From assembly GCA_964234715.1 (NCBI GenBank), contig OZ174284.1: DNA of 64,000 nt. One strand, 5' to 3'. Both the position numbers and the translations under genes were made by a program. Positions within the stretch are counted from its first letter, which is position 1; every line of letters begins with the position of its first letter. The notes below the pieces were generated by a model. It saw nothing but the letters and a program-made list of their open reading frames with translations, did no database searches and had not been told where the DNA came from. Source of the stretch: Podarcis melisellensis. Taxonomy: Eukaryota. This document shows, piece by piece, positions 1 through 64,000 of the stretch.

Positions 1-106
1 TATTGTCTACCCAGCAGCCTTTCCCAGCCCTCCTTAGAGACACTAGGGACTTACAAGTGGGACTTTCTACTTGCAAAGGACGCAATCTGCTTCTGAGCCA
101 AAGCCC
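1..106 (-). mobile_element. Degenerate tRNA-derived SINE (Squam2-like), 5' part
   Basis: The reverse complement reads gggctttggctcagaagcagattgcgtcctttgcaagtagaaagtccca...gggctgggaaaggctgctgggtagacaata. It resembles the SINE at 46872-47063. Confidence 0.45.
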
Positions 107-1786
107 TTTCCCTTTGGTCATGTCATATGGATCAGATTTCAAATCAAATTATGAAATGTTGATACAAATCTTCCTCTAAGTAGTACACATCCCTGAAAAC
201 AACCACCATGAAAAAAAGCATTTGCTCAGACGGTTCTCACGGAAATAAATGGAATGGGAATATGTAAAGGAATCCCTCCCTTGCTTAATGCTTGCTGGCT
301 GTGACAATGCTTGTCTTATAACGAAGGACCACCCAAAGTGAATTACAGTTCCTTCAGCAACACTCCAGACAGGCACACCCACAGTTGTCTGTTTCTGCGG
401 CATGTAGGAGTTATGTAGGAGATGGAGTTTGCAAGGCGTCAAGCCAGTGTCATTTAACAGCATTTTAATGGAAATAATCTGGATTGGCTTAGGTGTAAAT
501 GGGCACCAAATTTGGCTCATTTAATGTATGTTCCAGGGGATAAGGAACTCTTATTCCAGCATGCTGTAACAGAAAAGACTTTAAAGTGTTTCAACAGAGT
601 TCATCTTTCCTTAATAAAGCTGGTCAACATAGCTGAGAAGCCAGAGCCCAAGTTGTAACAAAAGCTAATTTGCGGATAAATCTCACATTTAAAGGGGGGA
701 GGGTCAACCCTTCAATGCATACACATGCAGCTTTCATTATGTTAATGGAAACCACACTTGAACATCCAAGGGCTTCATTTCTTTTTCATTAGCAAAATTA
801 TGTAAGATAGATACACATTAAGTGCATTGAGGCAGCCAGTTGAACTAATTGTGAAAAGAAAACTCCAATGGAGTGGGTACTGAAACTGCTAGGACAGGGG
901 CATTTCTAACAAACAAACAAAATAAAATGGTAATTAAAAATACTGACCTAGAAAATATATGTTTGTGTAAGTGTGAAATAAATTATTCACACTCTTATAT
1001 TGCACAATTTAACCCCTTCCACAAGTGCAAATGTATTTCTTTAGATCTTTGTTTCACATTTCACATTTTCCACTGTTGGCTTCACACTGGTTTAATCCAT
1101 AGATTGGCAAACCCAGCAATACAAGAAAACATTGTTTAACAAAAGCTTACAATTATGAAAGTGAAAGCTGCTACTATCTTCATTTTGTATTTTTGTCAAG
1201 AAATTAGAAATGATGTCATCAGTATCTCTCATGTGAAATTCTAAGTTTCTGATCTGACTGGAAAGAGCATTTATCAAAGAGGAAAATGATGTTTTGATTT
1301 ATGAAACCACCAGAAACTGTTCTTTAGATTTATGTCTATAGGCTGCTCAGCCTTCACACTTCACAAGAAGTTAAAAAATGCAGTGCAATACTGTACAATA
1401 TTAAAATACCAGGATGAAACAAAGAAAGAGGTGCATGAAAACTGTTTAACCAAACTCACTTAGCTTAGCATTACTAATATACAACAACTTACATGCCACA
1501 CATAAAGAGTCCAGTTTTGAAGGCCACAACTTATTTAAGAGACTTGGGTGAATACAATAGTTTTCACCTGGTGCTTAAAAGACCCCAACAATGGAATTAG
1601 GTGCCACCACCAAGAGCTACTTCACTTCACTTGGCAGGGGAAACTCAGAGCAGGACTATGAAGAGGATCCTCAGGTTTAGGAAGATATATTCAGGAGCAA
1701 GCAATCTTTAAGACAGCTGGCACTATAAAATGCTTGAGTTAGGACATGCCCACCATTATTTTCAAATACGTGATGTGAATTTAGAG

Positions 1787-1918
1787 CAGATATGGGGAAC
1801 TTTTGAACCTCCAGATGTTGCTGAATTGTGATTCCCATCAGCCTCAGCAAACATGGTCAATGGCCAGGGATGATCGGACCTCAGCAACACCTGGAAGGCC
1901 AAACATTTCCCACAACTG
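1787..1918. mobile_element. Old palindromic hAT-type MITE
   Basis: CAG...CTG termini, internal ctccagatgttgctga / tcagcaacacctggaag inverted arms, and a degenerate 8-bp TSD (atttagag / acctagag). Same family as 14431 and 24256. Confidence 0.6.
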
Positions 1919-2854
1919 ACCTAGAGTAAGAACTCTCATCATGAATCCACTTTGTCACTTTTCTCTTCTCTTTGAAGTCACATCAGCTGCTGGGCTGGTA
2001 TTTGACTGCAAGGTGCCTTAAACTTAGACTTTCCAGTACCAATTGATAAAGTTACATGGGAAACAAGTTTGCAGAATTTGTAAGAACAGAATAGCAGATT
2101 CTGTATTCAGTGCATCATTTGCAATACACACTGAGTGCAAGCCTGCTTCTTTAGCAAAGTTTTTCCCAAACCACCCTAACTTGATCTGGATTGCTGTCCA
2201 TACCCATCTAAAAGTAATTTCCAGGTGTCAGTCCCCCACCCATCACCCCCTGTGATAATATGCTTTTGCAGGTGATTGACAAGCTCAGTGATGTTATGGA
2301 ATAAAAGAAGCACAGTTCTGGAACTTTTTTTCAGATCAGGAGCGATGATATCATCCACAGGAGCACTTGGGTAATTTATGGACCTTCCTTGTTCTGGCAA
2401 GTGAATGAGTTGATAATGAGGCTTTTGAGCTTTTCTGTGACAGATCAGCATAGAGTTAGTGAAGGAGGCAAAATATCTAGCAGAGGCTGGATGTTCCCCT
2501 TCCCCTTTCCTTTCATGGGGTTCCTACTTCCTGCTAGTGGTTTAAATGGTAATATTTCTTTGCAGGATTTCTAAGGAGTTAATTAAACTATATATTAATT
2601 ATTGTGATTAGCATAAAAAATTAAAATCTCAAAGCAAAATGTTTCAGCTTCCACTGTCTGCAGCTGCTTGGTTTTGAATGTGAGTATATATAATGGATCA
2701 ACACAGCTGCCTGTGTTTTTGGACCCTCATTAGGAGCATGGCTAGGCTGGCTGTTGTGATAAGCTCCAACACTTCAGAATGAACCATCAAACCACTGGGC
2801 AAACTGGTGTTTCAGACAGCTACAACCTAGGTGCCATTTGCCCTAAACATTGAG

Positions 2855-3568
2855 CTTACCTGGTGGCAGTGAAGGCAGCAAAAAAAAAATATTTGGCTGC
2901 CTCCATTGCATCCTCATTGTGCCATCCAGCAGATATTTTCCAGATAGTGTGGGGCCTTTTACTGCCTGGCCCAAAAAGAGGTGAAAGCAGCTCACTGTGA
3001 CTTGCTCACAAAGCATTTTGAGGATAAAATTGCTTGCATCTTGCTCAGACCTTGACTCTGCTGTTACAACAGATAAATCTTGAGAGGTGTCCAGAGCATG
3101 TCTAGTCCTGTTATGTTGGATGAGTTTCAGTTAGTAACGGGTGAGGATGTGGAAAAGGTGCTTGGACCACTTACAGAAGCTAGACTGGTTACTGGGAGTG
3201 GCTGCTGAGACCATATAACACTGGTCCTGAAAGACATACATTGGTTCCCAGTAAGTTTCTTAGCACAATTCAAAGTGTTGGTGCTCACCTTTAAAGCCCT
3301 AAATGGCCTTGGCTCAGTATACCTGAAGGAGCATCTCCACCCCCATCGTTCAGCCCAGGCACTGAGGTCCAGCTTCAAGGGCCTTCTGGTGGTTCCCTCA
3401 CTGTGAGAAGTGAGGTTGCAGGGAACCAGGCAGAGGGCCTTCTTGGTAGTGGCACCTGCCCTGTGATGAACTCCCACCAGATGTTAAGGAAATAAACAAC
3501 TATCTGACTTTTAGAAGACATCTGAAGGATATTTTGTTGGAAGCTGCCCAGAGTGGCTAGGGAAACAA
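2855..3568 (+). mobile_element. Degenerate L2 LINE with internal deletions (RT domain missing)
   Basis: Translates to L2 ORF2-like pieces YLVAVKAAKKKYLAASIASSLCHPADIFQIV, HFEDKIACI and LDEFQLVTGEDVEKVLG. It then jumps to the post-RT ARLVTG..DHITLVLKDIHWFPV..FKVLVLTFKALNGLG, followed by an L2 3'UTR-like gctgcccagagtggct. Confidence 0.8.
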
Positions 3569-3572
3569 CATT

Positions 3573-3802
3573 TGTCATTGTTCCTGACCAGACCTTGCTG
3601 CTTCTTGCTTGACTTTGGACCCTTGGCTTTCTTGACCTCAGATCGTCTGACTATGTGAACTGAGATACTCCTGACCTTAGGACTGGACTGGACCTTGTAT
3701 ATGGACTCTGCCTCCAGCCAAGTACCTCCCTGAGTCTCAGCTGGTTGGCTGGCTTCTCCATCCACTGAGCTCTACCATGGCTGGCAGCACAGGAGTATGA
3801 CA
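3573..3802 (+). mobile_element. Possible solo-LTR remnant (Gypsy-like)
   Basis: TGTCAT...ATGACA inverted termini and internal gacctt/ggactggact repeats. No clean TSD. Confidence 0.35.
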
Positions 3803-5884
3803 ATTTCCCTTGCAGAATTCATCTCCAGAGTACCAGGCACACATGGAACTCTGTCATTCCCATTCATTTCAATTCCATTTGAGAAGCTGAAGAAGACCCT
3901 ACCACTGCCACCAATTGTGGCGGATCCCACCCCTCATAACTCTTTATATTCAATGTGTATTTACAATGGGATAGAAATGCTGTTCAATGTAAGGAAGCTT
4001 TCACATATGGAACAGATCTCCAGATTTGGATATATAAGTAGATGCCAATACCATTTTTATTTGAGTCATTCCTGAAAAAATAAAAGCACTATATCCAGGA
4101 AATAATGTGGAGTTCCGAATGCCATTTAAAAAGAAAGAAAGGTGGAACAAGGAGTGGGGGAAAGAATGAAAACAACAATTTTTCACAGAAACAAGGAACA
4201 TTAGAAAAACACAACACTATTACTGATATGAAAGCATTTTAGCATTACAGAATGGTTTTATGCAAAGCATGGGTCATACTCTACATTAAGATTCCTCTCA
4301 TTATAAATAAATAATTGCTAATGAACTTTAGAATAAATACTTAATTAAACAATATGAATAGGTCAGGAGGTTGCTCATGGAAATGCTTTTATAACATTAT
4401 TAAACTTTTCTATTGCTTAGGATAACATCTATTAATCATTTCAATCCCATTTGAGGAGTGGAATCTTAATGTAAAATGTTACTGAACTGGCCATTTGTGC
4501 CAAAATGTATCAAAAGATAACACTCAAAATGCATTATGAGATGATTTGACTGCAATGAGTGACAAATTACTCCAGACCACAATGCCATTACTCCAGGGCA
4601 ATTCATTCGGCTTTAATAAAATTGATGTGAGATGCATAGGTTATAGACTGCAGCTAATTATAGTAATTATTGCCACTTCTAATCAAGTAGAGTAGGCCTG
4701 GCAAGTACTGGAGTAGGAAAACAGAAAGTGGGCAAATCCAGTTTAAAAACAAAGACAATTTCAGCTATCAGAAAGGGTTATGAATTGTACGTGTCCTGTT
4801 ATATCACTGAGCTTGCACTACACAATGACAATGAAACAGGAGAGATGCAGCCAGCTATCTGCTGTTACTCTGTATTTGTAATGTGTGGCATGATGCTTGT
4901 AGTTAGATTTAGTGATCACAGTGGCTTAGCTTTCCAAATACAGTAAGCTTAGCTGGCAATCCTTTACTAACTAGAGGCAGCCATGGGGAATGTAGATCCC
5001 AACTCGATAAGCGCTATAGTGTTAATGGAAATAAAGCTAGCAGTAAGCATTTGGATGTTTTCCAGCACTGATTAGAGTACACAAGGAACAAAGGGCTCAT
5101 TTGAAATGCAGATGTAACATTTTGGTGGCACTGTCTCTAGACAAGGTTGTTCTGGTTTAGCAAAGTTTCTAATGCCAGCGCTTAGCGTCTGAAGTGTTTG
5201 CTTATGTCAGTTACCTGCTCTGTTAAGACCAAGTGCTCCTGTAGCTGGCAATGTGGTCAGCCTGGAAACAGCTCCATTTGCAATTCCTTTCTCTGGCTGA
5301 CTAGCATTCAGATCTGAAAAGGCCAAGGGATGGGGGTAGGGAAAGAGAGGGAAGAAACTGATATCCTTTCTTCTCTTGGCTTCCCAAGGAATCTTTCAAG
5401 ACCCTTGAAAGTGTGCTTCCCACTGAGTCATCTTGCTGAATAATCCTTGATGAATGTCTTTATATCCCCTCACCCCCACCCCCTGCCAAATAGCAAAATA
5501 AAGTCTTGATGAGGATTCCAGCTGTGAGCTGGATTATACCAGTTAAGTTAGTAACACTCTGATGACCCCCTTCATTCTGTTATTCCTGATTCATGCTGCT
5601 ATATTGCATTTCAATGGTTGGCTAGGGAGAAAAAATATGACTACTATTTCTTTTTAATTAGATACAGTAGTATAAAATCTACTGGGGAAATTTTATTGCC
5701 AGGAATACACAGAGTCCACCACAAACGCAGATGCTATTCTGCATCCTGGTTCCTCGTCTGAGCTATTGTGGCATCTTTTCTGTGCAGAGCAATTCAATAC
5801 AAAGATTATATACATCATGATATTTCAGAGTCCCAGGTCCACAGAAGTGAGGGAATGCAAGCAATGCAACATTACTGATGCACT

Positions 5885-6223
5885 AAAGGTAAAGGCAAAG
5901 GGACCCCTGACCATTAGGTCCAGTCGTGACCGACTCTGGGGTTGCGGCGCTCAACTCGCTTTATTGGCTGAAGGAGCCACATGACAGCTTCCGGGTCATG
6001 TGGCCAGCATGCCTGGCGAACCAGAGCAGCGCATGGAAATGCCGTTTACCTTCCCGCCGGAGCAGTACCTATTTATCTACTTGCACTTTGATGTGCTTTC
6101 GAACTGCTAAGTTGGCAGGAGTAGGGACCGAGCAACGGGAGCTCACCCCGTTGCGGGGATTCGAACCTTCTGATCGGCAAGTCCTAGTCTCCGTGGTTTA
6201 ACACACAGTGTCACCCACAACCC
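5885..6223 (-). mobile_element. Sauria SINE
   Basis: On the minus strand: tRNA-derived head with a GGTTCGAATCC B-box, the Sauria body, and an (ACCTTT)n-type tail. TSD tgatgcacta at 5876-5885 and 6229-6238. Confidence 0.92.
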
Positions 6224-6299
6224 TCCATTGATGCACTACTTGTTTGCTAATGCCTACTGATATCAAGCAGGTGCCTTCACTGTACAGTTTTCAATACTA

Positions 6300-6625
6300 A
6301 TGGGGATGAGTCAATCTGTCAATTTTGTTTTCTCATTTTTAAAAATCTTAAATATAGTTACCCATGTTTCCATATAATTTCGCAGGTCCTCATGAAAACT
6401 CATCAGAATTTAGTATGAAGTTCCTCTTAATATACATATTTTTGTTTGCAATTTTCGCCAACACACTTTTTTTTTTGCAATGCAGTTTTTCCTAAAATGA
6501 GGCATTTTCTCAGGCTATTTCCATCAATATATGCATTTTTATGCTCCTTTTACCCTAATGCATGCACTTTGTACACACTACTTGGTTGAAGAACTGCATT
6601 GCAAAATTCAGAGTTTTCATAGCTT
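6300..6625 (+). mobile_element. Old non-autonomous interspersed repeat (family shared with 49160-49513 and 56170-56592)
   Basis: gaagaactgcattgcaaaattcaga here matches ggagaactacactgcaaaattcagg at ~49374 and a reverse-complement copy at ~56275. Confidence 0.5.
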
Positions 6626-6893
6626 CCCCTCAAAGGATTTAGTTTGCCCCTCACAGAACTACAATTCTCTACAGTTCCCAGGATTCTTTGAGGGAAAGTG
6701 GTATGATTCTGCTTTAAATGTATAGTGCAGATGGGACCTAAGTTACAGGAGAATATATTTCACCCGAGCATCCAGAGACACATCTTAAAGATAAGAGCAG
6801 TTTGACAATGTGACCAGCTGAAAATGCAACCAGTTACCTGGAAAGGGGATTGGTTCTTCTTTGCTGGGGCTTTTCAAGTCAAATTTTCTTGTT

Positions 6894-6950
6894 CTGGATT
6901 TCCTGCATCAAGCAGGGTGCTGGACTAGGAGACCCCCCTACAACTCTATG
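6894..6950 (+). mobile_element. CR1 LINE 3' end remnant
   Basis: tttcctgcatcaagcagggtgctggactag...caactctatg resembles the CR1 3'UTR at 17193-17250. Confidence 0.5.
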
Positions 6951-9773
6951 GTGTATGCATGTAAAAGTGTTTGAATTATGTCCATTCGTGTGAAATTAGG
7001 TTTATAATAAGTGGACGCTTTTCTCTCTCTTACCTTTAGAGTGCTAATGTGCAAAATGATTCACGATCCTTACTGCAGTAATTCTCACAACGCTTCTAGA
7101 TAAGTGTTTAATATCCCCAAGTGAGGTACTGGGATTTCATTCAATGTTTCCCAGGTCTGATGCCAACCCATGAATTATTGTACTACACATTTGCTCTTTC
7201 AGTACTTTGTAGAAATGACTACATCAAGAGACCCAGGCTCTCCTCCCTGCATATGGTCTCCATGCGGTTCTCTTGCTTTGGGCTGAGAGGACCCACCGCA
7301 GAGCAGCTCCAGGAATAACACTAGATTTCCCATGAAGCACATAGAAAAGAGGACCAAAAATAAAAAATGAGGTGATGGAATGCTGGGAGAGTAGTCAGCT
7401 ATGTGGCAGATGCACTCGCCAAGCCCCATGTGTGGAAAAGAAGCCATCAGCTGTGGTAGGAGCAGCTGGAAAACAGCTGTTCTTGTTCTCTTAAGTCTGC
7501 CACCAAAAAGATGGTTACATTGGAATGAGGCCCCCAAATACATCTATTTTTAGGACTTTCATGGGCCATTTCACGTAGAGCATTACTCCATATTAATTGG
7601 TTGCACATATTAATGGCGGCAAAAATACAGACTGATTATGTGTGCAGAAACACTGCATATGCTTAATAAAAGAAATAATGCCAAATCTTTTGAACCCACT
7701 GTTGACGATTGTCTACACACCATATATTTTAAGCATGTATCCCCACCCCAAAGCATCCTGGGAATTATAGTATGCCCCTAAAGAGCCACACTTCTCAGCA
7801 CCCTTAACAAACTCCAGTTCCAAGGAATCATGGAGGGTGCTTTAAATGTTTGGTTACGTATGCAGACAATGGGTGTTTAAAACTTTTCAGAAATGCTTCT
7901 ATTTTTGAAAGTCATATAAGCAGCTCACTGTGGGCCTTAAGGGGACCACATTTACAGACTGAAGAACTTTGTGTTGTGCAGGGCTGGGGGAAAAGAAGTC
8001 TATAATGTCTGTATCATGACTTCCAATCTTAACATTGCTTTTCTATTTCTATTAATGTTGCTATTGCAACTCCAAACCCAAAGCGGTTTCAGAATGTCCA
8101 CCATTGTGTGTGTGTGTAGGTGTGTAAGGAGAGCTTCAAGATGTACTTGCTTCTAAGTTCAGAAACTTTCAATCCTGAAATCCTTACCAAGGGATGGCCA
8201 TAACTCTTGTGGTACAGCCTCTGTTTTGTAGTGAGAGAGGTTAGGAAACAGGGAAATGTTGGTCTCTCAGGGCAAGAGATTGGAAGGAGAAAGGAAAGAT
8301 TCCAGGTGAGAGCTGGGAGGGGCTAGTACCTTCTGTGGGTGGCAAGGGTTAATAACTACTTTTAAGAGAGGATTCTATATTTTTACTTTTTGTAGCTGCT
8401 TTTGTTTTTTATTTACATTGGTTTTCTATATCTTATTGAATTGTGGAAAAAATTTAATAAAAATCTTAACGGTAGAAGGTCCCAGATTCAGTCTCTGGCA
8501 TCTTTAGGTATGGCTCAGACAACCGGAAAACCACTGCCAGTCGGCGTAGAAGGTACCAAAACTGGCTGAAACAACCAAATGGTCTTAGCCAGTTTTGCCA
8601 CCTCATTTCTCATCTAGGCCAGGCCACTCAGTTCCTCTGTTTCTCACACAGGGTGGCCCCCACTCTGCACCAAAAGACTCTCAATTTGTGACTTTTGAGC
8701 AATTTAAGATTATTCACTTTCATAATCCAACCCTTCTCAAGTTCTTGCATCATCCTTCTTGTTTAAGATTTTGGAGCAGTCATTTGAAATGATCCACAGA
8801 AAGCTGGAGAAGGTTAAGAGGAGCAATCTCTGCTCCCAAAGTTTCATCACTGTTGACTAATTTCAAAGATTAATGCCTCTTCCTGGATATTTCAACCTCC
8901 ATTGAAGCTATTCAGCAGAGATGTCTTACCTATCAACAGCTGTGCCTTATGAGAATACAAAAATGACATTAGCAATAATTAATTCTATTGGTAACCACAT
9001 ATGCTTTTCCACATAGCAAATAAACCACAATGGTCCAAACAAAACAATATGTTTCATTTAGACCTCCCCTGAGGCATACATTTTTACACAACATACTGGT
9101 TGTGTAAACTGCATATTCTAGTAATCCAGTTAAACATGTTTTAGTTTACTGGCCCCACAATTAATTTTTTTCAAAGAGATTTACAGTGCAATCCTATTCA
9201 TGTCTTTACAAATACATCTCACTGAGTTCTGTGGGATTTACATTGAAGTGCACATAAGTGGTTTTAACTACAGCTAGGTGGTTTCCCTCCACTGTGTTTG
9301 TATTCACATACTCATGCACACACCATGGGGTGGGGGGCAATGTCTTCACTCTTCAGTTTTTGTGTCCTTGTAACCCCCCCCAACTCTTATTCATGAAGTC
9401 ACCTGCACACGTGCTGTCATCCATGCATGTGCAATGGCTGTCTCAACCAGACACACCACAGTTTAATTGTGAAGTGAATGTGGCTTATGTTTTCCTTTTA
9501 GATTGAAACTGGTTTCAGAGGTGGATTTAGGGGGGCACGACAGGTTCAGTCACACTTGGAATGGAGCCTTAAGGGTGCTGCAGGGAATGCCACAACTATT
9601 ATTTAGAATAGCGGTCAAGAAGCTCAGGGGTGTCAAGTTTTTGTGTTACACAGGGCGCCGCTGAAATCTAAGACCACAAGGCCTGCCACTGCTAGTTTAA
9701 GGGGTGACACATCACCCAACACAATTGAGTGTTTGGGGGGCGGCTTGGTTAACTTAATTGTATACAGTTTGTA

Positions 9774-10014
9774 CAGTGGTACCTCGGGTTACATATGCTT
9801 CAGGTTACATATGCTTCAGGTTACAGACTCCGCTAACTCAGAAATAGTACCTTGGGTTAAGAACCTTGCTTCAGGGTGAGAACAGAAATCATGCTCCGGT
9901 GGCGCGGCAGAGCAGGAGGCCCCATTAGCTAAAGTGGTGCTTCAGGTTAAGAACAGTTTCAGGTTAAGAACAGACCTCCAGAATGAATTAAGTACTTAAC
10001 CCAAGGTAACACTG
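9774..10014 (+). mobile_element. Tc1/mariner (Tigger-like) MITE
   Basis: TIRs CAGTGGTACCTCGGGTTA / TAACCCAAGGTAACACTG with a TA TSD on both sides. Internal cttcaggtta repeats. Three copies in the window. Confidence 0.88.
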
Positions 10015-10028
10015 TACATTGACAATAA

Positions 10029-10031
<3 letters not shown>

Positions 10032-10080
<49 letters not shown>
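10032..10080. repeat. (TAT)n microsatellite, probably a retroelement tail
   Basis: About 16 TAT units directly after tgacaataaaag. Confidence 0.9.
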
Positions 10081-10081
<1 letters not shown>

Positions 10082-11078
10082 GCATTTCTCAAGAAACTAC
10101 AGGTAGCTTAGCATCATGGGTAAGATCATGTGTACACAGATTCAAAAGCCAGCAATGGGAGCCCACTGAAGTCAGAGTAAATGTCAATGTGTACACAGCC
10201 TTAATGTGATTACAGTTTCAAATACCTAACGTTAGTAGATTTAATATACAACCATGTTCTCTGAAATCTTTAGATCTACAGACCCAACACTGTTTAATTC
10301 ACCATTGTACAAAGTGAGACAGAAAACATTTTGGATCTGCTTATATTTAAGATATGTTGGACACGATCGGAGTTCTTTGTTAAAGCAATTAATGCTGCTT
10401 GGAGACTGGAGAGAGGAAACATCCAAGGTGTTAAAGGAAATCACCCCGCATGCTCTGGAATAACAATTATTTTTTAAATCTATGTGATTAAAACAAAGTT
10501 GAACATGAAAATGCCCAAGTGAGAAGAGATCTAAGCCCAGCCAAGTAGCTAAAATTGTCACGGCTTTTCAAACTTTCCAGTTGTCTCTGTCATGGGGAAG
10601 CATTAGGGTTTCACAATGTAGGAAGACCTTGTAGTCTTTTGTGAAGGACACAGTGGTCAGGAGCTATAAAAATATTTACACCATGTGAGGGCAAAATGGG
10701 CTGACATTTCAGCACAATATTCATTTGCAACTGCTATGAGAAAAGTGTGGTTAGTGCCCATTGTTCCTGTGCAAAATGCACACATAATATGAGGCCAGTT
10801 AAGTAATTACTAATATTATAATGCTTCTGTGGGCATATTAAATCGTAATAGCTCTATGTTGGAGCTCATGTGAGACTTGGAGAGTGTCCTAAGATTTAGA
10901 AGATAGTCTTCTGGATGTAAAATGAATGTTAGATATCAAAATTTGTTGAAGTACCCTTTAAGGTCAAAGAATTCAGGTGCAGCTTTAACAATTGACATTC
11001 TTCTGTTTATTTCAAACCAGGCCAACTGTAACTCCTGGTGACCATCACTATGGAGGGGTTTGGGTACAGATAGTGATA

Positions 11079-11320
11079 CAGTGGTACCTCAGGTTAAGTA
11101 CTTAATTTGTTCCAGAGGTCCGCAGTTAACCTGAAACTGTTCTTAACCTGAAGCACCACTTTAGCTAATGGGGCCTCCTGCTGCTGCTGCGCCACCAGAG
11201 CACAATTTCTGTTCTCATCCTGAAGCAAAGTTCTTAACCTGAAGCACTATTTCTGGGTTAGCGGAGTCTGTAACCTGAAGCGTATGTAACCTGAAGCATA
11301 TGTAACCTGACGTACCACTG
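11079..11320 (-). mobile_element. Tc1/mariner (Tigger-like) MITE
   Basis: Reverse-complement copy of 9774-10014. TIRs CAGTGGTAC / GTACCACTG, TA TSD. Confidence 0.88.
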
Positions 11321-11382
11321 TACTTATGTTACACAGTTTTTAAAACCAATAAAGCATATATATATATATAAACACTAACAGA

Positions 11383-11549
11383 TAGGATTGCCTTATTTCC
11401 AGAAGTCAAAAATGGGACACCTTGGAAGTTGATTGACTTGCCTATGATCCAGTTCAAAGCGCCCCCTTTTGGAAATTTCTCCCAGGAACCCCCCTCCACC
11501 TTTGGAATCCTGGTAACATCCTGGAAAATCTGGACGAACTGCAGCCCTA
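11383..11549. mobile_element. Degenerate MITE (TAGGGTTGCC-type termini)
   Basis: taggattgcc...tgcagcccta termini, with subterminal ttccaga / ctggaaaa inverted motifs. Confidence 0.45.
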
Positions 11550-11876
11550 CGGACGGATAGATGCATTTGCATTTAATAAGAAAGAGGTATACTGGAATTC
11601 TGAGAATTTGTTGAATATTCATTCTTATTTGTTTGCACAAATGTTATGCAGTGGTTAAACTATGCTGGGTCTTCATTTGTCCTGATCTGTTTGTGTGATG
11701 GCTCAGAGTCTTCCTGTTAAAGATTAATCCATCTCATAGTTTCCCATCTCTTTTCTCAGGGTAAAAATTCCATTATATATATATATATATATATGCTTTC
11801 GTAGATTTTCACGGGTACAGGAATGCAGGTTTTGGTGTCCTCGGGTGTCTTCCCGTGTAAAAGTTGGGGTGTCTAG

Positions 11877-11914
11877 GCGACGTTTCGACGAGGTCTCACT
11901 CGTCATCTTCAGGC
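11877..11914 (-). ncRNA. Minimal hammerhead ribozyme motif in PLE pLTR (copy 1)
   Basis: Sense sequence gc-CTGAAGA-t-GACGAG-tgagac-CTCGTC-GAAAC-GTC-gc: core boxes, a 6-bp stem II and a GUC cleavage triplet. Confidence 0.75.
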
Positions 11915-13050
11915 TGGTGCTTTCGGCTTCTTGTTACTGGAACAGAGCAGGATCTCAGTGTTTGAGTTCCTATAAATACTGTTGAGGGGGTGTGGTGTAT
12001 AGCCTCCAATGTTCTGGGCAGAGAGGAAGTTCCCAGGCTAGTGTGCCTTTTCTTCTTTTGTTCCTTAATTACTTGAGGGATATCTTGAGTGATTTCTTGA
12101 GTGATATCCTGAGTACCACTTAGGTGGGTCATTAGGTGTGGATTAGTTGCTAAAGTCTTTGTGTCTTGACCTCTTGAATTTTGTGAAGAGTTTTTCTGAG
12201 AAGATGGCTGTACTGCACTTAGTTGTGCTCTGGCTTGGCTTCGTGTATAGGGGCGAGCTGTGGTTTTGTGGCCTGTGTCAGCCAGATCTGTGTAGGGATT
12301 GCAGGGGGGTGCAGCATCCGGAGGTGCCACCATGGTTTGGCTACTGGATGGTGTCTGTAATTTATCTGTGGAGAGGGTCTGGGTTTGGGTCTGGTGTGGT
12401 TGATTGGTGATGGCGTTCTGTGTGCCTCTGGATCTGGTGTCAGTTTTTGTGGGGAGGGCTAATTTCCAGATGTCTGGCAAGCGGGATGTGTCGTCACGCT
12501 TGTTCATGTTGTGAGGGTGTTTCTCTATCTCGATGGCTTCCATGATTATTCTCTTGTGGTGATGTTCCATGTTAAAGAGCAATTTGGAATCTGCAAAATT
12601 AATTTCGTGTCCTGTTTCTTTCATGTGTTGGAAAAGAGAGGAAGTTTTTTCTTCTTTTTTGACGGCATTCTTGTGTTCTGCGATACGTGCATTTATTCGT
12701 CTGTTTGTTTGTCCAATGTACGTGGCTGGGCAGACTTTGCAGGGTATTTCATAGACCCCTTGGTTTTCCAACTGGATTTTATCCTTGGGGTTTCTGAGGA
12801 TATTGGCTATTTTTTGGTTGGTGCAAAAGGCTGTTTTGATATTGTGTTTATGGAGGATTTTGCTAATTTTATCTGTAGTGCCCTTGATATAAGGAAGGAG
12901 GGCCATGCCATTGTTTTCTTCTGTGTCTTGGTTTTTGGGGGGTGTTTCTTTTTGGATTAGCTTCGTAACCCTGTTTTGCTGGTATCCATTGGCAATTAAC
13001 ACATTTGAGAGATTCTGTAACTCAGTTGTCAAGTGGTCTTTGTCAGCCAG
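11896..13050 (-). CDS. PLE ORF C-terminal fragment: RT C-terminal region, GIY-YIG endonuclease and low-complexity tail (5'-truncated, no RT core)
   Basis: LIANGY, LPYIKGTTDKISKIL, GVYEIPCKVCPATYIGQTNRRINARIAEH and EAIEI..H..NMNKRD are Penelope/Poseidon hallmarks. There is no Cys-rich linker before the endonuclease, which argues against the Neptune type. Confidence 0.88.
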   Translation of the reverse strand: MADKDHLTTELQNLSNVLIANGYQQNRVTKLIQKETPPKNQDTEENNGMALLPYIKGTTDKISKILHKHNIKTAFCTNQKIANILRNPKDKIQLENQGVYEIPCKVCPATYIGQTNRRINARIAEHKNAVKKEEKTSSLFQHMKETGHEINFADSKLLFNMEHHHKRIIMEAIEIEKHPHNMNKRDDTSRLPDIWKLALPTKTDTRSRGTQNAITNQPHQTQTQTLSTDKLQTPSSSQTMVAPPDAAPPCNPYTDLADTGHKTTARPYTRSQARAQLSAVQPSSQKNSSQNSRGQDTKTLATNPHLMTHLSGTQDITQEITQDIPQVIKEQKKKRHTSLGTSSLPRTLEAIHHTPSTVFIGTQTLRSCSVPVTRSRKHQPEDDE

Positions 13051-13526
13051 ACCCAAACCCAGACCCTCTCCACAGATAAATTACAGACACCATCCAGTAG
13101 CCAAACCATGGTGGCACCTCCGGATGCTGCACCCCCCTGCAATCCCTACACAGATCTGGCTGACACAGGCCACAAAACCACAGCTCGCCCCTATACACGA
13201 AGCCAAGCCAGAGCACAACTAAGTGCAGTACAGCCATCTTCTCAGAAAAACTCTTCACAAAGTTCAAGAGGTCAAGACACAAAGACTTTAGCAACTAATC
13301 CACACCTAATGACCCACCTAAGTGGTACTCAGGATATCACTCAAGAAATCACTCAAGATATCCCTCAAGTAATTAAGGAACAAAAGAAGAAAAGGCACAC
13401 TAGCCTGGGAACTTCCTCTCTGCCCAGAACATTGGAGGCTATACACCACACCCCCTCAACAGTATTTATAGGAACTCAAACACTGAGATCCTGCTCTGTT
13501 CCAGTAACAAGAAGCCGAAAGCACCA

Positions 13527-13564
13527 GCCTGAAGATGACGAGTGAGACCTCGTCGAAACGTCGC
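13527..13564 (+). ncRNA. Minimal hammerhead ribozyme motif in PLE pLTR (copy 2)
   Basis: CTGAAGA 13529-35, stem II 13537-42/13549-54, GAAAC 13555-59, GTC 13560-62. Confidence 0.75.
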
Positions 13565-13724
13565 CTAGACACCCCAACTTTTACACGGGAAGACACCCGA
13601 GGACACCAAAACCTGCATATATATATATATATATATATATTTGCTTTCGTAGATTTTCACGGGTACAGGAATGCAGGTTTTGGTGTCCTCGGGTGTCTTC
13701 CCGTGTAAAAGTTGGGGTGTCTAG

Positions 13725-13762
13725 GCGACGTTTCGACGAGGTCTCACTCGTCATCTTCAGGC
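13725..13762 (-). ncRNA. Minimal hammerhead ribozyme motif (copy 3)
   Basis: Identical to copy 1. Confidence 0.75.
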
Positions 13763-14043
13763 TGGTGCTTTCGGCTTCTTGTTACTGGAACAGAGCAGGA
13801 TCTCAGTGTTTGAGTTCCTATAAATACTGTTGAGGGGGTGTGGTGTATAGCCTCCAATGTTCTGGGCAGAGAGGAAGTTCCCAGGCTAGTGTGCCTTTTA
13901 TTCTTTTGTTCCTTAATTACTTGAGGGATATCTTGAGTGATTTCTTGAGTGATATCCTGAGTACCACTTAGGTGGGTCATTAGGTGTGGAACTCAAACAC
14001 TGAGATCCTGCTCTGTTCCAGTAACAAGAAGCCGAAAGCACCA

Positions 14044-14081
14044 GCCTGAAGATGACGAGTGAGACCTCGTCGAAACGTCGC
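14044..14081 (+). ncRNA. Minimal hammerhead ribozyme motif (copy 4)
   Basis: Identical to copy 2. Confidence 0.75.
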
Positions 14082-14133
14082 CTAGACACCCCAACTTTTA
14101 CACGGGAAGACACCCGAGGACACCAAAACCTGC

Positions 14134-14134
<1 letters not shown>

Positions 14135-14191
<57 letters not shown>
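14135..14191. repeat. (TA)n(TG)n compound microsatellite
   Basis: Read directly. Further (TA)n tracts lie at 11774-11794 and 13618-13640. Confidence 0.95.
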
Positions 14192-14193
<2 letters not shown>

Positions 14194-14430
14194 AACCAGG
14201 GTGAAAGAGCACTTTAATTCATTTTAATTGTGCAAACCTTCATTTCTGGTATGTGCTTGCTTGAATCACTCCTGCAAAATTCAGACAGTCTCAAGGTGCT
14301 CAAATATATGCCATCCACTGCTGGTGCATGAGAGATCAAAAGGAAATGCAGTAATGCAAGAATGTATTAAGTGCCTAAAATGATCTTATCCTCATAGCAC
14401 AGAATTATACAGATTGCATTTCATTTAAAC

Positions 14431-14566
14431 CAGGGTTTCCCAAACTTGGATCGCCAGCCAATTTTGGACTACAACTCCCATAATCCCCAACCAGTGGCTC
14501 TGCTACCTAGAGATGATGGAAGTTGTAGTCCAAAAACAGCTGGAGACCCAAATTTGGGAAAGCCTG
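14431..14566. mobile_element. Palindromic hAT-type MITE
   Basis: TIRs cagggtttcccaaa / tttgggaaagcctg, inner arms ttttggactacaact / agttgtagtccaaaa, 8-bp TSD atttaaac / atttaaat. Confidence 0.82.
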
Positions 14567-14830
14567 ATTTAAATCAATGGGATTAAATGTGTGATGGTCA
14601 ATACTATGCATACCTATCAGAAGTAAGTCTAACTGAGTTCAAATGGGCACCTGCACACTCAAAGGAACACAATCTTTCCATCCCTTTTATAGGCAGACTT
14701 GCACCGCTGAGCATACATCATATGGGCATCAGCATGTTTATATTACATGTATGGTGACTGGGAGAACATATACATGTTACATGGAGGAGGGTCCTCTGTT
14801 TATATTATAGATATCTATAAACAATAGATT

Positions 14831-15187
14831 AAAGGTAAAGGTAAAGGGACCCCTGATCATTAGGTCCAGTCGTAACCGACTCTGGGGTTGCGGTGCTCAT
14901 CTCGCTTTATTGGCTGAGGGAGCCGGCGTACAGCTTCCGGGTCATGTGGCCAGCATGACTAAGCTGCTTCTGGCGAACCAGAGCAGCACACGGAAATGCC
15001 GTTTACCTTCCCGCTGGAGCGGTAACTATTTATCTACTTGCACTTTGAGGTGCTTTCAAACTGCTAGGTTGGCAGGAGCAGGGACGGAGCAATGGGAGCT
15101 CACCCCGTCATGGGGATTCAAACCGCCGACCTTCTGATTAGCAAGTCCTAGGCTCTGTGGTTTAACCCACAGCGCCACCCGCATCCC
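14831..15187 (-). mobile_element. Sauria SINE, full length
   Basis: Complete head, body and tail. TSD taaacaatagatt at 14818-14830 and 15190-15202. Confidence 0.93.
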
Positions 15188-16589
15188 TGTAAACAATAGA
15201 TTAAGCAATAGATTAAGCATATGCAATCTACTCAAGGCTATAAAGCAGCCCAATTTGAATGTCCTGAAACAGAACCCACAAACTAACATGCGAAGAAAAA
15301 TAGTTAAGACCCTGAAATTTCAGGACAATACAATATTTAACAATACCTTTAAGCAATTTACATGAAACAGAATAGTTTGTGTCTCAGATAATTAATGTTC
15401 ACAATTGATAGATTAAAAATGGGAGCACACAAGTGTTAACCAATAGGGAAACATTTTCTTACTCATGGACAATCACTACTTGAGTAAACTATATAGAGGT
15501 ATATCAATTGTTAGTTGGTGATGGCTTTCTCTATGTGAACAAAGAACCTTTGCCCGCTGCATAATTTTGACCAAGCCACCTAAAATACACCGGAAAAAAG
15601 ATCAGTTACAGCTGAAATACAGAGAGCTGAAGAATTTTACAGATACCAGACATAAATCCAAATAGCATTCCATGTCCAATATCTGTTTCTTATTACTCTT
15701 GTAATTTCGTGACAGATTTTTATAGTTTTATCTTTCCAGACCTTTGTACTATCACAGACATCTGTTTTATATACCGAAGGAAACACCAAAATTGCTCTTA
15801 ATTTATTTATTTTATTGCACTTCAGATAAAGGCTATCATGGCCAGCTTGCTATTCCCTGACATTTCAGCCTAATGTATTGTCATGTTCTGCCCAGTCAAA
15901 TCAATCATACTCTTTCATTTGAAAAGGGCACTTCATCAAACTGCCTTTCCAGTAATCCAGTGTCAACAATATATCCATCCAGATCAGTGAGCTTGGTTTG
16001 AAAGTGTTCTTTAGATAGACACTTGCTGATAGTTTCTTTATCATGCTTATGTATGGATATACAGATTTGGAAGCTAGGAAAATCTTCTTACATCTTGGAT
16101 GGGGATCAGAGTGTGCTTATATTGCATAGTGAGCATGTGTTCAACTGCTACTTTATGGTCTGAAAAGCATCCAATGTTTTTAGCCTCCTACGCATATAAG
16201 TTAATAAGAGCTGGCAGACACACCCTAAAAATTGTGCATGACAGACTGCTGACCTCATGCTTAATTTATTTTCCCTACATTTTTATTGTAGTTTATTATA
16301 TATCCCAGTGAACCTCCTTTGTCTTTGCTCCCCTTTCTTCTTGCAACCGTCCAAGTTCAGTTTTGCTATTCTTCAGATCACAACATCAGGCAAAATGAGT
16401 TAGCCAAACATTTTGATGACTACTGGCATGACAATCATGTTGAGTGTTCTGTGAAGACTAGTAAATCAGTTACAGTAGGGGTGGTTTTTATAGCTTCCAT
16501 ATGGGTTGTTTAGGTATTTGCTCAAAAGTATCCAAGATTCTCTAGCAAGGCTGGATCTCTAGAACCCACTTTGTGCCATGCACTAGGAG

Positions 16590-17276
16590 CAGAAGGGATC
16601 TGGGAGTCTTGGTTGACCACAAACTTGACATGAGCCAACAGTGTGACGCGGCAGCTAAAAAAGCCAATGCAATTCTGGGCTGCATCAATAGGAGTATAGC
16701 ATCTAGATCAAGGGAAGTAATAGTGCCACTGTATTCTGCACTGGTCAGACCAAACCTGGAGTACTGTGTCCAGTTCTGGGCACCACAGTTCAAGAAGGAC
16801 ACTAACAAACTGGAACGTGTCCAGAGGAGGGCAACCAAAATGGTCAAAGGCCTGGAAATGATGCCTTATGAGGAACGGCTAAGGGAGCTGGGCATGTTTA
16901 GCCTGGAGAAGAGGAGGTTAAGGGGTGCTATGATAGCCATGTTCAAATATATAAAAGGATGTCACATAGAGGAGGGAGAAAGGTTGTTTTCTGCTGCTCC
17001 AGAGAAGCGGACACGGAGCAATGGATCCGAACTACAAGAAAGAAGATTCCACCTAAACATTAGGAAGAACTTCCTGACAGTAAGAGCTGTTCAACAGTGG
17101 AATTTGCTGCCAAGGAGTGTGGTGGAGTCTCCTTCTTTGGAGATCTTTAAGCAGAGGCTTGACAACCATATGTCAGGAGTGCTCTGATGGTGTTTCCTGC
17201 TTGGCAGGTGGTTGGACTTGATGGCCCTTGTGGTCTCTTCCAACTCTATGATTCTATGAGTCTATAATTCTATGAT
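16590..17276 (+). mobile_element. CR1 LINE, 5'-truncated 3' fragment
   Basis: ORF 16573-17187 contains [40 protein letters not shown] and [11 protein letters not shown]-like motifs. The 3' tail is (ATTCTATG)n-type. Confidence 0.95.
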
Positions 17277-19901
17277 CTCTTCAACCCAGACTAGCTGACC
17301 GTTAGTGGCTGGCTTTGGCTTTGGCTCATTGTGACTAACCTCACTGGCTTCTCAGCCAATCGATGTATGCTCCTGCAGTAGGAGCAACATTTGTTGGGGT
17401 GAGTTTTTTCTACAAAGAGTGTCCTGCATGGTTCCTTCTCTATACCCAGCTCTGCTTCTGCCTACAGGCTCAACAGCATGAGTTTGTGCATTCACTGAAT
17501 AACACCGCAGATTTTGTGAAAGTGTTTCAGCTGTTGCAGTCATGAATGAATGGATGATTTAATCCTTAGATCATGGCATTCGTAGATCAGAAGGGCCTGG
17601 GCTCACTGTCTTGCCTGAGCAGCACAATGGAACTGCCACTGGACAGATCTGCCATGCAGATTCCAGGACAGGTGCAAAAGAACAACAGCACCAAGGATCT
17701 GTGCTGGGCTTTAGTGTGAGGGACCTAGCTACCTTCACATGCAGTTCAAGAATCGTTTCAACAGATCACTCAATGTGCTCCAGGGACAGTGCTTGTCTTT
17801 AGGCAGTGTCACAATATCTATCCTGTACAATATCTGTGAGCAAATGCAAATCTATAGACAGTGCTTTACAACAGATATGACTGCCACCATCACTGGTTTG
17901 CTTCACATGCTAGTATAGCCAATGTTAAAGCAATATTTGTGTGAAGAGAGTTATCCCAACCTCAGCAGAGATAGTATATGAAAAAGGTCATCCAACCACT
18001 TGCTGGGCTCATTCTTCAGATCTCAGTTGGACGTTTTCCCCCAGAGACTTACCACTCGGCACCCTTGAGTGAAAAGGATTATATCTAATGTGAGGAATTG
18101 GGAAAGGTTCCATCTGTCTGATTTGATTTGGAGGACCAGCTTTATTTTCCTTCCCTGATTTCCTTACCTGATTTCCAGATGAAGCCTTAATCTTCCATTG
18201 CAGCCTTGCATGGTTTTATAAATGTAGTTGTTCATAGTTAGGAACATTGTCATACCAAGTGTTTGTGTGTGTGCACGCACGCACACACACACAGGTCTGA
18301 GGCATAACAGTGTAAAGGATTTGCCATGTCGTACAGTATTTATTTAACACATTTTTTAAAAAAAGGCAAAATAAATAAAAATAAAAGAAATGTAGTGAAA
18401 CTGATTTTAATTTGTTGAAGCATCTTTCTCCTCTAATTATACCTTGCATTTTCTTTCTGGAGAGCAAAGTGGCACAAGCAATACTCCAATTTGCTATTTA
18501 TAGGGCAAATTCTTAAGGTATTAGTTCCACAAGAGTGACTGAATTAGATTAGAGCAAGATTCAAGACAGATGTGGTGATAGTTGTCTATAGTATACATAA
18601 GAGGGGGAGGACAGGACTTTACCCCAGGTCCTATTAGTGTCATTGCTGCAACAAAGAGCATAAATTAGAGGTCTGCTTCAGACTATCAGATATCATGATA
18701 ATAGATCCATTGGCTTTATAGAGCTTTTGAATGCTGAATGGAAAGTGTACAGAGAGAGGGTTGGGTTTGTTTTTAATGGGTGAAATTTGTTTCTCTAATG
18801 TGTGGGCCTGTCGCAGGAACCAGACTGCCTGAACAAACAAAAAATAAAGCAAGGAAGGTCATTGGCATTTCCCTTTTACATACTAAATCTTTTGTAAAGG
18901 TGATGCCTTCCTTGATGCAACGTGCATAGCTCTAATAATAAATCTAATAGCAAATATCAAAGTTCCTCCATCCTTTACAGCCCTATGATCTGATAAGAAT
19001 GAAATGGAGTGAATAACCAAACATTGTTGCTTGTAGCTTTTTGTGGCTGCAGCATTAGGCCCTGGGCTGCGACAATAATGATCTGGGATCAACAGTAAGT
19101 TACATTTCAGAAGCAAATACAAGGCCAAGAATGAGTATAGAAGCAAGTTCCTGTTCCATATCCTATCGCCATCCAAAATGCATGAGATGGGGCTTTCTTG
19201 GTTGCAGCTCCCAGACTGCAGAAATCCCTCCCATGCATTGCTCATCTGCCCCTTCTTATTGAACTTCAGAGATCCTTTATTTCAGTAGTGGCTAGATATC
19301 ACGTTCTATGACTTTGCTGGTAGAGATTGCTGGCTATCCTATTGTTTTTGCTCCTCTATTTGTTGTGTGTGAGCCTATTGCGATTCATATTAAAAGCTCT
19401 GCCTAGCTTCTTCCATTTTACCACAAGTGATTTTCCATCGTATTAATATGTGCTGGGACTCTCCATTTGCAGTGAATGTTCATGTATAAATGAGGATTAA
19501 TTTGTTATGAGACTTCAGTGATTTGCTGGACTTTTTCATGAGGAAAATTGGTAGATCCAAATGCAATCTTGTCTCTATCAGAAGCTCTTTTAAAATAAAA
19601 ATTGTTATATAAATAACTTGGGGCGGGAAGAATTGCTCAGCAAACATACATTCAGCTAGTTATCTGGCATTTTGGTAACTTGTATCAGTTTCCAATTACA
19701 ATATTATTTTTTCCATTTCTGAAATCCAAGTTACCAACTTTCTGATCTGTTTATACTTTGCTATCAGTCCCAAATCAATATAATATATATTGATATAATC
19801 CTCGAGGAATGTTTATGTTCTCTTCTTTGGCTGATATGGACTGGAACAACCTGTGGCCTCCAAGAAGATAATGAAACATCTTCTTCTGGAATTGTTTAAG
19901 T

Positions 19902-20039
19902 TAGTCTTCCCCAACCTGGTGCCCTCCAGATGTTTTTGACTATAACTCCAATCAACCCCTTGCAGCAGGATCTTCTGAGTTAGAACTGATATGAGTTATG
20001 TTTTAAAACATCTGGGTGGCACTAACTCAGGAAAGACTG
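19902..20039. mobile_element. Degenerate palindromic hAT-type MITE
   Basis: agtcttcccc...gaaagactg termini and gtgccctccagatgtttt / aaaacatctgggtggcac arms. Confidence 0.6.
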
Positions 20040-21046
20040 GTTTACATTTTCTTTTTCCATAAGCTATATAAGCATCCTACTACTACTCAAAGTTTCAGTA
20101 ATTATACCTTCAAGCTGAACCACAGTGTGACTGACCTGGGTTTCAGTTAGTCACAAATCCTGCTTCAAATTAATTGCATTGCACTGTAAATACAAAAAAA
20201 GGAACAAAATTTTCTAGGTGGCAGGAAGTTAGTAAAGTTCAAACTATGATTGATTGGCAAGAAGAAGAAAGTTGGGGGAAATTGCTTTTTCAAAAGAAAA
20301 GGATTTTTCACAGATTTTCCAAATTGTTCCTAAGTGACAGACGGCTTCGCTTTAATATGCATAGTTTTGAATGCACCTGCCATCTGGTAAATTTTATTTT
20401 TGTCTTCAAACACAAGCACTCCTAGAAGATACACTGCATAGTTACCATAGAAGCTTGTGGTGGGATACAGTGAAAAGTCTCCAAAGAGCCACAAGTTGAT
20501 ATACAAAACTAAACATATCCCCTTTAAAAAATAGTTTTGTTGTTCAGAGGTGTATTTTTTTTTCAGTGAACTTCAAAATTGTTGTTATTGTTGCTTCAAG
20601 CACATACTTGTAAATCCAGAATCCAGAAAGTTGACTTGATGATTCCCACCAAAATCAAATTGTTGCCATAAGTAACAAGGAAAGCATTTGGAAGTGTAAA
20701 TTGGACCCTCCTATTTGAGGGTCCGCATTGTGCAGGGGTCTGGGGCACCCCACCACCCATGGGAAGGAGAGAGGGATGATCCTGAGCCTGCAGTGGCCCT
20801 GCAATCACGGCACCGACCTATTAGCCAATTAGAGAGTGGTGGCATGATCGTGGGGGCCTATAAAAGGTGGTGGCACGTTGTCAGGGCTTCTTCTGGCTTC
20901 GTGCCACCAAACACCCACCCACCCACCCACCCTAGTTTCAAGTGTCTGCTTTGGTTTTGCTCTGGACTCCGGTTGGTCACCTGTTTTGTGCTTGAAAACA
21001 TACTGGGAGCCAATGTAGGTCTTTCAAGACTGGTGTTATGTGGTCT

Positions 21047-21310
21047 CAGCGGCCACTCCCAGTCACCAGTCTAGCTGCCGCATTCTGGATTAGTTGTAGT
21101 TCCCGGGTCACCTTCAAAGGTAGATCGCATTGCAGTAATCCAAGTGAGAGATAACTAGAGCATGCACCACTCTGGTGAGACAGTCTGCAGGCAGGTAGGG
21201 TCCCAGCCTGTGTACCAGGTGGAGCTGGTAGACAGCTGCCCTGGACACAGAATTGACCTGTGCCTCCATGGACAGCTGTGAGTCCAAAATTACTCCCAGG
21301 CTGCACACCT
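21047..21310 (-). mobile_element. L2 LINE ORF2 fragment
   Basis: SLGVILDSQLSMEAQVNSVSRAAVYQL..VHALVISHLDYCNA and LQLIQNAAARLVTG. Confidence 0.88.
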
Positions 21311-23584
21311 AGTCCTTCACAAACTTTCTGCAAACAGGATGAGTGCTCATTAAACAACCCACCACTTCCAAAACATAACTTTTGGGCACTCAAAAACCTC
21401 CCTCTCCGGATCTCCATAGGTCTTGTCTCTCTACGATCCATTTCCACTCATCTATGTTTCAGATATTGTCGTTCCCTAAGGCTCTTGGCTGATGGTTGAT
21501 CAAGGGAAGGTGCTTGCTATATTCCTAATAGACATCAATGCTTTTGCTGTGTTATCTGCATGAAGGGGGACCTCACAATGGTTGCGCAGCAATGACTGTT
21601 CACACTAAGGGACAACTTGTGGAAGTCAGAGGCAGTTCTAGCCTGAGACTGGAGAGATGCCGGCAGACTGAACTTTGCTCCTCAGTCATGTATGTAACAA
21701 GGAAAGGGGACTTATATAATAATGCATTGTAGTACCATCAAGAGGAGCAAACAGTGAATCATATAACCAGGCAGCATCACAAGGGACTTGGTTCATCAGA
21801 CAGTTTTATATCCAGCATAGAAAGAGAGATGCAGAGATCTTTGTTTTGTTTTTTTAAAAAGTGAAAACATCCATGTGTCAATCATGTATGCAAAGATATC
21901 TAGTATCTCATCAACCCCAGGGAGGATATTAACGCTGCCGACAACATTAATTTTTGTATTTTTGTATACTGTATCATCTGAAATACAGGGTACATATAAT
22001 CTCACTGTATACAAGTTGTACAAGTGACAATAAAGTATTTCAAAAATATACATATACAATCTGTCATATATTTTGAAATGGTTGCTTGTACTTTTCTCTT
22101 TTTTAAAAAAGTGCTACATGTGACATATTTTTAAAGCACACACTTCTTTCTCTGAAGCATTCTTTTTTGCATTAAAAATAACAGTCGTTAAGTAACTTCT
22201 GAAAGTAAGTCTTATTTTGATTTGGAGAAATATCCACAAGTAAATTTGAAACTGATTCAAGCAAATGTATTTCTTCTTAAAGAAAAAAAGAGGTGTCCAG
22301 TCCTTTGCAAATCTACGACTGTTCAGTCATGTTGCAGTATATCTGGAAATGTTCTAACCACCTGGCTAGCTCAAAGATATGACCTAAGGAATGTGGAACA
22401 GGTCTTCAAGCCGCTGGCCTGTTGTTAAGAATAGTCTTTCTCAAGCTCCATTTGTAGAAGCTCAGTGATAAAACAACTGTTTTATAAGTAGGTGGTCTCA
22501 AATTCAATCCTTGACATCTTCATGTTGGAGATGGTTAAAATAATTAAGAATTCATCTATGCATTATATATGATGGATTGTTGAGCATCATGAAGTTGTTT
22601 TTGTGGTTTTATTGCATTTTTCATGTAATTTCCACAGACCAGTTGGTTTCATTTTTAATTCAATATTGTCTACTATTGTTTTATTTTTCTGCCATTATTT
22701 AATTCATTTTTTCATTTCTTGTTCCTTTTGATTACAAACTGATCACAGTAGAAACCTGCCCTGTATTTTGATGCCTATAGCTTTGAAGCTTTTCAACCAA
22801 GTGGCAAGAAATTTTCTAGTCTTGTACTATGCTCAATATAGGACCATCCACATTTCAGATAGTTTGAAAAAAGGGCCCACATTTAACAAGCAATTCAAAA
22901 ACGGGTGGTATCCTACATACCTTCCATTGTTTTCAAATAGAGGCTCTTACTGTATTCTCCAGCATCCAACTTTGACACTTTCCATCCAAATGACATAGAA
23001 TTTGTGGACTTTCTACTACTCCCATAAAGCATTAGACCTTCCAAGTTTCAGACAGATTGATAAGAGGGTCCCTGTTTTAGATATAATTTAAAAGTGGTGA
23101 CAGATATTCTTTAAGCTACCTATTGTGTTATTCTTCAGATTGGATCATTTTTAAGACTTGTCACTTTCAGAGCACAATACATCAAATTGGATAGTTTTCA
23201 AGTCTTATCACTTTTAGAGTACTCCAAAGTCTCTCTCCTTACAGAACGTTGCCTGAATGTAAGAATATGTATCCATTTGCTAACCAATGTAATGTCAGGT
23301 AACCTGAAGAGGAAAACAAGAGGGAAAGCATTTAAAACTAACCTGAAACCCTGATATGGGTGGAAAAAGAATGCTTTGCTATGGGAGGGAGAACGAAAGG
23401 GAAGGGCATTGGAATATTTTTAATATGCCCCAACACACCTTGTTTTGGGCTCTATTTTGGATCTTGAATGTCAATTGAGACAGTATGTGAGAGAAGTTGG
23501 TGGTGATGGAGTGCTGGGCTCCAACACGCTGCCATAGGGATAGATCCAATCTATCCTCTAGCTCATAGGACACCATCCCAGGGA

Positions 23585-23749
23585 CATAGCTGTCAACCTT
23601 CCCCTTTTTCCAGGGAAATTCCCTTATTCCAGTGCCATTTCCCGCTGCTTCCCACTGCTATCCCGGATTGTTAGATATCCTGTAGACTGTCCCCGGGACA
23701 GGTAAGGCTGCTGATCCCTTATTTTCAAATCTGAAAGTTGACAGCTATC
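23585..23749. mobile_element. hAT-type MITE
   Basis: TIRs catagctgtcaac / gttgacagctatc. Perfect 8-bp TSD cccaggga at 23577-84 and 23750-57. Confidence 0.85.
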
Positions 23750-24016
23750 CCCAGGGACCATATGGTTTCATTCTTAAGGCATCTTGTGCAAATGGTGGAA
23801 TGCCAATCTGCTTTGAAGGGCTTCTTACAAACTCATACCCTCCAATATTTGTCCTATGCAAATAGTGACATTCCATTCCATAATGATAATCTTACTATTT
23901 ATATCCCAGACATTTTATTGGGTTGCCCCAGAACTCTGAACAGCTTCATATATATATACACACACTAAACATTCCTATACAGGATTGCCTTCAGATGGCT
24001 CGGGGTCAGCTAACTC

Positions 24017-24153
24017 CATACTCTCCAACATTTCTCCAATCAAAATTGGGACACCGTAAGAAAAAACAAGATATTCCAGGATCAAATCAGAAACTGGGAT
24101 GGCTTCTCTAAATCATGGACGTCCCTGGAAAATAGGGACACTTGAAGGGTCTG
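24017..24153. mobile_element. Degenerate hAT-like MITE
   Basis: catactctccaa...ttgaagggtctg termini and repeated aaa(t/a)..gggaca subterminal motifs. Confidence 0.45.
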
Positions 24154-24255
24154 CAAATGGATATATCTATCTGCCTATATGCTAACTGGCTATGTCTTCA
24201 ATGGTTTCTCTTTCTCAGTCTGGCAAATAGCCTTTGGGAAATGGTCACTCTAAAG

Positions 24256-24390
24256 CAGGCATAGGCAAACTCCAGCCTCCAGATTTTAGGGACCACAATT
24301 CCCATCATCCCTGACCGCTGGTCCTGTTGGCTAGGGATGATGGGAATTGTAGTCCCAAACATCTGGAGGGCCGGAGTTTGCCTATGCCTG
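24256..24390. mobile_element. Young palindromic hAT-type MITE
   Basis: TIRs caggcataggcaaactcc / ggagtttgcctatgcctg. Perfect TSD ctctaaag at 24248-55 and 24391-98. Confidence 0.92.
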
Positions 24391-25465
24391 CTCTAAAGCT
24401 TTTACCTTGCAACAAGAGTCACGTATCACTGAATGTTTTTATCCTAGTGTGGGGCCATGAGAATTTCTTTCTCAACCAGCTGGACACTGCTGGCAACTGA
24501 GATGAAGATAGAAATGTCCTCTCCCCAATTATTAGATGTTACCACTATGCAATGAATGACAAATGAAATTAATGAATCCCATCTGTTTCAAGAAATTTCA
24601 GTGAATGAGTTCTGGGTGGAGATTTGTTCATTTTTCATTCATTTCATTAGGGTTTTTTTACAAAAAAAAAAGGGGGAAACTGAAACTGAAACAGTCTGGA
24701 ACATCCCGTACAGGTCACAGAAAGCTTAAGGGGAAGGAAGAGAGAGAGATAAAACTGACTTTATAAAACAGGGGTGCTTTGTCCTCGCCATCTGAATTCA
24801 GATGGTCCAGGTGTATAGTAGAATGCTGGAGCAATTGTGCTATTTGGATGGAAAATACAAAAATTACAAGCAAGGGAAAAGTTGCTGGTGTTCCCACTGA
24901 AAGCAATGGGATGTAAATTTGATGAGTACCTTTTAAAATACTTCTATCATTGAGACTCCAAACTGTTTGTAAAATTTAGCAGGTAAGATGCTTGCAGGGG
25001 GACTAACTGAAATCTGAGAAATAATTACATATGGATAGAATACATGGAAGTTACTAGCAGCAGAAGGCTAGCTGGTCCTCCACTAAAATGGATGGAAAAA
25101 TGAAAAACACATTGTTTATTTTTACAGCTATTTATAGCCTACCTTTTGGATACAGTACACCAAAGTTGGCTTACCATCTTAGAAGCACAATACATATTTA
25201 AAACAGATGTATTAGTCGTCAGCTAGAAACGCTGATAAAACAGGTAAAACAATATAAATCTCAGTCAAGGCTTTTAAAAAAAGTTATTAATTCTAAGGTA
25301 GCTCTCTAACAAAAGGAAATTCTCATTTAAATGCCTTGGTGACAAGAAAGTGACATTAAATAAAAGGTTTTTGAAGACCTACTTTAAAGTTTTCAGTATC
25401 TATTTATTTATCTATAATTTCAACAATTTATATGCTGTAGCAGCTCAGTCTCTAAGCAGAATGCT

Positions 25466-25815
25466 AAAGTAAAGGGACCCCGGACCATTAGGTCCAGTCG
25501 TGACCGACTCTGGGGTTGCAGCGCTCATCTCGCTTTATTGGCCGAGGGAGCCAGCGTATAGCTTCCGGGTCATGTGGCCAGCATGACTAAACTGCTTCTG
25601 GTGTAGCAGAGCAACGCATGGAAACGCTGTTTACCTTCCCGCCAGAGCGCTACCTATTTATCTACTTGCACTTTGACTTGCTTTCAAACTGCTAGGTGGG
25701 CAGGAGCAGGGATCGAGCAACGGGAGCTCACCCCATCATGGGGATTCGGACCACTGACCTTCTGATCAGCAAGTCCTAGGCTCTGTGGTTTAACCCACAG
25801 TGCCACCTGCGTCCC
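25466..25815 (-). mobile_element. Sauria SINE, full length
   Basis: Matches the other copies. Perfect 12-bp TSD aagcagaatgct at 25454-65 and 25816-27. Confidence 0.94.
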
Positions 25816-26144
25816 AAGCAGAATGCTGCTCCCTCACTTAAGTGGGGGTAGCTTTGCTACATGCCATCTCCCCCTCGAAGAAAACTTGGGTTGGTTTTTC
25901 CCATGGGAGGAGCTGGGGGGCTCAATCATTCAGATCTTGTCAAATGGGATTTGCTAGCTGCCTGAGTAGGAATTTTGGAGGAATCCCCTAATTGGCCTTG
26001 GGGCTGTCAGCGTTTGGCCAAATCCTTACTGTTGGAAGCTTTATTTGGAGTGGTGCTTGTTTGGTTCAACTGATTTTTTGTCAAAGCAGGTAACAGAATG
26101 TTAAGATCTCACAGGGTAAATACCTGAGGCAGTATTGGTTTAAG

Positions 26145-26279
26145 CAGTGCTTTTTCTGGGGGGCACACATACCCCTAAACATTTTGTGAATCTAAGATTG
26201 GCCTCACTGAGGGGCAGTATTTCAATATGAGTAGGAAAATGAGAGTACCCCTAAAAATATGTTTTAGAAAACAGCTCTG
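26145..26279. mobile_element. hAT-type MITE
   Basis: TIRs cagtgctttttttct-like / agaaaacagctctg. Perfect 8-bp TSD ggtttaag at 26137-44 and 26280-87. Confidence 0.8.
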
Positions 26280-26867
26280 GGTTTAAGGGTACTCTTAGGT
26301 CACCCAATGCCTTATTGGCTTCAGGGGCCCTGGGCAGGGGCTTTCGACTTGCACCAGGGTGAATGCCAAACTTGCACCAGGGTGAATGTCATTGTACACT
26401 TGTCAGCATCACATACCAAAGGTCCAAAAGAGGCAACTGGCCAATTTCCTGGACACAGGGACCACACAGGGTTCAAACTTTGAGTGTTGAAGCAATACAC
26501 ACCTTAATGGAAAGGGAATTTCATCTTCAGGGGCCATCACAAACAAGGCCTTACCTCTTGTGCCTGCCAATTGAGTTGACTTTATAGGCCACATGAGGAG
26601 CTAGGTCTCTGATGCAGAGCTCAATGAAACAATGGAAACAATAAAACAAATACAATGCAAATGAATATCAACTGAAACAAATGAAACTTTTATAAAAAAA
26701 ACATAAATAGAAAAGTAAAACCATTTCCCTAAAAATTACACTCTCTTAATTACTACTGCTGCTGGTCCAGATCCTACTTTTTATTTATTTAGAGGTGTTG
26801 GCAGGAACAAATAGGCATCTATTAGCATTTTTAGGTTTGTAATAGACCTAGGTTTTTAGGTTTGTAA

Positions 26868-27823
26868 TAGAACTGGATATGGAACAACTGATTGGTTCAA
26901 AATTGGGAAAGGAGTACTGCAAGGCTGTATATTGTCTCCCTGCTTATTTAACTTATATGCAGAATTCATCATGCAAAAGGCTGGGCTGGATGAATCCCAA
27001 GCCGGAATTAAGATTGCCGGAAGAAACATCAACAACCTCAGATATGCAGATGACACAACCTTGATGGCAGAAAGTGAGGAGGAATTAAAGAACCTTTTAA
27101 TGAGGGTGAAAGAGGAGAGTGCAAAATATGGTCTGAAGCTCAACATCAAAAAAAAGATGATCATGGCCACTTGGCCCATCACCTCCTGGCAAATAGAAGG
27201 GGAAGAAATGGAGGCAGTGAAAGATTTTACTTTCTTGGGCTCCATAGTCACTGCAGATGGTGACAGCAGTCACGAAATTAAAAGACGCCTGCTTCTTGGG
27301 AGAAAGGTGATTACAAACCTAGATAGCATCTTAAAAAGCCGAGACATCACCTTGCCAACAAAGGTCCGTATAGTTAAAGCCATGGTTTTCCCAGTAGTGA
27401 TGTATGGAAGTGAGAGCTGGACCATAAAGAAGGCTGATCGCCGAAGAATTGATGCTTTTGAATTATGGTGCTGGAGGAGACTCTTGAGAGTCCCATGGAC
27501 TGCAAGAAGATCAAACACATACATTCTTAAGGAAATTAGCCCTGAATGCTCACTGGAAGGACAGATCGTGAAGCTGAGGCTCCAATACTTTGGCCACCTC
27601 ATGAGAAGAGAAGACTCCCTGGAAAAGACCCTGATGTTGGGAAAGATGGAGGGCACAATGAGAAGGGGACAACAGAGGATGAGATGGTTGGACAGTGTTC
27701 TCAAAGCTACAAACATGAGTCTGACCAAACTGCGGGAGGCAGTGGAAGACAGAAGTGCCTGGCGTGCTCTGGTCCATGGGGTCACGAAGAGTCGGACACG
27801 ACTAAACGACTAAACAACAACAA
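26868..27823 (+). mobile_element. BovB (RTE) LINE, 5'-truncated
   Basis: RT C-terminal half (GCILSP, NLRYADD, LRLQYFGH, HGVTKSRTRLND) and a (CAA)n tail. Closely parallels 36047-37006. Confidence 0.96.
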
Positions 27824-28823
27824 ATCATTCATCATTAAGCTGTGTCACTCTTTTATGGTATTGTTGTGTGTGACTATTTAGCTATAGACTTACAAAGGAC
27901 AGGAAAATGCTCTGTACAGTATACCAGTTGCTTGACCAACTCACAGTGAAATCAGTCCCAGTAAGGGTGGATCTCCATATTTGATGCGAATAAGTCACGA
28001 TTCTGAAATAGCAGCTTATTTTCTGAAAGTCAAATTAAAGTTTAGGGACTGAGGTTTTATTTTTTTTGGCCGGCTAGATTTTTCTTTAAAATAGCCCAAA
28101 CTGGTAATCTTTAATATCATGCTTGGCAGAAGATGTATGGTGCACACAGCTGCTATGGCATAAAAAGAGAGAAAAGAATCTACTTATTCACTCAGTACAG
28201 TAACCGAGTAAAAGGCTATGACAAAATGATGGAATATTCTTTCTCTATATGTTACATGGATAGATTAGCAATCGATACAATGAATGGAGAAATCATTACC
28301 CAAAGGAAAGAACCAGAACATAGGATCTATCAAACATAATTACGATAAAGTGAGAAAAAGAATTAAGAGCCCCCATAAGATATAGCTATCCATCTAAATT
28401 GTTCAGTGAAATGTGGGTAGTCTCTGTTAGAGATGACAATGGAAATGAGGCAATAAATCCAATCTGATTACTCAAATGTAGTACATAAATTTCATTGTAC
28501 GGTAGATGATATTAACATGGATATCCAGGACCCTGTGGCAGACTTTCAAATGTAACAAGCATGAAGCTGAGTGATGGCTTGGTAAGCATTACTGCTTAAG
28601 AAAACACACTTTTCTATGCTAATGGCCTAGTTGACTGTACATTATATTGGGCTAATAAACTGTCCCTAAGTATCCTGTTCCAGACCAATTTTGTTAAGAA
28701 ACCACTTAAGAAAGCAGAGTAAATTACAGAAAAGGAAATGCATGTTTTTAATACCAACATGCCTCACTGGGAAGAACAAAATGCTACGATCATGACTTCT
28801 TCTATATCTCTGGGAGAGCTTTT

Positions 28824-28893
28824 ATTGTTTGTGTGTTTGTTTGTTTGTTTGTTTGCTTGCTTGTTTGTGTGTGTGTGTGTGTGCGCGCGCGTG
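28824..28893. repeat. (TTTG)n / (TG)n / (CG)n compound microsatellite
   Basis: Read directly. Confidence 0.85.
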
Positions 28894-29299
28894 CACGCTT
28901 TCATACCTGCACACTCACAATTATCTCCCACACAAATCAGAGTAGTACATACTCCCACCTGGCTACCATTTGTTATACCTTAATCTACATCTTGCTCAAA
29001 TCTTAAATGAGCATGTAAGTGGGGAGCAGGCTGGTCCCATGACTGACGTCACACACAACTGTATCTGCCACTGATGTTCACACATTCAGAATGAACATCT
29101 GCCACAAGGAAGTCTTTTTGTCATCAACAAATTGTTGCTGTTTTTTGCGTTGAATATATGCTCATACCCTTAGTCTATGCTGCCTGATCATCAGTCTACA
29201 AGCACTATTAGATAACAGGTACAATAGCTTGACCTACATTCAACTCTGCTACGTCTGCAGCTGCTTGCTACATGTTGCCATGCAACCAATCCATGCAGA

Positions 29300-29544
29300 A
29301 TGTAGGCACCCTATATATAGAAATGAGCAAACCAGAGATATTTTAGGGAGGAGGCTAGCAGGCGGGGCCCATTACTTACGTTATAGGAACCTACACAATA
29401 GAAAACACTATTGCTGTATGCAAGTTTAATTTTATTTGTTTTTTAATCTTATATTTTGGAAATGTACATCCAGTTTTTTTCTTTAATTTTTCTGGGGGGC
29501 CCAACAGAGTGGGGCCCTAAGCTATAGCTTGTTTAGCTTATATA

Positions 29545-29594
<50 letters not shown>

Positions 29595-30994
29595 TTTTTA
29601 TTTATATCCCACCCTCCCCAGCCGAAGCCGGGCTCAGGGAGGCTAACAACACTAAAATAGTGCAACATTCTAAAAACATTATAAACATTAATTAAAATCA
29701 AAATTGATGGCAACCATAAACTAAAGTTCTGTAAAGATTGCCAAAGGAGGGAGTCAGGCTGCGCCCTGACCAAAGGCCTGGTGGAACAGCTCTGTCTTGC
29801 AGGCCCTGCGGAAAGATGTCAAGTCCTGCAGGGCCCTTGTCTCTTGTGACAGAGCATTCCACCAGGTTGGAGCCGCAGCCGAGAAAGCCCTGGCTCTAGT
29901 TGAGGCCAGCCTAACCTCTCTGTGGCCTGGGATGTTTTTATTTGAAGAACGTAAGTTCCTCTGTGGGGCATACCAGGAGATGTGGTCCCGTAGGTACGAG
30001 GGTCCTATGCTGTATAGGGCTTTGAAGGTTAAAACCAGCACCTTAAACCTGATCCTGTACTCCACCGGGAGCCAGTGCAGCTGGTATAGCACCGGATGAA
30101 TGTGATCTCGCAGAGAAGACCCCATAAGGAGTCTCGCCGCGGCATTCTGCACCTGCTGGAGTTTCTGGGTCAGTCTCAAGGGCAGCCCCACGTAGAGCGA
30201 GTTACAATAATCCAGTCTGGATCACAGTGGCTAGGTCAGGGCGAGAGAGGTAAGGAGCCAACTGCTTAGCTTGGCAGAGATGAAAAAATGCCGCCTTTGT
30301 TATAGCTGCAATCTGCGCCTCCATGGAGAGGGAGGTATCGAAGATTACACCCAAACTCTTAACGGACGATGCTGGCACTAATTGCATCCCTGCAAGAGAT
30401 GGGAGTTGCCCCCTCAATCCCATATCGTCCCGTCCCAGCCAGAGGACCTCTGTCTTCGAAGGATTTAGCTTCAACCGGCTCCCACGTAACCATCCAGCCA
30501 CAGCTTCCAAACATCTGGTCAGTGTATCTGGGGCCGAGTCAGGATGGTCATCCATCAACAGATAGAGTTGGGTGTCATCAGCATACTGATGGCAGCCCAG
30601 CCCAAAACTCCGGACAAGCTGGGCAAGGGGGCGCATAAAGATGTTAAAAAGCATTGGGGAGAGTATCGCACCCTGAGGCACTACACACACCAAGGAGTGG
30701 CGCGATGACAATCCCCCCCCAAGCGCCACCCTCTGTCCCCGACCAGAGAGAAACGAGCACAGCCATTGAAGGACTGTGCCCTGGATCCCCACCTCGGCAA
30801 GGCGGTGGTCCAGGAGTTCGTGATTGACCATGTCGAAAGCTGCTGACAGGTCTAGAAGAAGCAGCAGCCCCGACCCGCCTCGATTCAGCTGCCTGCAGAG
30901 ATCATCTGTTAGGGCGACCAGAGCCGTCTCGGTCCCATGACCAGCGCGGAAGCCGGACTGGAATGGATCCAGAGCCGATGTAAATCCGGCACTG
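29300..30994. mobile_element. hAT-like MITE split by an L2 insertion (pieces ~29300-29543 and 30980-30994)
   Basis: Removing the L2 rejoins gcttgtttagcttatat|gtaaatccggcactg, whose reverse complement CAGTGCCGGATTTAC looks like a hAT TIR. Confidence 0.5.
29544..30979 (-). mobile_element. L2 LINE, 5'-truncated, with RT domain
   Basis: LDPFQSGFR..HGTETAL, LDLSAAFD, VPQGAILSP, HQYADDTQLY and LHWLPVEYRIRFKVL. The 3'UTR ends in an (ATT)n tail at 29544-29593. There is a frameshifting deletion near 30218. Confidence 0.94.
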
Positions 30995-31403
30995 CCTTTG
31001 GCCCCTTCTCAGACTGAAGTGCTGAGCAGCTGGTAGAAAAATGACCAGGGCTTCCATTACTATTTCTGACAGGGATTCAAGCGTGTTTAATTTGAGTCAC
31101 CAGTGGAAAAAGGGTTTTTTTTTACCAGGCTCTGGGAGCAATCCATCTCCTCCTCAGCCTTCATCTATCCCAAGCTTTTTTTCCCACGAGGCAGGGCAAG
31201 AGGAATGTGGTGACAGCAGCAGGGACCTTCTGGGAACTGTTGTGGGTTCTGTGCATTGGCCTGGGTGAATCTGTGTGAGCTTGTGCCTCTCTCTGTGTGT
31301 ATAATTCTTTGAATATTTCAGCATCTCCTCTGATCAGAAAAACATAGTTTAATATTCACCAGGAAGGACTAGATATCAAATTGATGAGTCTAGGGAAAGA
31401 CAC

Positions 31404-31588
31404 TAGTGGAGGAAGAAGAGTGCAGGGGGAACACAGCAGCGTGATCCCAATGGGGTGCCATCATGGCTCCCCCCCCCACGCTGGGTGCCACACCCCTGCA
31501 GGCGGTGTGTCACGCCCCTGGGACACGCACCAGCCCCGCCCCCACCTGCTCTCCGCCCCCTGGTGCCGGAGCATGAAGCTTTGCCACT
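31404..31588. mobile_element. GC-rich MITE remnant
   Basis: tagtggagga...tttgccactg termini and a GC/CpG-rich island in AT-rich surroundings. Confidence 0.4.
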
Positions 31589-32186
31589 GGGGACAGAGAA
31601 AAAGGCTAGAAGGAACTCAAACAAGAAAGGCTCAGTTCTTCTTCTTTGACTGAACTTTGAGTCAAATGGCATAATCTCTGAGAATAGAGTTTGGTGCAAG
31701 AATATGGAAGTGCCTGCACACAGAAGATATTTCTGCAGGTCTTAGCTTCTGTTTGGAGAGAGGAAGAGTTTTATCTGCTTCTGTTTCTTTTTTTACTTCA
31801 ACTCCAAAGAATCAGACTTTCAAGATTGGGTAGGATATTTTGTAAAACCACTTTTTATCTCTTGTTGCAGTTATGCAAGCTCTGTGCATAAGCTCTTGAT
31901 GGGCAAGAGGTATTAAGATAAGTCACTGTGAAACTGGCTTAGAAATTGTCTACCAAATGCAATCCTTGCCACGTGATGCACTCTGAAATATTCTCGTGCA
32001 TTTCCCATGGAGAAAGTTGCAAAGATTCCTAAGTTGATAGCTATTAAGAAGGCTAAATGAATCACGGAGATTCAAAAATCTAAAGAAATTATTCTAATGT
32101 AAATATAATATGCATTTTCTGTATAGTAAAATAAAAAAAAATGCAGATTGCAGAATGAGGGAAACATGGACGCTGATTATTATATA

Positions 32187-32540
32187 CCTTTCAACTGCCC
32201 CAGAAAAACTGGGACATCTGACTTTTTCCCCATGAGAGCACAGCGGCCATTTTGGGCACCTTGCTCTCACACAATTTTGAGCTGATATTTCACCTTAAAG
32301 GTGTTTTTTCAGGTCCACGATCTTGCACAGCACTCCAAAACATGTGTTTTGGGGCTCTGTGCCCTTAAAAGTGCCATTTTGGGGTTGTGATCTCAGATGG
32401 CGCCACAAAACACATGTTTTGAGGTGCTGTGCGCAAAAATAGCTTTTTCTGGGTTCGTTATGTTCCGCAGATCATGTGACGCGTGGGATTTTGGACCTGG
32501 AAGATGGTGTCCCAGATTTGGTCCAAATTGCATTTGAGGG
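32187..32540. mobile_element. Palindromic MITE flanked by TATA
   Basis: Termini cctttcaactgc / gcatttgaggg, subterminal ctgggaca / tgtcccag, inner arms gcacagcactccaaaacatgtgtttt / aaaacacatgttttgaggtgctgtgc. Confidence 0.6.
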
Positions 32541-33426
32541 TATATTAGTGAGATCAAGGGTAGTCATGTAGTGGCCCCCAGATCCGACTAGTCACTCAGA
32601 TTTGAACTGCTGGAAACTGCAGTTCAACAACAAGTGTAAGTAGTGGTGGCTTTGGGGGTTGGTAAACTGTGCAACTGGCAACTGCCCCCCACCAAATAAA
32701 ACCTTATACCAAATTCTGCCTGCCTTTGTTACAGTGTAAATCTCAGCCTGCTTTGTCAGAAGCACTGCAGGCATTCACCATACAAAAACACAGGAAGATT
32801 CCCCTACACTGAAGTCAAACCTATCCACATTGGTAGTGGATATCAGCAGAGTGTGTGTAAGAATCACAGAGCTTGAGTACATGAAGAATCAGATGACCCC
32901 ACTCTGAATCCAAAACACAGTTTTCTTTAATGGTGAATGAAATAGTTGTTCACCTAGATTTCAGCAAATGGTGCAGTTTAAGGACAAGTATGGATTTATA
33001 TTTGATGATAAATCTTTGGCTAAAATAGGAGAGGATGACTTTGAAAAGGGCTAAAATGGTATAGTTGGAGCAGACTTTTATCAATCTGCATTAAATAAGT
33101 CTCTTGTTGACTCTCCCACTTATTTTCCCAATATTGCAATCTGCAAACCAGTTAATCTAGGATTTATCCTATTCATTTTAATGGGATTAGTAAATGGTCT
33201 GAGGCTACAACAGTAATCTACTAACAATGCAAGTAACCAATGTACTTTGCTCTACTCCAGTGTATATTTATTATTCAATTTTCCCTTTTTATATTGCATA
33301 GTTAGCTCAAAGATGTAAGAATAACTCCAATATTACACTTTATTTGAATCCTGAAAATGATTTGGTTTCTATGAGTTTAGTTGATGCATTCATTAACAGC
33401 ATGACTTGGTAAGACAGAAGTGACTG

Positions 33427-33646
33427 CAGTGGTACCTTGGGTTAAGAACTTAATTCATTCTGGATGTCTGTTCTTAAACTGAAACAGTTCTTAAGCACCA
33501 CTTTAACTAATGGGGCCTCTCGCTGCTGCCATGCCACCACCATACAATTTCTGTTCTCATCCTGAAGCAAAGTTCTTAACCCAAGGTACTATTTCTGGAT
33601 TATCAGAGTCTGTAACCTGAAGCATCTGTAACCTGAGGTACCACTG
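33427..33646 (-). mobile_element. Tc1/mariner (Tigger-like) MITE, more diverged copy
   Basis: cagtggtacct / aggtaccactg TIRs. Same body as 11079-11320. Confidence 0.85.
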
Positions 33647-33780
33647 TACTGATCTGTGAAGAGTTGATCTTTTAACATCAGGAAGGTAGCCATACCATAC
33701 TATTTTGGATGTCTGCTAAAACCATTTTTATTTCAACAAGCCTACCAGATGCATTATTTAGCTATGTATATATGTTTCTA

Positions 33781-33908
33781 CCCCTTCATGGATCACTGCC
33801 TTGCTGTGGCGAAGGGGCTTGAAGAACTCAGAGAAGCTATGAACTATGCCGAGCAGGGCACCCAAGATGAACAGGTCATAGTGGAGAGTTTTGACCAAAC
33901 GTGATCCA
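33781..33908 (+). ncRNA. Candidate HDV-like ribozyme at the BovB 5' end
   Basis: Manual pairing: P1 33781-87/33811-17, P2 33789-96/33901-08, P3 33798-800/33808-10, 7-nt L3, P4 33823-29/33886-92, and J4/2 containing CAAA. Confidence 0.5.
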
Positions 33909-36900
33909 CCTGGAGGAGGAACCGGCAAGCCACTCCAGTATCCCTGCCAAGAAAACTCCATGGACAAAGACAACAGGCATATAAAAGTTATGACGCTGGA
34001 AGATGAGCCCCTCAGGTCGGAAGGCGTCCAACATGCTACTGGGGAAGAGCGGAGGGCAAGTACAAGTAGATCCAGAGCTGATGAAGCGGCTGGGCCAAAG
34101 CCGAAAGGATGCTCAGTTGCGGATATGCCTGGAAGCGAAAGGAAAGTCCAATGCTGTAAAGAAAAATATTGCATAGGAACCTGGAATGTAAGAACCATGA
34201 ACCTGGGTAAGTTGGAGGTGGTCAAAAATGAGATGGCAAGAATAAGTATTGACATCCTGGGCATCAGTGAACTAAAATGGACGGGAATGAGTGAATTCAG
34301 TTCGGATGACCATCATATCTACTACTGTGGGCAAGAAACCCGTAAAAGAAATGGAGTGGCCCTCATAGTCAACAAAAGAGTGGCGAAGGCTGTACTGGGA
34401 TGCAATCTCAAAAATGATAGAATGATCTCGATACGAATCCAAGGCAGACCTTTTAACATCACAGTAATCCAAGTTTATGCACCAACTACTGGTGCCGAAG
34501 AAACTGAAATTGACCAATTCTATGAAGACTTACAACACCTTATAGAAGTGACACCAAAGAAGGATGTTCTTCTCATCATAGGGGATTGGAATGCTAAAGT
34601 AGGGAGTCAAGAGATAAAAGGAACAACTGGCAAGTTTGGCCTTGGAGATCAAAACGAAGCAGGGCAAAGGCTAATAGAGTTCTGTCAAGAGAACAAGCTG
34701 GTCATCACAAACACGCTTTTCCAACAACACAAGAGACGACTCTACGCATGGACATCACCAGATGGGCAGCATCGAAATCAGATTGATTATATTCTCTGCA
34801 GCCAAAGATGGAGAAGCTCTATACAGTCAGCAAAAACAAGACCTGGAGCTGACTGTGGCTCAGATCATCAGCTTCTTATAGCAAAATTCAAGCTTAAACT
34901 GAAGAAAGTAGGAAAAACCACTGGGCCGGCAAGATACAATCTAAGTCAAATCCCTTATGAATACACAGTGGAAGTGAGGAACAGGTTTAAGGATTTAGAT
35001 TTGGTGGACAGAGTGCCTGAAGAACTATGGATGGAGGCTCGTAACATTATACAGGAGGCAGCAACGAAAACCATCCCAATGAAAAGGAAATGCAAGAAAG
35101 CAAAGTGGCTGTCCAATGAGGCCTTACAAATAGCGGGGGAGAGAAGGCAAGCAAAATGCGAGGGAGATGGTGAAAGATACAGGAAATTGAATGCAGATTT
35201 CCAAAGAATAGCAAGGAGAGACAAGAAGACCTTCTTAAACGAGCAATGCAAAGAAATAGAGGAAAGCAATAGAATGGGAAGAACCAGAGATCTGTTCAAG
35301 AAAATTGGAGATATGAAAGGAACATTTCATACAAAGATTTCCATAATAAAGGACAAAAGTGGAAAGGACCTAACAGAAGCAGAAAACATCAAGAAGAGGT
35401 GGCAAGAATACACAGAGGAATTATACCAGAAAGAAATGGATGTCCCGTATACCCCAGATAGTGTGGTTGCTGACCTTGAGGCAGACATCCTGGAGAGTGA
35501 AGTCAAATGGGCCTAGAAAGCACTGCAAATAACAAGGCCAGTGGAAGTGATGGTATTCCAGCTGAACTATTTAAAATTTTAAAAGATGATGCTGTTAAAG
35601 TGCTACACTCAATATGCCAGCAAGTTTGGAAAACTCAGCAGTGGCCAGAAGATTGGAGAAGATCAGTCTACATCCCAATCCCAAAGAAGGGCAGTGCCAA
35701 AGAATGCTCCAACCTACCGCACAATTGCACTCATTTCACATGCTAGCAAGGTTATGCTTAAAATTCTACAAGGAAGGCTCAAGCAATATGTGGACCGAGA
35801 ACTCCCAGAAGTGCAAGCTGGATTTAGAAGAGGCAGAGGAACCAGAGACCAAATTGCAAACATGCGCTGGATTATGGAGAAAGCTAGAGAGTTCCAGAAA
35901 GACATCTACTTCTGCTTCATTGACTATGCAAAAGCCTTTGACTGTGTCGACCACGGCAAACTATGGCAAGTTCTTAAAGAAATGGGAGTGCCAGATCACC
36001 TCATCTGTCTCCTGAGAAATCTCTATGTGGGACAAGAAGCTACAGTTAGAACTGGATATGGAACAACTGATTGGTTCAAAATTGGGAAAGGAGTACGACA
36101 AGGCTGTATTTTGTCTCCCTGCTTATTTAACTTATATGCAGAATTCATCATGCGAAAGGCTGGGCTGGATGAATCCCTAGCCGGAATTAAGATTGCCGGA
36201 AGAAATGTCAACAACCTCAGATATGCAGATGACACAACCTTGATGGCAGAAAGTGAGGAGGAATTAAAGAACCTTTTAATGAGGGTGAAAGAGGAGAGCG
36301 CAAAATATGGTCTGAAGCTCAACATCAAAAAAACGAAGATCATGGCCACTGGTCCCATCACCTCCTGGCAAATAGAAGGGGAAGAAATGGAGGTAGTGAG
36401 AGATTTTACTTTCTTGGGCTCAATGATCACTGCAGATGGTGACAGCAGCCACGAAATTAAAAGACGCCTGCTTCTTGGGAGAAGGGCAATGACAGGCCTA
36501 GACAGCATCTTGAGAAGTAGAGACATCACCTTGCCAACAAAGGTTCGTATAGTTAAAGCTATGGTTTTCCCAGTAGTGATGTATGGAAGTGAGAGCTGGA
36601 CCATAAAGAAGGCTGATCGCCGAAGAATTGATGCTTCTGAATTATGGTGCTGGAGGAGACTCTTGAGAGTCCCATGGACTGCAAGAAGATCAAACCTCTC
36701 CATACTGAAGGAAATCAACCCTGAGTGCTCACTGGAAGGACAGATTGTGAAGCTGAGGCTCCAGTACTTTGGCCACCTCATGAGAAGAGAAGACTCCCTG
36801 GAGAAGACCCTGATGTTGAGAAAGATGGAGGGCACAAGGAGAAGGGGGCGACAGAGGACGAGATGGTTGGATAGTGTTTTCGAGGCTACCAGCATGAGTT

Positions 36901-37006
36901 TGACGAAACTGCGGGAGGCAGTAGAGGACAGGAGTGCCTGGTGTGCTCTGGTCCATGGGGTCACGAAGAGTCGGACACGACTAAATGACTAAACAACAAC
37001 AACAAC
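33782..37006 (+). mobile_element. Full-length BovB (RTE) LINE
   Basis: About 3.2 kb with 5'UTR, AP endonuclease, RT and a (CAA)n tail. 12-bp TSD atatgtttctac at 33770-81 and 37007-18. Confidence 0.97.
33891..36992 (+). pseudogene. BovB ORF (APE endonuclease + reverse transcriptase) disrupted by two 1-bp frameshifts
   Basis: IGTWNVRTM, ILGISE, GDWNAKVG, NQIDYIL and GSDHQ (APE); QAGFR, FIDYAKAFD, QGCILSP and YADD (RT). The true sequence between ~35514 and ~35713 lies in ORF 35507-35746. Confidence 0.93.
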
Positions 37007-40000
37007 ATATGTTTCTACATTTTTACTGATTTTATGTGTGTGTGTTTATGTACACAACACACATTTTTATTAAGCACTTTATACACTTTATCTAAGTAAG
37101 ATAAATAAATGTTATCATGTACACTTGTCACCATGTCCCCATATAACAGGGGAGAGTACAATATTGAACTTCATGATGTTAAACGTATCTACCATTGTTG
37201 ATGAAGAGTTGAATGGTGATGGTTAAGGCAAAATCACATTATTTTCCTTCCTTTTCATTTTCAGTTAAGGCCTCCTTCAAATCCTTGAAATAATGTAAAT
37301 ATCAGAACTTGATTTAGCTAACCCTTGTATTAAACAGACAGTTATCTGAAATAAATAGAACATTTTGTCCCATGCTGATCTACTGACTTGACCACATAAA
37401 GGATTTCAAATTGTTTCCTCCTGATATTTCCAATGACATTTTTAATCCAAAGGCATCCAGCAAATGACCATCCCAAAATGAATATGAATGTGCCTTAATG
37501 ACTCTAATAGCTAATTAGGAATGGACAGTGGTTATTCAAACATTCTAATTAAATCACAGCTAAGCCTAATATATTGCTTTACGTATCATTATCTTTGTGC
37601 CACAGAAATGAACCAAATATGAATTATCTACTCATTAGAAGAAACATTGATCATGAGCTTTAGAATTCACCAAGGATTTTTATAGCACAATTCAAGTTTG
37701 TTGTTTTTTAAAGAAACAGATGTTCCAATTGCACAGATTTCCCATCAGAAAAATGGGAGGGAACCAAATGAGCACAAAACAAGCATTACTCCTTGCTTAT
37801 ACCCTGTATCCAGGCAGTGATGGTCTCTTCATAGGAGACAGTGGTTCTTATACAGTAACTAACAGGGCAATCAAAAGGCCCTTCCACCAATGTAAACCCC
37901 AACTCAGTAACACACTGGTCCATTGGGTCATCCTGAAAGTTGTCTATCCATTCTTGCTGCTTTATCAAACACTTGCTGCCAAAATTTGTACTTATTCCAG
38001 GAAATTGCTTCCAATAAAAATCCATTTGCAACCACATGAACCAGAAAAATCACAGTAGTTTTGCATTGTAATTTCCCCATGGCTTTCAAGGATCATGCCA
38101 CCACTGTGCACATGGTGAAATTTGGGGCGGCATTCCAGCATACAGTTCTTTCCTGCCATTTTCATTGGGGAACAAAAGTGCACGTGTGCATAAAGGGTGG
38201 AGAGATAGCCACATATCCAATGTCACCTGCTGTTATATCAGACCACTTTCTGCAAAAATTTAAATAGCAGTAACAACCTGTATATGAATACAGCATAAAA
38301 TCCATTTTTTTCTACCTGTGTTCTGTCTTTCTCTGTGGTGTTTGAGTTAGAGATATTGCTGGACTATAGCCCCCAACATCCCTGCCCATTGTTGACAGGC
38401 GCTGATGTATACATGCAGACTTGCTTTTGTTAATTAATGTGATCTAAAGGTATGTTCAACATTCAGAGTGATTTCACTACATTTTTCAAGTCATTCCAAC
38501 ATCAGCAATGTGTCATTCTCATCATTTGAAAATCTCATCAAGTATCAGCTACAGTCAATGCATCATCCCTTATCATTCACCACATTTTATCAGTCTATAC
38601 CTTACTCCACTAAAACACTTTCCAGGAGCCAGGAATGAAGGAAGAAAAGAGAAGTGAGACCATACTTCCTTACCCTCTATGGCTGGTGGAATAACAACGC
38701 ACAAGTAAGGGAACCTGAGAACCCTTGGGGGATCAGACACTAGTGCAAACATACTGATGTCATCATCAGGATGGGAACCAATTTGTTTTGTAATCATCTC
38801 AGAATAAGTCAAGTTACAGGCAACTCCCTGTTTGTGAGGGGGTTGCGTTCCAAGTTATTGTGCACATTGGTGGAGTTTGCATAAGCCTGCCCCACCCACC
38901 CTGTTCCACCCCCTTCCACTGCCATTCTGTCCTCAATCAAATGCATGCAAAATGGTTGCTTCTTGTATTGTTTAAAATCTTAGCTTGCTGAAGCCAATTA
39001 TGACCTGAAACAGGAGAGAGCTGCTCAATGATCACTACTGGTTTGCAGATCTGGTCACCAATGAAAAACAAGGAACATGTTGGTGTGTCTGTGACAGCAG
39101 GCAGCTGTGCTTGCTGCTTATGAAACACAGCAGCTCATGTGATAATATCAATAGTTAGTAAGAACAAGCTAGCTCATTTTGAGCAGTATTCATCAATTGG
39201 AAATCCAGCAGAGCATTATCTTTCCCATCAACTTCACTGATAAGTATGTGATACACACCTTCAGACTCCCTATGTTTTCATTTACAGAGCCGACAATCAT
39301 TCCGTATCCCAGTTGTTTGGAAATGCGTAGCGGTGGGATTCGAAGCTCATCTTCAAACTGATAAAAACTTGCAATTACTAATCTGCCATCTGCCTACATT
39401 GGCCAATCAGAAATCCCAGTTGTATCTGGGAAGCCAGGCCAACTGCACTTGCAGATCCAATAATGGCTTCCCTTGAGGTTCTCTTCTCACAGCTGCATAT
39501 TAGAGTCTCTGTATCAGTGACATCCTTGCTACAGTATCGACTAAACTCATGAGGTTTGCGGTTATCTCATGCTTGCAACTCAGACTATCAATCTTAACAC
39601 AACATACTCTCCCGTGGTTTCTCTGGCAGTGGAAAGGTTAGTTCTGGCAAAAGATATACAAAATGTTTGGGTCCAATTGTCTGCTTAACTGTCTCACTTG
39701 AGAATAAAAGCCTCAGCGGAGGCCTTCATGGGAAGCCTCTGTTCTACCTGTTGCAAGGAGGGAGGCCTCCAAAACTCATATTTTTGGAAGTCCAACCTGA
39801 TGGGTTTGAAAATGAGCAGATGTATACTGAGCTTTGCATGGGCTCTAGAGAACCATAACTTCCTTGTAATTCAAACCGAGATTGAGTACGAATCAATGTG
39901 TTGTTTGTGTGCACACACATTCAGCAAAAGCTTGCCTGCCTGCCTGTCTTCTCTTTAGGAGTGACCAGCTTGAAGGTGTAGCACCCAGAGCTGACCTCTT

Positions 40001-42231
40001 GGTCACAGCATCACTGCCACTTATAGGATGGTGTAGGGGCAGACTAGAGGAGCAGGGTTGGGCAAGCACAAGCTTCCCTTGTTTTTGAAATTTAATTTAA
40101 GCCACCTACAAGCAGCTAGCATGAGACTTGCTGACACTGCATGCATTGAAATCAGGGTACAGCAAGTCCAACTGAGAGTGCTTGAACTTCACGGTGACAT
40201 GCTGCCACACTTCGGGGGAAATCTTGCATAGTTTACATACATTTTGCATAAGAAGAACCCTGCTGAATCAGGCCAAAGACTCACCAGTAGTCAGTGGCCA
40301 CAGTGTGTACAGTATCTAGAAATTTAACCTCTTTGTCATGACTGGAACACACATGTATCCAGTCAGTGCAAGGGTAATTGAAGTCACCCATCACTGTAGA
40401 ATTTCCTCTTTTGGATGTCTCATTTATTTCATCCTCCATCCCACGGTCACCTTGACATTCTGTTCAGAGGTACAAATGACTTTTGGGCCCAGTAAATTAA
40501 TGTGTGGCTCTATGCTGCTATTGAGTTTCCTTATGTTTTATCTTTGGGCTGGGTGTGTATTTATTATTGCCAGTTTTATTAATGTTGTGAGTTTTATGGG
40601 AGATTTTGTAGTGTATTCTACTTTATTATAACTGGAACTGTATTTTTATCTGCTATTGTGTAAGCTGCCTTGAGTGAGAGTTTCCCATAAAGAGGGTCTA
40701 TAAATATTTTAAATAAACTTAACTAGTTTCTGAGTATCCTGACACTTTGAGTAAGTAGGCATAGGATTCTACAGTCAGACTTAGAAATATTTGCCTATCC
40801 ATTTCCTAGCCACTTCTGTATTTTTCTCCAGACCATAAGATGCCCATTCACTCTTGTCCGATCCAAAATTCACTTTTTCCATATAGAATAAATTAGAATA
40901 GCTAAGCAAATTTTTGCAAAACTATACTGTTGGCTCATATTTTTGGAGCCAACTGCATGTGTATAGTTATTTGATTGATAATTCTTTATTCAGTTTAGCA
41001 CAATGACCCTCACAGGTTTTTTTTTACATGTCTAATGGGCTGAACCAACTTACTATATTCATGATATCCCTGTGCCTAAATAATAAATTTTAAAAGGTGT
41101 TACCTTTTACATGTCTTTATAGCAGTCCTTTTGTCATGTCTCATAGCAAGGTTATTCTGAAGGTAATTGTCAAAACTGAGAAGCGGGTGCTTGTTTTGTG
41201 GGAGACAGATGCTCTGTTTCTGTCCTCTGCTGGGTATTGCAGATGTCAAAAGGTCAAGATCTGCCTGGATCAAAGACCAAATATTTGGTGATCCCTATTG
41301 TTGTTTCCACAGCACAGCTCTGAAGTAGTTTCTGAAGCTTGGAAGAATCCATATATCACCATCATATTTATTCATCCCCAGAGTTAATCTTCGAGAACTT
41401 GGGAAAGTACAAAACCTACAAAGTAGATATTTGCCTGACTGTTCAAAATATATACCATATTAATCAGATGGAGATTTTAGAGAACTGAAAAATAAGTATG
41501 AAGAACTATTACATTTAATGTGAGCACTAGGGTATAGTTTTTCATCGGAATAATTCACTGTACCTCAATTGCTGGAAGAACAAAAGAAAAGCTATTTTTC
41601 TATTTTAATATGAATTTCCCATTTTCTAAAAATAAAAAAGATGAACTGAAAATAATACCTTAAAATTACTTGCTTCCATATTTAATGTCCCCAAACATAG
41701 CAATTTTGAATAAGGTCTATAAAATTAACACCCGTTGGAGTATTTTGGGAGTTATTGTTCTGCATAATTCATTCTGCTTTCAAAGTTCAGTTCAAAAAGT
41801 TGAGAACATTTATTTTATAATGGAAGAAAGCAGATCATAATGTACGTACTGTTACATGCTCTCCCTTTCCCAGAGCACTGAGAAGTTCCTGAGCAGTGCT
41901 TAACAGGGTCTGGTTTATTTTTGGAGAACTTTGGAAAACTTATGATTTTGTTCTAATGTTTGGTGCATTTAAAACTATACAGACAAAGGATAGGCAGATG
42001 CAAATAGCTTAAGCACTTCAGCATACAGTAAACCACCTGGCTCTACCTGTACCCCACCAGGTGTCTTCAGCTCAAAATCTCTCTCAACTTCTGTCCATGA
42101 AGGTTGGCCATGTATTCTTCAAGATATTTCCTGCTTCTGGAAATGGTCTCATTCTGTGTTTCTCTGCCTCTTTTTCCAATTGCACTTTCTTTCACATATA
42201 CCTTAAGACTCAGCCTTAGTGTAGGAAGCCA

Positions 42232-42390
42232 AACATAAGACGAGTCCCACTGGACCAGGCCAAACACCCATGTACTCCAGTAGTCTAGTCCAGTTGAGGT
42301 AAAAGTTAGCCATTGACAGCCTTATCCTCCATGAATCTGTATAATCCTTTTTAAAAGCCATTCTAGAATGTGACCATCATTACACCTTGC
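42232..42390 (-). mobile_element. Old CR1-like 3' remnant
   Basis: aacataaga...ctggaccaggccaa and tagccattgacagccttatcctccatgaatctgt...ttaaaagcca. Related short remnants at ~40247, ~48147 and ~53610. Confidence 0.55.
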
Positions 42391-42697
42391 ACATGCAATG
42401 CACAAAACGTTCCACATCCTAATGACTGTCTTATAACAACATGAGAAGGATGCAGAGAAGAGAGTCACCTTCCCAAAATGGCTCTCACATTCCTGTACAC
42501 TTCAGCCATTAAGTTCTACTGAGGGTACCTCCTGAGTCATTAGCAAGCAATTTCCTTCACAAAAGACGTGGCTGACATCCCTTAGACACTAACTATTCAG
42601 GAACATTAGCCAGGCATTTTCACTTATTCACTTCATAGCCATCATCAGATAACAAACTCACAACACCTCTTTATGTGTAGATTTAAAATACTACCTC

Positions 42698-42852
42698 AGA
42701 AGATGGTGAACTTTTCTTCACTTGAGGTTTTTAAAAAGAGATTGGATGGTCATTGGTCAGGAATTCTTTAGCTGTGATTCCCATATTATTGAGGATTGGA
42801 CTAGATTCCCCTTAGGGTTCCTTACACCTCTACAATTCTATTATTCTATGAA
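42698..42852 (+). mobile_element. Old CR1 3' end
   Basis: cttcacttgaggtttttaaaaagagattggatggtca (SLEVFKKRLDGH) and an attctattattctatga tail. Confidence 0.7.
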
Positions 42853-44536
42853 TATGTCCACCCTTTCATAAAATATATACAAGGCACCTAACAAAATAAA
42901 AAAAAGTGTATAACAAAAAGCAGCATGAAAACAATGATTAATATATTAATTATGAATTAATAAAACAACCAGAAGTCAGCAGATTTATTCTCCTCCATCA
43001 TACACTAAAACTTAAGTATGCAAACAAAAATGCCTTAATGCCACCTTTCATATAAAATATTGATTTTTAAATGCCTAAATATTTGATCTTATACCCACTT
43101 ACCTGGCAGCAAGCCCCACTGAATTCAACAGGGCTTACTTCCATTGTAAAGAGTTTCAAAGTGGCTCCAGGTAGTTTGATAGGAAGTTGGATTTATCAAA
43201 TGTATTTTAAAAAAACAAAAAAACCCTTGCTTTTATTAAACGTCCATGCTTTACTAGAGAAGTGAAGTTCAATTTGTTATGAAGACTCTTTGTGAGTGTA
43301 TATATCTGGATATGTATTTTTTATGGTTCTTAATTAAAGAGGTACCTTTTTGTGTCATAATATTAGTTCAGTCTAGGAATGTAATATTACTTCACAGAAT
43401 CTACACTTTACATTGCTATTATGCAATTTCCTTTCCTTTCTGAGATGAATTTGACATTCATCAGTACTAAAGGTAAAGTTCACAATCAGAAATAAGTTAT
43501 TAAATTCCCATTACCTTTCCATCGGTTGTTTTCAAGAGCAGAGATGAAACAATTAAATTATAGTTGAATGTAACATGTCACAGATTGACCTAGAGCTGTA
43601 TGTTTACTCAGTTTTCCAAGATTCAGAGGAGAAAGTTTTCCATATATATTGAGGGCAATGCATAGTGTGACCATTCTGTGAGACAGTTTACAAGCTCTTC
43701 TCTAAACTCTGGAGCTTCTACAAGGTGTTGGAAAAGCAGGCCAAATGTGCAGTGCTTTCCTTTAACAAATGAACTTTCAAACATTTGGATTTGATTTGCA
43801 TTGGCTTTAAAAAAAAAAAAAAACCGCTGTTTAGGTCGATGGAATTCTAAGCTGTTCAAACTACTCCTGGAAGAAAAATTGACTGCAGAAGTGTTATTCC
43901 ATCCCATGATTATGAGGCAGCCCCAAATAACTGAGATAGATTGCTTGCGTTTAAATGACCAATGGACTAGTCTTGGAATTAAAGGAGTCAATCCAGTTTA
44001 ATAAGCATAAGGCTCATAGTCATAACTGAAATAAAGAAGCAACCAAATAGAATATATATGGATGAATGTTTGATCCTGGGTTGTGCTCCTAAATGCTTTT
44101 TTAAATAAAAAAACCTGATCTGCTTAATTTTTGATAATATACTAGATCAGGATTGTTAATTTTAACAGTCTGTAGTCACAGCAATATACACAACAAAGCA
44201 CAATGTTCTGAACTTAGAAAGCACCTTGGAGAGAATTGTTCTGTCCAAGCAAGTCTTGATCCTCCTTCATAGGTCACAATGGTCTCTGACTGGCTCCAAC
44301 ATCATTAGCTGCTGTAGAAGACATTATAATCTTACAGTAGTCTTCAGACAGCTACCTTGTCTCAGTCATTTCCAGATGGCTGTGCGAACTCCTAAGAAAG
44401 CTACTTTGGGCTTCAGCTGTGTCTTGCTGAGACAACTGTAGGCGTATTTGGATGAAATTCTCCTTGTATGTTCATGAATGCATGGTGAGGCTGTTTGTAC
44501 ACACCTCTGGTGACCATGCAATGATCATTAGTCTGA

Positions 44537-44789
44537 AAAGAAGAAAAAGAGTTTGGACTTGATATCCCACCTTTCACTCCCCTTAAGGAGTCTCAAATCG
44601 GCTAACAATCTCCTTTTCCCTTCCTCCCCCACAATAAACACTCTATGAGGTGAGTGAGGCTGAGAGACTTCAGAGAAGTATGACTAGCCCAAGGTCATGC
44701 AGCAGCTGCATATGGAGGAGTGGGGATGCGAACCCCGTTCCCCAGATTATGAGTCCACCGCTCTTAACAACTGCACCACGCTGGCTCCC
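44537..44789 (-). mobile_element. tRNA-derived CORE-type SINE (Squam3-like)
   Basis: Minus-strand head gggagccagcgtggtgcagttgttaagagcggtggactcataatctggggaacggggttcgcatcccc with A and B boxes, CORE-like gaccttgggctagtca, and a (CTT)n-like tail. Confidence 0.85.
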
Positions 44790-46871
44790 TATGTGTGCTC
44801 ATGTAGGTTCCAGCTCATGAATGGAAGCATGAAATAATTAAACAAGGCTCCCAGTTATGACGGGAATATGTCAAAGCATAGAGCCCTTTCAGAGCTTAGC
44901 CCTCAGGGCTCAGCTAGCAGGCATGTTTCTTCGCTGTTGTGCATTCATTGAGCTGATGCAAACTGGTACAAGACTTCCACTGCTTATCATATCCCGATCC
45001 TTCCTTCACATACATTATCAAGGCCTCCTTCTTTCTAAAAGCCTTTCTGAATCAGTATTCATATCCTCATATCTTCTCCATCCCATCCTCGACATTCATT
45101 GTAAGCTTTTGATGCCGCTCCCTATTTTTATTCATTGCAAGCCTTCTCAGCAGTGTTTCTCTATCCCTTATTACACCCAACACACTGTTGACATTATAAA
45201 CATATGTACCAATGCTTGTGTTGATTAGGTCCTGCTGAAGTTCATGCTGCTTCAGTATTAACATTCTTATTTGTCAAAAATAGAAGCATGGGAGAGAAAT
45301 TTCAGCAAAACGAAGCCAAAAGGAAAGCATGTTTTTTTGGGCGAACTCCATTTGTATGCAGAAAAAGCACAGGAGAATATTTTGGAAACTCAGGCACCAT
45401 CTCAATAGGTGATAATTGTACAAACTGTAGACTGTGAAAAGCTGATTGGAGGAAGAAGCAAATAACATAAAATATTCCAATGTATTAGCAAAAGATGAGT
45501 ATTATCTTTTAAATAAATTTAAGTCAGTGAGGCCAAATTAAGTCGACTACAATAATAATGATAAAAAGCAGCAAAAGGAGGCATAGCCATTGTGCAGCTT
45601 CAAAGGAAAGTCTCACACAGATAACGTTTCAATAGGAACACTTTCAGTATTTCCTGAATGGGTTTCCAAATGGGCTACGTGGATTATGCCTAAATGCTTG
45701 TGCTCTTTCAATGAACTGTAGCAGGCAGTGGGACAAAATCCAAAGCAGAATGAAGAACAAAACAGGGGTGTGAAGTACTGTGAATTTGGTAAAAGAAAAA
45801 TGTGTGGGTAAGCCATGTGATAACCCAGCAACCCTGCTTAAAAATATATCCAAGTTTGTCTATTGCTTCGGTAAAGGTGACATATGAGATGCAGTTCTCC
45901 ATTTTAACTTGGCAGTGGGATTTTCCATCAGTTTTAATATCTGATGCACTGTCTTAGCTGTGTTGTAAGTGAGGGGAAGACTGCAGTGGGTCACATAAGG
46001 AGGTACAGACTTGTTCGTCTTCCATATGTTTGGAATGATGTGACTGTCTGTGCCTTTTCCCATAGTGCATAGTGCAGATAGGGAATGGCTTTCAAAAATT
46101 GTGTCAAAAAACACCAGATCTTCTCTGTGCATTTAGCTTCATTGTCATTGCCAGAAGCCTATGAAATGGCTTATAAGGAAGCTGCTGCTATTGTAGCACC
46201 ATACAAATGTAGAGGCAGAGAGTGAGGGTAGCAAATGGCCTTAAAATGTTTTTGAAGAGCCATGCTACCTTTGAAATTGGTATAATAATAAAGCAATGGA
46301 ACGGGCTGTGTAAATGTGTAGAAGGGTGAGTACTGCAAGAACACTTGCTCTTAAAAGAAATTCTATTTAGGGCTAAATATATACCCATATGAAGGCAATG
46401 TAAAAGAATGGGGCCAATTTGAACTGGATGCAAAAAAATTATTTTACAATCCTTTTGGACAAAATCCAGGCTAGAGAATGAGCCCTGCATTCCCATATTA
46501 CCTTTGAAAGCCCTCTGACTGTAGGGACCAAAGGGATTTTTTTTATTCTCTGACATATACATATATGTTATCAGAGCCATCCCACCAAGTTTCTGTAATG
46601 TCTATTATATCATATTTGCATCCTGTATTAAGAGCTCAAGTTTATCTCATTCATTTCTCATGCTAGTATAGAGACAACTGAAAGCACAAGTCATTCCCCC
46701 CCCCACCCCATTGCTTTGTTCTTTTCTGCTCATTAACAAGTTCCTGTGCACTACCCAAGATTGGTTACAGAGTGCTTCATTAAATTTGTCTAAAATGATA
46801 TGGTAGTAGCAATAACAGAGTGCAGAGGCAAGCAGGTAGCACATGGGAGAAAGACAGAGAGATTGGTGTGT

Positions 46872-47063
46872 GGGCTTATAGGTCAGTTGTAGAGCATCTA
46901 ATCTGAATGAAGAATATCCCAGGTTATGATCTTGGCACCTCCCAGTAGTGTTGAAAATGTATCATGCTTGAAAACCTGGAGAACTGCTACCAGTCAGTGT
47001 GGACAGTACAGAGTTACATGGGCCAATGGTCTGATTCAGTATAAGGCACCTTTCTATGACTAA
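46872..47063 (+). mobile_element. tRNA-derived SINE (Squam2-like), degenerate
   Basis: tRNA head gggcttataggtcagttgtagagcatct...cccaggtt, body ccagtcagtgtggacagtac, and 3' ggtctgattcagtataaggca. Confidence 0.7.
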
Positions 47064-47103
47064 CTTAGCAACATTCTATTTATATAAAATGATTATATAT
47101 TTA

Positions 47104-47410
47104 GGGATGCGGGTGGCACTGTGGGTTAAATCCCAACGACGGGGTGAGCTCCCGTTGCTCAGTCCCTGCTCCTGCCAACCTAGCAGTTTGAAAGCACATC
47201 AAAGTGCAAGTAGATAAATAGGTACCGCTCTGGCGGGAAGGTAAACGCTGTTTCCGTGCGCTGCTCTAGTTCGCCAGAAGTGGCTTAGTCATGCTGGCCA
47301 CATGACCCGGAAGCTGTACGCTGGCTCCCTCGGCCAATAAAGAGAAATGAGCGCCGCAACCCCAGAGTCGGCCACGACTGCACCTAATGGTCAGGGGTCC
47401 CTTTACCTTT
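47104..47410 (+). mobile_element. Sauria SINE with a ~40-bp deletion in the tRNA head
   Basis: ggttaaa|tcccaacg lacks the ccacagagcc...ggcggtt segment present at 51444-51486. Confidence 0.92.
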
Positions 47411-49086
47411 TATACCTTGCCTTTTTCTGTGACAGGGACACAATGTAGCTAACAGATAAAATAAGAACCGCTAAAAACATAGGGGAAAATAATTTAAAAC
47501 CAATTAAACACACACACACACCTGAGGTACACAAATGTGAACCTGAATTTTATGTTTTGTGAGTCATTCTTGTATAGTACATCTGTCTCCTCCAGATGGA
47601 GGTGAGATTATTTCCTGGTGAGATTATTTCCTGCCTAGAAAATATTTCACAGAACCTAGAAGAAACAAACATTGTACTCCATAGAATTCATAACTTATTT
47701 GTAATAGTTAACCCAGCAGCTTACTTTGGATGTTCAATCCCTCTCTTTGCCAGGATTTCTAAAGTTGCTAATACGAAAATACACATTTGTAGACATTATC
47801 TGTTTGTTTTTTCTTCATGAAAACAGAAACTCTTCAATGTTACAGTTTTGACTTACAACCCAAGTCCTCTTGGAAGAATATTTAATAAGAAAATTTTAAT
47901 CTGCATTCCTGCCCTAATTAGCTGTACGTACAGGCATCCCTCCACTTACACATGTTCCATTTATCCAACCATCCATCAAAGAAGCAAGCAAAAGGCACAT
48001 TCCAACATGGCCAAAGATGAAAAAAAGTAAACCAAGAAGGATGCGGACCGATATCAATGAAGTGTAGGGCCATTGGAGAGTTCTGAGAGCCAGATTCAGA
48101 GGCCTGGAGGGCCACATTTAGCCCCCAGGCCTGCAGTTCCCCACTATAAGAAGAACCTGGATCAAAACAATGGCTAGTCCAGCATCCTGTTCTTACAGTA
48201 GCCAATCAAATGCCCCTGGTCTACACTGACTGGCAGCAATGCTCTGAGATTTCACTGTTTCCCAGCACTATATGGACATGTCACTGACTGAACATGAGAC
48301 TTTCTGCATACAGATTGCGTGTTCTATCACTGGACTATGGGTTCCCGTCAAAGCTAATTGGAGGACTGGGATATAGAAGCCCAGGAGTGCATTTTTAACT
48401 TTGAGGTGAGTGGAAGAAGTCAGTTCGGAATATTTATGATGCATTTGAGCCAAATTAACTTTCCATTCAGATTAAAATGAAAATAGCCTTGGTTTCCTTA
48501 AGAACAAAACTTTGCTTCCTGAAAAATAGTTTTCCACAGACCCAGGACATCTTACGAGAATTCTTTCATCTTCTGCACTCAATCAGCTCCTCATAAATGT
48601 GTGGAACTGAACAGATGGGTCTGTAATTTTTCAGGAAAAAAATAGAAAAGAAATGCAAGTCAGAAATTACCAAGGGGCTGTATAGTTAGAGGACAAACTG
48701 AGAAAATGAAGTGGTGAGACACAGGAAGTTCACATGGAAGAGACTGAAAGTTATGTTTTTATATCTTCTTCTCTGGGAACTGCAAAAGGGTTTTATTTCT
48801 ATAAGAATGTAACAGATTTTTATACAGAATCTAAGATTTTCCAAGCTACTTTGTCTGACCTGAAATGTTGGTCCCCTGAAAATGCTGGAAAGAACCCTGT
48901 TAGCTATAGAAGAACATTTCAATAGTTCTACAATGGATGGGTTCATATTACTAAGTAATCCCATGTGTAGAGTCAGAACAATTCAGGACCATCAGATAAA
49001 AAGCATTTTTGTAGTTCATTGCAAGGGCTTTTGCTTTAACCATTCTCTGTTATACAAGTGTGTTAGGCTGTGAACTGAGCAATAAA

Positions 49087-49570
49087 GGAGGCATGGGGAA
49101 CCTGCAGCCCTCCAGATGTTTTCCAGCTACAATACCCATCAGCCCCAGAAAACGCCGGCCAGGGATAGCGAAGGACAAGTCTGCATTTGAATGGGAATGG
49201 TCTCCCAATGTTCACGTTTCTTTTCAATTTTCTTTAACGTGCACATTTTCACAAAGAATTATTCCACAAAGAATTATTCCACAATGTATTTTTGTACGGA
49301 TACACACACACACACAAAAATTTTGATGGACACTTTACCCCAGTACATGCATTTGTGTAAACATTACTTGACTGGAGAACTACACTGCAAAATTCAGGAA
49401 AGTGTGAATTTTAAAGGTTGGCTGTGTTTTGGTTCCCATATTGTTTCAGAACATTTGGATTAGTTTAGTTTGCCTTTGAATGCAATCTGAATCAAATTTC
49501 TCCCCCAGCCCTAGTCCTGGATAATGGTAGTAGCAGTGCAAAAAACATCTGGAGGGTCAGAAATTCCTCT
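49087..49570. mobile_element. Palindromic hAT MITE interrupted by a ~350-bp element (~49160-49513)
   Basis: The left arm ccctccagatgtttt (49108) and right arm aaaacatctggaggg (49543) are separated by an agggatagc...cagcccta element of the 6300/56170 family. Confidence 0.6.
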
Positions 49571-51416
49571 CTCAAGCTATGAGCTAAAATCCCAGTATAT
49601 AGTGGGCAAGCACAACAATTTGTGAAATGGAAGGGAGACATGCCCCCTTCCGATCTCTATATGTGTAACATGGCAGTCGTACATGATGAGATGATTTATG
49701 AAATATTTCAGGGGAGTTAGAGAACTACGTTGTCATATTCAGGGGTGTGAACATTGCAAAAGAAAGCTGCATTTCAGTTCATCCATTGTTTCTGGCAGTG
49801 TGAATGGGGAGTTTTCTATTACATAAAAATCAAACAGTTCTGCCCATCCCTAGATACACTGAGGTACAGTGCAAATAAATCTTTTTTGGGGGGAGGGGGT
49901 GGAGAGCATTTTGATTCAATGAAGGTTCAATGAGAATTCAATGAGGACCGAATACAGCCACTGGCTATGGAATGCTGACTTCTAGGGAGACATGGACTAG
50001 ATTGACGTATCCTGGTGTAGGGGATGATTTATTGATTGGAACCCAGACCAGTAGCACTCCACACTGTGCCATTTTGTCCCAAGTCCCCCTTGTAGAGAGG
50101 ATATATAGTAACAATTTTCCTTAGAGCAACAAAAAAACTGCTCTTTAGCAAAGTGCCTGTCCAATTAAAGCAGACATTCATGCTTGCTTCCACCATCCTT
50201 TCTTAAAATATCTGGCTTTTAAGATCATACCAGGTCAAGCAACCAAAGCTTTTAACATAATAGGTAACATGAATATGTAGCAGAAGTGTATAAACCTAGA
50301 TCTACACATCCTAGCTGAGCAAATGAGTTGTTGTTTCTACATGAAATGATTCAAGCAGCACAATCTCTGTACATTTATGGCAGACATAGACACAGATATG
50401 AAGTCTGACACCACCAGATCTGTGTTATAACGTGGCCACTAGGCCATAATCACTTTCCAAGCTCTGTGCTCTGCCATAGCACCATGAGCAAATCTAGTTA
50501 GCAGTTTTCATCCTGGATATTCCCTGTTCTGTTCACAGGCTAGCATGCCAGACAGCCTAAAGGCAGCAGGAAATGGACAAACTGCTGATGATATTTGTCA
50601 TAATGTGCCAACTCTTTGAGTGTGATCACATCCCGTCGTCCCCACTTGGCTTCACAGTGAGGTGTAAGTATCTGAGTTTTGATGTAGAGTTAAGTTAAGA
50701 TGTGTTAAGCGTGTGGATGTTTTAAGGTGGGTGCAACGTGTTTATGGCACAGGATTGAGAGCCATGTCGGGTAGATGATATATCTCACAAAATGCTGGAA
50801 TGATCTTACCAGAGCCTATGATCTCGGCACTGTCTGCTTTCATTTAGCCATTTTAAAGCTGAACAATATGAAATACTTAATTTTGATGTTTTTTTTTTAA
50901 AAACAAGGTAAAAAACAAGGTAAAAAAAGAACAGTTATTTTAATACAGGACAAGCCTGTTTCAAACACCCACCTTTTGATGTCACACACAAACAGGATTT
51001 ATAACCCTTTTATGAAATGCACAAATTCAAAAATGACCACAACACCTAACCTTATTATCCTTTTAGTAAAGGAGGCTGCTCTATTAAGGTGAGAAGGACA
51101 CTGCCCTGACAGAACTGTAAGGGTATTTAATTTAACTTAATTTCTTCCCAAAATCTTGAGTCACATTCTCTGCTGCTCCCCTCCATCATGTCCTTCAATT
51201 TCTAATTACAGAGACTTTTGGATATATTTCTATCAATCTCCCCTATGTGTCCAATCAGATATTTGTGCAATACATAATCCCTATGGTCAGGCCCCTCCCA
51301 TCCATCTCCAGAAGAAAAACAACTCAGCTTTTAAAATAAACAAATAAATGTAATTTTGCCTAGATACTTGGACCCTATAAACTTGCAGATTTGCATGCCC
51401 CCACCCTCTTCTTTTT

Positions 51417-51767
51417 GGGGATGCGGGTGGCGCTGTGGGTTAAACCACAGAGCCTAGGACTTGCCAATGAGAAAGTCGGCGGTTTGAATCCCCACGATGG
51501 GGTGAGCTCCCGTTGCTCGGCCCCTGCTCCTGCCAACCTAGCAGTTCAAAAGCACATCAAGTGCAAGTAGATAAATAGGTACTGCTCCGGCAGGAAAGTA
51601 AACAGCGTTTCCGTGAGCTGCTGTGGTTCACCAGAAGCAGCTTAGTCGTGCTGGCCACATGACCCAGAAGCTGTATGCCAGCTCCCTCGGCCAATAAAGT
51701 GAAATGAGCGCCGCAACCCCAGAGTCGGTCACGACTGGACCTAATGGTCAGGGGTCCCTTTACCTTT
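51417..51767 (+). mobile_element. Sauria SINE, full length
   Basis: Complete head, body and tail. TSD accctcttctttt at 51403-15 and 51768-80. Confidence 0.94.
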
Positions 51768-54700
51768 ACCCTCTTCTTTTGTCCTATTCAGGACAAGGCT
51801 GAGGACTACAACTGGGGTGCTGATCTGAGGAGACCAGAAGAGACTACCCCAAACCCAATTATCCCAACTTTGTTCTGAATACAGTGCAATTCAAAATGAT
51901 AGTAGTTGCTGTTAGCAGGGGCAGCTAAAATAGATGGAGTACAAAGTGTAAATCCTGGTAAAACTTTACTGGAGGGAGGGGAGCTGAACAAAACAACAAC
52001 TTGAGCAGAAGGATGTGGGGGAGGGGTTCCTTTTGACAGTCCTTGTTGGAAGTAGGGTTAGATTCAACCTACTCACAGCTAGGCAGCCTATCAGAGCTTG
52101 TGCTACCACATTAAAGTTGATGACACCTTCCCTGGTTTGGTATGCAGCATCTCCAGCCATCTCTTGGGCTGTTGACTAACACAGAACAAAATTAATTCCT
52201 ACACAATGATCTCTGCTGCAGCAGTTGAAACATCTGCTTTTCCTTCAGTCACATATACACTGATAATTCATTTGATTTGGTTTGATTCCATTTTCTAGCT
52301 ATTTTCATCCCCAGGGCTTCCTAGGGATGTTCTCCTATGGAGGAAAAAAGCACTTAAAGTTAGAAAAACATTAAAATAGCATTAATGGTTTTTCATTGTT
52401 TACATCAAGATGGAGCAGGGGAAATTGAAGGTGAAATCAATCTAAAACTTTTTATTTTGTTGACTACTTTGCATAAATAAAAATGTAAAGGCGATAATCT
52501 CTCCTTTGTCACAACAGCAGATGGAAAGTAGGTCCCCACTTTTCATTTCCTTCCATTTGTCAATTTGTGTCAGACTCTTAATATATTAGAACAATTTATG
52601 ATGCTAAATTTATCTTAGTGGCACAAGATAATGACACTGTAATCAATGTCTCTTTTGCAATTTCATTTTCAGGAGTATATAATTCAAGGCAATAATTCAT
52701 CCAAGCCAAACTTGGCAATAAAAAGAAAAGAGGGGAATCAACCATAACTGTTTTCATGGTAGTGTTGACTTTTCATAGTAAAGGACTGTACATGAACCTC
52801 TTTGTCTCAGATTCTGAAAGCTATACAATGTTCTATCTTCTAAAACTTTCAGTTTAGAAAAAACAGTATCTGGCACTTCATTGAGGTGAACTGGAGTCTA
52901 CATCTCTGCTTTGTTTAAAATAGAGATAACACCACTCTATGAGTCTTCTGTTAATGGCTGATCACATCACTAATGGTGCCTAGAACCAGCTGTTGATTAT
53001 ATTGTCTACTAAAACTTGTTCCTTTGTTTCTTGAATCACAGAGGAAAGGACTTTGGATATTCTGAGTTTGAAAAATGCAGTGTGACTCTTAAAAAAGGAA
53101 CTCATAAGTTTACATAGTGAGAAGAAGATAGTTTACATAGTGAGAAAGGATATTTTTCTGTAATGTCATGTATAAGATGGTTGAAAATGCAGTCTGGGCA
53201 TCTTTAAAATATTGGTTATTGGTGCAGTGCTTTCATCCCAATAAAGCATTCCTCTAATACTGTTTGACATTTGGTAGAATTGTTGATGATCTCCAGCACA
53301 GGCTTTACTTGAGATATTATACTCCTTTTTAAGTCTTGGAAGTGTTATGTGTCTGTGTTTTGTAATGAAGAGCACATACAAAATGTTTTGTTTCCAGAAA
53401 TGCCTGAAACAGGGGCAAGTGCAGAAGCTGGAAGAGCTGGAAGCAAAATCTTTACAAATCCTGTTATGATAAAAGGTTTATGTGAATCATGTCATATTGT
53501 TGCTTTTATGTAGTAAAATATAGTCCAACCTGATTGTGTTCTGAAGTCAAGAAACCATATGCACTGAGAGCTAGCTATTTCTTGTGTGGCCTATGGTAAA
53601 CAGTGTGGAACATATGTAGAGCATCCTGGATCAGGCCAATGGCCCATCTAGTTCAGTATCCTGCTCTCACAGTGGCCAACCTTCTGCCTGTGGGAAACCT
53701 GCAAGCAGAATCCCATCCTATGGTATTCAGAAGTGTTACTGCCTCCACCCATAGGGGTGGAACAGAGATAGTTTAAGTTATGCCAGTGTCAGCTATCTGT
53801 ATTCCAAACTTCAGCCTGAGTCAGCCTGAGTCTTGAGCCTTGCAGAGGGAAAATAAGTCTTTAAAATACAGTTTGACTTAAACCACCTGTTTCATTGGCA
53901 GAGGTTCTGTTGGGTTGCCAGGTCACGTGACTGAGTTGAAAGAAATTTGGAATAGGTGTATATCTCTCATTGCCCTTTCTAACTATGCCATACCCCCAGG
54001 ACGACCACCCCTTTTTAAACTTCCACTGGTACAGTTTCCACTGGCTGAGCTTTAGCATAGCCCTGGCTCAGCGAGATTGAGAGAGTTTTGCTGGCATATC
54101 CCCAGCTGAGTTATTATGAGGGAGCTGGATTGGCTGAGCCATGGCTGAGCCCAAACTCAGCTGGGGCAGCCCAATATCTGCCTATTTCCTTGCTCATCCT
54201 GTTGAATCTTGATTTTGGATTGTACTGTTGGTTGGCTCTGATTCTACCTATTTTTGGTCTCCCTGCCTTCCTCCCTAGAAGTCTCAACGGGCAGCCGCCG
54301 CCAAAAATTATGGAATGCAGTTGGTGCAGATCAATGCAACCACAAAGTACACCAAGTTTCCTCTCAGCCTTGATCTGCTATTATTTTCCAGTGGGTTCTG
54401 ACCAATCCAGGCAGGGCAGCTGGATTTTCCATTTCATTTATTTTACTCTAAATACATAATGAAAATGGTAATATGATGCTTTACTGAGACATCTCGGTAA
54501 TCTAATTTTAATTTTTGGGGCTCCCAGCTTGGTGATAAAATTTGCATAAGTATGCCGGTTTTTAAAGGTTTATTGGGGAACACGGGTGTAGTTTTGACTG
54601 CACTGAAAAGAGGATTAAAAAAGAGACTGGATAGTGAAACAGATTCCTCTGCGGTATAAAAATTGTCAGAGCTCAGAAGAAGAGGTTTGGAATATTTAGA

Positions 54701-54870
54701 ACCAATAGTTATTATTACACCCTAACAACAGAGAGTCAAAATGAAAGGGCAGATCAGACTAGGTACTCTGCCACACACGGAGCACACAGACATTTCAAAA
54801 ATACCTTGGTTTAAAATCAGCAAAGTTGTTATGATTCCACCCAAATTACCTTAGGAATAGCCATTTTCTG

Positions 54871-55192
54871 AGGGTACTGTGGCTCAGCAGAAAAGTGTGT
54901 AAGTGGTATGTAGAAGCTTCAGTTCATAGTGTCTCCCTTTAAAGGGATCTGATAACCCAGGGCTGGGAAAGCTGGGCCCATCCAGATGTGTTTGGACTTC
55001 AGCTCTCACCATCCATTAAGCATGGCCAATGGACAGAGATCATGCAAGTTATAGTCCAGGAGATTCTAGGGGTCCACAGGTTTCCCACCCCAGAGGTGAC
55101 TTCTGAGTACAGTATCTGGAAAGCCTCTGCTAGTAGATAATACTGGGCTACATGGACATAGTATTGCCTAGTATAAAACAGGCTACGTTTCC
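54871..55192 (+). mobile_element. Degenerate Squam2-like SINE with a nested palindromic MITE (~54958-55092)
   Basis: SINE head gggtactgtggctcag and tail gtagataatactgggctacatggac flank cagggctgggaaa...tttcccacccca. Confidence 0.5.
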
Positions 55193-56169
55193 AGTAGAAG
55201 TACCTATCCCCATCACTGATTTACAATTACGGTAACTGGGTTCAAAGTTGGGAGCCTATGGTGGTTAAACATGTTTGAAATTGGATTATAATTTTAATGA
55301 CAATTGCACAGACAGATGGCAATTTCATAATAAGTGTATCTAGAATTCCCAATGAAAATTCAAAATCCATCAAAGAAAGTGGAGAAAGCTGTCACATTTC
55401 CTATTCATGCAACGAAAGCTTTTACATAGGGTGCAAAGAGCCATGGAGCTGAAAAGCCAAAGAGCAATTTCACATGGCACGTCAATGTTTCAGTGGTGCT
55501 TATTTGAAGCTTTCACAAAAACCACTTGGGGGAATTTGATACTGCATGATCCGCCTTCGTTGTGCTGTCTCTGACATGAATGCCCTGCTTACCATTCATT
55601 ACAATGGGGTGAACCACATTTAATTAATACTGTGAATGGATGGAGCACAGCTACTACCATTCATTACAATAAGGGTACACACAGGAAAACTTCCCAGCAG
55701 ATTGTGCCTATAGTCTGGTTTGTTTATTTCATTCAAGATGTGCAGAATTTTGAAGATTATTTCCTCTGCTCTAGCAGCTGACTCACATCAGTGAGGCTTC
55801 AGAGAAGTGAAACTGGAAGAAAATGAGGTTGATGTATGAGGTTCAAACATTGGAGAAGTTGTAAGTCTTGCATTCTCTTTCAAACACCAAATGTTTCCTC
55901 AGCCAGTGTTGCGAGTTGCTTTGCAGCTCATGCGTCAGTCAAAAGAAAACACAGCATAATCCCTTTTTATTTTTTTGTCAGTGATAGTTCTTAAGGGGAA
56001 AAAACAAACAAACTCCATGAAGTCCTTTTCAAAGTAACCACACGCTACAACCTTCCTGAGACTATACAGATCTGTCTCCCTACCCCATCCCTTCATCTTT
56101 TTTGTTGCTTGAAGAATAAGAAAAACAAGGTAATAGAAAAAGTCATTTTTGAACGGGGCTTTAAAACAC

Positions 56170-56592
56170 ACACAACTAGGTTTGGTTTGCATTTCAATGC
56201 AATTCTACCTTATGCACACTTCTTCAAACAATAGGCAGACTAAAATGCACCTCACCTTCAAAACTCACACTTCTACAAAATTTGTGTTGCAGTCTTCCAA
56301 CCAAATAATGTGAATAATTAGTAGAAAGTGTGCATAAACATGCATATATTGGTAAACAATGTATATACCTTGCATTGGGGAGAAATGCTTGCCAAAATAT
56401 GTATACTAGGCAAAAATGCACAAGAAAAAGTAAATATTAGGAGAAAAGCCTACTAAAATGCTAATGATTTTTTGTGTGAGTTCCCCCCCCTTCTAAATGC
56501 CAATGGATGTGGAAATGTGGAGAACTGAAAGTAAGTTTGGCAAACTGAAAATATTGAGAGAAACTGAAATCGACAGATTTGTCCATTCCTAC
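56170..56592 (-). mobile_element. Old non-autonomous repeat (family of 6300 and 49160)
   Basis: Reverse-complement similarity, e.g. gagaaactgaaatcgacagattt versus aatctgtcaattttgttttctc at 6313. Confidence 0.55.
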
Positions 56593-58741
56593 ATACAATT
56601 GCAGACAAGGGTCACTGGTCGGCAACATTGGGCATCTGCCAAGGCCCACTTTACAGCAGTGGATCCATCTCTGCTTGTTCACCTACCCTCTCCAAGCACA
56701 AGAAGAGTAATGAAAGGTAGCAGCAGCAGCCTCCATTTCCATGCCCTCTGCATCATCAGAGCAGCGGTATGAATTGGACCCAGAGGGAGTCTGCATTTGA
56801 ATGAGTAGCAAGAAACATGATATGAGGGGGAGCGAGTCCCCTGAGGACATCTTGCTGCATAAACGGGAGCTGGCACTGAATGTTGAGGGTACAGTGTTTC
56901 AAGCCACATGGGTTATATGGAGGCCCCCATCCTGCCCCCTTTTTCTTCTTCATTTGCACTTAATGAAGCTATTTATGAATGGGTAGCTGGACTACTTTAG
57001 GGCCCTTCCAAACCTGCAAGTCTATGACTCTATGAACCCTTTTCTCTCTCCCAGTTTCCCATCTACAAAGTTACCCCTGTGGCATTTAGCACGATGGCAG
57101 TAAATATTCTGCTAACTGCTTTTCTTCCCCTGGACACCTCCCCCACCCAAAAAAAAAAAACACCCCATAGGACTAAGGCTCAGTGCAGCAGGACTCCCTA
57201 CTGAGAAGACGAGCATAAATATGTACTGTGAAAACACTGCAGGGGGGTAGTATAGGTGTGGAAAAGCCTGCCCACCCTCCCATGCAAGTGTGTCATTTGC
57301 AACCACAGCCTGGATTGCCACTTCAGATTTAAAAGGGGTGGGGAAGAATATGTAAAGGCTTCCATGCATTAAAAATAAATAAATGCATAATATGAGCCTC
57401 CAATGGACCCCCATTTCTACCTGATTGACGGGAGCACTCTGTGCGACAGAGTTCTGAAATCAAGTGTGTGATTAGCACTTCTAAACAGGCTCATGAAGGA
57501 TCAGCCCAGCATATAGAGATGAGTAGGACGAAAAGGAGAAAAGGCCAAGTGGAATGTGTGTGAGTGTGTTTTTAAAGTGCAAAGTGACCCCTGCTCCCAC
57601 TAAATACAGCAATTATTTCAAAGAGGTTTGAAGACTCCTTTGTGAACTTCAAGTGGATGCGTCTGGAAAATATTATTCATTGTTTGGATTCATGTTTCAA
57701 GGTATCCTCTCAGTTAAAAATGCATACAAATAACTTAGGAGGGGGAGCTCAGCTTCAGGGGCCCCCAATTCTGTGCATATAACACATCTATAAATCTGCC
57801 ACTGTGTTTGTAACCTTTGTAGCAGAGCTCACTTCTGAGCCCATGGAGTTTTTCTGCCTATAAGTTATTCATATGAATGCTGTCTGCTGCAGTTTGGATG
57901 CTTTTATAAGATTTTGGTCAATGTAGGAAATTCTTAAATAAGACCAATTCAAGTAATAAAACCCCCCAAATCTGTTGCTGAAACAAAAGGCATGCCTATC
58001 AGCATTGTGCACTGTGTATCAGTGTAATGTTTGCTATTATCTGCAGCCCTGATTCAAAATTGATCCATTTTCTTTGCTCTCTCGGAGCAGATTAATGGCA
58101 GGTTCATGATATCACATGGCCTCTAGTTGAAGATGAAACACTGACAAATCCAACCTGTACGTTTCTAGTTTGCTCGATATGAAGTAATCATAACCTTTCC
58201 CACCATTCTTGGCTTCCTCTACAGGAATAAAAAATATTGATGGTTAACAGCCTGGAAGTATTTGCAGCCAGAGTAACACACCATAAATGATGTTACATGT
58301 TCTTCAAAGATATTAAAGTATTGGGGGGGAGGTGAGAGAATCAGGTGAGGATTTCCACCCCTCTGCCTGATGGACTTGAAAATTCCACAAAGATTTATTC
58401 ATACTACAAAGGAGCTTATTTGGGTATATGTGGTAATATAAATTGTTGTAGGCATTTCTCACACAGATTCATTTCCTTTCTTTTTTTGGGGGGGGTTGGG
58501 GGGCTGACCTGGCATGTGGAATCAGTGAGACAACATAGTATAATATGAAGCCACTCTGGAATTTATTAAAACCCTCATTTTTTTTAAAGCTTCCATGGCT
58601 AGCCATGACTATACATTCACAATTATACCAATGTGTGTGTAGGTTTTAATATAGAAAAAAAAATGCAAATTTTGTCAAGCTTTGGAGTGACTTCTGGTAT
58701 GAATTTAGGCATTTGATAGGATGGACTTGATTGACTTTACA

Positions 58742-58778
58742 TGTTTGTTTGTTTGTTTGTTTGTTTGTTTGTTTGTTT
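58742..58778. repeat. (TTTG)n microsatellite
   Basis: Read directly. Confidence 0.9.
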
Positions 58779-60935
58779 ATAACACGTGAAATGAGGCTCA
58801 AAAACATTTTCCACCTTGCATGTGACAATTTTGCAAGTCTGATGATACAAGAAAGCAGGAGCAACTCAAAAGGAAACTAAAGTGAAAAACTGGATTGGAT
58901 CTTTCCGAAAGAATGAGTCTTCTTACCCACAAGGTAGGAGAGGATATCCAAATCTGATCAGAACACCAGCATCAGAGAAGATGGTGTTTAACCCTTTTAT
59001 TCCATACTGCTTCCCCCATCTCAACTCTGACTGAGCAATAATCACCAGGATCATAAAGGAGTATCATAAGAGCTTTGTTATATATCTTGAGTTGGAGAAA
59101 ATAATATTTTTTAAAAAATAACTGGTCTTATCCAACTTCTGTATTTATGAGGATAACAGTTATTCATTGCTAAAACACAGCACACTCCCACACAGGGTTA
59201 AGTACATTAAGTAGATTATTTGAAGACATAAAATGATTTCCCTTTCATTTCCTTGAAACCCTTCTTTAAATTTGACTACTATGGCTATGAGCCTCTATAG
59301 CTTCCCATTAGATTTTCTGCCAGCCATGTGAGAGCTGTGATCTGTCCCAAATTTATGACCCAGCCACAAAGGTGAAGCCAATCATATGGACTAAAAACAG
59401 CCATATTTGAACTACTAGGGAAGTAAGTGGCAGCCCATTGATACGCATTAGGCATTCTGTGTACACTACACAGAATTTTGTGGCATTTCTTGGGTGCACA
59501 TGCAGTTCAGGAAGGACTTAGCCTGTACATCCTGATGGACACATTCCATAAACTGCGTATGGCTTAAAACACATCCAGTGTTCACCTCCAGCTGCACATT
59601 GTGGGAAGACATCACTTGTATTTTTCCAGGAAGCTTGTCTGCTGTTAGCAATCGGCTCACTGTGGAGCTCCTGACAAGTTTCCAAGAAACTCTACAATTT
59701 CCCCTAACACAATTTTTTTTGGGGGGACACACAATGACAAAGACTGTCAGGAAGGCCAGTGGTGTGATAATTTTTGGGAAATCAAATTTTGGGCTCTTCC
59801 ATCCATTTAATATTCCCCAACGATACCAACCTTTCTATCAATGGCAACATTTCAGATCTATAATGCTAAGGGTTAAAAAAGAAATCTCTAATAATTCCGA
59901 TCAAGGAAATTGTATTCACGTTTTTTGGGACTCCCTCTGTCCATAATAAGTCAGTCCCAAAGACTTCCGTGCCTTTAATCATTACTGACCTGGGCCATCA
60001 TCAAGAAAAATAGTGATTTCTCATGTAATTAGGATTTAACAAGTTTCACCTTTTTGGAACAAAAGATTCATTTTTAGTGTGGCCAGTCAAAGAATGAGCA
60101 GGCAGCACGCAAGAGTAATGTTTGCTCCTGCCTGGCACAGTAAATTTGATGGAAGCGAGCCATTTCATTTTGCAGTTGATGCTTTCATTTTATACAAGCA
60201 TGGATGGACTCCATCTGTACCCAAATTTTTCAAGGCTTCCACAAAACTAATTTAAATTCTCTCAACTTTAATCAAAAGCAGTTGGCTCCATACACTGTTT
60301 ACTTTGATACTGGCACTTTACTTGTGAAGAGTTTGAGGTGTTCAGAGTTTAAGAAGCCTTTTTCAGCCGCTCCAAAGTGGAAGGTACGTGGGTATTGTGA
60401 ACAGTGATGCCAAAATGGCTGCCTACATTGTTTCAAAATCACAGTTACTTTATACTTCTATTTGTACTTCAGATTTTTTTTAAAAAAAAACAACAATTTT
60501 AAGGGAACATTTCCACTTGTCTCCAAATGGCTTTAGGCATAGAGGTCTGGAGAGGACTATAAAGTTCACACACAAAAAAATTTACGGCCATCATTTTTTG
60601 AGAACAAGGAAGTGGTCAACAAAGGGAATTCTGTAGTTTGCAGAGTCTGGTTCCCTGTGGAATGAAGCAACACAACAACTACAATCAAATTCACAGTAAC
60701 ATTTCAAGACATGAACATGGCTTTAGGGGAAAACAATGGAAGCATACAGTTTGGTTACACGAGGCATACCTAATGTTCTCAATACAGATTTTTGTGGTAC
60801 CTCAGTGCTAAACATAGTTACTTGTGAGGAAGCCAGTACTTTTAATTCCAGTGCAACTTGTTTCACTCAAGGACAGTTTATGTTACCAGCCTTTCACCTT
60901 AACTAATCTACTTGGAAGTAAGTTGAACTACTTTC

Positions 60936-61115
60936 TCTCTTTTTAAAAAATATTTTTATTGGCTTTTCCATGTATACAACCTCTAACAATATTTCTCTAA
61001 CAATTTTCCATACCCTCCCCCTCTCCTGGACTTCCCTCATATTCACATTTTGCTTTATTTCCATATTACCCTGTGTGTTGTTTCTAAAAATAAATAAATA
61101 AAAAATAAATTCACC
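60936..61115 (-). mobile_element. Short 5'-truncated L1-type retroposed insertion with a 21-bp TSD
   Basis: Perfect direct repeat gaagtaagttgaactactttc at 60915-35 and 61116-36. The minus strand has AATAAA followed by a decayed A-rich tail. Confidence 0.7.
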
Positions 61116-62797
61116 GAAGTAAGTTGAACTACTTTCAATGCAGCATGTTTATAGTTACTGGTATTTAGAACGATGGGCAAGAAAGTGGCAGTGAAGGTAT
61201 TGAAAAGCAACATGACACTTTAACTGAGCATTCCTATAAATGTTTCATCCCCACTGATTTCAATGTTACTTAGACACATATGCATAGGATTGAACCCTGA
61301 AGCTCCCATGTATGGTTTTATGCACAAGTGGTGGTGGTGGGAACACATTAATCAGTTCCATGTATTGAAATGAATGAGGAAACCCTTTTAGGTTGGGAAG
61401 TTCTGATTTGCATGCTCGGGGGGGTGGGAATCACTGGAGTGGACTGGGTGACAGGTAACAACAGCCCAAGTATGTGACTGATAATGAACACATACATAGG
61501 TTTTTGTTCCCTATATTATCTTCCATGCTGCCACAAATTTGCAACTTGGTGCTTTAGTAGGGAAGCAACTAAACTGGAGTGTGGGAACCCTTCACAGCAC
61601 ATGGATCTAACATGTATGCTTATGGGTTGAAATTGTTTATCCTGATCCAGTAGTTTCCAGCTTGTTCCAGACGTTAGCCGCACACGGAAGTCCAGTTTCC
61701 AGAAGGATTTCCACTTTAATTTCAATAGATTGAGTTAGTTCATTGCTCATATTTCTTGGTATGCACATATTGGTTCCTGTTGAAATCAATTGAGACTTTA
61801 ATGGCACCACAGCATACATGGAATTCTGGATTAGAATGATTTTATGCCGGATGGGTGTACTCCTTTTTCACGAACGTCTTGGAGCTTTAGAGTATCATGT
61901 AGAAGTGAGAATATTTACATCTGAGGAGAGGGATATTTCTGTTATGAGATCTAAGTTGCTAGCATATAGGTTTCTGAATCTTTTGAGACTAACTAAGGCT
62001 ATATGCTTTGTTCAATCTTCACAAGTGATTATACTGTATATTTCAATGTGAAATAAGAAAAAGCCCTTTTCTAATATTCATTATTGAAAACAATTTTCCT
62101 CTCTTCTATGGAAGAATGACACATTGAATAATACATTGCAATAAAAGCGCATAAATATTGAAGGGGGAATGTTAGCAAAAACTGAGCTTTTTCAGTATAT
62201 ACCATTGGCAAGTACAGGTATATGTCTGCACTTCATATATAAATCCTTTGAAATTTCTTCCAAACCATCAATAATTCCAGATCATTATCCAACTACTTCA
62301 TGCATTATTTTTTCCAGTGTTTCTGAATTGGGAAGCTTCTGGCTTCAGGTACTATCAAGGGAAGAGAACTACATAGTACTTTATGAATGCTAAAATTGCC
62401 TGATTGGTCTGCAAAGATATAAAGGTTTGCTAAATAAAAAATATATTATGAGGGATTATGTCACACATGAAAAACATGATAATGATGTACAAATTTAAAT
62501 TAACAAATTTGTTCAGTGGTATCTCCTGGAACATGCAGATTTTGTCTTCCAACACGCAGGAAAAGAGTAGCATGGGAGTCATAGGTCTGCAGTAGTGGCT
62601 GGTGAGGGGGCAAGGGTTGGGCACAATTGCTCTCCTGGCTTCCCAACAAAGCAAGTTACTGGCACTCGCCAAGTGAGAGAGGAGAGGGGTGAGTCAAGAG
62701 GCGCTTGCCCAGCTGTACAGCACATAACAGTGGAGCAAATCCAACATTTCTACTGCCATACACAACACTGGGTCAAGCCCCCTTTGCCTCATCCTTC

Positions 62798-62888
62798 CCC
62801 TCTCCCTCTCCCTCTCCCTCTCCCTCTCCCTCTCCCTCTCCCTCTCCCTCTCCCTCTCCCTCTCCCTCTCCCTCTCCCTCTCCCTCTC
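62798..62888. repeat. (CCCTCT)n hexanucleotide microsatellite
   Basis: About 15 perfect units. This explains the PL/PS/RE repeat ORFs. Confidence 0.95.
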
Positions 62889-64000
62889 AGTAAGGACCAG
62901 GGTCCCCTTCACATACTTTACCCTCTGCTACTTTAGACAACTGACCACTATGTCACTCTCTTGCCATTTATGCTCACTAATGAAGCATTGTTGCTTTCAC
63001 ATCCAAATTTAAATAATTTATTCCAGTAGTCAGTGTTGTTGTTTACACCAGAGTCAGCGTTAGAAACTTAAACCTAGGTGATCTTTTTAAATAACAAGAA
63101 TACAAAGCAGGAAATGAATGAACTGCAGCTAAAATGTTATGTTCATTTTTTACATGGTCTATAGTCCTTCCCCTGCCCACTCCTCTAATATTCTTAAGAG
63201 GATCTCTTCTCCAGTCTTTAGAGAATAGCTGGGAAGGCAGAAAAAGGTCCTCCTTTCTTTCCACTCTGCAGTTTTAAACCAAAATCTTAGGCACAGTACT
63301 GCTCCCAGAGCTCAGAAACTGCTCACGCTAACGAAATTCCCTCTCGCAAAATGCATGTAGAAAAATGGGAGTTTCGAACACTGCCAGTAGTCTATAATAT
63401 AACAGATGCTGTTCTTGTCATTATATTCATATCCAAAAGCATTTGAGGTATGTTGCTTTTTTCAAATGCATACTTTATTGGAGAGCTCACGAAAGCAACC
63501 CATAAACATTATACATATTTCTTATGCATTAGGAAACATGAGATGCTTCTCAACTATTGTCACATTGCCTTTGGAGTTTTAGACTTCCTTTAGAATTGTG
63601 CCATTCTGTAGTTACATGCTTAATCAAGTACAGCTAAAACAACAATACAGAACATATTAATTTATTGTTACCACACAAGAACTGGAAATAGCCTCCTGGC
63701 AGTGCATTTATGCTATCTCTTGAGATTAATAAAGCATTCATGTAATAACATGTTGATTTAACTGCACAAATGTCACTGACTGACCCTTCATTTGGGATTA
63801 ATGACCCCCTTTCTGAGCACAATTGAGTTCATATTTACAACAGTGCTGTGTTTTATCTATGCGATTTTCATAAACATCAGTCAGTTGGTAGCCACCAAAA
63901 ACTTTCTTAACTTGTGGCCTTTGAAATAAGTGCCACTGAAATCTATGGACACATTTTTCTAGGACTAAAGGCTAACTAGTTGGTTGGGGTTTTTTTAAGG

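What the first reader, a model, noticed from the sequence alone, without database searches (positions are those of the whole stretch)
33781..33908. Candidate HDV-like self-cleaving ribozyme at the exact 5' boundary of a full-length BovB LINE
Seen: the first 128 nt pair in HDV order. P1 ccccttc (33781-87), P2 tggatcac (33789-96), P3 gcc, L3 ttgctgt, P3' ggc, P1' gaagggg (33811-17). A long P4 follows (agaactc/gagtttt enclosing gctatga/tcatagt), then J4/2 gaccaaac with a candidate catalytic C at 33895/33896, then P2' gtgatcca (33901-08). P3 (GCC/GGC) matches HDV, and P1 begins where the TSD ends. Known: HDV-like ribozymes process the 5' ends of R2 and some invertebrate RTE elements. Inference: BovB may release itself from host read-through transcripts without its own promoter, which could help explain its horizontal transfer across vertebrates. 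Caveats: no G at +1, only one possible P1.1 pair (G33803-C33818), and a mismatch at the P2/P3 junction, so this copy may be inactive.
Basis: partly seen in the sequence, partly recalled or inferred. Interest (0 to 1): 0.82.

Follow-up and report, generated by a model that had tools for sequence, protein, structure and literature searches.

The report
Candidate self-cutting RNA in lizard BovB
The first 128 bases of this lizard jumping gene (a BovB LINE) form a conserved RNA fold with the layout of the hepatitis-delta self-cutting ribozymes, exactly where the element begins, so it probably trims the element's RNA out of host transcripts; cutting is untested, and the cattle and rotifer versions of BovB do not fit the simple story.

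Summary
Every stated pairing is present at the stated coordinates, and P1 starts at the first base after an 11-nt target-site duplication of a 3,226-bp BovB (33781-37006).

The fold is not a one-copy accident. Full-length BovB from Zootoca, Pogona (two copies) and Varanus, and a bdelloid-rotifer BovB, carry the same domain. P1 is invariant. P2, P3 and P4 show compensatory changes: 8 pairs changed on both sides, against 3.0±1.4 in shuffles.

Four of five squamate copies with duplications begin at, or within three added bases of, P1 nucleotide 1.

Four results count against the claim:
- Rfam HDV models give no hit.
- Ruminant BovB lacks P1/P3/L3 and has a long extra 5' region.
- In two rotifer copies the motif lies 344 nt inside the element.
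- RNA-seq shows no pile-up of starts at 33781.

Verdict: the conserved RNA domain is real. That it folds as an HDV-type double pseudoknot is probable. About 50% that it is, or recently was, a self-cleaving ribozyme in squamate BovB. It is not a general BovB feature. If true, it is a new member of a known kind.

The parts
33770..33780 (+). 5' target-site duplication (atatgtttcta)
   Evidence: The identical 11-mer lies at 37007-37017.
33781..33787 (+). P1 5' strand (ccccttc). The proposed cleavage site is 5' of C33781.
   Evidence: Pairs with 33811-17. Invariant in 6 copies except one U.G in Varanus. It is the first element base by TSD.
33789..33796 (+). P2 5' strand (tggatcac)
   Evidence: Pairs with 33901-08. 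Two pairs covary: C-G to U-A, and A-U to G-C.
33798..33810 (+). P3 (gcc/ggc) with the 7-nt loop L3 (ttgctgt)
   Evidence: G-C becomes A-U in the rotifer copy, with G.U in one Pogona copy. L3 G33803 and G33806 are invariant. U33805 is a minority letter; 92% of genomic copies have C.
33811..33817 (+). P1 3' strand (gaagggg)
   Evidence: Invariant in all copies.
33818..33819 (+). J1/4 'cu'. C33818 pairs with G33803 (P1.1).
   Evidence: G23-C38 is invariant. The second pair is U.U in lizards and A-U in the rotifer copy.
33823..33892 (+). P4 domain: outer helix, internal loop, inner helix, tip hairpin
   Evidence: Five pairs change on both sides. The rotifer copy has an 18-nt hairpin insertion at the tip. 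The domain is retained in ruminant BovB.
33893..33900 (+). J4/2 (gaccaaac) with the candidate catalytic C33895
   Evidence: The column of 33895 is C in all 5 squamate copies and A in the rotifer copy. The next column (33896) is C/U/A. AAA at 33897-99 is invariant.
33901..33908 (+). P2 3' strand (gtgatcca)
33909..33959 (+). Conserved linker of the 5' UTR between the fold and the start codon
   Evidence: Conserved from lizards to rotifers and ruminants. This piece is found in ruminant Bov-A2-type SINE fragments (element positions 123-189).
33960..36992 (+). BovB ORF (AP endonuclease + reverse transcriptase), broken by two in-frame stops at 35514-16 and 35580-82
   Evidence: The protein is 95-97% identical to Podarcis muralis proteins carrying PF03372/PF14529.
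36993..37006 (+). 3' end with the (aac)n tail
37007..37017 (+). 3' target-site duplication

Best explanation
Bases 33781-33908 are the 5'-terminal RNA domain of a squamate-type BovB LINE. It folds as an HDV-type nested double pseudoknot: P1, P2, P3/L3, a one-pair P1.1, a long P4, and J4/2.

The most likely function is a self-cleaving ribozyme of the 'L1Tc flavour': C at +1, C-G pairs at the base of P1, and a minimal P1.1. It would cut read-through or host-driven transcripts immediately 5' of C33781. That creates the element's RNA 5' end and leaves a compact fold 52 nt upstream of the start codon at 33960.

What is shown: the pairings, their conservation and covariation, and the coincidence of P1 base 1 with the TSD-defined 5' end in four squamate genera.

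What is inferred: catalysis, the identity of the catalytic C (33895), and the biological role.

This particular copy is coding-dead (two in-frame stops). It carries a minority U at L3 position 33805, so it may be less active than other copies of its family.
For: 1. Five further full-length copies carry the domain, from Zootoca, Pogona (two), Varanus and a Rotaria-type rotifer. Sequence upstream of ccccttc is unrelated between squamate copies.

2. Structure count on 6 copies:
- 92% of cells are paired.
- 8 pairs change on both sides, against 3.0±1.4 in shuffles (1/500), and 1-3 when partners are slid.
- P2 has 2 such pairs, P3 has 1, and P4 has 5.
- P1 is invariant apart from one U.G.

3. The competing MFE helix has no double-sided change and breaks in the rotifer copy.

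4. TSDs end exactly at P1 base 1 in Podarcis, Zootoca and Varanus. One Pogona copy has 3 extra T; the other lacks 3 nt.

5. DNA contigs of two lizard runs break into unrelated flanks at 33781 (38 and 26 contigs), 33780 or 33783. They show no variant of 10% or more inside P1, P2 or P1'. In P3 only 33810 C>T is listed, at about 3.5% of DNA depth.

6. A published logo analysis says reptilian Bov-B full-length copies begin with a C stretch (PMC13295347).

7. Core similarities to HDV, from my own knowledge of the genomic HDV ribozyme:
- P3 is GCC/GGC.
- P1' occupies positions 31-37.
- The squamate majority L3 is U-U-G-U-C-G-U, against HDV U-C-C-U-C-G-C-U, including the conserved L3 G.
- J4/2 reads C-N-A-A-A.

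8. Precedent: L1Tc/ingi ribozymes cleave at C1, have three C-G pairs at the base of P1 and a single-pair P1.1, and reach about 95% co-transcriptional cleavage.

9. Lineage pattern: where the core and C115 are intact (squamates), elements start at P1. Where the core is deleted (ruminants) or C115 is A (rotifer), elements carry long 5' extensions.

10. RNA-seq: depth in one read orientation falls from about 78 to about 6 toward 33781. The other orientation stays flat and runs into flanks. This fits a sense-strand RNA 5' end there, if the library follows the usual dUTP convention.

11. An internally deleted derivative seen in RNA keeps the first 200 nt, as R2 SIDEs keep their ribozyme.
Against: - Rfam gives no match to any HDV-family model, even at E<=10 on 170 bases.
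- There is no G.U wobble at the cleavage site.
- P1.1 is one Watson-Crick pair plus U.U.
- A pyrimidine-pyrimidine mismatch sits at the P2/P3 junction.
- P1 offers no covariation because it is invariant, and P3 rests on one compensatory event.
- Only 6 copies from 5 lineages were available, so the statistics are thin.
- No alignment column has C in all six copies in J4/2.
- In two TSD-flanked rotifer copies the motif is 344 nt internal, so those RNAs were retrotransposed uncleaved.
- Ruminant BovB thrives without P1/P3 but keeps P2/P4, which shows that part of the domain has a non-ribozyme role.
- RNA-seq shows no pile-up of molecule starts at 33781. 48 and 74 reads run through the junction.
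- A 9-bp competitor helix is available in lizard copies.
Confidence: 0.5

Rival explanations
1. The domain is a conserved but non-catalytic 5' UTR structure. The P2/P4 hairpin, with or without the P1/P3 core, would serve translation initiation, binding of the element's protein, or protection of the RNA 5' end. The 5' end at C33781 would be set by transcription initiation from an internal promoter rather than by cleavage.
For: - P2/P4 are kept in ruminants without P1/P3.
- The whole fold is kept 344 nt inside rotifer copies.
- The start codon lies 52 nt downstream.
- There is no Rfam HDV hit.
- No column has an invariant C in J4/2.
- RNA-seq shows no sharp start pile-up at 33781.
- L1Tc's first 77 nt are both a promoter and a ribozyme, so 5'-terminal conservation can also be a DNA-level constraint (abstract of PMC3383444).
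Against: - The HDV-type nested double pseudoknot is known only as a ribozyme fold.
- P1+P3 complementarity at base 1 is very unlikely by chance, and P3 is compensated.
- Homology between the squamate and rotifer lineages begins exactly at P1 base 1. Cleavage explains that; a promoter does not.
- A capped Pol II start needs no terminal protective fold.
- An ORF-less internally deleted derivative keeps the domain, which argues against a purely translational role.
Confidence: 0.35
2. The domain is a relic. An ancestral RTE/BovB ribozyme is now inactive in all sampled lineages, and the fold is conserved only because these families are young or for secondary reasons.
For: - Non-canonical features are present: C1-G37, a weak P1.1, and a junction mismatch.
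- The rotifer copies were retrotransposed uncleaved.
- Many junction-spanning RNA reads are seen.
Against: - Compensatory changes separate lacertid, agamid and varanid copies and the rotifer copy. These copies are 83-94% (squamates) and about 71% (rotifer) identical to this one, which implies long-term selection on the pairings.
- The exact 5' ends at P1 in three squamate families need a continuing mechanism.
Confidence: 0.1
3. The pairing is chance complementarity in a GC-rich 5' end, with no structural meaning.
For: - Loose HDV-order arrangements occur at dozens of sites in the window.
- The MFE z-score is only -2.0.
- The z-scores of the first 39 nt are -0.4 to -1.6.
Against: - Covariation.
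- Shuffle tests at base 1.
- Conservation in a rotifer copy that is about 71% identical overall.
Confidence: 0.05

Closest known systems
L1TcRz and the L1Tc/ingi-clade HDV-like ribozymes of trypanosomatid LINEs and SIDERs
   Same: - They occupy the first ~77 nt of a dispersed, APE-type LINE flanked by TSDs.
- Cleavage is at C1.
- Consecutive C-G pairs lie at the base of P1, in the reverse orientation to HDV/R2.
- P1.1 has one pair.
- P1' lies at positions 31-37. I derived this from the primers printed in PMC3185411.
- A C-U-A-A stretch precedes the 3' strand of P2.
   Different: - The BovB domain is longer (128 nt, with a large branched P4).
- It has an 8-bp P2 with a mismatch at the P2/P3 junction.
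- Its sequence is otherwise unrelated.
- Activity is untested.
HDV-like ribozymes of R2, R4, Baggins and invertebrate RTE elements (Ruminski et al. 2011; Eickbush & Eickbush 2010, 2013)
   Same: - The same role is proposed: releasing a promoter-less non-LTR element from a co-transcript at its 5' junction.
- The RTE clade is already reported to hold predicted ribozymes.
- Non-autonomous deletion derivatives keep the 5' domain.
   Different: - Those ribozymes have G at +1 with a G.U wobble and a conserved P1.1/P3/L3 sequence.
- Curated models detect them. Here no Rfam HDV-family model matches.
Genomic HDV ribozyme and the mammalian CPEB3 ribozyme
   Same: - The same helix order.
- P3 is GCC/GGC.
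- L3 is 7-8 nt with the conserved G.
- J4/2 reads C-N-A-A.
- CPEB3 also has a P1.1 of one Watson-Crick pair plus U.U (from my own knowledge).
   Different: - C1-G37 replaces G1.U37.
- The P1.1 pair is G-C rather than C-G.
- J4/2 is longer.
- The biological setting is different.

Membership tests
HDV-like self-cleaving ribozymes | Nested double pseudoknot in the order P1-P2-P3-L3-P3'-P1'-(P1.1)-P4-J4/2-P2' | tested here: met
   The pairings were read. 92% of cells are paired across 6 copies, with covariation in P2, P3 and P4.
HDV-like self-cleaving ribozymes | P1 of 6-7 bp whose first base is the cleavage product's 5' end | tested here: inconclusive
   The 7-bp P1 starts at the TSD-defined first base in Podarcis, Zootoca and Varanus and at the family boundary in DNA contigs. 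In two rotifer copies the element starts 344 nt upstream. RNA 5' ends were not resolved.
HDV-like self-cleaving ribozymes | G at +1 forming a G.U wobble at the cleavage site | tested here: not met
   C1-G37 in all copies. This feature is not universal: active L1Tc/ingi ribozymes cleave at C1.
HDV-like self-cleaving ribozymes | 3-bp P3 closed by a 7-8 nt L3 with a conserved G | tested here: met
   GCC/GGC, compensated to ACC/GGU in the rotifer copy. L3 is 7 nt, with G at positions 3 and 6 invariant.
HDV-like self-cleaving ribozymes | P1.1 of two pairs between L3 and J1/4 | tested here: inconclusive
   G23-C38 is invariant. The second pair is U.U in the five squamate copies and A-U in the rotifer copy. 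One-pair P1.1 is reported for the active L1TcRz.
HDV-like self-cleaving ribozymes | Catalytic cytosine in J4/2 | tested here: inconclusive
   C33895 is invariant in 5 squamate copies. The rotifer copy has A there and C one base later, at the same distance (5 intervening nt) from its 7-bp P2.
HDV-like self-cleaving ribozymes | Site-specific, divalent-ion-dependent self-cleavage | not testable with these tools
   This needs an in vitro transcription and cleavage assay.
Rfam HDV-family models (HDV_ribozyme, CPEB3, drz-Agam and others) | A score at or near a family's gathering threshold | tested here: not met
   No HDV-family hit at E<=10, either on 5 kb or on 170 bases.
BovB (RTE clade) LINE | A single ORF with APE and RT domains, about 3.2 kb, a short-repeat 3' tail, 8-13 nt TSDs, and close protein relatives annotated in squamates and ruminants | tested here: met

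The most novel reading that the evidence does not exclude
An L1Tc-type HDV-like ribozyme made the ancestral 5' end of BovB. Squamate BovB still depends on it, being promoter-less and released from any host transcript. Lineages that acquired long new 5' regions (ruminants, bdelloid rotifers) did so through uncleaved read-through RNAs, together with loss (ruminants: core deleted) or weakening (rotifer: C115 to A) of the ribozyme. Ribozyme failure would then be the route by which a horizontally transferred LINE captures new 5' modules.
Probability: 0.3. Interest if true: 0.75.

Novelty: new member of a known kind. Interest (0 to 1): 0.62.

Why it matters
BovB is the textbook horizontally transferred vertebrate LINE, and how its RNA gets a defined 5' end is not described. 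None of the papers I could search links BovB to a ribozyme.

A 5'-terminal self-cleaving domain would explain three things:
- why squamate copies begin at one exact base;
- why the element can be expressed from any host transcript after arriving in a new genome;
- why SINE partners take BovB 5' UTR pieces from just downstream of the fold.

It would also add a vertebrate example of the non-canonical (C1) HDV-like class that motif searches miss.

It bears on RTE-based gene-writing systems that carry the native 5' UTR.

The contrast between squamates, ruminants and rotifers gives a natural experiment on gain and loss of the domain.

Tried and rejected
- **Rfam cmscan**, on 5 kb and again on 170 bases: only noise such as miRNA and pestivirus models.
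- **Protein-seeded scan of metagenome contigs:** 11 short loci, none reaching a 5' end.
- **L004** comes from a human-gut metagenome assembly. It carries BovB-like sequence, which humans lack, so I read it as dietary or other animal DNA. It is 5'-truncated and took no part in the analysis, although the blanket BLAST and model searches over all fetched loci included it.
- **Viral contig scans**, by pattern and by protein: nothing.
- **Pattern scan of bacterial and archaeal genomes:** two chance hits inside bacterial genes.
- **Anolis copy L018:** 5'-truncated, so uninformative.
- **Divergent RTEs** (Adineta L015/L016, L020, L025, Logan contig L021):
  - Their 5' UTRs are unrelated.
  - They give no hit to a covariance model built from the six copies.
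  - A weak HDV-order arrangement in Adineta was set aside as probable chance.
- **True 5' ends of the rotifer and ruminant elements:** no HDV-order motif found there.
- **Competing MFE helix:** tested and found unsupported by covariation.
- **Earlier findings of the scan:** nothing near this place.
- **Ruminski et al. 2011** could not be read. Whether that paper lists a BovB-type RTE remains unchecked.

Full report
**What is in the window.**
- The domain opens a 3,226-bp BovB LINE (33781-37006). The element ends in an (aac)n tail and is flanked by the 11-nt duplication atatgtttcta at 33770-80 and 37007-17.
- The ORF starts at the ATG at 33960, 52 nt after P2'. It encodes AP endonuclease plus reverse transcriptase and is broken by in-frame stops at 35514 and 35580.
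- Its protein is 95-97% identical to Podarcis muralis proteins, so the window is from a lacertid lizard.

**Is it more than chance in one sequence?** Only partly.
- The plain MFE fold keeps P2 but uses a competitor helix in place of P1/P3, with z = -2.0.
- A loose HDV-order descriptor hits dozens of places in the 64 kb.
- Rfam's HDV-family models give nothing, even at E<=10 on 170 bases.
- The same descriptor anchored at the element's first base is met in 1 of 20,000 dinucleotide shuffles (P2>=6) and in none with P2>=8. In the real window, 63 of 127,480 start positions meet it.
- So position matters. The real test is comparative.

**Comparative evidence.** I fetched genomic loci through BovB proteins.
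- Full-length copies from Zootoca (L012:9821), Pogona (L013:11454 and L013:21429 minus strand) and Varanus (L019:9822) all carry the domain. So does a divergent element, about 71% identical, in an ENA contig (L014:9244).
- Between squamate copies the sequence upstream of ccccttc is unrelated.
- The ENA element belongs to a bdelloid rotifer. Its 90% protein cluster holds Rotaria sp. Silwood2 proteins.
- On the six-copy alignment, the HDV structure pairs 92% of cells. It has 8 pairs changed on both sides, against 3.0±1.4 in shuffles (1/500) and 1-3 in slid controls.
- P2 covaries at two pairs: C-G to U-A in Pogona, and A-U to G-C in Pogona and the rotifer.
- P3 changes G-C to A-U in the rotifer, with G.U in one Pogona copy.
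- P4 covaries at five pairs and holds an 18-nt hairpin insertion in the rotifer.
- P1 is invariant, with one U.G in Varanus.
- The competing MFE helix has no double-sided change and collapses in the rotifer.
- A covariance model of the nested part finds only these copies and, in part, the ruminant ones.

**The 5' end.**
- TSDs end exactly at P1 base 1 in Podarcis, Zootoca and Varanus. One Pogona copy has three extra T, and the other lacks three bases.
- Logan DNA contigs of two lizard runs break into unrelated flanks at 33781, with fewer at 33780 and 33783. They show no variant of 10% or more inside P1, P2 or P1'. In P3 only 33810 C>T is listed, at about 3.5% of DNA depth.
- The window copy differs from the family majority at 33805 (L3; C in 92%) and at 33824.
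- A 2026 paper notes independently that reptilian Bov-B full-length copies begin with a C stretch. It does not mention a UTR structure, a promoter or a ribozyme.

- C at +1, C-G pairs at the base of P1 and a one-pair P1.1 are reported for the L1Tc/ingi-clade HDV-like ribozymes. Those ribozymes cleave at C1 and reach about 95% co-transcriptional cleavage.
- Primers printed in that paper place L1Tc's P1' at positions 31-37, as here, and show a C-U-A-A stretch before the 3' strand of P2.
- From my own knowledge of the genomic HDV ribozyme, three features also match: P3 GCC/GGC, the L3 pattern U..UCG.U with its conserved G, and J4/2 C-N-A-A.
- These are resemblances, not proof.

**Evidence that cuts the other way.**
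- Ruminant BovB (Muntiacus L017, Bos L024) lacks P1/P3/L3/P1'. About 22 nt are replaced by about 10. It has at least 200-250 nt of extra shared 5' sequence. It keeps a P2-like helix (ggaccaca/tgtggtcc) closing the P4 domain.
- A second rotifer copy (L026) is 99.9% identical to L014, and both share 344 nt upstream of ccccttc. Different TSDs (gttgggggtg and ctacagaaa) flank starts at L014:8900 and L026:9460. There the motif is internal and was not cleaved off in the RNAs that were copied.
- The rotifer copy also has A where all squamates have the candidate catalytic C. It has C one base later, at the same distance from its 7-bp P2.
- No HDV-order motif sits at the true 5' ends of the rotifer or ruminant elements.

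**RNA-seq** (two 2026 raw-read runs, one call allowed).
- There is no pile-up of molecule starts at 33781.
- 48 and 74 reads run through the junction, mostly into one flank, which indicates one dominant expressed locus.
- The two read orientations behave differently. 'First mate on +' depth is flat to the edge and accounts for essentially all of the loose ends. 'First mate on -' depth falls from about 78 to about 6 over the first 150 nt, while DNA depth is roughly flat.
- If the library follows the usual convention (first mate opposite to the RNA), sense-strand BovB RNA mostly ends at or near the element start, and antisense RNA reads through.
- This is suggestive only. Strandedness is unverified, a few loci dominate the signal, and a start at C1 could equally be a transcription start.
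- RNA reads also join 33980 to the element's 3' end. This is an internally deleted, ORF-less derivative that keeps the first 200 nt.

**Synthesis.**
- The conserved RNA domain is real. P2 and P4 are secure. P1 and P3, and therefore the HDV topology, are probable.
- A self-cleaving ribozyme of the L1Tc type is the most economical explanation for a double pseudoknot sitting exactly at the 5' end of squamate copies.
- The lineage pattern fits that model: an intact core goes with a start at P1, and a damaged core goes with a long 5' extension.
- The rotifer and ruminant data also fit a non-catalytic 5' UTR structure.
- I put the ribozyme reading at about 0.5, a non-catalytic structure at about 0.35, a relic at about 0.1 and chance at about 0.05.
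- The claim should be restricted to squamate-type BovB. The link to horizontal transfer remains speculation.
- The searchable literature reports predicted ribozymes in RTE families but nothing for BovB. Ruminski et al. 2011 could not be read.

Noticed in passing
window 26868-27823: A second BovB copy, 5'-truncated. It is 93.5% identical to the last 956 bp of the full-length element.
   Followed up: partly
L014:8900-12482 and L026:9460-13043: A BovB-type element in a bdelloid rotifer (its protein cluster holds Rotaria sp. Silwood2). It is about 71% identical in DNA and 64% in protein to the lizard element. Two copies are 99.9% identical with intact TSDs, and one encodes an uninterrupted 1,011-aa ORF, so it looks recently active. 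It has a private 344-nt 5' extension.
   Followed up: partly
L017:11865-12110 and L024:8890-9210 (minus strand): Ruminant BovB shares a 5' region of at least 200-250 nt that is absent from squamate and rotifer copies. The Bov-A2-type SINE fragments scattered through L017 match only element positions ~123-189 plus ~3146-3210, that is, from just after the structured domain.
   Followed up: partly
window 33970-34109: In both RNA-seq runs a 140-nt BovB fragment is much more deeply covered in one orientation. It has its own variant set, loose ends before 33970 (an ag precedes it) and molecule ends at 34109. This looks like an exonised or UTR-embedded BovB fragment of some expressed gene elsewhere in the genome.
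   Followed up: no
window 33980 joined to ~36925 (RNA reads only): 30-36 RNA reads per run continue from 33980 into the element's 3' terminal sequence. This indicates an expressed, internally deleted non-autonomous BovB derivative that keeps the 5' 200 nt and the 3' end.
   Followed up: no
proteins P0012 and P0006: A 'hypothetical protein' of the bacterium Sinisalibacter lacisalsi, on a 2.3-kb contig, is 77% identical to this BovB ORF. It is probably animal DNA contamination of that assembly. A Podarcis raffonei 'elongation factor 1-beta isoform X1' model carries BovB endonuclease domains and is probably a gene-model fusion.
   Followed up: no
window 33909-33959: The 51 nt between the fold and the start codon are conserved from lizards to rotifers and ruminants at the DNA level. 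In frame they read ..GKPLQYPCQEN.., which resembles the well-known peptide-like motif at the BovB/Bov-A2 3' end. The reason for this conservation is unexplained.
   Followed up: no
window 37037-37070: A (tg)n/(ca)n microsatellite lies just 3' of the insertion. It is the source of the spurious Rfam hits (mir-672, pestivirus 3' UTR).
   Followed up: yes
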